A stretch of 64,000 bases of DNA from Octopus vulgaris (Eukaryota). Under the pieces are notes generated by a model. That model did no database searches. It was not told where the DNA came from and worked only from the letters and a program-made list of their open reading frames with translations. Positions 1-64,000 of the stretch are shown piece by piece. The stretch spans positions 17,546,001-17,610,000 of the forward strand of contig OX597820.1 of the NCBI GenBank assembly GCA_951406725.2, read 5' to 3'. Each line of letters begins with the position of its first letter. Position 1 is the stretch's first letter. A program made the position numbers and the translations under genes.

Positions 1-26
1 GTTTACATACAAATATTGTTTACGTA

Positions 27-191
27 GGCGTAGGAGTCGCTGTGTGGTAAGTAGCTTCATTGCGAACCACATGGTACCGGGTTCAGTCCCACTGCGTGGC
101 ACCTTGAGCGAGTGTCTTCTACTATAGCCTCGGGCCGACCAAAGCCTTGTGAATGGATTTGGTAGGCGGAAACTGAAAGAAGCCCGTCGTA

Positions 192-242
<51 letters not shown>

Positions 243-488
243 ATGTATGTATGTATGTATCGATGTATGTATGTATGTGTGTGTGTTTGTGTGTCTGTGT
301 TTGTCCCCCCAACATCGCTTGACAACCGATGCTGGTGTGTTTACGTCCCTGCAACTTAGCGGTTCGGCAAAAGAAACCGATAGTATAAGTACAAGGCTTA
401 CAAAGAATAAGTCCTGGGATCGATTTGCTCGACTAAAGGCGGTGCTCCAGCATGGCCACAGTAAAATGACTGAAACAAGTAAAAGAGT
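27..488 (+). mobile_element. SINE family A (tRNA-derived head, internal TA/TG microsatellite, tail ...gactgaaacaagtaaaag)
   Basis: A/B-box-like tgtgtggtaag...gggttcagtccc; more than 15 copies in the window. Confidence 0.85.
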
Positions 489-701
489 AATATGGCATAC
501 GTATGGACGTGATGTGTATCTATGTAACTCGGACTGTGTCATAGATGTATAGTAGATGACATATGACGGGTCCGCAATTCCAGGTTGAGCAACAATCTAA
601 TACATAAATACGAGCTAACATAAGCATCCATGCAAGCAGTCACAATCGTACACCATGTATTAGTTCAGATTTATGCATATAAATATGCATATTTATACAT
701 A

Positions 702-915
702 GGCCCAGGAGTGACTGTGTGGTAAGAAACTTGCTTCCCAACCACATGGTTCCGGGTTCGGTCCGACTGCGTGGCACCTTGGGAGAGTCTCTTCTACGAT
801 AGCCTCGGGCCGACCAAAGCCTTGAGAGTGGATTTAGTAGGCGGAAACTGAAAGAAGCCCGTCGTACATACGTATATATATATATTTATATACACGCATA
901 CATATATATATATAT

Positions 916-948
<33 letters not shown>

Positions 949-963
949 CGCACGCACACACAC

Positions 964-1046
<83 letters not shown>

Positions 1047-1138
1047 ACACACACACACACACACACATACACACACACACACACAAAAAAAACACACACA
1101 CACACACACACACAAAAAAACACACACACACACACAAA

Positions 1139-1201
<63 letters not shown>

Positions 1202-1583
1202 CATATACATAGGCGCAGGAGTGACTGTGTAGTAAGAAACTTACTTTCCAGCCACATGGTTCCGGGTTCGGTCCGACTGCGTGGCACCTTGGGAGAGTCT
1301 CTTCTACGATAGCCTCGAGCCGACCAAAGACTTGTGAGTGGGTTTAGTAGGTGGAAACTAATAGAAGCCCTAAGTACTGCCTTCCGGATTCTTGAGGCAT
1401 CCTGTGTGTCTGTGTTTGTCCCTGCACAATCGCTGACAACCGATGTTGGTGTGTAACGTACCCGGCAAAAAAGAGATCGATAGAATAAGTACTAGGCTTA
1501 CAAAGAATACGTTCGACTAAAGGCGGTGCTCCAGCATGGCCGTAGATAAATGACTGAAACAAATACTGGAATAAAAGAATAAA
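702..1583 (+). mobile_element. Two SINE-A copies (5' half at 702-866; deleted copy at 1212-1583) separated by (CA)/(TA)
   Basis: They share diagnostic variants (ggttcggtccgactgc, gggagagtctcttctacgat), suggesting a local duplication. Confidence 0.8.
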
Positions 1584-1738
1584 AAATACAAATACACTAA
1601 TATACATTATAAATATATGAATGAACGTACCTATATAAGCATTCATAATCCTATGCCATCCAACAATTCAGATCTATGCATATAAACATACATTAACAGA
1701 CAAAATACACAGACAATGCATATAGAATTTTCATATTA

Positions 1739-2130
1739 TCTCTATATATATAAAGCTGAAGTTGTCTGTGTATGGCAGGTTTGGATAGCCTTCAACTAAC
1801 ACTATCTCCTCCGAGACCCTGCGGTGCAAGTTGACCAAAATTGAGAGTATGATAGAAGAAGACTTGCTCTTCCTTCCGTAGAAGAAAAAATTCAAATCGG
1901 ACCATGTTAACACCAAAAATTATTTACATCAAAAAGGTGCTTTTTTTCTATGAAAATCCCTATTTTTTACGATTTTTTGACTGCTGCGTCGCCATTTTTC
2001 GGTGTATTTCAACCAGACAAATGTTCACTAAAAGAGAATAACAAACTACATAATGCAAAAGTTTTACTTTTCAAAAGTTCCAATTCTAAAGAGTCGAAAC
2101 AAACCCGAGCAAGCCGGGCGATACTGCTAT
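1739..2130 (+). mobile_element. Non-autonomous Helitron-like element (copy 1)
   Basis: 5' a|TCtctatatatataaagctg. 3' hairpin cccgagcaagccggg then atactgCTAT|t (CTAG in copy 2). About 390 bp. Confidence 0.7.
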
Positions 2131-2619
2131 TAATATGTAAACAAGGAGTTTATTCTCATATATATTGCTTCTTAGGAAACATTAACGTATACAGTCATAT
2201 CTACACATTTCCAAATTACATATATTTAGTAAGACCATTGTATGTTTCTGTTATCATCGTCATAAAAACTATTGATTTTACTATTTATAATTAATCATTT
2301 TTTTTTTTTTTTACTATATCGATCTGTTTACTTTGTTCAGCTACGATTTTCTTTTGTACAGTACATTATTATAACCGACTGAAAATAAAGAACAAAATAA
2401 CGGCACACAATCATAATCGATAAACAAAAATGTCACATGTAATAAACGATATCGTATATATGAATTATCAAGTCAACCTCAATATAAGCATAGAATAATG
2501 TTTGTTTGATTGGTTTCGAATAAAACAAAGGAAATTTATTTTCTAAATTGAATCAACTGTTTATTTTCATACACGTACAACCACAAACATACCGACATAC
2601 AATAGGTATACTATATATG

Positions 2620-2665
<46 letters not shown>

Positions 2666-2691
2666 GGTGTACACTCAAAGGTGTATATGTA

Positions 2692-2728
<37 letters not shown>

Positions 2729-2776
2729 GTATGTATGCGTGTATATATATATACATATATATATATGTAAGTATGC

Positions 2777-2812
<36 letters not shown>

Positions 2813-3723
2813 GCACGTGTATGTGTGTATTTATGTATATATATATACTGTGCGTGTGTATGTATGCGTGTATGTGTGTGTGTTGTAGGTGTATGTATGT
2901 ACATATTTTGTGTACGGATGTGTATAAGGGTATAGTATTGTTATTATTACTGTTGTTATTATTATTATTATTATTAGCAGCAGTAGTAGTAGTAGTAGTA
3001 GCAGTAGTAGTAGTAGTATATAGGAGTGGCAGCGCACCTAATTCTAACCTTTGATGAACGCAGCTGGATACGTATATGTGTTTGTGTGCGTGTGTATGTG
3101 TGTGTTAAAAAATATAATTTTATTTAAAAAACATAAGCCGTCCCCGGGAGATGTGTCACCACTCACCCTACTCAATACTCCCAATATACAAAACCTACAT
3201 ACAAAACCTACCAGGTACACCTCCTCACTGTCTGGCTTTTTTTTTTATCACCACCAATCCGTCATTACACCCTGAGTATTGTTTCAGGAAGTGAGCTGAG
3301 AAAAATAGATTCAAAATGGCAGCCAGTTCAGTAGGCAGAGTCACGTCTGAATAACTGAGAATTTTGAATATATATGGTTATATAAGTGTTTAAATATGTA
3401 TCAATACAGAAAATATTTTACGCACTCTGGATAAATTGTAACAATTTTTTTAAATAGAAGTAAGCACACTAATATAAAATTCCTCTCATCATTTATTTCA
3501 CCAGCGGCGAAGAATTTTAAAAATTATTCTTCTTCTCTGAAGCCCTTTCAGCGTATAAACTTTGTCGTTGCTTTGAATTATTTTGCATTATTAGAATTTT
3601 TTATTGCGCATGCTGTTCATGCTACATGTGCATACATACATATATACATACTTACACGCATATAGGTACATATATACATACACATATAGACACATACATA
3701 CGCATATACGTGTTTATTCATAC

Positions 3724-3759
<36 letters not shown>

Positions 3760-3761
<2 letters not shown>

Positions 3762-3905
3762 TCTTTTACTCTTATACATGTTTCAGTCATTTGAGTGTGG
3801 CCATGCTAGGGCACCGCCTTTAGTCGAGCAAATCGACCCCAGGACTTATTCTTTGTAAGCCTAGTACTTATTCTATCGGTCACTTTCACCGAACCACTAC
3901 AGTTA
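3760..3905 (-). mobile_element. SINE-A 3' half
   Basis: Reverse complement of the family-A tail. Confidence 0.75.
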
Positions 3906-3913
3906 CCACACAG

Positions 3914-3964
<51 letters not shown>

Positions 3965-4068
3965 TTAAAAGGGCGGGCAACAATATATATATAAGGATAT
4001 ATATATATATGCATATAGAGTGTATACTCATATAAATATATATATATATATATATATAAGAGTGTATA

Positions 4069-4116
<48 letters not shown>

Positions 4117-4117
4117 A

Positions 4118-4171
<54 letters not shown>

Positions 4172-4461
4172 ATATACATCTGTTAGGACGATTTATACCA
4201 ATACATATATATACATAAGAAGATATTTCTAAGGATTAAGATGTGCTGAGGAAGGTAAGAACTTTGAGCCAAACCAGAAACCGGTCCACATATATACCTA
4301 TTCCATTAAATATATAGTTTTATGCTATAATGGTATGTGAGAGATCTTATTATGTTCGTTCGCCTGTATACCGTTGTCTCAGTTATTTTCTGTGTAATTT
4401 TCAGTGTAATACTTTTGTACGTGATTGTATGCATATGTTTGTATGTGTGTTAGTGTGAGTA

Positions 4462-4534
<73 letters not shown>

Positions 4535-4922
4535 GTGGGGTACTGTAAATTCGAGAGAGTGATAAAGCTCTTTTGTCATAGGTGATATTTAGGGTTGAAA
4601 ATTAGCATGCAGGATACGAGACTCCATAATGATGTGAATTAATGGAAATTATTCAGTTAATGGATGTAATTAAAAATGAAGTTTCAGCAATGAAAATTTT
4701 AAGCAAATTAAAACAAGATATTATTAGCAATAAACATATGCTCATCCTCAGGTTGAAGTCAACATTTTGAACAATATAAAATCAAAATTATTCTCAGTGG
4801 TAAAAGTATAAGTGAGACCTATCTTCAACCATTACCTTTTGTGTTGATACATTAAATATATTATCGAAAATTATAGAATATAAATTCAAACGTATGCACA
4901 GTGATATGCAATATTTTTCAAC

Positions 4923-5200
4923 CCTAGCCAGGCTCATGGGCCCGGTTGCCCGGTTTCTGTGGCGTATGTGCCTCCCCCCCCCCCCCCAGCTGGACGGGGC
5001 GCCAGTCCATTGTAGTGTTATTCAAGAAACAGGAAGAAAGCTCGAGAGAAAGTTGGGGCGAAAGAGTACAACAGGGGTCGCCACCACCCGCTGCCGGAGC
5101 CTCGTAGAGCTTTAGGTTCTTTCGCTTAATAAACACACACAACGCCCGGTCTGGGAATCGAAACCGCGATCCTCCGACCGCGAGTCCACTGCCCTAACCA
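4923..5200 (-). mobile_element. SINE family C (tRNA-like head, possibly Arg-derived; G-run tail)
   Basis: Reverse complement of 51640-51935. Confidence 0.8.
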
Positions 5201-5699
5201 TTAAATATATTATCTAGTAAGATAGAACATAAAATCAGACGTATGCTCAGTGACATGGAATAAACAATTCAAGAACACAAATAATTTTGTAATACTACAG
5301 CTTATGAAGGTGGCCAGCTGGCAGGTTCATTAACAAGCCGGATAATATGCTTAGCGGCAATTCGTCCGTCTTTATGTTCTGAGTTTAAATTCCACCGGAT
5401 TCGACTTCCGCAAAAATAAGTACCAATTAAACACTGGAGTTTAAACAATGTAATCGACCTACCTCCTCCAACCTTGCAAACCTGGTGCTAGAATTTGAAA
5501 CTCGTATTACAACATATCTAAGCCATGCGAATCTCATACACATAGTGTATGTCCTCTTCCCTTGCTTGTACGAAATCCAGTGAGGACTTACTAAATCCAA
5601 TCAAAGTTTATGCCAAATTCATCATTTAGTGAATGTAAGAATCATACATAAGCTGCTTTAAGTTACATGTTTAGGTAATGCAATAATTGAACCGGCAAA

Positions 5700-5968
5700 G
5701 GCGGCGAGCTGGCAGAAACGTTAGCACGCCGGGCGAAATGCGTAGCCGTATTTTGTCTGCCGTTACGTTCTGAGTTCAAATTCCGCCGAGGTCGACTTTG
5801 CCTTTCATCCTTTCGGGGTCGATAAATTAAGTACCAGTTACGCACTGGGGTCGATGTAATCGACTTAATACCTATGTCTGTCCTTGTTTGTCCCCTCTAT
5901 GTTTAGCCCCCTGTGGGTAATAAAGAAATAGGTATTTCGTCTGCTGTTACGTTCTGAGTTCAAATTCC
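5700..5968 (+). mobile_element. SINE family B (head ggcggcgagctggcagaaacgttagc, B-box gagttcaaattcc)
   Basis: About 15 loci in the window, often multimeric. Confidence 0.8.
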
Positions 5969-6539
5969 AGATTACCACGACCTGGTAATCTTCTTAATGT
6001 TTAAACATAAAACTTAGAGTAGCATACATATAACTCCTGTATTCATTAAATGATGCTTATCCATCGCGTGATTTGTTACTTTTTTGCTGAACGAGCAAAC
6101 AAGAGAAGCGCACTCAACACACACACAAAAGCTCATAAATACAATATAATATTCAAAGGTGGATATATATATATACATATACAAGATAAGAAAATGGAGA
6201 AATACATCTAAATCAAATATCAATTACCAGATTAGATGTATTTCTCCATTTTCTTATCTTGTATTAGTAATTTGTGGTAAATCATTTTACCTTTGCCCAT
6301 ATAATACAGTAAATGAATTGATTGTATCGCAATCATTAACATTTATGTATTAACTTTGTTGGGTACTTCACTAGCAGTATATTGGATATATCTTATCCTA
6401 TGGAGGGTTGCATTTACAACCCCTATCTCAATTTCTATATATACATATATATATTCATACACTCATGCACATAATTACACGCACACACTTACATACACAT
6501 ATTCATATACACATACATACATACATACATACATACACA

Positions 6540-6619
<80 letters not shown>

Positions 6620-7108
6620 GTATTTACTTTCCAATCCTTTTAAGATTCTGAAGTGTCAAATCAACGTGTTATGGGCTTATACGAAATGATTTATATCTAA
6701 TGATTTATATCTAATTCTAGCAATTTGAATAGGAACACAGGGTTAATTAGCTGTGAAAACATTTAATTAATCTTTATCTTTGATATTCATCAATTAATAC
6801 AAATAGGAAGATGAGTAGAAGGAGAGGTCTACCCGCTGAAATTAATGCAAAAGCTTCCAAGAGTAGAAATAAAATTACATTATTACCACGAATGGAAATA
6901 AAAGGATTTTTCTAACGAGCGTTAACTGAAGCGTCAAAATTTTGGAACTACAATATATGGAATAATAAATGTATTTGCTCTTTCGCTTACTTCAGTCATT
7001 TGATTGAAGCCCATGCTGGAGCATCATTACTCTTTTGACTCATGGATAGGTTTACGGGGACATAAACTAAAAAAAGACACGTTATGTATATATATATATA
7101 TATATATA

Positions 7109-7458
7109 TTTAAAAAGGAGATGTGGAACACGAGTTGTGATATATAAAAAAGGAAATGAAGAAAATGCTGACAAAATAATTTAAGTAATTTAAGTAATTT
7201 AATTAGGTGAGAGTTCTTTTTACCGGTTGCGCATTTGTTATGCTTATCAAAAGATATTTTTTAAAGAGAGATTAGAGTTCCTTTCTGATAGATTTTTTCC
7301 TCTTATAAGAGGAAAAAATCTATCAGAAAAGAACTCTAATCTCTCTTTAAAAGATATCTTTTGATAAGCATAACAAATGCGCAACCGGTAAAAAGAACTC
7401 TCACCTAATTAAATTACTTAAATTACTTAAATTATTTTGTCAGCATTTTCTTCATTTC

Positions 7459-7470
<12 letters not shown>
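7109..7470. mobile_element. Foldback element, family F1 copy 1: about 330-bp loopless palindrome (7141-7470) plus about 32-nt one-sided tail, in (TA)n
   Basis: Centre tctta|taaga at 7305/7306. The arms differ at only about 2 internal positions. Each arm has a hammerhead-like motif (plus strand 7361-7395). Flanked by (TA)n on both sides. Confidence 0.85.
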
Positions 7471-7507
<37 letters not shown>

Positions 7508-7519
7508 AAACTTTTTTTT

Positions 7520-7702
7520 TATTCTTTTACGTGTTTCAGTCATTTGACAGCGGCCATGCCGGAGCACCTCCTTTAGTCGATTTAGATTTCTTCTTTGTAA
7601 GCCTAGTACTTCTTTTATCGATCTCTTTTGCCGAACCGCTAAGTTACGGGGACGTAAACATACCAACATCGATTGTCAGGCGATGGTGGTGGTGACACAC
7701 AC

Positions 7703-7704
<2 letters not shown>
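7520..7704 (-). mobile_element. SINE-A 3' half
   Basis: Reverse complement of the family-A tail. Confidence 0.75.
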
Positions 7705-7754
<50 letters not shown>

Positions 7755-7852
7755 AAAGGCTGATGATTAGCATCACGCTTGAAACTCGCAGTACCAGGGA
7801 ATTTGAATCAAACTGTTTTGAGTCACACACACACACACAGACACACAAACAC

Positions 7853-7964
<112 letters not shown>

Positions 7965-8194
7965 TGTGTGATGTGTCCTTGTTTTTGCCCCAAAACAGTA
8001 ACCGCCGATGTTGGTTTGTTTACCTCCCCAAAACTAGCAGTACAGCAAAATTGAACTATAGAATAAGTAACAGATTTACGAAATAAGTTTTCGGGTCAGA
8101 ATGTTTGGCTAAATCCTTCAAAACGGTGTTCCGTAGTAGTCAGAGTCTAATGAGTGAAATAAGTAAAAAATAAAAAAACAGATGAAAGATATTT

Positions 8195-8397
8195 CTCTCT
8201 TTCAATTGTTTCAGTCATTTGACTACGGCTATGCTGGAGCACCGCCTTTAATCGAGCAACTCGACCCCAGGACTTATTCTTTTGTAAGCCCAGTACTTAT
8301 TCTATCGGTCTCTTTTGCCGAGCCGCTAAGTGACGGGGACATAAACACACCAGCATCGGTTGTTAATCAATGCTAGGGGGACAAACACAGACACACA

Positions 8398-8434
<37 letters not shown>

Positions 8435-8610
8435 ACATACGACGGGCTTCTTTCAGTTTCCGTCTACCTAATCCACTCACAAGGCTTTGGTCGGCCCGAG
8501 GCTATAGTAGAAGACACTTGCCCAAGGTACCACGCAGTGGGACTGAACCCGGAACCATGTGGTTGACAAACAAGCTACTTACCACACAGCCACTCCTGTG
8601 CCACTCCTGC
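8195..8610 (-). mobile_element. SINE-A full length
   Basis: Reverse complement of 27-488. Confidence 0.85.
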
Positions 8611-8619
8611 ATAATATTC

Positions 8620-9008
8620 ATTTCAAATTTTGGCACACAGCCAGGAATTTCGGGGATGGAGGCGTCAGTCGATTAAAGCAACCCCCAGTGTTCGAGTGAT
8701 ACTTATTTTATTAACCCCGAAAGGATGAAGAACAAAGTCAACCTCAGCGGAATTTGAACTCAGAACATAGCAGCAGACGAAATACCTATTTCTTTACTAC
8801 CCACACGGGGGCTAAACACGGAGAGGACAAACACGGACAGACAAACTGAGTAAGTCGATTATATCGACCCCAGTGCGTAACTGGTACTTAATTTATTGAT
8901 GAAAGGCAAAGTCGACCTCGGCGGAATTTGAACTCAGAACGTAATGGCAGACGAAATACGGCTACGCATTTCGCCCGGCGTGCTAACGATTCTGCCAGCT
9001 CGCCGCCT
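8620..9008 (-). mobile_element. SINE-B dimer
   Basis: One head plus a repeated body unit. Confidence 0.8.
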
Positions 9009-9673
9009 AAGATATTTGTATCTCATTAGCACAGTTTTAATTGATCGCTATATGCCGCTTTTCCACACATACTTAATTTTCTTTAGATTCGATGACACTA
9101 ATTGGCAGAGATTTTGCAACTTACGGCGTTGACAGTTTTATATTTCTAAGCAAAAACAAAAACCACGAAAGAAAAAACAACAAAAAACAGAAGCAATTTC
9201 TGTCACGGATATGAAAATCTACCGAATCAAAATACTTAAGAACGTATCATGTGATTATATTTGAGACCAACTATTATATCATTCATATTTACTATAATTT
9301 TAATGAGCTTCGATAACAATATAAAACTGTCCGTTTTAAGCCGCAATGTCGTAAACACTTTTTCTCTCCTAATATATTTACGAGTAACTTACTGTGGAAT
9401 GTTTATAGCGTTTAACTTATTACCTGATAAGCGAAATAATTGTTTTGCAAGACGATCATGCCGAATAAAGATCTTGTTGGTATTCTTGGTGGATTTAGTT
9501 AGGCGAAAATAGTTATTAAAACGGCAAAGGGAAACAATTCTTAATTATATAAAATACGGGGTGATTATGTCGACCGACATGCATCAAGATGGCTGCATGT
9601 GTTTAAAAACAATGAGCCACTGCATTCACAGCGCCGGCTGTAATGTTACTCGGGTGTACATACGTATATACAT

Positions 9674-9716
<43 letters not shown>

Positions 9717-10074
9717 TATGATATATATACATGTTATATAATATATACATATACATAATATTTAAACATATATATATAAATATTATATATATACATATAC
9801 ATATATACATATATACATATATATATACATATATATACATCTATACATATATATACGTACATATATATACGTATATATATATATATATATACATATATAT
9901 ACAAATACATATACATATATATATATACATATATATATACATATATATTCATATACATATATATATACATATACATATATATATATACATATATATATAC
10001 ATATATATACATATATATATACACACACATACATATATATATGCATATATATATATATGTATATATATATATTT

Positions 10075-10226
10075 TGCTCTCATTGTTTTTTCTGTGTCCC
10101 TTTCTGTAGAAGAGCGTAGGCTCGAAACGTAAAAGACTTTTTCTATCCCTGAGCGTTATACTAATACATCTGTTTGTTTTCTACACCACCTGTCTTCGTC
10201 TTTTGTTTTTTTCGTAAACTCTCCCT
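10075..10226 (+). mobile_element. PLE-terminus-like repeat with hammerhead-like motif, ending in (TA)n (copy 1)
   Basis: CTTT-CTGTAGA-A-GAGC gtag GCTC-GAAA-CGTA-AAAG at 10100-10135; a close second copy is at 37540-37700. Confidence 0.6.
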
Positions 10227-10609
10227 ATATATATGTACATATATACATAACAGCGTTGGATTGCCTCATGTTCTATCATTAGTTTGTGTAACCTCTAGTA
10301 CAATATTTTTTTTATTTTAGAGGCTTGCAAAGTTCGCAGTATTAATCATATTGACTATAAGGTCGCGCACGCATAGTGATTCTGGAATCAGAATCTCTCC
10401 TAGTCCTGTGCATTTTGGACTGATAGCAGAGTGTTTAGAATTTTCTACGAAATTAAAATTACATATTGTTTTGTATGCTGCGTTAAAGTCTCGGTGCAAT
10501 TTTGTCAGCATCAGGGTTTTAATTACCCGTGATGCTTCGGCATCGTCAGTGTTTCTGGAAAGCGTTGGTACCTGAATGGCCGAGTGAATATCTAACAAAT
10601 CAACAAGAA

Positions 10610-11560
10610 ACAGCAGCGACCGCAGGACAATTACTTTAGGAACTCCTTTTAGGTTTAATGTCTCATTTAAGAGAGCTGTAAATTTTAAAAAGCTTGGCAG
10701 CCAATCTCTTAGAATACACCGTCAGCCGAAACTATAAACAGAAAAAAAAAAAAGGCGGAAATTTGGGATTTAAAGACAAGTGCCGGATAGAGCGATTATT
10801 TGATAAAGCGATATGATTTAGTACTTTGGTTAGAAACGAACATTCCACAAAAATCTGTCCGCTTTTCTTGATGTTAGCGTTTCACTAATCTGTTATCAGA
10901 AATTGGCAGAGTGATAGCATTTTGAAAGAAGGATGAAACAGCTTGACATGACAGAGAAACTATCTGCCAAGCATGTAGGAGAGAAAACATCACTGGTTAA
11001 AAATTCTGGACATAACAAATGACATTTAAATTTCCTTTCTTGGGTACAGCAGATTGTATCAAGTTTAATCTGATGACTGATTTTTACGATAAAAACAAGG
11101 GCAAAAGAGAAATTTCAAAAGTGAATTATTATACCAGTGTATTACATGCCGTGGGGAATGTCGATGTAATACAGTTTAGAATTTACAGCCTGGTATACTG
11201 CTTATCTGTGGATAATATTCGATCAAGAATCTCATACACTGGGGTAATTGATGGATTTACCAATGTTTCGTAACCATTAGATGTCAGAATCAATAAGGAT
11301 TTCATGATATAATGAAGATGAAAATAAAGCATTATGACGGACATTGACACAGGATAGGAGCCAGCAAATGGGTTCCATCACTGACTTGCTGGTTTTCGAA
11401 GGGATTATTAAATTATGAAAGGAAGCATAAGCTGACATCATTAACAAATCATTGGAGAATGGAGGTATTACGAAAATATTTGACTGCTCAGAAGATTAAT
11501 ATCTGTTACAGTATGACGATGACGCAGTAGATGATCTATATGTAATTACAAACAGCGATA
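10610..11560 (+). pseudogene. Highly decayed pogo/Tigger-like DDE transposase
   Basis: DET..., GEKTSLVKNSGH, GTADCIK, VIDGFTNVS*PLDVRINKDF (cf. IPGG.T..LQPLDV.VNK.FK), IINKSL..GIT..FDCSED. Confidence 0.65.
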
Positions 11561-11648
11561 ACGAAGAGAATCTATACGGTGACATCAGGAAGGTTGAGTT
11601 AATACTAAAGAGAAAGACCAATGTAAAATGGCAGAATTTTAATAAATA

Positions 11649-12021
11649 CTAGCAGTATCGCCCAGCGTTGCTCGGGTTTGTTTCGATCCTTTAGAATTGA
11701 AATTTTTGAAAAGTAAAAGTTTTGCATTATGTAGCTTGTTATTCTCGGTTGAAATACACCGAAAAATGCCGACACAGCAGTAAAAGAAATCGTAAAAAAT
11801 AGGGATTTTCATAGAAAAAAAGCATCTTTTTGATGTAAATAATTTTTGCTGTTAACATGGTCCGATTTGAATTTTTTCTCCTACGGAAGGAAGAGCAAGC
11901 CTTCTTCTATCATACTCTCAATTTTAGTCAACTTGTGTTGCAGGGTCTCGGAGAAGATAGTGTTAGTTGAAGGCTACCAAACTGTCATACACAGACAACT
12001 TCAGCTTTATATAGAGTGAGA
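11649..12021 (-). mobile_element. Non-autonomous Helitron-like element (copy 2)
   Basis: Reverse complement of 1739-2130; ends cccgagcaacgctggg-cgatactgCTAG|t; A^T insertion site, no TSD. Confidence 0.75.
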
Positions 12022-12416
12022 TTTCCTCAAATAACGTTGAAGATTTACTATGTATTACAGTGTTACATGTATTAAAATGATATTAGCTTTGATCTACAGC
12101 TTCGTATGTATAAATAAAGTTTCGAATTAACTTTCATTCATCGTCTTTATCATTTATTTCTAATATTCAAATTTGTTAATTATGCTGAATACTGCAATGA
12201 GAAATGAAAAATATAGCTACAATATACTGCATTGTTAAGGTGTGATTATAATGAGTACGACTAAAACAGCAATCGTGAATATCTATGTTCTAAGAGGAGC
12301 ATATTTACCTCTTAGAGACTTGATTGAACGGAAGATAATCATTGGTTATTAAGTATATTAGTGCGATTATCAGTATGTAAACGGATGCTGTCATACTCTT
12401 TCTTTATATCCAACTA

Positions 12417-12425
12417 TGATATATA

Positions 12426-12476
<51 letters not shown>

Positions 12477-12641
12477 GTATATATATATGTATATATATGT
12501 ATATATGTATATATATATGTATATATATATGTATATATGTATATATATATGTATATATATGTATATATGTATATATATATGTATATATATATATGTATAT
12601 ATGTATATATATGTATATATGTATATATATGTATATATGTA

Positions 12642-12684
<43 letters not shown>

Positions 12685-13142
12685 GTATATATATGTATAT
12701 ATGTATATATATGTATATATATATGTATATATATGTATATATATATATGTATATATGTATATATATGTATATATATATGTATATATGTATATATATGTAT
12801 ATATATATGTATATATATATGTATATATATGTATATATATATGTATATATATGTATATATATATGTATATATGTATATATATATGTATATATGTATATAT
12901 ATATGTATATATGTATATATGTATGTATATATATATGTATATATGTATATATATATGTATATATGTATATATGTATATATTTATATATATATATATTTAT
13001 ATATATATGCATGTATATATATATATATATATATATATTGCATTAAATATTAATGATATATTTTGTTGTCATATATCTTATATACCATCAATGCAATGTG
13101 TACATATTCACTGTATATACATATATGTATATACCATATACG

Positions 13143-13180
<38 letters not shown>
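12417..13180. repeat. Long (TA)n / (TATG) compound microsatellite
   Basis: Seen directly. Similar arrays at 9655-10072, 15860-16345, 22135-22420, 35460-36010 and 57310-57715. Confidence 0.95.
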
Positions 13181-13184
<4 letters not shown>

Positions 13185-13639
13185 TAAAGTGAGGGCGAAA
13201 AATTGAATATTAATTTGATTAACATCAATTTAAAACCAGTTGTCTAGCATATTAAGAAAATTGTATTACATACATATGAGAGGGATGACGCTTATATGGA
13301 CAACCCTTATGCTAGAAGTAGATCCGCTATGGTCTTACCACTAAATAATGTTCTCAAGAAAATTTAGCAAACACCAGAACGTAAGCGAGCAAGAAAAATG
13401 AAAAGTAACAAAAATATAGATTAACCATAAACATGTTTCACTATTAACAGTTACGTAATTTTACTTACGCAATTTTTCCGTAGATCTTCAGTATGTTCGT
13501 CGTTGCAAATATAATTTGCAGAACTATACACGAAACGTCCGCATAAGGTTGGATATGTATATAGTTCTACCTTATACACTTGTGGTTATTTTTCAAAATC
13601 TTCGTTTTGGTGTGCTAAAATACCGGAAATCATACTGCA

Positions 13640-13640
<1 letters not shown>
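13180..13640. mobile_element. (TA)n-flanked PLE-terminus-like repeat with hammerhead-like motif; related segments at 60877-61085 and 29030-29130
   Basis: Shares tatgctagaagtagatcc(g/a)ctatggtcttaccactaa with about 60907-60942. Minus strand 13425-13495 reads CATA-CTGAAGA-(46 nt with internal hairpin)-GAAA-CATGT-T-TATG. Confidence 0.5.
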
Positions 13641-13692
<52 letters not shown>

Positions 13693-13859
13693 GAGAAAGA
13701 AACAGAGAGAAGTAGTAAAGTAGATAAAGAGGTAATTTGAGAAATATATGTACACGAAGTGCATAAAACAGATTATAGAATACAAAGAGAATTAAGTAAA
13801 TTTTTATCTCGACACTTATTTCAAGATAGCCATAACTACGTAATAACTATATTCGTATG

Positions 13860-15250
13860 AAAATGTGCACGATATCGGTGAGGGAAAGAATGAATTTTAT
13901 GTCATATCGTCAAGTAAAGATTATGCCATAGAATTGATTGAGTGAAGAGGTCTCGTTTTGGCGTAGTATAGCGAAATTACTCCCGACAACATGAAGACGA
14001 GTTTAGGTATAGAATTAACTTGAAGGGAAAATATATATAACGTTAAGGTTTTCTACCTCTAGAGGGCATGAGATTGTGTTGGTTAGCCGGAGGCCACCGA
14101 AATGTATTTCGCTCGAGGGTTGGCCAGCTTACGGATGAGCATAGTAAATAAAATGTCGGTCACCGAAGAAGTGTACTGAAAAGTGCTAGCGGGACGAAAG
14201 GTCGGGGTAATTTTCAAGGGTTCTTTCTTGCTGCAAGGAGTTAAAAGTTTAAGTTTGGCTTGTAATTTAGTATTGGGACTATAGGAGAGCTTCTCGGGGA
14301 AACTGCCATTGCCGAAGGCCTGGTTATCGTCAGTAGCATGATTATCAAAGTTGTTGTCATTGGCGGATAAGTTAGAAATCCTAATGGAAATTCCTTTAAC
14401 TATGCTGTTTAAAACATATTTAGAATGATTGCAATGGATGTTGATGTGTTGTAACGATTGGCTGGGATTATGGTAAGGACAGTAGAGGTTAGATTCTAAA
14501 TCGAAATTAATGTCCAAGAAGTAAACTACTTTGGTGTCATTTTCAATGAATATAAAGAGATTATAGTTTTTGAAGAACATGTGGATTGCTTTCCAGATAC
14601 ACTCAATGGACGGCTTCGACGACCTCATGGTTGTAAGAAGTGCGACATCTCTTCATAGACTTCCAGAGGGGTCGGGGAAGTACTTATTAATTTATGATAG
14701 TAGGTCGGAAATCGGTGCAGGGTCGCAGGAGTCCATGGTCATATCAGAGTAGCTGATGGTGGAATTTCGAGACCAGTATTTGTTGTTGAAAAGACGAGTG
14801 TTATTTCGGGCCGTTAAGACAATTTCTATGCCCAACCGAGAAAGGGTGCGAATTTCCTAGCGAAAATTAAGGCCTTATTTACTAGAAGACGGGATATGGA
14901 GGCGTAATAATCAGAAATATCGAATGTGAGGAAGTATTCGATTTGTTAGAGGGAGTGTGAGACCAGTTGATGATGTATTATTCCCAGAGGAAAGTTTAAC
15001 CTCAATTTTTACTACGGGGATAATCCGGTTTCTAATGCATTTACTTATGAGTTCGATATCAGATTTTGTGAAGTAAATAAGTCTAATGGAAGGTTTATAA
15101 CAAAAATTTAGCTTATGGTCTTTCAGGGTGAGATGGGGAGCATCAAAAGTTGTATGGTTTAGTTCGATTGTGTAATCCAGGGTCTCCAATCAACTTATAT
15201 TGTTAATCATTTGATATCTTTGAGAACGTTCGGCTTCGCATGCTTTTAAT
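13860..15250 (-). pseudogene. Decayed Penelope-like reverse transcriptase, Naiad-like
   Basis: Fragments in several frames: KPSIRLIYFTKSDIELISK, DMTMDSCDPAPISDLL (cf. DVTMGS.DGAE..EL), FLDINFDLESNLYCPYHNP...INIHCNHSKYVLNSIVKGISIRISNLSAN. Many stops and frameshifts. Confidence 0.7.
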
Positions 15251-15907
15251 CCCTACTTAATTCTTTAGTTATGAAGCTGATGTACATATTCATCGGGAGA
15301 GTATACAAGTACTCGGTCTAGTCAGAAATACGTTCAAATGCAAGGATTTTTTGGTCCTGAAAATAGTCCTGGAGAGATCCTTTTGGAAAGAGTTGTATTA
15401 TCCCGTATATGTGCGTGTATGTATGTGGTGGGTTTGTCCTTGAAGTGTGGCTTATTGTAGATATTCTAACTCATATACGTCTTTCAATAGTGTAAACCGA
15501 GAGTGAATTCTAAACACGTCACTACAAATCTTAAACACGCTTCCTTTATGCAATTCTATTACAATCAAGTTGCTAGCTTTTAATGTGATGGAATCCCACT
15601 TTATACTGCTGATCTTAAATACATAACGAGATACACTGATATTTCACATCGATTTCTGCGAATTGTTTTTAAATGTGATTGTTAAGTATTTGTCATCGTC
15701 AAGCGGTTTGACTCAGTTTAGTTTGATTTCTTGCATACAGTAATTGACTTCAAAGAATGGCTATAATACCCATATAAGGTAGATTCCATACTATACAAAA
15801 ACAATAACCGCGTCGAATTCGTTCCGTCAATCATAATGTTCAAATAACTTATATTTGTGTGTGTATATATGTGTATGTGTGTGTATCTATGTGCATATGT
15901 GTGTGTG

Positions 15908-15939
<32 letters not shown>

Positions 15940-15946
15940 CGTCCAT

Positions 15947-16006
<60 letters not shown>

Positions 16007-16012
16007 GTACAT

Positions 16013-16052
<40 letters not shown>

Positions 16053-16232
16053 GTACATATACATGTATATTATATATATATATATATATACGTACATATA
16101 CATGTATATTATATATATATATATTTATACACATACACATATATACATACATACATATATACACACATACAGATATATTTATGCGCATATACATATACGT
16201 ACAAATATACACGCACATTCAGATACATTTAT

Positions 16233-16302
<70 letters not shown>

Positions 16303-16662
16303 ATATACATATATACACATATATACACTCACAAATACACACGTGTGTTCTTCCTAATTGAATTATTGTTGCAACTATCCAATGAGTCGTTATATAATTA
16401 ATTCTTTATTTTCACTATTTTTTTCTTTCTAAATGTATTTTTGTGCTGTTTTTTTCTTTTAATTCAGTATCATAATTAATGAGATTAACATACGCGCACA
16501 AAATAATGTCGTAACACATTAATTACTGATTCAGCAAGTATTTAAATGAATTATACATAATAAAAAATTATAATAATAAAAATCGTTTTATATTTTTTTC
16601 AATGCGATGTTGACTTAATTATTCATATTTGCATTTAAAATTTACAAATTGTTTTTTTTATA

Positions 16663-16692
16663 TTGTCATCTCTCTTTTTTTTTTTTTTGCAG
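16663..16692 (+). promoter_or_regulatory. Splice acceptor (polypyrimidine tract + CAG) of the neuropeptide coding exon; implies an upstream non-coding exon
   Basis: ttgtcatctctctttttttttttttttgcag|gaatatttcaagATG; 12 nt of 5' UTR before the ATG. Confidence 0.8.
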
Positions 16693-16704
16693 GAATATTT
16701 CAAG

Positions 16705-17391
16705 ATGGCGACCTTCCTAAACTTTTTGCTACTCGTAACTGTTTTAGCGCTCACGAAATTCTCTACTCTTTCTGCTGAATTAAATGAACTATCAAACAAA
16801 CAGTCTGCTATCAAAGTAGCTCGTAGTATGTTGCCTGCAAAATTTCTGGAATCGGATCCTGAAGCTTGGGATGAGAAAATCGGAGATCAGAGAAATTGGG
16901 AAGATCGCCTAAGTATGAAAAGAAACTGGGATGAACTCAGTAGTTGGGGCAAACGAAGCGCATTTGACAATAGCGCTATCGATAACGAATTCGGAAACAG
17001 TCTTAGACGGGCTTTAAATAGCCATAATTTAAAATTGTCGTCATTATTGGACGGCGCGGAATTGAAGAAAAGATGGGATAGTTTACAAGCCTGGGGGAAA
17101 AGAAACGCAAATGGAAATGAGGCAGCATATGGCAAAAATGTTAAAAGAGATCATATGGTGAAATTAAGTGATGGTACTTGGAAAAAGATAAGCAGCGCTG
17201 ACGGGGACAAACGTGGTAACGGCTGGGATGAAATGAGTGGATGGGGAAAACGAAGCGCCGTTCAACATAAAATCAGGTCCAGAAATTGGGATTCCCTTCA
17301 GGCTTGGGGCAAAAGAGAAAGTCCATCTGACGATTCCGCTTTGTATGAAAACAACCAACTGCAAAAAAGAAGTACTGGAAAGATTTTGTAA
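16705..17391 (+). CDS. W-x5-Wamide neuropeptide precursor (molluscan WWamide / myoinhibitory peptide / allatostatin-B family), 228 aa in one coding exon
   Basis: The ATG at 16705 follows a T-rich acceptor (tttttttttgcag|G, AG at 16691-16692). It encodes a hydrophobic signal peptide (MATFLNFLLLVTVLALTKFSTLSA), then four peptides each followed by G-KR: NWDELSSW, WDSLQAW, GNGWDEMSGW, NWDSLQAW. TAA stop at 17389-17391. The W-x5-W spacing matches gastropod WWamides. Confidence 0.93.
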   Translation: MATFLNFLLLVTVLALTKFSTLSAELNELSNKQSAIKVARSMLPAKFLESDPEAWDEKIGDQRNWEDRLSMKRNWDELSSWGKRSAFDNSAIDNEFGNSLRRALNSHNLKLSSLLDGAELKKRWDSLQAWGKRNANGNEAAYGKNVKRDHMVKLSDGTWKKISSADGDKRGNGWDEMSGWGKRSAVQHKIRSRNWDSLQAWGKRESPSDDSALYENNQLQKRSTGKIL

Positions 17392-17406
17392 GAAGAATGA
17401 TTACAA

Positions 17407-17451
<45 letters not shown>

Positions 17452-17727
17452 GTTGGTAAGTAGATTTTTGTACCATATTGTGTCTTTGAAGAAATTTGCG
17501 TTTTCTTATGTTAGATTTGCACAATACAGCACATTTATGGGTCTGTGTATTATGTAAATATTTTAGCAATTAGAGAGAGATGAAAATCATGAACGAGACC
17601 TGAGTTCAAGTTCATAACTAAATACTCTATTTCGAGATCTTTATATTTGCTGTTTTTGGTCGGTCTTGACAGAAACCTTTATATCGATTGGGACAGTCAT
17701 ATCAATGAGGAGGCATGATGTTTATCA

Positions 17728-17794
<67 letters not shown>

Positions 17795-18421
17795 CTGGTG
17801 ACTCGTTCAGACATGTAAAAATTTTGCTCCAAAAATTCTTAATACTTTTGAAGGGTAAATTAAGTAATTAACTTTCATTTTCGATATGATTTTTTTTAAT
17901 ACTTTAAACTGTCGACTCCGTAACGAGATTCGATAACAGTCAGTCAGTTTTAAAAAGTATTCCCCATCTTATTTCACCGACTTTCTGGAAGTCAAAAATG
18001 GCTTCTTGATGTTCATAATCCGCCACTAAAAGAATTCATTTAAACTACGTAAAAAAGCTAATATAATTTTAAAAAAAATATAATGACATATTGAGATTAC
18101 AAAAATTGTATGACAGACAACGTTTTTGACAACAACAGCAAGAACAACAGCGGCAGTCTACATGTATGGATTGTGTTAAGAGAGATTATGGTGAGCATTT
18201 AACAAGACGCCATCATTCACAGTTCTTTCGAATGAAAGAAATAAAAGCCTATATATGGCGCATTTTGCTGAAAGAACTAAAGCTTGGCGGCATTTGTTTC
18301 TAAAAGGAGTCAACCTACTTTAATCTATCACTTAGGTGCACGAGAAGAGGATGTCAATGTGTTTATGTTTTGCTAAATTTGCGGTTACTTTTCTTGTTAC
18401 ATTCAAAACAGAGTTGGAAAC

Positions 18422-18558
18422 AGCCTTGTTAGAGATGTGAAATCTATTTTTATTGGTAGAGATATGGTATATGGTTTTATGTTTGGAAAGAGCCTTGTTA
18501 GAGATGTGAAATCTATTTTTATTGATAGAGATAGGGTGTATGGTTTTATATGTTTGGT
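18422..18558 (+). repeat. About 69-bp tandem duplication
   Basis: agccttgttagagatgtgaaatctatttttattg... x2. Confidence 0.85.
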
Positions 18559-19399
18559 AACAGCCCAAATTGTATGTGAAACACAAGGATCGCTGTCAAG
18601 AAAATCTATGATAATGACAGCCTCTGGCTAGAAGTCATCTTCATCTTCATGGCACAATATGAACGCACGTGGTTAATCAGTATGCAGCTGTAACTTTCCG
18701 CGATATGTGATCGTGTGTGGCCGCCTTTGACATGCAATCTACGAAAATTCTGGAGTATATATATATATATTCCTATATATACGTTGGTTACATATTTCTT
18801 GTCTATCGACTTTTCTTTCCTTGATGTGGTATTCTATTCTCGCTTTTCATCCTTCAGAGAATGCAAAGAGGTATCAGTGGCGAGGTGGGGCTCGTGGGGT
18901 CCGAATAGAACCCGCCTTCCACTCCATCCGTAATGTCTTCCGGTCTGTTCCATCATTCGTTTTTATATTTTATTGTATTAAATTATTAAAGTCACATTTT
19001 TATTTCCCCATTCGATGTATCTGACCCCAAAATCAAATGTATTGTGCCCTCTATGTTGGCCCCTTGTGGGTAATAAAGAGATTATACTAATCAGAACTAG
19101 TCCCCGTTAATTCCCAATGCTTTCTTGGACACTAGACTTCATTTTGAAATACAATTTCTTCGGTGTGTGATATTTGGACAGAAAATGTGAGCAATATTTG
19201 GAAGCAAAATCAATTGAAATTAGACATTCATTGAATATGATAACAATTGGCAATACGGTTTCGGGCCCAAGACGGTTCTCATTTCTACTCGATTTCTTCT
19301 TACTCTGCTGTTTTCTTACTTTTGATGATATGTAGCTGTTTATTTCTGAAACAACCTTTTGAACCTGGAATATAAGCAAATTTAGTAACACTTGATATT

Positions 19400-19778
19400 A
19401 GTTTCAAATTTTGGCACAAGGCCAGCAGGTTCGTGGGAGTCGGGTAAATCGGTTACATCGACCTTACTGTTTAACTGGTACTTATTTAATCGACCTCGAA
19501 ACGATGAAATGCAAAGTCGACCTCGGCAGAATTTGAACTCAGAACGCAGCGGCAGACGAAATATCTATTTCTTTACTACCCTCAAGGGGCTAAACACAGA
19601 GAGGACAAACGGATTAAGTCGATTATATCGACCCCAGTGCATAACTGGTACTTATTTAATCGACCCTGAAAGGATGAAAGGCAAAGTCTACCTCGGTGGA
19701 ATTTGAACTCGGAACGTAACGGCAGACGAGATACCGCTAAGCATTTCGCCCGGCGTGCTAACGTTTCTGACAGCTTGC
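19400..19778 (-). mobile_element. SINE-B dimer
   Basis: One head plus a repeated body unit. Confidence 0.8.
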
Positions 19779-20621
19779 TGAACTATAACTCTTGATATTA
19801 ATTGCAGCCAATGCAACCCTCTGTGATAGCTGTCCGTCTTTTATTGTCCTAGTAAATGAAGTCCGTCAGATTTCTACAAATCTTCATGTAAACCAGGAGA
19901 TAATTGAATTCATGTTTGCAAAAAACTAGAATGAAATACCTGATGTGCATTTGTATTGTTTAGGGATGCCATAAAGGTAAGCTTGACCCAAAAGCTTCAA
20001 ATTCCGCCGATGTCGATTTTTGCCTTTCATCTTTTCGGGGTTGATAAATTTAATACCAGTTGCGTACTGGCGTCAATCTAATCGACTGGCGCCCTCCCCC
20101 AAAATTTCGAGCCGTGTACCTAGAGTAGTAAAGAATATAAAAAGCTTTATATAGATTGTCAGGAGTTTAAGACAGATGAATACAAATCTAATATTTTTAT
20201 AGACAACACTTCTAGACAAAGATTTGGTTATTCAAGGCTAAATACATTAACTGTCAGCCATGTAATCCTTATCTATGGGAATAGATTTAGGGATTAACAA
20301 AGAAAAGGTTGAAGAATAAAGATATAACCGAATGTAAGTAGTACCTGGAAATTCAGAAAATGCTTCTCAAGATTTATTGGCTTCATAAAATACGAAGAAC
20401 TGAATGCTTAAAAGGGCAACACTACCAAAGAATCTTAATCCTTTTATCCCAGCCATAAACGATATGTGTGCAAGTGGATCTCGTGTAAAAATACTGTGGA
20501 TTACAAATACGAAAAATATTAAAAAGACAGGGATTTAAGCTTCAGAGGTGTGATGTAGCAACAAAATGACAATATTTTATTAGCGTTACATTTCTTATCT
20601 TTTATTATTTCAATCACTAGA

Positions 20622-21250
20622 AGGCGACGAGCTGGCAGAATCGTTAGCACGCCGGGCGAAATGCGTAGCTGTATTTCGTCTGCCGTTACGTTCTGAGTTC
20701 AAATTCCGCCGCGGTCGACTTTGCCTTTCGTCCTTTCGGGGTCGTTTAAATAAGTACCAGTTACACACTGGGGTCGATATAATCGATTTAATCCGTTTGT
20801 CTGTACTTGTTTGTTCTCTCTGTGTTTAGCCCCTTGTGGGTAGTAAACAAATAGGTATTACGCCTGCCGCTACGTTCTGAGTTCAAATTCAGCCGAGGTC
20901 GACTTTGCCTTTCATCCTTTCGGGGTCGATTAAATAAGTACCAGTTACGCACTGGGGTCGATATAATCGAGGTAATCCCTTGTCTGTCCTTGTTTGTCCC
21001 CTCTATGTTTAGCTTCTTGTGGGCAATAAAGAATAAAGAATAGTTAGCACGCTTGACAAATTGCTTAGTAGCATTTTTTCCGACTTCACGTTCTGAATTC
21101 AAATTGCGCCAAGGTCGACTTTGCCTTTTATCCTTTCGAGATCGATAAAATAAGTACCAGTAATTTACTTCACCCATCCTTCAAAATCCATGTATTTTAC
21201 TTCACCCATCCCACAAAATTGCTGGCCTTGTGCCAAAATTAGAAACCTTT
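20622..21250 (+). mobile_element. SINE-B multimer (three units)
   Basis: gttctga(g/a)ttcaaatt recurs at about 20690, 20874 and 21090. Confidence 0.8.
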
Positions 21251-22191
21251 ATTTCAGTCATTGAAAGATCGCAAACTGGCAAAATCGTTAGCACGCCGTA
21301 TAAAATGTTTAGCGTCATTTCGTCCGTTTTTCTGGTCTAAATGAACATTTTTAGTCAACTAGAATGTCATCCTTTCGGATTCAGTCGTTAAAATAAGAAG
21401 CAGTTGAGCATCTGGGGGTTAATGTAATCAACTTGCTCCTTCCCCGAACAATTTCAGACCCTGTGCTTATTGCAGGACGGATCATTTCAGTCATTGGATT
21501 GCGACCATGTTGAGATACCACCTTTTGAAAGGTTTAGTTAAACAAATCAAGCACAGTAATACTTCAAAATTTTAAATTCTAGTACTTATTTTACGAGTGT
21601 CATTCGCAGGATTGTTATGTTACGGGGACATAAATAAACCAACAGAGGTTGTCAACTGGTAGAATACAAACACAAATCTACATATTCCTGCTGATATGAT
21701 AAATGAAGGAATTCCACGCGGTTTCCGTCTGTCAAATTCATCCACAAAGCATTGGATGGGCCGGACTATAGCGAAAGACGTTGTCCTAGGTGGCATACAC
21801 TGGGATTGAACCCGAAACAACGTGATTGCCTACGCTGAGCGTAATGTTTGAATTTATGGGAAAATCTGTGTTTGTGTGTGTGATCCGATATTTATAGTAT
21901 TGTCTCTAAGTATTAAGAAAATTTATTGTGATTTTCTTGTCCTGATGATGAAATAAACAAAATATTATTGTATAATATTGAAGGATATGTATTGTGTGTG
22001 TGTGTGTGTGTATGTGTGTGGAACGTAAAAATGTAGTATTAATATATTTTTTTATTCACTTTCAGAATTAATCAACGGAGCCAGTTTATTTCTTCCCATA
22101 CAAGATGATACCAGTGCACTCTTTAGTTGAGATGTATGTATGTATATATATGTACATATATATATATCACACATACATGTGAACATATGTT

Positions 22192-22237
<46 letters not shown>

Positions 22238-22302
22238 TATGTTTATATATACATATATATGTTTATATATACATATATATAGATACATATAAATATTTAT
22301 AT

Positions 22303-22346
<44 letters not shown>

Positions 22347-22348
22347 AT

Positions 22349-22423
<75 letters not shown>

Positions 22424-23321
22424 ATGACGTTCTTATTATTGCATACATGGATTATACAAATATATACATTCTCTCTTTAGCATCGTTGTTATTGCTGAAC
22501 GAATAATTTCTCAAACCTTCAATAAAAAAATTCATTTGAAAACTTTATCTTTCTTAATTTATTTCTTCGTTCTTGCCAATGTTTTGATATATGTTTTTTC
22601 CTTTCATAAAAATATTTAAATCAGCATTTATAGTTATAAATCTATATTCTAGAAGCTTTAACATTACGACAATTTTGTACATATTACACAGATTGTTTGC
22701 TATTGATATGGAAGAAAAGAAAACAACTTTTATAAAAATATTAGCAAGATAGAGAAATATACCAAATATATATATATGTTGTAGGGATTCGTACGTTTTT
22801 AAAAGTGTCATAATTTCTTAAGCTAAAATCGAGTTATGAGATTGAAACGGAAGGGGAAAATATTAAATTGAAATTTTGAAAAGTATTTTTATAAAACTAG
22901 GTTTGAGCGATAAAATTTTGGAAGACATTTTCTGGCTAAATTTTTCTGTTTTTATTTATTATTTTCCACTTTATTTTGATTGTAATTCAAAATCCAAATG
23001 TTAAGATAGATTTTTTTTGTGGCCTTAATATTTCTTTCAGATTATATATATATTTTCTACTTTTATGAATTCCATATTTCAAAGTGAGGAACTGTCACAG
23101 AAAAAATGAAATTGAGCCCGGATTCTTTTAAATATATTAGTTTCTTCCGATTAGAGAGCTTTTACAGAGATAAGGGTAATTGGATTTGCTGAGGCCTTTA
23201 CACCTACGTTAAAAATATATCTGAAAGAATTGCTTTCAAATGAGGATTGAAACCGCTACTAAGAGCTTACTGTATGCTTTAAAGATTTGTCAATATTATT
23301 CAAACAATATTCCTATATATA

Positions 23322-23962
23322 TTTCTTTACTACCCACAAGAGGCTAAACACAGAGGGGACAAACAAGGACAGACAAACGGATTAAGTCGATTACATCGAC
23401 CCCAGTGCGTAACTGGTACTTTATTTATCGACCCCGAAAGGATGAAAGGCAAAGTCGACCTCGGCAGAATTTGAACTCAGAACGTAACGACAGACGAAAT
23501 ACCTATTTCTTTATTACCCACAAGGGGCTAAACACAGAGGGGACAAACAAGGACAGACAAAGGGATTAAGTCGATTACATCGATCCCAGTGCGTAACTGG
23601 TACCTAATTCATCGACTCCGAAAGGATGAAATGCAAAGTCGACCTCGGCGGAATTTGAACTCAGAACGTAACGGCAGACGAAATACGGCTACGCATTTCG
23701 CCCGGCGTGCTAACGTTTCTGCTAGCTCGCCGCCTTCCAATATTCCTATATATACAGGCTGACAGAAACGTTAGCCCGCTGGGCGAAGTGCTGAGTAGTA
23801 TTTCGTCTGTCTTTACGTTGAGTTCAAATTCCGTCGAGGTCGATTTTGCCTTTCATCATATCGAGGTCGATAAATTAAGTATCAGTTGTGTACTGGGTTC
23901 GACCTAATCGACTGGCCTCCTCCCCTAAAATGTCGGGCCTTGTCACTAGAGTAGAAAGGAAT
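23322..23962. mobile_element. SINE-B dimer (-, 23322-23735) and monomer (+, 23757-23962) back to back
   Basis: Both are bounded by copies of atattcctatatata. Confidence 0.8.
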
Positions 23963-24094
23963 ATATTCCTATATATACATTCGTTACATATTTCTTGCCT
24001 ATCGGCTTTTCTTTCCTTGATGTCGTATTCTATTCTCGCTTTTCATCCTTCAATCTTTCTCCCTTCCCTCTCTCCAACATAATATTCTTTTCTA

Positions 24095-24697
24095 CTCTAT
24101 GTACAAGGCCCGAAATATTTGGGGAGGGAACCAGTCGATGACGTCGTCCACGGTATGCAACTGGTACTTAATTTATCGGCCCCGAAACGATGAAAGGCAA
24201 AGTCGATCTCGGTGGAATTTGAACTCAGAACATAGACAGACGAAATACCGCTAAGAATTTCGCTCGGCGTGCTGACGTGTCTTATTTCTTTACTGCCCAC
24301 AAAGGACTAAACATAGAGGGAACAAACAAGGACAGACAAACGGATTAAGTCGATTACATCGACCCCAGTGTGTGACTGGTGCTTTATTTATCGACTCCGA
24401 AAGGATGAAAGGCAAAGGCAACCTCGGCGGAATTTGAACTCACAACGTAACGGCAGACGAAATACCTATTTCTTTATTACCCACAAGGGCCTAAACACAG
24501 AGGGGACAAACAAGGACAGACAAAGGGATTAAGTCGATTACATCGACCCCAGTGCGTAACTGGTACTTATTTAATCGACCCCGAAAAGATGAAAGGTAAA
24601 GTCGACCTCGACGGAATTTGAACTCAGAACGCAGCGGCAGACGAAATACCCGTAAGCATTTCGCCCGGCGTGCTAATGTTTCTGCCAGCCCGCCGCC
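24095..24697 (-). mobile_element. SINE-B multimer (three units)
   Basis: Three ggaatttgaactca units. Confidence 0.8.
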
Positions 24698-24822
24698 TTT
24701 TCCCAACACAATATTTCAATATTATTCTTTCCTCTCGCATTCCCCCACGCTTTTCGACGCTGCATGTATACCTACAGACGCACAGACATTTATGTGTACA
24801 CACACACACGTACACACACATA

Positions 24823-24874
<52 letters not shown>

Positions 24875-25189
24875 CAACTAATGTAGGATAAAATTTTTTT
24901 CGAGAAAAAATTTTTATCAAATTGCCAGCATATCAAAAAATACCTTCAAAGGTTAAATTTATAAATAATTTACAAAATAAGGGCAAAAGAAAAATTCTAA
25001 TGCCAAATATGCCGAAAAAAAGACAAAATTGTCAATATTGTAAATATATATATATATATACATATATAAATTTTACAGTATCGACCAGACCATCAGATGC
25101 TGGCTGTTATACATTGTTATACACCGCTGGTAAGAATGGGATTCCAATTCTGTTTTAACTGCGCCTTCTCTTCCGTCTTCACCCAAATA

Positions 25190-25700
25190 GCTTAAACTAG
25201 ATCGTCTTCCCATCGTCGCGGATGCCTTTCATGTGGCCTTTATCGAACTCTTGGATACCAATCGGCAATACGTGGGTTAACCTATTAGTGTGAACCTTGC
25301 GACATGTCCGACCCAGCGGAACTTTTCTTTTGGTATTCTGCGATCACATCATTTACTCCGCTCCGTTCTCGAATCACTTCATTTCGAATGTGCTCTCTTA
25401 ATGATATTCCTAACATGAATCATTCAATGGCCCTTTGCTTCGTAGACAATCTCTCTTCGTAGTAGCTCACGTCTCACTTGGGTATAAGAGTGCACGTAGG
25501 ACGGTGATGTTGAAGAGTCTGGCACGTATGTTATCGTTTAGCTTTGATTTGAGTACAGCTTTTCATGAGTTAAATGCTTCGCGTCCTGCCCTTGTTCTCT
25601 ATGAGATTTGTGCATCCATATCTCGACGTATATTCACTGTGTGCCCTAAGTAGATATACACCTTCGTTGATTTCATAGCTTTCTACGTCTATTCATCCTT
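25190..25700 (-). pseudogene. RTE-clade LINE 3' fragment
   Basis: YIYLGH..., QRAIE*FMLGISLREHIRNEVIRERSGV, KFRWVGHVAR, WYPR...HPRRWEDD. Confidence 0.75.
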
Positions 25701-25742
25701 GAGCTGCTCCTTACTACTGTCCATATATATGCTTTATTCGTC

Positions 25743-25912
25743 TATTAAGGATACCATTAGTTTCATGTTAAGAAAATATCTTAACAAATATTCAAGTTGA
25801 TCACAGAAAGAAATTGGAGTTCGCCTTCGTGAAGTGAACACCAACTTCTATTCGTGATCAGCTTGAACAATTAAGATATTTTCCTAATGTGACATCAATG
25901 GTAGCTGTAATA
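25743..25912. repeat. Degenerate palindrome of about 170 bp; a second 46-bp hairpin lies at 25948-25993
   Basis: gaaaatatcttaa / ttaagatattttc, ttcaagttgatcac / gtgatcagcttgaa, centre cttc-gt-gaag. Confidence 0.7.
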
Positions 25913-26356
25913 CACAAATACAGAATCTTTGTCAACCAATGCGTAACTATACGTAAATGTCAAACAATTCTCATTGCTTGATATTTACGTATATATATAT
26001 ATAATACAAAATGGGACAAGAACGCAAAACATCCGGACAGCTAGGTGATACAAAAAGGGACAAAACATCCAGATAGACGATACAAAGAAAACAAGGACGG
26101 GTTATTCGAAGTTTTCTTTCCTCATTGAAGCACCAGATTATCCTCGCAATTTCGGCTGATTATTCTTGAGATTGCTCCAATCTGACCAGCACCAAGGAAA
26201 CACTAAGCTAAGAGCATTAGATTCCTTGGAAGAAAGCAGCGAATGTATACAAAAACAGGGACAGAAAAAACGAACAATGTTACACAAATATAAATACAAT
26301 AAAAAATACAATAAAAATAATAACGACATAACAACAGGTGTGTTTCTATATGTGTG

Positions 26357-26387
<31 letters not shown>

Positions 26388-26848
26388 TTGTTTGTGTGTG
26401 TGCAATTAACTATTTGTATGATTTTATTGTATTAAGGCATTTTAGTATAAAGGGCACGATATCAGCACATTCATGTATATACCATATACAAACATACCCG
26501 TGTATACACATGCATATAAGGACATATTCATACACTTCCACATGAAATTATATGCCCATGAGATTTCACGAACTAATATAGAGAAAGTTCCAAGAATGGT
26601 GTTTACATAAAATAAGGTCAAAAATGGGTTAAATGACCCCAACACCTGTTTCAGACACATTTTTTTTTATTGATGTATATAATTCGATTACATCATGAAA
26701 AATACTATTTTCTTCGGGTGAATTAAAAAAATTTAATTTGGTTCGGAGAATATATATACATATACATTACACATACATGCATAAGAATGTTTGCACGCAT
26801 ACATACATTGCATATGTATATATGCGTACATACATAGTATGCATTTAA

Positions 26849-27446
26849 GTACATAATTTGGATCGAGTGATCAGTTATCTACTACATTATTTACATTTGA
26901 TGGATATTTGTCTTCATCTTGTTTGTTGTTAGCACAACGTTTCGGCTGATATACCCTCCAGCCTTCATCAGCCTTTTCCATATATTATTATTATCATTAT
27001 TCAGTTCGAACTTGAAATCTTGGGCTTAGTAGCCCGCGCTCGTAGCTACTATGCCATATGCCCGTGGGTAATTATGGAGTGAATTTTAGGGCTTATAAAT
27101 CTAATTTTCTCCTATCTTCCTTAATACCGGTTCCCATATGCTACTCATATCTGCACTAGGTCTGCTTAGGAGGTTGTTATATCCTAGCATATATGCATAT
27201 GGCGTAGTGGTTAAGAGCGCAGGCTACTAACCCCAAGATTCCGAGTTCGATTCCAGGCAGTGACATGAATAATAATAATAATGATAATAATGATAATAAT
27301 AATAAACCTTAAGAATGAGAACCCAGCTTTGAAACTTCCCCAGAGGACACCTGTTGAAGGCTGGAGGGTATATGAGCCGAAACCCTTTGTTGACAACAAA
27401 CAAGATCAGGACAAATGTCCGTCAAATGTAAATAATGTACATAATT
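26849..27446. mobile_element. Foldback element F3: two inverted copies of a [tRNA-like head - (AAT)n - hammerhead - tail] unit around a spacer of about 130 bp
   Basis: 26883-27061 (-) is the reverse complement of parts of 27195-27439 (+). A box TGGCGTAGTGG at 27200, B box GAGTTCGATTCC at 27243. Hammerhead CTGATGA-A-GGCTG..CAGCC-GAAA-CGTT at 26936-26971 (-). gtacataatt is repeated at 26849 and 27437. Confidence 0.75.
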
Positions 27447-27771
27447 CCTCATCTCTGAAATATAGAACAGTTTTCTACTGTAAAACCCCTCAATATTATA
27501 GAGAGAGTGGGTATGTCCAGATGCTACGATGCTCATCCCAGAGTTGACGGGAAAATTCTCACTTGCAAGATCCTATATTTTGAAAAAAAATTAGGGGAAG
27601 AAGTGAAGGGCATGCTTTGGATAAGATGAAGAATGAGTAGGATGAGGTGAAGAAACAGAGGGACAGAATATTAATGAAGGGAGGAAGACGAGTAGGAAAT
27701 TTAGATAGAGACGGAGACAAATATGATTTACGGGAGAGTGAAGGGGGAGTTTCGTTAAAAAGTAATAATAA

Positions 27772-27812
<41 letters not shown>

Positions 27813-28273
27813 GATGGGCTACAGCAGATATTCTGCTCAATACCACAGATTTGCTTGTCAGTTGTTTGACCTTAATCAGTTGAGCATGTCCTTTAGTGGC
27901 TGACGATATGTGCATCTCTGACCACGAGCAGAAGTAGTGGGGGAGCATCATAGCCATGTGTTGAGAGGGATTCTTTGGGGCTTGAATTATTCACCTCTGG
28001 AAATATGGGTGTTTCGTTCAACAACCTTAAACAACCCTTATTCAGGGACCTTTTGAGCGGAATGGGTTACTCGACCAGAAGAAAATTCTAATTGGTCCCC
28101 ACCTGCAAAGTCATGAGCTGTTTATCTTGATATGAGATCACCATGTCGTGCACATATGGCTGTGATGCATGTGCCTGGTGTACCCTTATCAGACGGGTAG
28201 TCATGATGGGTATACTGGGCTTCGAATATTTTACCCCAGTGTCACTTTGATGACATGCGTTGCTCTCTCACTC
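27813..28273 (+). mobile_element. About 460-bp non-coding insert flanked on both sides by (AAT)n
   Basis: A moderate-GC block between (aat)n at 27763-27810 and 28274-28359; no credible ORF. Confidence 0.5.
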
Positions 28274-28286
28274 AATAATAATAATG

Positions 28287-28360
<74 letters not shown>

Positions 28361-29140
28361 GAGGAGGAGGAGGAGGAGGAGGGCCTCTCTCGTCGAAGGG
28401 GAAGTATGGGTCTTCAGCTTTTTGCTGAACGACCTGCAAAATGATTTGTTTATAGTTCGAGCGGCACATTAGCTTGCTCTCTCCATCAAATGGAGGCTGT
28501 CTGAACAGGTGCACGGTGTACCACGCTTCAGGTGTCGAAGTGAATGCAGAGCAGCGTGAGATGAAGTGTTTTGCTCAAGAACACAACGCACCACCCGGTC
28601 TACGAATTGAAACCAAGGTCTCGCGATCGTGAGTGAAACGCCCTAACAACTAGGCCATATGTCTTCACTGACGCCCTTTTTTCTCACATGCTCTTTGAAT
28701 ATAGTGTGTAAGAGTGACGGGAGAAAGCAGGCAAGTACGGTGATAAGAATAACAAAATTAATGCAGGTTGTGACAAAGAGGAAGAGGGTAATAAAAATTA
28801 AAATTTCCTATTTTGAGACAATTCCGAAGCTTTTTAAGTTTTTATTTTTTTCAGCCGATTAACTGTTTATCGATCCCGAGATAATAAAACAGAAATTTAA
28901 CGGGATTTCAAATCGGAACACAACGATCCGGAATATACTCTGCAATATCCTAGTAATCCCATGTCCCTTTAGTAATATCAATATTCGTGGCACTCTGTCG
29001 GTTACGACGACGAGGGTTCCAGCTGGTCATTCCTCTTAATTTTATATGTAACACAATTTTTAATCTTCGGATTTTTAAATATGCTAAGCCACTGGCTTTA
29101 ATTGATTAACATCAATTTCTACCCTTATTATATATATATA

Positions 29141-29357
29141 TCAGAGTAAGCACATTAATGCGAAAAATAGTACTAGAATACTAGAGGTAGAGTAATATGC
29201 TTTATTAAAAAGCAGCGAAAATATCAGAAAGACTGTTACTCAGAGTTTCACGTTCCCGTTCGTCGGATAGTTCTGTTTCTAAACAAAACTGTCCGACGAA
29301 CAGGAACCTGAAACTCTGAGTAACAATTTCTGTGATATTTTTGCTGCTTTTTAATAA
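29141..29357. mobile_element. Foldback element F2: 156-bp imperfect palindrome (29202-29357) with hammerhead motif in each arm and about 60-nt one-sided tail
   Basis: ttattaaaaagcagc...gctgctttttaataa; centre tgttt-ct-aaaca. Arm consensus ACTGT-CCGACGA-ACG ggaa CGT-GAAA-CTC t GAG-TA-ACAGT. Preceded by (TA)n. Confidence 0.8.
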
Positions 29358-29610
29358 TGTATATGTACACACACACACACACAAGTGTGTGTGCATATAT
29401 ATATATATATATATGATGAAAGGTAAACACCTTGAAACTCGGGTACGTGTGTATCATGCGTTGAAGACGGGGAGGATGACTCCCCTTCACAAATACTGAC
29501 AGGACACAGATAGTGTGTCTATAGCCAGCTGGAGGAGGTATCTTCCTGGGGCTACAAACTACAGTAGCATCCACCCTTATGGGTTAGCCATATTCAAATG
29601 GCATATATGC

Positions 29611-29688
<78 letters not shown>

Positions 29689-30688
29689 TAGGAAATAGTG
29701 CCACAACAAGGTATCAATTTTTGCTGGAAATATCAATCGATAACCGTTCGACGCTAGGTAAAGCTTCACTGAATGCATAAAGGCAAAAATGTTTGCGGGA
29801 AGTGAACATAAAAAAATAATTTGCTTTACTTCTAGGAAGAATACCAGAGAAATGGACAACCTATATTCTGTTTCGCTGTTTACTAAATCCTCTCGCAAGG
29901 CTTTGGTCAACTCGAGACGATAATAGAAGATACTAGCTCAAAGTACCCCGCATTGAGACTGGACCTGGAACCATATGGTTGGGAAGCAAGCGTGTTACCA
30001 CACAGCCACGCCAGCGTGTATGACGACTTTTCGTAATAAGTTAGAGATAAGTGTACTTTGTCACTACACTTGTAGATAAAAAATATTTATGAGAAAATAT
30101 ATCAAAGCTTTTTGGCGAAAGTGAAACGATGACATATTGTAAAAAAAAAGTAGAGTGAAACTTTGATAAAGAAAAAAATTTACTAAAAGCTTAAAGCTAT
30201 TAATAAAGGACGGAAATTAGTTTTCACTGTAGGTGAGGTGAAGTTAAGAATAAAAGGCTGGAGATGGAACTGGGGACAATACAGATTCATTTAGCAATCG
30301 TAAGAAATCAATAATCTGGAGATTTCGATGAAAATACGGCGATATTTTTTATAATATAATGAAAGATTTGGTTGAATTATAAATATAATTAATATAAATA
30401 TGCTATAAGGGGGGAATTTTATCGGAAATGTGTAGAAGTGCAAGGAAATAACAAGGAAATTACTTGGAAAAAAAATACACGGAAAATAATGGGAAATATT
30501 TGTAGCGGTCCATGAATAAGGATGAAAAATGTGTGACATGTAGATGAAAACTACGGAAGATAAAGAAAATATATGGAAAATTCACGAACAAGTACATGAA
30601 AACTACAAGAAAATATGCAAGGAAAACTTTAAGAGTGGACTAAAGAAATGTGGTTGTTATGTCGAGTAGAGGTAAGTAGTGGTTTAAT

Positions 30689-31076
30689 GGAGGCGCAATA
30701 GCCCAGTGGTTAGGGCAGCGGACTCGCGGTCATAGGATCGCGGTTTCGATTCCCAGACCGGGCGTTGTGAGTGTTTATTGAGCGAAAACACCTAAAAGCT
30801 CCACGAGGCTCCGGCAGGGGATGGTGGTGATCCCTGCTGTACTCTTTCACCACAACTTTCTCTCACTCTTACTTCCTGTTTCTGTTGTACCTGTATTTCA
30901 AAGGACCGGCTTTGTCACTCTCTGTGTCACGCTGAATATCCCCGAGAACTACGTTAAGGGTACACGTGTCTGTGGAGTGCTCAGCCACTTACACGTTAAT
31001 TTCACGAGCAGGCTGTTCCGTTGATTCGGATCAACTGGAACCCTCGTCGTCGTAACCGACGGAGTGCTTCCAGTCC
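30689..31076 (+). mobile_element. Chimeric SINE: family-C head with family-D tail, 11-bp TSD
   Basis: agtggtttaat at 30678-30688 and 31077-31087. The tail ...ggaaccctcgtcgtcgtaaccgacggagtg is shared with 55406-55727. Confidence 0.8.
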
Positions 31077-31390
31077 AGTGGTTTAATGAGTTGAAGGCTG
31101 GGGTAAACAACGATGAAGAAATTCTGAATGAAAGCCAACGTAGACCATCGTTTGTAAAATAGCAGGTAGGAGATGAAGGATTTCAAGGGAGTCTATACAT
31201 GTTTTGCAATATTCCGGGAAGGATTCTCATTTGTGCTGGAGTTAATGGTGGTGATCGTATTTGTAGGTTTGGATATTACCTGTAAACTGTGTATTTTGAT
31301 AAGGAATGCACATGATTTATAATTGTAGGAATACAACTTTCCGATTTTTTTTTTAGAATGCTCCTTGCCTTGTAGAATTTTGAACGCATT

Positions 31391-31800
31391 TACTCTCTTT
31401 ACCCTTTTACTTGTTTCAGTCATTTGACTGTGGCCATGCTGGAGCATCGCTTTTAGTCGAGCAAATCGACCCCCAGGACTTATTCTTTGTAAGGCTAGTA
31501 CTTATTCTATCGGTATCTTTTGCCAAACCGCTAGGTTACGAGGACGTAAACACACCAGCATCGGTTTTCAGGCGATGTTAGTGGGACAAATAGACACACA
31601 AACATATACACACACATACATACATACATATATATATACGACGAGCTTCTTTCAGTTTCCCTCTACCAAATCCACTCACAAGGCTTTAGTCGGCCCGAGG
31701 CTATAGTAGAAGACACTTGCCCAAGGTGCCACGCAGTGGTATTGAACCCGGAACCATGTAGTTCGTAAGCAAGCTACTTACCACACAGCTACTCCTAAGC
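31391..31800 (-). mobile_element. SINE-A full length
   Basis: Reverse complement of 27-488. Confidence 0.85.
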
Positions 31801-32032
31801 CTTACTAAATACAAACCACTTATCCTTTCATCTCTAATGTAAAGAGTGCCACGAATGATCATCTCCAGTTTAGGATGTCTGGTATATGGTTAGTTTTTGT
31901 TATTGTAGATATGCATTTAGGGAATATCATTTTCTCCCAGTGTAATGATTGAAGGAAAATATGTGTTGGTAGTAACGAATTTTGAACGTGTTTGTAGTGA
32001 TGTCAATGCAAATCTTGGAAGTAGGTAGTGTA

Positions 32033-33281
32033 TTAGGTTGGTAACAAAGTTCCCGCCGTTTTTTTTAAATTTAATTTTTTTTAAAGGTTTAATAAAAAAT
32101 AACAACTAATTAATCAATAATGTATTTACCCTTGTTGTATACAACTTCTTTCCAACGTTCAACAAGATTTTCAATACCTCGTTGGTAGAAATCACCCGAT
32201 TTCGACTCGAAAATTTGATCCAACCAAGCTCTCAATTTTGCATCAGTATTGAATGAAACTCTGTGCACAGCATTTGAAAGAGATTGAAAGAGGTGGGAAT
32301 CTGTTGGTACCAAATCTGGAGAGTACGGTGGGTGTGGCAGCACTTCCTAGCCATGCGTTTGAATGGCTTCCTTGGTCATATTGGCGATATGAGGGCGGGC
32401 ATTGTCGTGCTGCAGAACTCCATGCTGCCGATTAGGTCTTTTCTCTTGAATAGCCGTGTTAGTCGTTCCATCTGTTGAACATAGAATTCTGCGTTGACCG
32501 TTTTGTTCCGTTCAAGCAATTCGTAATGGATAATCCCTTCCCAGTCCCACCATACGCACAACATTGTTTTACGCGGATGAAGACCTTGTTTTACGCACTG
32601 TGTCACTTGTTTACCGGGGCTAAGCGATTCCTTACACTTCTTCATATTGATGTACAGGTACCATTTTTCGTCGCCAGTAACGATTCGGTAAAAAAAAAAT
32701 CGTTGATTGTGTCCATGAGTTGAGCGGTGACGAGCAAGCAAATCAGGGGAGATTGTGGCTCGCTGATTTTTGTTGTTGTCACTTAAAGCATGCGGAACTC
32801 ATGCTCCATACTTCTGAACCTTCCCCATCGAGTGAAGGTGCTTTTCTATAACAGTGTAGGAGCATTCCATTTTTTCTGCCAGTTCTCTTGTCGTTTGACG
32901 AGAATTTTCGTACAAAAGTTGGTTTAATCGCTCCTCATCGAACTCAACTGGACGGCCAGAACGAGGTGCGTCTTTGAGGTCTAAATTTCCATTTTTGAAC
33001 TTGGCATACCAATCACGATCGGTTCTTTCAGCTATGGCACCCTCTCTATACACAGCGCAAATGTCGCGAGCAGCTTTTGCGGCCTTAGAACCTTGATTAA
33101 AAGCAAAAAGGAGGTGTCAAAAATGCTAGCTTTTCTTAACTTGGCATTCCATTTTAATGATCTAAAACTAAACAAAAATTAACTAAAATTAACTAGAAAA
33201 AAAAATAGATTCCAAAATTTAAAAACGCAATAAATTCCAAAATTTAAAAACAAAACTGCGGGAACTTGGTTGCCAACCTAA
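32033..33281 (-). mobile_element. Full-length but inactivated mariner transposon (Hsmar1/cecropia-like TIR)
   Basis: TA-flanked TIRs ttaggttggtaacaaagttcccgccgtttt / aaaactgcgggaacttggttgccaacctaa. Transposase pieces: PRSGRP, IVTGDEKW, KTMLCVWWD, HPPYSPDLVPTDSHLF, LVERWKEVV..KGKY. Frameshifts and stops. Confidence 0.93.
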
Positions 33282-33617
33282 TATTTGATTAAACAGTTGA
33301 AATTATGTGTAAGCGGACAGATTATTTGTATATACAGCAGGGTGAGATAGGATGAAGTGGTATATTGGTTGGAGGCAGGGGCTTTGCCGTATGAGATGTT
33401 TATTTTTCATATATTAAATATATAATATCTGTATTGAAGAGGAAAGTATTTTTTAAGGTAGTAAAATAATTTAAGAGTTTATCAACAATGCTGACTACAG
33501 CTAAATTATAGAGTGTATTACATCGACTTATACTTTTTTATTGTTCCAATTATGTATTACGTTGGTGTTCGACACAGGTATGTTTCCTTGACTTTGCTTC
33601 GTTTTAAGTTATCATTA

Positions 33618-34012
33618 GGCGTAGGAGTGGCTGTGTGGTAAGTAGCTTGCTTACGAACCACATGGTTCCGGGTTCATTCCCACTGCGTGGCACCTTGGGC
33701 AAGTGTCTTCTACTATAGCCTCGAGCCGACCAAAGCCCTGTGAGTAGATTTGGTAGACGTAAACTGAAAGAAGTCCATCGTATATATGTATATATATGTA
33801 CGTGTGCATATGTTTGTGTGTCTGTTTGTCCCCTCAGCATTGCTTGACAACCAATGCTGGTGTGTTTACGTCACCGTAACTTAGCGTTTCGGCAAAAGAG
33901 ACCGATAGAATAAGTACTAGGCTTACAAAGAATAAGTCCTGGGGGTCGATTTGCTCGACTAAATGCAGTGATCCAGCATGGCCGCAGTCAAATGACTGAA
34001 ACAAGTAAAAGA
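33618..34012 (+). mobile_element. SINE-A full length
   Basis: Matches 27-488. Confidence 0.85.
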
Positions 34013-34528
34013 GATTACACACACACACGCATACATACATACATACATACATACATACATACATACATACATACGAAATTTTTGTCGGTTATTCTAGTTG
34101 ACAGTTATTCTGGAGTTTGAAAAAAAAACGTCTGGTTGCTTCATGGCGTAATAAATATTTAATACAGCTTAAACTGGATACCACTAAAACCGGAGCCAAC
34201 AACTTGTGCTCTTAAATACAGAAAACACTTCTACATCGACGTAAGCAGTCAACCCCAATACCTGCTCACTAGATAGTGGGTTTCTTGTAATATATTCTAG
34301 TGTTCGACTTTTTATAGTTTTATTGTATATGATTCTGCTAGGATTCTTGGAATCAAAATATAACGCTCGTGTTTACCACTTGAAATTAAACCTGTATATT
34401 TCTTCGATTGGATTTCAATTTGGTTAACCTTTCTTCTCTCACCTTTTCTCGTTATTCTTTCCTTTGTACTTTCCTTTTTACCGTTTTCTTCTCTTACACT
34501 TTACAGATTTTCTCTACCTACTTTCCAT

Positions 34529-34629
<101 letters not shown>

Positions 34630-34643
34630 AAAATCGATAGATA

Positions 34644-35061
34644 GGTGGCGAATTGGCAGAAACGTTAGCACGCCGGGCGAAATGCTTAGCAGTACTTCGT
34701 CCGCCGCTACGTTCTGAGTTCAAATTCCGCCGAGGTCGACTTTGCCTTTCATCCATTCGGGGGTCGATTAAATAAGTACCAGTTACGCACTGGGGTCGAT
34801 ATAATCGACTTAATCCGTTTGTCTTTCCTTGTTTGTCCCTTCTGTGTTTAGCCTCTTGTGGGTAGTAAACAAATAGGTATTTCGTCTGCCGCTACGTTCT
34901 GAGTTCAAATTCCGCCGAGGTCGACTTTGCCTTTCATCTTTTCGGGGCTCGATTAAATAAGTACCAGTTACGCACTGAGGTCGATATAATCGACTTAATC
35001 CGTTTGTCTGTTCTTGTTTGTCCCCTCTGTGTGTAGCCACTTGTGGGCAGTAAAGAAATAA
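34644..35061 (+). mobile_element. SINE-B dimer within a (GATA)n context
   Basis: Head plus two body units of about 180 bp. Confidence 0.8.
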
Positions 35062-35458
35062 GAAAAATAGATAGATGGAAAAATATATTGATAGATAGAT
35101 ATGGATACTTCTGTTCACACAATATTTGTGTCTTCGAGGGTGTATAAATGGCATCGATTTCTGACATAAGCACAGTTGAGGGAACTTTGCAGGTAGACGT
35201 CTTCGATTAGTGGACCACCAACCACATCAAACTTGTTTGTTACTCATTGTATTGACCCCCAAAAAATGAAAGGCAAAAATTGGCTACGTTAGGTTTTAAA
35301 CTGAAGGCGTAGAGGAATCGATGCTGAAGATCGGCTGCTAACAGTGGCCAACTCTCTTATTTTTTCTCTTTATTACCCTGTTTCTATCTATTTATCTATC
35401 TATCTAGCTAATAATCTCTTTATTCATCTGTTTATCTCTCTATAACATATTTATAGTA

Positions 35459-35501
<43 letters not shown>

Positions 35502-35545
35502 ATATATTATATATATATACATAATATATATATAATAGAGATACG

Positions 35546-35582
<37 letters not shown>

Positions 35583-35655
35583 TATACCTCTGTATACATA
35601 TATGTATTCATATAATTACATATATACTCATATATCCATATAAAGGTATACATAC

Positions 35656-35711
<56 letters not shown>

Positions 35712-35961
35712 TTATATATATATGTACATATACATACATATATAAGTACTTATACATATATATATATATTTATGCATATATATTTTTATGCATCTATATA
35801 TATATATATACATATATACACATATATAAACATATACATACATATGTATAATTACATATATTTTCATAATACTTATACATACATATACATACATATATAT
35901 ACATATACATACATACATAATATATATATATATGTATATGAAGAGAGAGAAAGGTAGAGCG

Positions 35962-36001
<40 letters not shown>

Positions 36002-36219
36002 CATAGATACATACAGAGAGGAAGAGAGAGAGAGAGAAAGGACAAAGTGAACGACATATAATCGATATAATTGGTTCCCTGCAGTTAGTGGAATATATTT
36101 TATCGATTCTGAGAGATGAAAAACAAACTTAATCTCTGCGGTGTTTGAAGTTAGAAACTTCGAAACACTGTGCTGACTTTGCTTTTTCACCAAGTTTTTT
36201 ATATATATTGACATGTATA

Positions 36220-36416
36220 CATGCATATATACACACACATGTATATATGGATTCATTAAACATACATGCACACTATAAGATATATACATGGTATATAGTA
36301 TAACGTGCAATACACACATGCATATATACACACACATGTATATATGGATTCATTAAACATACATGCACATTATAAGATATATACATGATATATAGTATAA
36401 CATGCAATACACACAT
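36220..36416 (+). repeat. About 97-bp tandem duplication
   Basis: gtatatatggattcattaaacatacatgcac at 36241 and 36338. Confidence 0.85.
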
Positions 36417-36454
36417 ATATAGGTACATATATAGATATCAGATAGCAGTATAAT

Positions 36455-36900
36455 ATTCCGAACGTGGAGATCCTACCCTACACTGGTGCAGTTACAGTGG
36501 CGCCCCCTATTACCTCATTGTACCTGCGCTAGGTGGGATACGTTTGCAGGATGGAGGACGGCAGGATCCCAAAGGCGGTTTTCTATGATGAACTTCATGA
36601 GGTGGCCAGAGGTTGCGATACAGAGATAAAGAACTACAGCATTTTCTCCAGACACCTGGGAGGAAATACCCCGCAGAGTGATGAATGCCTCCAATCGTTG
36701 AAGCTCGTAATTCCTGCCATTGAAGAGAAAAAAAAAAAACAGAGAGGAATACGAAAGATCTCATGAGAGGCATCACTTGTGCTTCCGTTGTGTCAATTTG
36801 CTTCAACTACGGTAAGGGTCATCGCTGCTGCAGATCAAGTCAGGCCTCGTTGCCCACATGCGAGGCTAACAGAGATGATCACTAACCAAGAACAGTCAAC
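36455..36900 (+). pseudogene. RTE-like LINE 3' fragment
   Basis: RWVGYVCRMEDGRIPKAVFYDEL-type motif, then a terminal ..SGLVAHMR; frameshifted. Confidence 0.6.
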
Positions 36901-36906
36901 ATCGAC

Positions 36907-37235
36907 CTACGACAGACAACCATGAATGACCATGGGATTGCACCCAGAAAGTTCTCCTCCAAAGCACAAGTCCAGGCAAGGTTGTTCATGGAAGACCAGC
37001 AGTCGCCCATGCATACCACACTTTTCTCTCCACATTACCGATGTTATCCAAAGGAAAGGCAAAGACCTATACAGCTTGGTACCAGTGACGTCACAGCTCA
37101 TTTCTACAGCTGAGTGGACTGGAGCAACGTGAAATAAAGTGTCTTGCTCAAGAACACAACACAAAGTCCGTTCCAGGAATCAAACTCACTATCTCATGAT
37201 TGTGTGCCCGGCGCTCTAACCACTGAGCTATGCGG
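36907..37235 (-). mobile_element. SINE with family-D-like head and centre but a different tail
   Basis: Shares cttgagcaagacactttatttcacgttgctccagtccactcagctg with family D; the 3' part is unrelated. Confidence 0.7.
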
Positions 37236-37512
37236 AGAGCTAATTTAGTTATTTCCCAGTAGAACAGAAAAAAGTGACATACAGCCTTAATTGATTTTCG
37301 AACCTTACTGAGTTCTCATGAGTGGTGTCCACATAAAATTGACCAATGCTAGAAACACAAATATTGCTTATATATTCAACAAATCCAGTAATTACAGAAA
37401 AGTGAAGATAATTTACATATCAAAAGTATTAACACTTATTTAATATCAGTGTCCTGTCAACAGGGGTCTCAGTCAACACAGTATCAAGGTATGTTATACA
37501 CACACACACACA

Positions 37513-37696
37513 TGATAGATCGTTAGCTCCTACACGCATTTTTTTCTCTCCTTGTTTTTTTCTGTGTACTTTCTGTCGAAGAGCGTAGGCTCGAAACGTA
37601 AAATACTTTTTCTATTTCTATTCCTGAGCGCTATACTAATACATTTGTTTGTTTGTACTCCACCTGCCTTCGTTTTTGTTTATTTTCGTAAACTTT

Positions 37697-37700
<4 letters not shown>
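37513..37700 (+). mobile_element. PLE-terminus-like repeat with hammerhead-like motif, ending in (TA)n (copy 2)
   Basis: CTTT-CTGTCGA-A-GAGC gtag GCTC-GAAA-CGTA-AAA at 37569-37603; 3' end ...cgtaaactttccc followed by long (TA)n, as in copy 1. Confidence 0.6.
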
Positions 37701-37786
<86 letters not shown>

Positions 37787-38279
37787 ATATAGCACTGTGG
37801 AGCGCTCAGCCACTTGCACGTTAATTTCACGAGAAGGCTTTTCAGTTGAACGGGTCAACTGGAACATTCGTTGTCGTAACCGACGGAGTGAAAGCTATAC
37901 ATATATTAACTACCATGCTGCCGGTGAATCCTACCATTCTACCATTCTAATTCTGAAAGGCTGTGGTCTACAGAGCCGGTCACGTAACACCGAATAGTTT
38001 TTTGAGAACTCATACGCCAGTGACTTCATACGCCTGTGAATACATACGCCACTGACGTCAAGGACAAATTTACTCGGTTATCCTTCAGATACAGGAATAG
38101 GAAAACTTCAGTACCTTGTTCCGGTTCTTTTAGAAGAAAATCACCTCTTCAACATCACATGATATGGCCCGTCCTTAGTCACCTGATGTACGTATTTTAT
38201 AATTTTACCTCCGTGAGAAACTACATATATAGTTCAGCACATAGACAGGTGGACAAACAGATAAGTAGATAGATATGTA

Positions 38280-38335
38280 TGTAGCTAGACAGATAGATAG
38301 AAACGTAGATAGTTAGCAAGACAGATAGATAGGTT

Positions 38336-38432
<97 letters not shown>

Positions 38433-38477
38433 GTTGATAGATAGATAAATAAGTTGATAGATAGATAAATAGTTAGT

Positions 38478-38528
<51 letters not shown>

Positions 38529-38563
38529 ATAAGTTGATATATAGATAAATAGTTAGATGGATG

Positions 38564-38629
<66 letters not shown>

Positions 38630-38645
38630 CAGACAGATAGATAGA
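38280..38645. repeat. (GATA)n microsatellite
   Basis: Seen directly; also at 34529-34628, 44701-44772 and 57931-58027. Confidence 0.95.
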
Positions 38646-39230
38646 AACGTAGATAGGTAAGTAGATAAAAAGTTAGATCGATACATAGAGATAACTATAT
38701 AAAGAAACGTGTCAATGTGTGTTGAAATACATATAAATGCCTATGTATCTATTTATACCTTTTTTTTAATACGTACAATTCCAGTTAAAGAGATGAAGAC
38801 GGAATTCCTTATTTAAAATCAAATTATTACGATGTATTTTTGGCATACAGAAAGAAAAGAGTTAAAGATATTCTATTAGAGTGTTGACATTTCCACTGAA
38901 ATCGCAGTAGTAAGAATAAGAACCGTTATAAAAGAACTAACGGTTAGTCATCCTAATAAATCTAACATCACGAAATTCTATTAGCGTTTGTATGTTCAGT
39001 AAGGGATTTGTTTTCCAAAAGCGATAAAATAAAAGATATATTTCTATAAAAAAGCAGATACTATATATGCAAGCTTAAAAGTTAACATTCGGTTAGCTAA
39101 ATTATCTAGCTGGCAATGTAGATATTTACTTAAACGATCGATAAGTTACCTCCATTCGGTATATTAAGTTTAATTAACATATGCATCGTACTATAATATT
39201 TGTAGTTCTGAGTAGATTTTCTCCGTCAAC

Positions 39231-39312
39231 GTGAGATTAATGCTTCAAGAATGAGACTGTTACTTCAAAGTGAGATTAATGCTTCAAGAATGAGACTGTT
39301 ACTTCAAAGTGA
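39231..39312 (+). repeat. Perfect 39-bp tandem duplication
   Basis: gtgagattaatgcttcaagaatgagactgttacttcaaa x2. Confidence 0.9.
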
Positions 39313-40065
39313 TAAAAAAAGAAACGATTTCAAACTGCGATTAAAATAGGTAAGACCTACTTAATAAGGTATATGGTATTAAAACATCACAACATCATTT
39401 TTTAATGTCAACAAGTTGAACTTTTCTTCTGAATTGCAAGATTTAATTAGACAAAGAAGCAAAAAATACGGTTGTAATACCTTCGTGTTGTTCTAGTTGT
39501 AAGTACTATAATAACAGCACACTGTGGTAATTTTCAAAGAATATTATCTCGCTGTGTTTGGTGGTGAGGTGGCAGAATCGTTAGAGCGACGGGCAAAATG
39601 TTAAGTGACATTTCATCCGTTTTTTTTTTTTCTTACGTTCTGAGTTCAATTTCCGCCCTGGTCGACTTTGCGTTTCATCTTTTTCAGAGTCGAAAAAATA
39701 AGTACCAGTTGAGTACTGGGGTCGATGTAATCGATTAATCCTCTTCCCCGATATTGCTGTCTTTCTACCAAAATTTGAAACCAATATCATCTCGGTGTGT
39801 AAGCCAGTGATCTGGTAGAATCATCAGCACGCCGCCATTTCGGCCGTTCTGAGTTCAAATTACGTTGAGGTCGACTTTGTCTTTTATCCTTTAGGGGTCG
39901 ATAAAATAAGTATCAGTACACCATTAGTATTGACCTAACCGACTTCTCCACTCGCCCGAAAATTGTCGACTTTCTACACAAGCTTTGAAACCAATATTCT
40001 CTCGGCGTGTAAGTTTATAAGGGTTGTTTAATAACTTTTTATAAGGGTTTCTCTCTCTCTCTTTT

Positions 40066-40273
40066 TCTCTTTTACTTGTTTCAGTCATTTGACTGTGGCT
40101 ATGCTGGAGCACCGCCTTTAGTCGAGCAAATCGACCCCAGGACTTATTCTTTGTAAGCCTAGCACTTATTCTATCGGCCTCTTTTGCCGAACCGCTAGGT
40201 TACGAGGACATAAACACACCAGCATCGGTTGTCAAGTGATGTTAGGAAGACAAACATAGACACACAAATACAT

Positions 40274-40314
<41 letters not shown>

Positions 40315-40483
40315 CATATATACGTCGGGCTTCTTTCAGTTTCCGTCTACCAAATCCACTCACAAGGCTTTAGTCGGCCCGAGGCTATAGTAGAAGACAC
40401 TTCCCCAAGGTACCACGCAGTGGGACTGAACCCGGAATCATGTGGTTGGTAAGCAAGCTACTTACCACACAGCCACTCCTACG
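40066..40483 (-). mobile_element. SINE-A full length
   Basis: Reverse complement of 27-488. Confidence 0.85.
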
Positions 40484-42204
40484 CTAATAAGGGTTGTTTA
40501 ATACTTTTATTAAGGGTTGTTTGCCACTCCTACTAGAATGTTAGATAAGGAAAGTCCACTTTTAGTGCAGTGTTATACACGATAAGTTATTCCTCTGCGA
40601 GTTTAAGAAGGAGTTAATAGACCGACTGGTGTTTCAAACACCGATTATGAATGCATTGCGTGAAAACATCGCTTCGAGCGAATACACAAATATATTCCTG
40701 ACACTGAATATGTTCTGCTATACGGTGAAGAAAGTTTTTGTACCTTATGTACGAAAGCATGAGATTCTGTCCAGTGTTTCTGTGTTTGGTGTCCTAACAA
40801 AGCAATGTTATAATTTTTGCCTGCTTGTCCATTAAATACTGGTTGGGAAATGAATGCTGAAATTTTGCACTGAGTAAGAGAAGAATGAAAGGCCTTTGAC
40901 TAAAGCATAAAGTGTGCTCAAAGCAACAGCTGGACATGACTCTACGTGACAATGTCTTCTTCAATAGCACCGACCTTCCTGATCTCTTGTAAGCAAATTA
41001 AACATAAGCTACTACGACGAAAGAAGAACAAAGGTTTGTTACGACACAGAGGGCCAAAGAAAGATTCATATCCGAAATACTGTTTCTGACAAATATATGA
41101 AGCAAGGAAATCGAGAATAGATTGAAATGAACGATGTGATCGAGGAATACGGATATTCCGGTTTACAGACATGAGGTGAACTGGGACAGCTGTCAACTAG
41201 TATCCAAGAAGCCGGAAAAGGGCATTCGAAACACCCCCAAGACGATGAGATGATGACATAGTTGAAAAGTTCCGGCTCACATGAAGACAAGAGCGTCATC
41301 AGCCGTTCAAGAATTTGGGCCTAGAGATCTCCATTTCCAGCGACTTCGAGGGCCACCTCCCAGTGGTGTCGGGCGTCAACGAAAAGCCCTCGACTATAAC
41401 AAGGCGACCAAAGTTTTGTTTCCAAGGTCTGGGGTCTCCCGCCCCTAAGCCCTAGACCATCACCTAATCACCCTTACCCCATCTTGTTGCTTAACAACAA
41501 CAACGACAACAACAACAAGAGCGTCATCAAGAGAAGAATGGATGCGCACCGTGAAAAGCGATGTAGGAGGATGTTTGATAATCTGGTCGTTATAGCGATA
41601 GAGCGATATATGTTTGTGTGTCTATCTGTCTGTATTTATGCATGCACGTATGTGTGTATGTATATGTGTGTGTATGTGCATGTGTATGTGTTTGTATGTG
41701 TATGGATGTAGGTATATGTGCGTGTATGTATGTACGTATTTCTGTATGTATGTTTGTTTGTTCGCATGTATGTATGTATATATATGTGTATGTATGCGTG
41801 TATATATGTATGTATTTACGTGTGTCAGTTTGTGTATGTGTGTGTGTAGATACAGGTGGTTTCTCCGGTCGAGTATGAAATGAAGATTCCCAACAATTTG
41901 CTGAATAACCTGCACAGGTGATTTGTGCATAGAAATCAAATTATTTGTGCTGTTCATTAACTCACTTTCTCCTTCAAATCAGTAACACATGCGCAGGTAC
42001 GCGGTCTGCCAAACGTCAGCTGTCAAAGTGATCGCAGAGCAAACGGGAAAGGAAGCATTTTGCGCAAAGAACACAGCGCATCGCCCGGTTTGGGTGCTGA
42101 AACCACGATCTTGTGACTGTGAGAGCACTTATACATACATACACACATACAAATTTCTGTCAAATGTAAGCATAACAGGCCGGATATTGTTGCTTGAGAC
42201 ACGG

Positions 42205-42582
42205 GGACAAAGGTATGTACCATCAGCTGAAAATCAAAGAAAACGAGGATATCTATGGAAATCTGCTTCGAAACCACCAGCTTCTATATCCAGATTATGA
42301 TTTCATATGCATACCAATAATAATTGGAACACTAGGTTTTGTTAGTAAATGTTTAAAGGAGAATCTGGATAAACTGGGATTATCAGAAAGAGAAATCGAC
42401 CAACTGAATCGTACATTACAAGTGCAATCTGTAAGTGAAACAGTAGTAATATACAAGGCTTTTCTCAAATTCCAAATGTGAAGTTTTCTGTTTTAATTAC
42501 ATCCCAAAGATGAAGTCTTGTACCTTTGTTGGAAACCGGCTCCATCCTCAGTGGAACATTTATAATAATTAAAAATAAAAGA
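42205..42582 (+). pseudogene. 3' fragment of a restriction-like-endonuclease non-LTR element (R4/Dong-like)
   Basis: KENEDIYGNLLRNHQLLYPDYDFICIPIIIGTLGFVSKCLKENLDKLGL...LQVQSVSETVVIYKAFLKF resembles the RLE-element C-terminus; short 3' UTR ending A-rich. Confidence 0.55.
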
Positions 42583-43408
42583 GATATACATACGTGTGTA
42601 TCTGCAGAGTGAAACCGGTTGGCAAATATTAACCTTCAACTATGTCCGGATACTTATTGATCAGAACACGTATGTATGTATATATCTGTGTGTTCCTGTG
42701 TTTGGACCCCATCACCTTTTGACAACCGGTGTTGGTGTGCTTACGACCCCGTAACTTAGCGGTTCGGCAAAGTCATCGATAGAATAAATACCATGCTTAA
42801 AAAAGTACTGAGGTCGATACATTCGAATAAATGCTCATCGAGGTGATGCCCCAGCTTGGCTGCAATCTGACTGAAACAAGTAAAAGATAAAAATTTAAAA
42901 GTTTCGAATCTTAGTAAGTAAAACGCAGGGAGTCAGTAATCTCAATTTCGTAACTGCAGTGTCATGTTATGTAACGAAGAGCAATTCATTTATAACAATT
43001 TAAATTACGAAAAACTTTATATGAAAAGTATAAGCTAAACGACGACCAGATATAATGTAGAGTCTTAGTTCAGAAGTGATTAAAAGAAGTCATATATGCT
43101 TAATTAAATGGAATTCTGAATTTAAGTATATGGTTATTGAGAAATAGAAAATCAGTTAGTAATTTACGCTTATCAGGTAATTTTCAGATTAGAAAAAAAA
43201 ATTAATATTATTATCAATTGTAATGTAATTAATGTAAGTTCAGTAATTAGAAAGAAGCTACTGCAGTATATAAAAAATATGCAATCAGCACAGAGTTTGT
43301 TTATTGCATATGTATATATGTATATTTCATGTGTTTTACGATTACTAGACGTAATACATTCTGAGTTTCTGTTGATATTGAGTGCTTCCTCAGCACATAA
43401 ACTGCATA

Positions 43409-43781
43409 GGCGCAGGAGTGGTTGTGTGGTAAGTAGCTTGCTAACCAACCACATGGTTCCGGGTTCAGTCCCACTGCGTGGCATCTTGGGCAAGTGTCTT
43501 CTGCTATAGCCCCAGACCGACCAATACCTTGTGAGTGGATTTGGTAGACGGAAATATGTATGTGTGTGTGTTTGTGTGTCTGTGTTTGTCCCCCTAGCAT
43601 TGCTTGACAACCGATGCTGGTGTGTTTATGTCCCCGTAACTTAGCGGTTCGGCAAAAAGAGACCGATATAATAAGTACTGGGCTTACAAAAGAATATGTT
43701 CCGGGGTCGAGTTGCTCGATTAAAGGCAGTGCTCCAGCATGGCCGCAGTCAAATGACTGAAACAAGTAAAAGAGTAAAAGA
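43409..43781 (+). mobile_element. SINE-A full length
   Basis: Matches 27-488. Confidence 0.85.
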
Positions 43782-44527
43782 GATATGTATTGTTAATTTA
43801 CCGGATTTGTCCTTAGGAAAAAGGGAAAAAAATAGTATTTGTTAACTGGTGGTATTAATGTCCTTAAGCTTCCAAACACAGTTGGATATCTACGTTGCAT
43901 TTCTCTTTCTGAGTTTCGGAAAATATTGAATTGCATGTAAAATAAAACTCATATGTGCTTTTGTCTGCGGACACAATCGACTGAGGAAGATTGGTACACG
44001 AACTGAACAGAGAGTGTTGACAATGAGAGACGTTATAACGATAGGCAATGGAAAGAAAAATTATCGAGATCAAAACACTGCTTTGAGTGTAAATGATGGA
44101 GTTTCACTCGCACATACGCTCAAACATAGGTTTGAGCACACAACACACATACACATTTACAATATACATTGCGAGCACACAGCACACATACACATTTACA
44201 ATATACATTGACAGTCGTTTCTGAAAGAACAAAAAAAAACACACTTTCAAACAAAGAATTACGATAGTTTAACGATCTCTCGCTTTAAGTTCACATTTCG
44301 AGAGACCACGCTGGTAGGTAGCTAAAGTTAAGTGACAAAACAGCTTCGAAAATAGTTCTTTTTATTTTCATTTCGCTAAGTGTTCGTTTTAAATGTTAGT
44401 AATGTGATTAAATGGAAAGAGTCAACGGAAATAAATCAATCAGTTTGGAAACACTTTGACGGTCGTATCAGGAAAAAAAGGACTGTTTCAAGCAAACAAA
44501 AAACAATATTTTATTCATTCATATAAA

Positions 44528-44648
<121 letters not shown>

Positions 44649-44698
44649 TATACATATTTATCTATCTATCTACCTATCTATCTATCTATCTATCTATC

Positions 44699-44773
<75 letters not shown>

Positions 44774-44944
44774 TGAGATAGAGAGATAGATATAGATATA
44801 TACATACACACACGCGCGCGCACATACACATATACATATAATTTCAAAAGAAACGAGTATTTTTCTAAATCTTTACAAAGACACATACATTATGCAATAC
44901 GACGTAGAAATTATTTTCGAAAGAAAGCAATTTAATATTTAATT

Positions 44945-44996
44945 TCATATATATGTGTGTGTGTGTGTCTTTGCATACGTCTGCGAAAGTACCTTC

Positions 44997-45032
<36 letters not shown>

Positions 45033-45060
45033 CTTTGCATACGTCTGCGAAAGTACCTTC

Positions 45061-45098
<38 letters not shown>

Positions 45099-45268
45099 CT
45101 TTGCATACGTCTGCGATAGTACCTTCATATATATGTGTGTGTGTGTGTGTGCGTGTGTGTGTGTGTGTGTATTTGCATACGTCTGCGAAAGTACCTTCAT
45201 ATATATGTGTGTGTGTGTGTGTGCGTGTGTGTGTGTGTGTATTTGCTTACGTCTGCGAAAGTACCTTC

Positions 45269-45328
<60 letters not shown>

Positions 45329-45336
45329 GTGTGTGT
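44945..45336 (+). repeat. Compound minisatellite: five units of tttgcatacgtctgcgaaagtaccttc + (AT)n(GT)n
   Basis: Cores at about 44970, 45034, 45100, 45172 and 45242. Confidence 0.9.
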
Positions 45337-45584
45337 AGCTGTATGTTTGTATTAAATAAAATTGTTACATAAAAGTTTCATACGCGTAAAAACTACACCC
45401 GATTATTACTTTCGCATAAGACATCTGATAAAAAACGGTATCAATACTTGAGAAAAGAATGTTAACTAGAGAAGAACGGGAGTGTCGATGGACCTAATTT
45501 GAGTGCAGAACAATTAGAAGCTAAAAGGAAGTAGATCGATTTTTCAGTACAACATATCGAGGCAAATACGTAGGTATATAAGCA

Positions 45585-45654
<70 letters not shown>

Positions 45655-45751
45655 TGTTTGGAAAGTTGAACCAAAAGCGCTTTCACAAAATACTCTGTAC
45701 GAAAACATTCGCGAAAGTTTACAAATATTTATTTTAAAAAATATATTCTTG

Positions 45752-46144
45752 CCTTTTTACTCGCTGCACTCATTTGACTGCGGCCTTGCTGGAGCACCGC
45801 CTTAAAGGGTGTTTTAGTCGAAGTAATCGACTTACTCTTAGAAAGACTAGTACTTATTCTATCAGGTTCTTTTGCCGAACCGCTAGCTTACTGGTTCGTA
45901 AACACACCAACATCGGTTGTCAAGCGATGATGGGTGGGGAGACAAACATAGACACAAAAACACACACACATATATATATATATTTACGACGGGATTCTTT
46001 TCAGTTTCCATTCACCAATTCCACTCACAAGGCTTTGATCAGCCCGAGGCTGTAGCAGAAGTCATTCGCCCAAGGTAACGCGCAGTGGAACGGAACCCGG
46101 AACCATATGGTTTGGAAGCAAGCTTCTCCCCACACAGCCACGCC
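45752..46144 (-). mobile_element. SINE-A, diverged
   Basis: Reverse complement of family A. Other diverged copies lie near 7960-8180, 21485-21830, 29860-30015, 42680-42890, 46435-46795 and 58320-58560. Confidence 0.75.
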
Positions 46145-46155
46145 TTCATATACAT

Positions 46156-47488
46156 ATTTCTTTACTACCCACAAGGGGCTAAACACAGAGAGGACAAACA
46201 AAGATAGACAAACGGATTAAGTAGATTACATCGACCCCAGTGCGTAACTGGTACTTAATTTATCGACCCCGAAAGGATGAAAGGCAAAGTCGACCTCGGC
46301 GGAATTTGAACTCAGAATGTAACGGCAGACGAAATACTGCTAAGCATTTCGCCCGGCGTGCTAACGATTCTGCCAGCCACGCCTTCATATATAGTTTGTG
46401 TATGTATGTAAGAAGGAATGTATGTTCGTATAGGTACAGGTGTGGTCTTGGGTTTCAGAAACTCGCTTTGCAATTACATGGTTTTCAGTTCAATCCCACT
46501 GTGCAGCCTTTTGGGTAAGTGTCTTCTACTATTTCTCCAGGTAGACCATAGCCTTGTGAGTAAATTTCTTAAACAGAAAATGCTTGGAAGCCTATTACTC
46601 ATGTCTGTGCGTGCTGTGTGTGTGTGTGTGTGTGATTGACAATCAATTTTGGTTTGTTTATATCACTGTAAAAAAGAAAACAAACATAAAAACGATAGCT
46701 TAAGTACTTGGATTGATTTCTTTGTCTAAACCCTTTTCAAGGCGATGCACAACCATGGCTGCAGTTCAGAGATGGAAACAAGTAAAAGATAAACGATTCA
46801 CACACACACACACACACACACACAGAGTCCTACATACACACTTTCTATTATAGGCACCAGGCCAGAAATTTGAAGGAGGGGGATAGTCGATTAGATCGAC
46901 CCCAGTACTCAACCGGTACTTAATTTATCGATCCCGAAAGGATGAAAGGTAAAGTCGACCGCAGCAGAATTTGAACTCAGAACGTAACGACGGGCGAAAT
47001 ACTGCTAAACATCTCGTCCAGCGTGCTAACAATTCTTATTTCTTTACTGCCCATATGGGGCTACACACAGAGGGGACAAACAAGAACAGACAAAGGGATT
47101 ATGGCGATTACATCGACCCCAGTGCGTAACTGGTACTTAATTTATCAACCCTTGAAAGGATGAAAGGCAAAGTCAACATCGGCAGAATTTGAACTCAGAA
47201 CATAGCGGCAGACGAAATACTGCAAAACATTTCGTCCAACGTGCTAACAATTCTTTTTTTTTTTTTTACTACCCACAAGGGGCTAAACACAGAGAGGGAC
47301 AAAGAAGGACAGTCAAACGGATTAAGTCGATTATATCGATCCCAGTGCGTAACTGGTACTTATTTGATCGACCCCGAAAGGATGAAAGGCAAAGTCGACC
47401 TCGGCGGAATTTGAACTCAGAACGTAACGACGGGCGAAATACTGCTAAACATTTCGTGCAGCGTGCTAACAATTCTGCCAGCTCGCCG
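46156..47488 (-). mobile_element. SINE-B monomer (46156-46378) and trimer (46845-47488) around a diverged SINE-A
   Basis: Repeated family-B units. Further diverged copies at 39561-39995, 52000-52210, 52455-52654 and 54342-54702. Confidence 0.75.
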
Positions 47489-48370
47489 TCTTCTCAAACA
47501 TACACACACACTCACATATATGTATATGTATATTCCTATAAAATAGCTGGTTTTTCATGGTTTTTCTTTGGTGTACTTTAGTTTCTACTCTATTTTTCTC
47601 TTTTATGAAAGTTAAATGAAGTTAATTGAAATACATCACAGTCTTTACATATTCATTAAATTACATTTTTGTTTTTTTCTCGTTTCGCTCATAAATTCCT
47701 CACTTTGACTGAATCTCTGGTAATTAGGTGTCGATTTATTACATTATTTGCATTACAAAAGAAAACATCTCGGAAAAGAGAAAAGTGGGAGTCAACAGGT
47801 GCCTGTAGAATATATTGAGAGTAAGTACTTGGCCAAGAAAAAGTCGTCTTAGTTCAGAGTTCATTAGCTGTGTAGAAAGAGAGGTAATTTGAAATCTAAA
47901 CTAATACACAGATGTAGAATTTGGTAGAAATAGTTCTAATTTATTTTCTACCCCCATTGAAGCAACCGTTACTATCTAACAGACCGTTTTTCGGTTATGT
48001 TGTCCTATGAATACATTTAACTCAGCCCATTTTGCGTGGGGCGTTGTTCTTCCACTTGTTACTTCTTCGACCACGACTTGGCATCAGAAAACCAAGCCCA
48101 CGCCCAGTTAACAACTGTCGTTGGGCCTCTTCTTTTTCTTTTGTGAAGGCCCTAATTCATCGGTTAGAATTTAAATATCGTTGCGAGATGGTTCTTCCTT
48201 GGTCGTTTCATTTCTTTGCAAGGGAGAGAAACATTGTACTATAAGTCTATCCCAATTTTTTTTTCTCATTAGTGGCGAAGCAAATGAAATGAAATATAGT
48301 ATAGCCTAATCCATTGCCTCGCAAAACAGATAATCTTTCTTTCTCTCTCTCTCTTTCTCCCTCTCTCTCC

Positions 48371-48442
<72 letters not shown>

Positions 48443-48444
48443 TA

Positions 48445-48669
48445 ATAATAATATTAGAGAATAAATCTAAACTTACAGGGAAAATTAGATTTAGGATTAA
48501 ATCCAATTTTATAGTATAAATATATTGTATTATATTATATTAAATTAGAGATAAAACCACTATTAGGCAAATCAAACAGTGAAAAACATAAGCCAATACA
48601 TAAAATTAATTTAAAAATATAAAAGTTAAAATTAAAAAAATTATTTAAATAATTTAAACTTATAAATTT

Positions 48670-48702
<33 letters not shown>

Positions 48703-48894
48703 ATTTTTATATTTATATATTATTTTATTTATTAATTAATTAATTAATTTATTTATTTTATATATATTAAAAGTATTAAAAGTTTAATAAAAGATAAAGC
48801 TCTTTATCTTTTATTAAACTTTTAATACTTTTGATATATATTTTTAAAAAATAAATAAATTAATTAATTAATTAATTAATTAAATAATATATAA

Positions 48895-48935
<41 letters not shown>

Positions 48936-49086
48936 ATATATATATATATAAAATCTATAAGTTTAAATAGTTTAAATAATTTTTTATTTTTACTTTTATA
49001 TTTTAAAATTAATTTTATGTATTGGCTTATGTTTTTCACTGTTTGATTTGCCTAATAGTGGTTTTATCTCTAATTTAATATAATAT
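48445..49086. mobile_element. Foldback element F4: about 555-bp AT-rich palindrome (48531-49086) plus about 85-nt one-sided tail, in (TA)n
   Basis: taaattagagataaaaccactattaggcaaatcaaacagtgaaaaacataagccaataca is mirrored at 49017-49076. Centre aagataaag-ct-ctttatctt at 48800. An internally deleted relative lies at 56565-56672. Confidence 0.85.
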
Positions 49087-49113
49087 ATATATACATAATA
49101 TTATATTATATAT

Positions 49114-49267
49114 CCAAATTGAGGGAATGAAACAGGTTAAATGCACGTTATATATGTTACTTAGCTGACTGAACTTCTTGATGTAATGTAACTATTACAT
49201 CAAGAGGTTCAGTCACCTAAGAAGTATATGTAACGTGTATTTTACCTATTCCACTCCCTCAATTTGG
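49114..49267. repeat. Imperfect palindrome of 154 bp next to F4
   Basis: ccaaattgaggga...tccctcaatttgg; tgactgaacttcttgatgtaat / attacatcaagaggttcagtca. Confidence 0.75.
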
Positions 49268-49531
49268 GTTTTTATTCGCATTTGTAGCTGTAACTGTTGC
49301 GGAGCTGTATAGAAACTTTCAGATTTTCGAATTTCCTTGCAACTTCGATATGAGAGAAAGCGAACAAGTCTCGATGTCGGTAAATCGTTGCTGTTTCTTA
49401 TCGTACACTCTCCACTTCTTATTCTCTAGGAGAGAGGAAAAAAACAGAAGAAAAGAGATAAGAAGTGGAATACTAAAAAAAATGCACTTAGATAACACAC
49501 ATGTTCTATCTCTGAATAACTGGAAGTGCAG

Positions 49532-49562
<31 letters not shown>

Positions 49563-49568
<6 letters not shown>

Positions 49569-49643
49569 ATAAGATCGTTCATTTCAAATAAAATATCGAT
49601 CTTATCAAGTTGTCCTATTTTGAATTAACGATCTTATCCTTAT
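49563..49643. repeat. Short inverted repeat adjoining (TA)n
   Basis: ataaggataagatcgtt ... aacgatcttatccttat. Confidence 0.65.
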
Positions 49644-49848
49644 TTATATAAATTTAAATTTATTTCGTCACTGTATTTACTGCGGTGATGTTTTAACCAT
49701 ATCGCACATGGAATCAAGCGGGTGGCATTTTGAACTAGTCATGATGCATACGTGCATATATATGTATGTCTACGTTAGTATATGTAAGTATTCGTATGTT
49801 GTATTTATATATATCTATATGTATTTTTGTTTCTTTCTTTCTGTGTAT

Positions 49849-49907
49849 ATTCCACTGATGAGGCAAAGCATTCCTTAATGCAAAGACAGAAATCCGGGAT
49901 CTGGAAT
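49849..49907 (+). ncRNA. Type-I hammerhead-like ribozyme motif in a TA-flanked insert
   Basis: ATTCCA-CTGATGA-(27 nt with gcatt/aatgc hairpin)-GAAA-TCCGGGA-TC-TGGAAT: 6-bp stem I, intact core, AUC cleavage triplet. The base of stem II is imperfect. Confidence 0.55.
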
Positions 49908-50267
49908 TATCCTGTAATTTTTTACTAGTTTCATCTTGTCTCTTTGTCTTCTCTATGTTTTGCTATATGAACACTTAAGGTGGTTGCTATTTTCAGCATG
50001 GTGGTATCTCGTAGATACCCTAATTGATAATTTATTTATATATATATAACAGCTGTAAGATATAGTGTATATTTATATTTATATCTATTTATATTTATTT
50101 ATTTATATCCTCTTATAATGATTGTACCTACTGTATTGTATTACTCATTCATGTACGCTGTTTTGTTTAACCTTAATGTTCTTATGTAGTGGTTCAATAA
50201 AGTATGTGATTGGGTATTATCTGGTAGTTGATTAATGATTTAGATGTATTTCTCCATTTTCTAATTT

Positions 50268-50306
<39 letters not shown>

Positions 50307-50949
50307 TAATCAGGAGCATATTATTCAGGAGTGAATATTTATATAGATATTAATATTGGTATTATTATCGACGGCAATATAAATAGTTGATAATAATAGC
50401 AACATTAATATAGGTGGCTATATATAGCTACTGTTGATTCTGTTATTAATTTCAGTGTTATTTTGGGTTGCTTGAACGAGGATTCTATCTCTTATGTCTA
50501 GCAGGTAGATGCATTCATGTGTCCTTATGATTGGTGATATATATATATATATGGCGATCTTATCATTAGTGGGACGCGGTGATGAAATTTCAGTTATCAG
50601 ACCAACTGAATTCCTTTTCATGTAATTAATGTATTTTACAGGCACGTAATTTTATTGCAATCTTTAGAACGAATTATAATAGCATGATACAATTCAAGAA
50701 AGCTGGCTCGTTTCGAACTATTGGTATATTCCTGAAAAGGAGATAGAGAAGAAATCTCCTCAAATTTTGGAATTTTATTAATCGACCTTCGAGAGAATAA
50801 ATGGACAAATTTGGTCTCGGTGAATTTTGAACTCTGAGAGCAGAATGCCAATAAGAAGACCGCAAGGTAGTTTCAACGACATTCTAACGTTCCTGCCAAT
50901 TCGCCATTCTCAAATACTTTTACAAATCATGCACACACACTCTTGTATG

Positions 50950-51006
<57 letters not shown>

Positions 51007-51639
51007 GTAACGCACGTCATGTAGTTGACGGGAACCACTCAATATTGTTCAGTAATTGTTCTATGTTTATACGAAAGCCAATTCCTCTATTGAACGCAGT
51101 AACATCGACAGATTTTACTAAAGCCTGAATAGGACAGCATTTTCATGGAAATGTTACACACCTGAATAGAAATATGAACGTGAATGCTGGTCATCAATAA
51201 TAAAAGTGGGGGAATTGTATTTCCACCTGATTATGGAACCAGAATGACCAATTCTAGACAAGGCGCCTGCTTGGCGTCTACTAACGAGAACTGCTTTTCT
51301 ACATCAAGTGCAGTTCCGTAATACTTTTATTTATTTATATTAGAAAAAAATACCTGCTTTTTTATTTCATGCACGTATTTTTCTTCAGAAAATACCGTTA
51401 CCTGTAGCACTGACATATTCTAGATTTTAAACTACAATAAAACATTGGCTTGCCAATTGTTTCATTTTTTTATATTGTGTGGGAGTTTTTGTTTTTTTAT
51501 TGCGTTGGGTTGGGTGAAGGCACTTCGAATTCCTTTCGTTGAGCTATTTTAGAGACAGTATTACCGATGAACGATACAAAGCTTGCTTGCAAAACATGGA
51601 GGCCCCGACATTGTTTATACGTCATGCAATTTCAAGTTT

Positions 51640-51935
51640 GGAGGCGCAATGGCCCAGTGGTTAGGGCAGCGGACTCGCGGTCGGAGGATCGCGGTTTCGA
51701 TTTCCAAACCGGGTGTTGTGTGTGTTTATTGAACGAAAACATCTACAAGCTCCACGAGGCTCCTGCAGGGGGTGGTGGCGACGCCTGTTGTATTCTTTCG
51801 CCACATTTTCTCTCACTCTCTCTTCCTGTTTCTTGAGTAACGCTGCGAAGGACTGGCATCCCGTCCAGCTGGGGGGGGGGGAACACATACCCCATAGAAA
51901 CCGGGAAAGCGGGCCTATGACCCTGGCTAGGCTTG
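51640..51935 (+). mobile_element. SINE family C
   Basis: A box tggcccagtgg, B box ggtttcgatttcc. Confidence 0.8.
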
Positions 51936-54705
51936 AAAAGGATGAAAGAGAAAGAGAGAATTTCAAGTTCAAAATACTGTGAATATGATAACACACGTTA
52001 GGCAGCGAGCTGGCAAAATCGTTGGCTCACCAGGCAAAAATTCTTCGTAGCATTTTGTCTGTTTCTGAGTTCAAATTCCGCCTAAATCGACTTTGTCTTT
52101 TATCCTTTTAGGATCGATAAAATAAGTACCAGTTGAGCACCGGAATCGAAGTAATCGATTGGCCTCTTGCCCCGAAAATGCTGTCCTTGTACCAAAGTTT
52201 GAAACCAATATTATAACGAAAGTTCTCGTTACCAGTTTGATGAATGGTTCAGTAGAACAGATTACTTGTGTCATCTTGTCAGTCACTCTAAAATATATTT
52301 TTTTTTTCTAATATAGGTACAAGGTTTGAAATTTGGGGGCAAGAGAATACTCGATTACATCAACACCTTTCGGGGTCGATACACACACACACACAAACAC
52401 ACACGCGCATACACATACACACTACTAACACTTGCCATTTTGGGGTCAGGTCTTGGAACAAGGCCAGAAATTACGGGGTAAATGGTTAAGTCGATTACAT
52501 CAACCCCAGTATGCAACTAATACTTATTTTATTGATTCCGAAAAGGATGAACGGCATAGTCGAACTGTGTGGAATTTGAGCTCAGGACATAAAGTCGGAC
52601 GAAATACGGCTAAGCATTTTATCCGGCTTGCTAACGATTCTGCCGGCTCACCGCTTTGCCAGTTGATAAAATTTTCAGAAATTTCATCAACACTTCTACC
52701 ACTGCACCACCCTTGATGTTAGTAAATATTAATGATGTTTTCTCATGGTTAATTAGATAAATAATCGTTCCCTTTCTAAAATATGGAAATTATTTTATAT
52801 CAAAATTAATTACCATGAAACGTAAATTAACCGTGTTGTTTATACATTGTTTCTTAAAGAATCTAACATCATTGAAAAATGTGGTAATTTATTCTCTGGC
52901 GGTTGTTTCATCTCTTCTCTGAAAATAATATGTTACAACATGTTAGTATCACATTTCTTTTATCTAGAAGAACTTATCTGTTTCATTATCATTCCATAAA
53001 GTAAATGGACACTCTAATTGCCTGCATCCTTTAATTAAACAAATAGTATTTCACTTTTTAATATGATAAATAATTCCTTACTTCTTTTGATTGCTCGACG
53101 TGTTCTTTTTGAGGCGGTAATTTTATTTTTTAAATATATTACGGTTATAAATTTTGTATTTCTTTACATTCTTAGTTCAAATCTTGTTGTTATCAGTTTT
53201 GTCTTTAGTCCTCCGTAGCTATGAAATGAATATCAGTCAGGTACCGACATCGAGTTTTGGGCCCGCCTTTAAATTTTGTGCTTTTGTACCAAAGCTAGAA
53301 ATCATTTTAATAATTTGCACTTGCTACAAGTAGCACGGAAAGTTATATTTGAATGTTGTTGAAAACGTAAATAAATATGGAATTACGTAAATGTATTTGA
53401 TGTCATATAAGACACGCTTTTTTCCTCAAAAAACGTCTCAAAAAATATCACCCGAGTTCTGTACGCATAAGCTTCATTTGACTGGAAAGTTCTCCAAAAC
53501 TGACCAGTAGTTCGTCCTCGTCAGCGCTCAGAGTTTCTTTCGAGAACGTCATAGCTCTTTGTCTCTCTCTCACACACACTAGATTTGTAAACATTTCTAA
53601 AGTAGAACTCCCACTGACCAGTAAAGGACGATGAGCGCCTGACGACATTTCTATAAAGAGTCTGAGGTTTGATCCAATTTGAAATCTCTTACAAAGCCAC
53701 CACCATTGGACTGGCCAAATATCTTAAAACATCTAACAATGGATGCTAAAACTCGTTGAAAACCACGAGAGTGAGTTCATGAACAGTATGATGGAAGTGC
53801 GGGAACTGTTGTTGCAAAGAAGGTGAAATGGAGGAATGTGCTGTAACAGTACGTCGCTGCATCTATCATTTGTCGGTGCTTTCTACTCCTGGCAGGTGGC
53901 GCCTTTGGACCACTCAAGCAACGACCTTCTAACCTATGGGTTTTTGGGGAGGTAGTCGTTGCTGACGAGGGTTTAATGAGGTCGGAATGCAAATTCTACC
54001 TCAACCACTTATAGTCGCCTTTTACGACACACGGATGATAAATTGGATTCTATTCTTTGGCATAACGGTCCCCATACAGCAATATAGCTACGTGAAATGA
54101 TGTTTTGCTCAAGAACACAAAACGCCATCCGGCCCAGGAATCGAACTCACGATCTGGCAATCGTAAGTGCAACGCCCAAACCATTGGGCTATGCGCCTTT
54201 ATTACTATAGGCTACTTTTTTTCTGGAGGGTTTCATCTATCTGCTTGTCACCATAATAGTAATAGTATTTACTTAAATATTATTAGTATTATGTGTACTG
54301 TAAAAGGTATTCTTATAATGTTTTGCAATGTGCTGGCACTCCTATTTCGTCTGTCTTTACGGTCTGAGTTCAAATTCTGCTAGAGTCGACTTTGCCTTTC
54401 ATCCTTTCGGAGTCGATAAATTAAGTGCCAGTTGCGTACTGGCGTAGATCTAATCGACTGGCCCCTCCCCAAAAATGTCGGGCCTTGTGCCTAGAGTAGA
54501 AAAACATTAGCATGCCGGGCAAAATGTTTAGCAATATTTCATCTGTCTTTCCGTTGTGAGTTCAAATTCCGCCGAGGTCGACTTTGCCTTTCATCCTTTC
54601 GGGGTCAATAAATTAAGTACCAGTTGGGTACTGGGGTTCGATCTAATCGACTGGCTGCCTCCCCCTAAATTTCGGGCCTTGTACCTAGAGTAGAAAAGAA
54701 TATAC

Positions 54706-55030
54706 TGGCACTCCGTCAGTTACGACGACGAGGGTTCCAGTTGATCCGATCAACAGAACGACCTGCTCGTGAAATTAACATGCAAGCGACTGAGCAACCC
54801 ACAGACACGTGTACCCTTCATGTAATTCTCACGGAGATTCAGCGTGACACAGAAAGGGGAAAAGCTGGCCCCTTTGAAATACAGTTAATACTCATTTTTG
54901 CCAGCTCGGTGGACTGGAGCAGCGAGAAATAAAGTGCTTTGTTTAAGGACAAAACTCCTCGCCGGGAATTGAACTCACGACCATACGATAGTGAACCGAA
55001 CACCCTAACCACTAAGTTACCCGCTTTCAC
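54706..55030 (-). mobile_element. SINE family D
   Basis: Reverse complement of 55406-55727. Confidence 0.75.
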
Positions 55031-55405
55031 AATGTACAGGTAAATTGCTTTAAATATCGGTTTCGAATTTTAGCGTAAGTCTAGTAATTTGCGGGAGGGG
55101 ATAAGTCGATTTCATTGATCCTAGTGTTCGACTGGTACTCAATCGACTCCGAAGAGATGAAAGGCAAAGACGACCACCGAGGAATAAATTGCTTTAAATA
55201 TTACATGCTTTAATGCACTTAAAACTGTTTTCCTGACTATGAGTTGCTGAACGTGGACTGCGTCTGATATACCCATGTGTAGTTTATGCTACCGTATATT
55301 TACTGTTGTATTAACTCTAAACAATGATCTCTTATTTTGGAACAATTCTACACGTTTGATTCAGAGGTGTGCACAATTGATTCATATATATATATTATCG
55401 ACAGT

Positions 55406-55727
55406 GAAGGCGCGTGGTATGGTGGTTAGGGCATTCGGCTCATGATTGTAAGGTCGCGAGTTCAATTCCCGGCGACGCGTTGTGTCCTTGAGCAAGACAC
55501 TTTATTTTACGTTGCTCCAGTCCACTCAGCTGGCAAAAATGAGTAGCACCTGTATTTCAAAGGGGTCAGTCTTGTCACATATTGTGTCACGCTGAATCTC
55601 CCCGAGAACAACGTTAAGGGTACACGTATCTGTAGAGTGCTCAGCCACTTGCACATTAATTTCACGAGCAAGCTGTTCCCTTGATCGTATCAGCTGGGAC
55701 CCTCGTCGTCGCAACGACGGAGTGCCC
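55406..55727 (+). mobile_element. SINE family D (tRNA head, ttgtgtccttgagcaagacact central domain)
   Basis: A/B boxes; approximate TSD tattatcg(a/g)ca. Confidence 0.8.
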
Positions 55728-56269
55728 CTTATTATCGGCAAATTCTATATCAGCTGTAAAAGAACTAAGAAAATTATAAAACGATATAACAGAATATCTC
55801 AGTGCATTTAATCAAGATCCGGCACTTTCCGATTTATACATGGTTTGCCAAAAGTACCCCGAAAGTAAATCAAAATTCCATGAATACCTAATATTTAATT
55901 TTTTTTATTCATTCCAATTATGAATGTTTAATAAACGAATGCTCTGATTTAAAACCATCATTATTTGTTTCAACATTTATTAATCATGTTTGATATAAAA
56001 TAATTTTTGTTTTGAGCTTGGAATAAAATGGGTTTGATTTACTGTCAGATGGCTTTCAGTTCGTGTGTCCCATAGCTAGCTAGAAGCGATGGCCTTTTGG
56101 AGCTAATCAACGGTAGCATTCGTCCTATATTTCTGGACTGCCATATTAGCTTGGCGATTACTATTAATATCCAGTACCGCTGTCGTAGTCTCCTTTAGAG
56201 AGACTTAGAAATAATAATATTTCTATGTATGTATATATATATATATATATATACATACATTATATTTGT

Positions 56270-56311
<42 letters not shown>

Positions 56312-56447
56312 CGGTGAGCTTCTTTCTGCTCCCATCTACCAGATCCAATCATGAGGGTCTAGAATAGAAGATTCTTGCCACGTAAAGGAACTGAAACCGG
56401 AACTATGTCACTGGTAAACAAACTTCGTATCACACAGCCACGGTTAA

Positions 56448-56480
<33 letters not shown>

Positions 56481-57346
56481 GATATATAGATAGTATCTAT
56501 ATATATATGTATGTGTGTGTATACATTTATTTTTATATATAAATATATATATATATATATATAATATTAGGGAGTATAACTCCAAACTTATATTATTTGT
56601 TATTTACGTATTGTTTTACGTCTATCGCTGTTTGAGTTGCATAATAGTGGTTTTACCTCTAATTTATATTATATATATATATATAATACATAAATATACA
56701 CACACATGAATACACACACACACATATATTATGCCACGCATTTGTTAGTTAAAGGTTTCCAACGGGGCAATCATTGGCTCACTGAAAGGATGATAATAAG
56801 TGACGATGGTTTGTAGTTATTGATCTGAGCCGATTTAGATGTTCTTTAGTCTCACTCGAACCATAATCAAGTAAACCACCAGATGGAAATGGGTTCCAAC
56901 CGTGACTAGTTAATCAATTTTTTTAATATATTTATTTATTTTTATGTATCAGAGGAAGATTGTCTACAATCGTACTATCTAACATTTATTTCCTTTTATT
57001 TAAGGAACTAACATGTGATTTGATTCTGGTTTAACCGATATTCACAACAGACTGAGCAACAGAATAAAACCTCGCCCGTTCACGCCAGGTCGATCTAAGT
57101 GGCAGCTGAAACAAGTATCAAATATGGTCTCGACTCTGTCATCTTCACAGTCTTATAATGGTTAAATGCTGTTATAGTGTGTTATATAGAAACTGTGTAA
57201 TGAAAGACGTAAAGACGTATCCTTATTTATTTTTCCCCAACTAAACTAAGTGGGGAGAGGAGAAAAGTAGATATATAGCATGCTATATGTACATATATAT
57301 TTATGCATGGACACACATATATATATATATATATATATAATATTTA

Positions 57347-57395
<49 letters not shown>

Positions 57396-57397
57396 TA

Positions 57398-57461
<64 letters not shown>

Positions 57462-57471
57462 TATATATATA

Positions 57472-57540
<69 letters not shown>

Positions 57541-57592
57541 ATATATATATATAATATATATATATAATATATATATAATATATATATATAAT

Positions 57593-57626
<34 letters not shown>

Positions 57627-57681
57627 AAATATATATATACATATATACATATATTTATATATACATATATACATATATATA

Positions 57682-57715
<34 letters not shown>

Positions 57716-57809
57716 AGTAAATTTATTATATGTATGACAGACAAAGGGACATGTACACACTATGTACCAAAGTATACATGTAGCCTGTTATATATATATA
57801 TATACATAC

Positions 57810-57841
<32 letters not shown>

Positions 57842-57929
57842 GCAGACAGACAGACAGACAAAGACAGAGATAGACAGACTGATAGGGAGCCATATAGGTA
57901 GGTAGGTAGATGGATAGACAGACTGATAA

Positions 57930-58027
<98 letters not shown>

Positions 58028-60189
58028 CAAATATATCGATTGGATAATTGATTTATGGATTGATGCATCTGTTAACAGACCTCAGAAATTCTCCTTGCAT
58101 CTCTAACCTAAACGAATTCCATTCCTTATTTATGGCAAACTAGAAATTATTATTCCCGACTACTTTGTCATCTAACTATAGTCTATAGATTAGAGAACGT
58201 TATTACCTTTTCACAGTGGGTGAACATCAACTGAAGAATGTTTTTAGTTGATAGACAATATTTTAGTCAAAACAGAACAAAGGTCATGGTTGATGTATTT
58301 ATTTCTTTGCAGTAGGCCTTCTTGAATTTTCTCTCTTCATTTTTCTTTTACTCGTTTCATGCATTGCATGGGAGTTCTGCTGAGGCCCCATTGAAAAGGG
58401 TTTAGTTGAACAAACCGCAAGCTGGTACTGATTTTTAAGCCTGGTACTTATTTCATCGGTCTGTTTTCGCTGCACCGCTAAGCTACGGGGGCGTAAAATA
58501 ACCAATAACTGTAGTCAATCGGTGTGGGTGTACAAACACAAGTATAAAGATATAAACACATAGACATACGCACAATAATCGATTATTGGCTGCCCGACAT
58601 CCATTCGTATATCTACGCTCACTATAGTAGAAATGTGGTTTTATTTCCTTGCTTAGTCAATCATTTCTGGTGTAATCAGCGAAAAGTTGTTTTCACATTC
58701 GGATATTTCAATATGGTATTGTCCCAAAGAGAAACAAAAGTTATCCAAATCCGGAGTATACAATAACATTGTGTTCCACAGCAGTGTTGCATTTAATTGC
58801 GAACATTAATGCGGCGAGTCGAGGAATGAAATTGGTATTAATATAAGATCACTTATTCGTGAAAATCAAGAATCGAACAATTCATTTCCTGAAGATTCTG
58901 CAATATTAATAAGGATCTTATGAAATGAGATAACTGAATGGAGATATTTATTAAAGAATCGGGATGTTACAAGAAATAGTACAAGTATAATGTTACAATC
59001 AATGCTACTTGACAAGGCTTTCTGTTATATATTTCAATATGTCGTGGAAATAGCCTCGCGTCTTTGAAATAGAAATTCTGAAAGACCGATATTTCTGAAA
59101 ATTATCCTGTTTTGGTCATCAGTTCCTGACTACAAAACATTCTTATAAAACAAACGGCGAATAAGAACCACCAACATATTATGGTCTCTTATTTACTGTA
59201 TGTCTGGTGAGCTGTGTGTGCTATATCTAATAAAATAAAACAATTGCTTTGTCTGTTTCGACGTACATTAATCATGGTAAGCCTCGTGTGTTTGCATAAA
59301 ATAGCCTAACATATATAGTTTCAAAGGGAGACTGTTAAAGAGTTTAATAAATGATATAAAACCATTCAGAAAATAAAAATATACATGAAAAACATCATTG
59401 CATTCAAACTACTCAAAATAACTTTCTCACTTTCTCCTTATGATGCAGTTATAAATTACGAGTACAATGGGAAATCACGGGAAGGTGAAATAAAATTCAT
59501 GCATCACAAATCTCAAATTGAAATTGAACATAAATAATAGCTACCACTTTCATTTGACGGTGCACCGGTGTTATATTCACCTGCTAGGTTGTATGATTAA
59601 CCGTAGGAAGTAAAGATGAATATAATTTTCTCAAGCTGATATGTACTTGGCAGTCTCTTTCGTGAATTCCTGCTCACAGGCTTTAGATACTGAACAATAA
59701 ATTTAATATTAATAAAATATTTAGTATTTATAAGATAATTTGTGCATCCATCCAATTAATAGCTCAGAGTGATACGAAATATACAGAAGAGAAGTTTGAC
59801 TTGTGGCCAGTTAAACACACACAAACACACACATACACACACAGAGGGTATGGTACTAATATCAAAGTGGGGGCACAGAATCTCTTGGAAACAATTACTT
59901 CAGGTGTAGATTTAAAACATATCTAAAACAACCAAAAGGAAGCCAAGCAATGGTAACTTTGATGGGAATTATTAAATACCTACTCGAATTCGCTAAATTC
60001 TAAACGGAGGTTGTTACATTTGTTTGCGGTTGTAATATTTGGGTTTATGGAGAGAAAAGGGTACTTTTTGCAAATGTAATGAAAATGGAACTCAAACCAG
60101 AGAGAGATGAAATGTAGCCACAAGAGTCTCCGTTTCCAACACATTTAGCTACAGCCCCAGCAACGATATTCACATAGGAATCAGTGCAT

Positions 60190-60400
60190 TCTTTTACTCT
60201 TTTACTTGTTTCAGTCATTTGACTGCGGCCATGCTGGAGCAACGCCTTTAGTCGAGCAAATCGAACCCAGGATTTATTCTTTGTAAGCCTAATACTTATT
60301 CCATCGGTCTCTTTAGCCGAACCGCTAAGTTTCGGGGATGTAAACACACCAGCATCGGTTGTCAAGTGATGTTGGTAGGACAAACACAGACACGCAAACA
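60190..60400 (-). mobile_element. SINE-A 3' half, interrupted in its microsatellite by foldback F1 copy 2
   Basis: Family-A tail; a short continuation tacgatgggctt reappears at about 60852. Confidence 0.8.
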
Positions 60401-60408
60401 CACACACA

Positions 60409-60467
<59 letters not shown>

Positions 60468-60827
60468 TTAAAAAAAGGAGATGTCGAACACGAGTGGTGA
60501 TATATAAAAAAGGAAATGAAGAAAATGCTGACAAATAATTGAAGTAATTTAAGTAATTTAATTAGGTGAAAGTTCTTTTTACCGGTTGCGCATTTGTTAT
60601 GCTTATCAAAATATAAAAAGAGAGATTAGAGTTCCTTTCTTATAGAATTTTTCCTCTTATCGGAAAGATAAGAGGAAAAATTCTATAAGAAAGGAACTCT
60701 AATCTCTCTTTATATTTTGATAAGCATAACAAATGCGCAACCGGTAAAAAGAACTTTCACCTAATTAAATTACTTAAATTACTTCAATTATTTGTCAGCA
60801 TTTTCTTCATTTCCTTTTTTTTATATA
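60468..60827. mobile_element. Foldback element, family F1 copy 2: palindrome 60501-60827 with 5-nt loop plus the same tail
   Basis: Same sequence family as 7109-7470. Centre cctcttatc-ggaaa-gataagagg. It lies in the (CA)n(TA)n tract of a SINE. Confidence 0.85.
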
Positions 60828-61083
60828 TATATATATATATACATACATATATACGATGGGCTTATATATATATATAAGAGAGATGTCCACGTAGTGGACA
60901 TCTATTATGCTAGAAGTAGATCCACTATGGTCTTACCACTAAGAAAGGAATGTTCTTGGGAACATTTTATGTGTATGTAATATAATTTTTCTGAATCTTC
61001 AGATTTTAATATGCTGGACCACTGATTTTAAATTGATATTAATCGAATTAATATTCAATATTTTTACCCTTATTATTTTTAAG

Positions 61084-61126
<43 letters not shown>

Positions 61127-61127
<1 letters not shown>

Positions 61128-61500
61128 GAGGGAGTACTCGCAAAAGAAACAAGAATTTTGCAATATTATTTTCGCTTAGTTTTACATGTTTACACTTTTA
61201 TCGCCTTTAGAGTATTCTTCATTTGAAGCAATGCATCAATCTAGACGCATTTTCCACTATTCGAAACAGTGCTGGAACTTCTGCAAAGTAATGCCATTAA
61301 GCAACGCCTTTGTTGTTTTTTTTACTTCATCGCTTCCACATCGGCAAATTCCGTGGCACCAGCTTTCGTCACCAGTAGTGAACTTGGAAGAAAGTCCGGA
61401 TCAACTTCGAACTCTTCTTTCAGTTTACGACACGCATTCAGTCGTGACTGCTTTTGATCTTCCGTGAGCAAGGGAGGCACATGTTTTGCAGCACGTTATA
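61127..61500 (-). mobile_element. Internally deleted mariner fragment of a second family
   Basis: Minus strand: AAKHVPPLLTEDQK, DPDFL, TGDESWCH joined directly to the C-terminal FQHCFE*WKMRLD*CIASNEEY. Terminus TA|CGAGGG at 61125. Confidence 0.75.
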
Positions 61501-61593
61501 ACAAAACGATGCGAAGCGGCAAAAGCCTAAACTTCAACGGGTTTGTCCCACAAAGAGCGTTTCTGGTTACTTGGGGGTTATCCCCTCATATAT

Positions 61594-61666
<73 letters not shown>

Positions 61667-61727
61667 AAAAAATGAAGTTCGAAAATGCTGCTGTATTATA
61701 CAATTTTTAATTTTTATATATACATTA

Positions 61728-61762
61728 TAACATGTTTCAGTTCCTGAAATGAACCTTATCAA
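61728..61762 (-). ncRNA. Minimal hammerhead-like motif near the 3' end of the PLE
   Basis: Minus strand TTGATAA-GGTTC-atttcag-GAACT-GAAA-CATGT-T: U3/A8 core variant, 5-bp stem II, palindromic ACATGT stem III. Stem I is poor. Confidence 0.4.
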
Positions 61763-62142
61763 AAAAAGTTATATATAAAAAGAGACAGCTCATGCCGTCA
61801 AACACAAGAAATTCATTTATAATACACAACGGAGTCAGACATCTTAGAGTTCATGTATAGTTGATATATAGTTCATGTATAGTTGATATATAGTTTGAAG
61901 TATATGTTCAAAGTGTTCGATGCAGTGGCCCACGGTGGCGATACGTATTCAATACAAAAAACAGATCAAAGTGGTGGAAAGCGGTCAATACAGAAGATTG
62001 ATGTTTCCGAAAGAGCGAGGAATTCATTTTTACCTTAAGCAATTGTGATGACCCATGGTGGAAGTTCGCTGGGTGGTTCTAGTGAGTTTTTGTGAAATGC
62101 TCGGTTTTATAATGCCTGTTAGGTGGTCAATCTAGCGTAGCG

Positions 62143-62478
62143 TGACGTCATCAATGTTTTGACCAATCGTTTCGTTAGGTGGCTTTAATCAAGTGGAACG
62201 GGACGTCATCATTATTTTGACCAATCGCTGCATTATAACTCCCTCTTGTTTGTTTCCTGTCTTGACCAGTCGCTTCGTTAGTCAAGCATAGCGGGACGTC
62301 ATCCAGATTCTGCCCAATCACGACTTATAGCTACATTAGATCTGCCCCCTGTCTGTACTTGTTAGGTGACTATTCAAGCAGAAAAGGACGTCATCAATAT
62401 TCTGACTAATGACTGTCCCCTGTTTGTATCCTGTCCATTCTAGCAGAGCTAGACGTCATCAACTTGTTGACCAATCAG
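62143..62478 (+). promoter_or_regulatory. Array of five GACGTCATC-N10-CCAAT composite modules (CRE/ATF-like + NF-Y-like) in the PLE 3' region
   Basis: GACGTC starts at 62144, 62202, 62295, 62387, 62452. CCAAT (CTAAT in the fourth) starts at 62163, 62221, 62314, 62406, 62471. The offset is 19 nt each time. Confidence 0.6.
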
Positions 62479-62643
62479 AATCGGGTCTGACCCTTAGCTG
62501 TATCGTATGTATCAGGGTCAGATTTGCACGAAATAATTTTTTTCCTTTTTTACTAAGGCATATTTCCGTCAGAGTGAGTGTCTGTTTGAAGTAGCGGCCG
62601 TGGTGAAATTTGGTTCTCCTTATCGGAGGACTTATCTTTTGTT

Positions 62644-63999
62644 TTAGTATTCCTGGCCCAGGGTGTTTAAACTTGGTCTAAATTTTTTTATGAAATATAG
62701 TTCTTTATTTTGGCGTTGTGTGAAGGTTGCGTTGTCACTGAATTTATAGAGCGGGTTAGTTGTAAATTTCGGATTTACATTTCCAGCACATCTATCTATG
62801 TGTCCGCTGACCGGTATTTTGCGGTAATCAGGGTTTCTAATTTGTGATTTATGCACCGCCATCCTGTTACGTAAGCTATTTTTTGTATGGCCTATATACT
62901 GCCTATTGCAGCCTGCGCATGTTATGACGTAAATTAAGTTTTCTGATGCGCAGGTGAAGTTTGTTCTAATGGTGAACTGGTGGCCTTGTTCCAGTATAAA
63001 TTCTGATCCTTCTTTCAAGATGACACAGATTCCGCAGTTGGGCCTTCCACATTTTCTAACTGCTGGTTTTGTGGTTGATGTTGAGTGCAGTGTAGCTTGG
63101 GTTAAAATCCTTTTCAAGGATTTTGGTTGCCGTTTACTTTTAATGATGGTGTGTGTTTCGAGGATCCGGTTCATCTTTGGGTCTCCCTTTAGTAGGGCTG
63201 TGCTTTGTAGTATGGTGTTGAAGGCCTCATTGTTGAGTGGGTTGTGTGTAGAGATGTAGGGACGGGTTTTTAATTGTTCTTTCTTTTTTGGTTTTGTTTG
63301 TCTCAGGTCTTCTATACTTAATTTAAGTACCCGTTGGATTGCACTGTCTATTAGGGGCTGTGGATAGTTTCTATTTGTGAGTGTGGTTCTAAGTTCCTGG
63401 AGACGTGTGTGTCGGGTGTTTGTGTCTGATATTATGGTGCAAATCCTTCTAGCTAAACAAAAAGGGACATTCATTCTAGTGTGTCGTGGGTGGCATGAAT
63501 CAAAGGGTAGGTACTGTTTAGAGTCTGTCGGTTTATAGTAGATATCTGTCTCTATTTTGTTGCCGGTTTTCTTAATGAGGATGTCTAAAAATGGTAATTC
63601 TTTTTCGTTGTGGTCCATCGTGAATTGTATATTGTCATTTATTCCATTTAATAGAATTTTAAATTCCTCAAGTTTCTCTATGCCTTTGTCCCAGATGATG
63701 AAACAGTCATCGAGGTATATTTTCCAGTTGTTATGGATATAGGTGGCGAAGGTGTTTCCATATTTCTCGAGTGTCATCCGGTATAGTATTTTCTCGAGGT
63801 ATCCCATCACTAGGTTGGCAAAAGATGGTGCAGTACGCGTGCCCATCGCTGTTCCCGATCTTTGCCTGTAGAAATCATTGTCAAAAATAAAATAATTGTT
63901 CTCTAAAATGAATCTAAGTCCTTCTATTATAAGGTCTTTGTTTATGCGAGTTGGGAGTTCAAAGGGGTAGTTATTCAGCCAGAAGGTGATTGCTTCTAT
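62644..63999 (-). CDS. Penelope-like element ORF (reverse transcriptase C-terminal half + Cys-rich linker + GIY-YIG endonuclease), 5' part beyond the window
   Basis: The frame is open from the window edge: ...ENNYFIFDNDFYRQRSGTAMGTRTAPSFANLVMG, YLDDCF, LPFLDI, DIYYKPTD..YLPFDSCHP, CGRPNCGIC, NLIYVITCAGCNRQYIGHT..LRNRMAVH. No stop in 451 codons. The Cys-rich linker suggests a Neptune-like clade (inference). Confidence 0.93.
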   Translation of the reverse strand: MEAITFWLNNYPFELPTRINKDLIIEGLRFILENNYFIFDNDFYRQRSGTAMGTRTAPSFANLVMGYLEKILYRMTLEKYGNTFATYIHNNWKIYLDDCFIIWDKGIEKLEEFKILLNGINDNIQFTMDHNEKELPFLDILIKKTGNKIETDIYYKPTDSKQYLPFDSCHPRHTRMNVPFCLARRICTIISDTNTRHTRLQELRTTLTNRNYPQPLIDSAIQRVLKLSIEDLRQTKPKKKEQLKTRPYISTHNPLNNEAFNTILQSTALLKGDPKMNRILETHTIIKSKRQPKSLKRILTQATLHSTSTTKPAVRKCGRPNCGICVILKEGSEFILEQGHQFTIRTNFTCASENLIYVITCAGCNRQYIGHTKNSLRNRMAVHKSQIRNPDYRKIPVSGHIDRCAGNVNPKFTTNPLYKFSDNATFTQRQNKELYFIKKFRPSLNTLGQEY

Positions 64000-64000
64000 T

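What the first reader, a model, noticed from the sequence alone, without database searches (positions are those of the whole stretch)
7109..7470. Foldback family F1: the two arms co-vary within each copy, so the palindrome is rebuilt or homogenised per insertion
Seen: this copy and the one at 60468-60827 differ at six or more sites (acaaaata/acaaata, tttaag/ttgaag, gagag/gaaag, an indel, ctgata/cttata, gattt/gaatt). Every difference appears in both arms of its own copy, while arms within a copy differ at only 1-2 internal sites. The centres also differ (no loop versus a 5-nt loop). Both copies carry the same 32-nt tail on one side only and sit in (TA)n. Inference: a single-arm template is copied and snapped back during integration, like the inverted pseudo-LTR plus tail of Penelope, rather than a MITE moving as a fixed hairpin.
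Basis: partly seen in the sequence, partly recalled or inferred. Interest (0 to 1): 0.75.

Follow-up and report, generated by a model that had tools for sequence, protein, structure and literature searches.

The report
Penelope stubs centred on transcription start
This mirror-image repeat is the shortest footprint of a known kind of jumping gene (a Penelope-like retrotransposon): two short copies of the element's end sit head to head, were likely each written from the same RNA by a separately primed copying step, and meet at the point where that RNA is predicted to begin.

Summary
Both palindromes are real and their arms co-vary as described. F1 is not a MITE: the arm is the 3' end of the pseudo-LTR of a 4.5-kb Neptune-like Penelope element (RT + GIY-YIG), and the tail is the next 32 nt of its 5' UTR. 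Five of the six differences between the two copies are subfamily markers. Across the genome, arms share their source haplotype (45/45, 54/54), most private mutations sit in one arm only (38 versus 8), so palindromes are rebuilt per insertion, not homogenised. Single-strand snap-back fits poorly: 83 of 88 pairs carry exactly one tail and either arm can be the longer, as two separately primed cDNAs would give. Centres lie about 30 nt behind a TATA-like box, and a 50-nt deletion subfamily appears to move the break with the box, so the centre is likely the transcription start. The layout and two start sites are in print; this scan noted start-site centres and two-ended priming before on other DNA. 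The deletion test is the new part. No RNA ends or long reads were seen.

The parts
7087..7109 (.). (TA)n target, tail side of copy A
7110..7139 (-). tail of copy A: the 30-32 nt that follow the pseudo-LTR in the parent's 5' UTR; lies between the two inferred priming sites
7140..7305 (-). tail-bearing arm of copy A (element sense on the minus strand), subfamily A
7305..7306 (.). centre of copy A, no loop; 2-3 nt inside the predicted transcription start
7306..7463 (+). tail-less arm of copy A; ends at the internal T-run/TA site
7361..7392 (+). hammerhead-like motif (U3-A8 core, palindromic helix III, 2-bp helix I, C at position 13), mirrored at 7219-7250 on the minus strand; predicted cut after 7390; activity untested
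7464..7503 (.). (TA)n target, other side of copy A
60447..60467 (.). (TA)n target, tail side of copy B
60468..60499 (-). tail of copy B, subfamily-B alleles
60500..60661 (-). tail-bearing arm of copy B, subfamily B
60662..60666 (.). 5-nt insert at the seam, likely templated from the arm 7-11 nt away; the same insert recurs on either arm in other copies
60667..60822 (+). tail-less arm of copy B (hammerhead-like motif starts at 60717)
60823..60841 (.). (TA)n target, other side of copy B

Best explanation
F1 palindromes are stub insertions of a Neptune-like Penelope retrotransposon, made of two short copies of its pseudo-LTR end joined head to head; each arm is likely a separately primed cDNA from the same RNA, and the centre is predicted to be the RNA's 5' end. 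Shown: parent element, two fixed outer ends 32 nt apart, one of each per insertion, shared source haplotype, a break hot spot 28-37 nt behind the TATA-like box. Inferred steps: (1) the pLTR promoter starts an RNA about 30 nt behind the box; (2) the protein, likely a dimer, cuts both strands of a (TA)n run; (3) one cut end primes at the end of the pLTR, the other 32 nt further 3' at the end of the tail; (4) when this happens at the first, 5'-proximal pair of sites, both cDNAs run off the RNA after 155-190 nt; at a later pair (3' pLTR) they give the long, unevenly truncated arms; (5) the two free cDNA ends are joined through 1-6 nt of self-complementarity, often with short templated inserts, by the RT or a host end-joining polymerase; (6) arms then mutate independently.
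For: Parent: arm runs on into pLTR and ORFs; RVT_1 and GIY-YIG above Pfam cut-offs; motifs GxKF, DKG, CX4CxxC. Tail = start of 5' UTR; 2058 arm copies but 16 tail-to-ORF1 junctions. One tail in 45 of 46 centre-picked loci (the other is a related family) and in 83 of 88 head-to-head pairs, 15 of 15 long ones; free choice would give about half. Solo arms end at either site (15 tail, 21 none). Longer arm: tail-less 8, tailed 7; long pairs 8 and 5, 2 equal. Commonest centre points either way, 8:8. Haplotype concordance 45/45, 54/54, 46/49, 36/48, 56/59 against 30.6, 27.9, 25.9, 7.7, 38.1 permuted (76 pairs, unscorable ones left out). Break positions in 96 of the first 100 listed arms: of 44 non-B arms that break behind the box, 33 at 26-40 and 4 at 21-25; 7 of 9 intact-type B arms at 31-38; 16 short B arms break at a second site that is 29-33 nt behind the box of the deletion subfamily in 15 cases; 16 of 33 B arms against 2 of 63 others break there (p 1.7e-7). 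In print: two RT start sites flanking the tail, both strands cut and extended, predicted dimer (PMC11167929, parts 1-2 read).
Against: No RNA 5' end was seen: only contigs were on offer. Short B arms are too short to show the deletion, so their parent is inferred (224 deletion junctions; 8 of 16 ORF1-bearing copies show it, none is intact B); L227 pairs such a short arm with an intact-type long arm, and the second site holds an ATAT that could be a microhomology hot spot. 5 of 88 pairs are not one-tailed (4 both, 1 none). Later deletions could shorten either arm of short pairs. 8 private substitutions are shared. An arm's own partner is strictly its nearest neighbour in only 22 of 88 cases, tie 21, not 45, as the family is young and near-identical. 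One marker (9-nt repeat number) is not concordant beyond chance (42/52 against 39.8). Part of the pair set came from best-hit lists and is biased to subfamily A.
Confidence: 0.72

Rival explanations
1. One cDNA, primed at the tail end, folds back at its 3' end and copies itself; the second strand stops or is trimmed at the internal TA site.
For: Near-perfect centres with 0-8 nt loops and templated inserts; arms share haplotype; 8 shared private substitutions.
Against: The tail-less arm is longer in 8 of 15 short and 8 of 13 long unequal pairs, by kilobases in the long ones; tail-only pieces joined to full tail-less arms (L179, L187); centre polarity 8:8; arms of two haplotypes in L118; solo arms primed at the tail-less site.
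Confidence: 0.12
2. Self-priming on an antisense transcript, as proposed for rotifer Penelope elements, builds the head-to-head repeat at RNA level before integration.
For: Proposed in PMC3846280 (passages) for the same layout; explains symmetry and shared haplotype.
Against: The centre follows a sense-strand TATA-like box; long pairs have unrelated breakpoints on the two arms; in vitro a sense RNA suffices for both start sites (PMC11167929). Antisense transcription was not tested here.
Confidence: 0.06
3. Two different RNA molecules, one per protein subunit, are copied; they usually come from the same source locus.
For: L118 (two haplotypes) and perhaps L227; no strand displacement needed.
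Against: With many active haplotypes discordant arms are rare (0 of 45, 0 of 54 at the two cleanest markers); the strict one-tail rule needs a further reason.
Confidence: 0.08
4. A MITE or foldback DNA transposon that moves as a fixed hairpin, with arms kept alike by gene conversion; or an assembly artefact.
For: Size, AT richness, TA flanks; some copies show internal re-duplications that could be assembly errors.
Against: Asymmetric ends, variable centres within one haplotype, an RT-coding parent, solo and long forms, mostly one-arm private mutations, inverted joins in other runs' contigs.
Confidence: 0.02

Closest known systems
Inverted 5'-truncated pLTR plus optional 30-40-bp tail of endonuclease-bearing Penelope-like elements (Arkhipova et al. 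2013, PMC3846280, passages; Craig et al. 2021, PMC8557442, abstract, sections 3, 11, 15 and passages)
   Same: Head-to-head inverted copy, palindromic junctions, tail at one end only, TATA and initiator-like motifs in the pLTR, microsatellite targets.
   Different: Here both arms are minimal stubs with a fixed inner end; the passages read explain the tail by endonuclease resolution and the palindromes by antisense self-priming, and do not tie the junction to the start site.
Poseidon of the green anole, PAc (Frangieh et al. 2024, PMC11167929; parts 1 and 2 of 4 read, supplements not opened)
   Same: Two internal RT start sites near the pLTR-ORF junction bounding the tail; both DNA strands cut and extended; AT-rich target; hammerhead cut not needed.
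   Different: Other clade; the parts read leave the later steps open and give no counts of tail pairing or of inner ends. Here both start sites look like T-run plus TA, so microhomology with the target is possible, whereas PAc starts without homology.
Neptune clade PLEs (definition from PMC8557442; two-ORF killifish Neptune, PMC12602865, passages)
   Same: RT then CX2-5CxxC linker then C-terminal GIY-YIG; (TA)n target; an upstream ORF.
   Different: Clade not tested by tree; ORF1 is about 430 aa and overlaps ORF2 in another frame.
L1 twin priming (recalled, no call)
   Same: Both cut strands prime on one RNA and give a 5' inversion.
   Different: In L1 the two cDNAs cover different parts of the RNA; here they cover the same part, offset by 32 nt.

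Membership tests
EN+ Penelope-like element (parent) | RT plus C-terminal GIY-YIG endonuclease | tested here: met
   (L068 ORF2: RVT_1 265-442, GIY-YIG 691-778); 2220 relatives at E<=1e-30 among 7994 scored
EN+ Penelope-like element (parent) | partial tandems forming pLTRs, adjacent inverted 5'-truncated copy | tested here: met
EN+ Penelope-like element (parent) | 30-40-bp tail at one end | tested here: met
   83 of 88 pairs
EN+ Penelope-like element (parent) | hammerhead ribozyme in the pLTR | tested here: inconclusive
   no Rfam hit, no canonical core, none with a 4-bp helix I; a U3-A8 variant with C13 and 2-bp helix I in each pLTR and arm, descriptor fitted after the fact
EN+ Penelope-like element (parent) | single ORF | tested here: not met
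   two overlapping frames with the same offset in 18 of 20 long loci, 1 shifted, 1 unscored; upstream ORFs are known as an option
EN+ Penelope-like element (parent) | CCHH motif in the endonuclease | tested here: inconclusive
   the two cysteines between GIY and YIG found; the histidines seen by eye only, my pattern missed them
Neptune clade | CX2-5CxxC linker before the endonuclease; GxKF and DKG motifs (exclude Hydra) | tested here: met
   definitions
Neptune clade | (TA)n target bias | tested here: met
Neptune clade | RT phylogeny with Neptune rather than Nematis | not tested
   no labelled reference sequences were held
MITE / foldback DNA transposon | symmetric terminal inverted repeats at both ends | tested here: not met
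   tail on one side only
MITE / foldback DNA transposon | fixed internal structure inherited with the arms | tested here: not met
   nine centres in nine subfamily-B copies
MITE / foldback DNA transposon | cognate transposase-coding parent | tested here: not met
   parent codes RT and GIY-YIG
MITE / foldback DNA transposon | target-site duplication of fixed length | not testable with these tools
   flanks are (TA)n; no empty sites held

The most novel reading that the evidence does not exclude
Penelope-like elements integrate by tandem twin priming: one RNP copies the same sense RNA twice from two sites 32 nt apart, one cDNA on each cut strand, and the inverted pLTR and one-sided tail of the whole class are the direct print of this; the stubs are strong-stop products whose seam maps the promoter's start site, and a natural 50-nt promoter deletion moves the seam to keep 30 nt from the TATA box.
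Probability: 0.55. Interest if true: 0.72.

Novelty: new member of a known kind. Interest (0 to 1): 0.52.

Why it matters
How Penelope-like elements, the sister group of telomerase, make inverted repeats and tails is stated as open in the papers read. This family gives a countable footprint that separates sense-RNA double priming from snap-back and antisense self-priming, and two predicted start sites (intact and deletion promoter) that one 5' RACE experiment can check. In practice such stubs would be filed as MITEs by inverted-repeat finders, and their seams could be used to map start sites of elements without RNA data.

Tried and rejected
Transcription start from public runs: only contigs were held; laying three guessed-RNA runs and one DNA run on the pLTR-ORF1 junction showed no start. 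Bridging the two window loci with independent sequence: no listed piece spans them; long reads not available. Cap-derived extra G at the inner ends: two of four apparent cases are explained by microhomology with a tail piece; dropped as evidence. Ribozyme cut as cause of the centre: the predicted cut is about 85 nt from it and 253 of 258 arms read through. My first count of a strong stop (56 of 370) was biased by the 20-mer used and missed most arms (2058); replaced by the survey. Nearest-neighbour test gave weak resolution. Rfam gave only microsatellite-driven matches below gathering scores. The bacterial promoter scan is not suited. RNA fold of the predicted 5' end showed nothing that marks the two sites. 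A-to-I editing as source of shared variants: no A>G or T>C excess among 8. Literature: searches found no paper that ties PLE palindrome centres to the start site or counts tail pairing; subscription papers (such as Arkhipova 2006, recalled only) and supplements of PMC11167929 and PMC8557442 were not seen and may hold this. The bioRxiv retrozyme preprint and PMC13282606 were seen as passages and add nothing on it.

Full report
Observation. An alignment of the four arms shows all six listed differences in both arms of their own copy, two internal mismatches between the arms of copy A and one short indel between those of copy B. Copy A has no loop, copy B a 5-nt loop. The tail lies on one side only; it differs between the copies at two bases and in its A-run. 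No third copy lies in the window. The genome is 2.8 Gb in 227 contigs, an animal rich in microsatellites; that it looks like an octopus is my inference and also stands in earlier AI notes.

Family and parent. A search with one arm gave 1394 candidates, 40 scored. The 30 loci fetched held palindromes with different centres, solo arms with and without tail, and two loci in which the arm runs on into further sequence. These lead to a 4.5-kb element: pLTR, tail, ORF1 of about 430 aa, ORF2 of 784 codons stop to stop, pLTR (the output was cut in the middle). ORF2 has RVT_1 and GIY-YIG domains above their Pfam cut-offs, ORF1 no family, and the GxKF, DKG and CX4CxxC motifs, which by the definitions in PMC8557442 point to Neptune or Nematis and away from Hydra and Naiad; the (TA)n target favours Neptune. 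No tree was made for this. The F1 arm is the last 155-165 nt of the pLTR and the tail is the next 32 nt, which in full copies lead on to ORF1. In a palindrome both 3' ends face outwards. A mid-arm 20-mer has 2058 exact matches, the tail-to-ORF1 junction 16: almost every copy ends at one of two sites, before or after the tail.

Co-variation. Copy B carries the alleles of subfamily B, as do full-length parents such as L068; only one of the six differences is private to copy A. So the contrast between the two window copies mostly reflects two sources. The genome-wide test is clearer. Among 76 one-tailed pairs the arms agree at six of seven markers far above permutation, for example 45 of 45 and 54 of 54 against 30.6 and 27.9, also within subfamily A; the seventh, a 9-nt repeat count, does not (42 of 52 against 39.8) (unscorable pairs left out per marker). 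On a tree of 42 pairs (2 of 44 dropped for large one-arm deletions) the tail/non-tail label needs 34 changes against 27.5 when shuffled, and the B clade holds 9 arms of each kind. Its nine copies have nine different centres, so the hairpin is not inherited as a unit. In 44 pairs, 38 private substitutions lie in one arm and 8 in both; median distance within a copy is 2, between copies 8-9; an arm's partner is strictly nearest in only 22 of 88 cases, tied in 21. This fits copying from one source at insertion and later independent drift, not steady homogenisation.

One cDNA or two. Of 46 loci picked by the centre pattern (the first 50 listed of 126 centres, less three second centres of the same loci and one upstream duplicate), 45 have the tail on exactly one side; the other belongs to a related family. 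Over all loci held, 83 of 88 head-to-head pairs have one tail, 4 two, 1 none; all 15 long pairs have one. Solo arms and arms with intact upstream sequence end at either site (15 and 14 with tail, 21 and 18 without), so both sites prime on their own. A single tail-primed cDNA that folds back cannot give a tail-less arm longer than itself, yet that arm is the longer in 8 of 15 asymmetric short pairs and in 8 of 13 unequal long pairs, often by 2-3 kb. The commonest 7-nt centre points to either arm equally (8:8). L118 has arms of two known haplotypes. Later deletion could mimic the short cases but hardly the long ones. The seams often hold short inserts copied from nearby arm sequence, sometimes several times over, which reads as priming and release at the join. 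PMC11167929 (parts 1-2 read) shows for an anole Poseidon two RT start sites bounding the tail and extension of both target strands, and leaves the later steps open. The counts here are what that biochemistry would leave in a genome if each cut strand uses one site.

The centre. Upstream of the usual break lies a TATA-like box, with the A of a TCAG initiator-like motif at position 31 from its first T, and CCAAT- and E-box-like motifs further up (motif names recalled). My first count (56 of 370 arm starts with intact upstream sequence) was biased, so I surveyed arms by the mid-arm 20-mer: 96 of the first 100 places (the 4 left out are long arms of the deletion subfamily). Of 63 non-B or unassigned arms, 19 run through the box and 44 break behind it: 33 at positions 26-40, 4 at 21-25, 7 later. 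Of 33 B arms, 8 are long arms of a subfamily whose pLTR lacks about 50 nt including the initiator but keeps the box (224 junctions), 9 are intact-type (7 break at 31-38), and 16 are short and break at a second site, which is position 29-33 of the deletion promoter in 15 cases. Only 2 of the 63 other arms break in that stretch although several have an equally self-complementary AT run there (p 1.7e-7). The simplest reading is that the break follows the box, as a transcription start would. Against this: the short arms cannot show the deletion themselves, and L227 joins one to an intact-type long arm. For it: 8 of the 16 ORF1-bearing copies show the deletion promoter and none an intact B promoter. 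A hammerhead-like motif with the U3-A8 covariation known from PMC4209133 (passages) lies in every arm (descriptor fitted after the fact, C at position 13), but its predicted cut is about 85 nt from the centre and 253 of 258 arms read through it. No RNA end was observed.

Artefact check. Contigs of three DNA-type runs from three studies hold head-to-head joins of the arm with other seams, so the structure does not depend on this assembly. Long reads over the two loci were not available. The upstream near-duplicate of copy A has an extra internal repeat, which may be an assembly or allele difference.

Mechanism. Shown: parent, two outer ends, one of each per insertion, shared source, break hot spot tied to the box. 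Inferred: sense RNA starting at the hot spot, double-strand cut in (TA)n, two primings on one RNA, run-off at the 5' end, end joining of the two cDNAs. Confidence that F1 is a per-insertion PLE product is about 0.97, in this full mechanism about 0.72.

Comparison and novelty. It works like, and is a member of, the known class of PLE insertions with inverted truncated pLTR and one-sided tail (PMC3846280, passages; PMC8557442). It is not a MITE. Eight paper searches found no text linking the seam to the start site, but subscription papers and supplements were not seen. Earlier notes of this scan report head-to-head Penelope stubs in this genome and start-site centres and two-ended priming in other genomes; none covers this sequence. 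These are AI notes and no support; my reading was on record before I saw them. What this family adds is the size of the counts and a natural promoter deletion that appears to move the seam. Verdict: new member of a known kind, interest 0.52.

Noticed in passing
L033 1-5631 (G000:C7 just upstream of the window) against window 2266-7687: A 5.4-kb near-duplicate (96-98% identical) of the window's start, followed by a gap; its F1 copy has an extra 70-nt internal repeat. Uncollapsed haplotype or young tandem duplication.
   Followed up: partly
L087 1352-1732, L203 1001-1385, L190 near 1200: A second foldback family in (TA)n whose inner ends resemble the F1 start; likely stubs of a related PLE with the same start-site rule.
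   Followed up: partly
L031 243-499: A third, unrelated 257-nt palindrome next to (TA)n with one extended side.
   Followed up: no
L068 1659-2951 and 2885-5236: ORF1 (about 430 aa, no Pfam family) overlaps the RT-endonuclease frame by about 22 codons with the same offset in 18 of 20 long loci; programmed frameshift or splicing is possible.
   Followed up: partly
L068 1440-1470 and 5920-5950: The subfamily with the most intact-looking coding copies has lost about 50 nt of its promoter including the initiator-like motif, yet has spread (224 junctions).
   Followed up: yes
L097, L099, L104, L116, L125: Palindromes with a second centre or re-duplicated arm piece; repeated template switches or assembly errors.
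   Followed up: partly
L143, L151, L152, L157: Arms whose inner end lies at the TATA-like box itself, joined to (TA)n or folded there; likely microhomology with the target.
   Followed up: partly
L289/L290: A copy with a short tandem of pLTR end, tail and ORF1 start joined to an inverted arm.
   Followed up: no
window 7520-7700, 60180-60390 and many other places; 19382-24766: Two abundant short interspersed repeat families with TA/CA tails flank both F1 copies and fill the window; one has a 184-nt internal repeat.
   Followed up: no
P0025, P0062, P0063, P0065, P0077: Close relatives of the PLE protein are filed under bacterial gill symbionts, likely host sequence in those assemblies.
   Followed up: no
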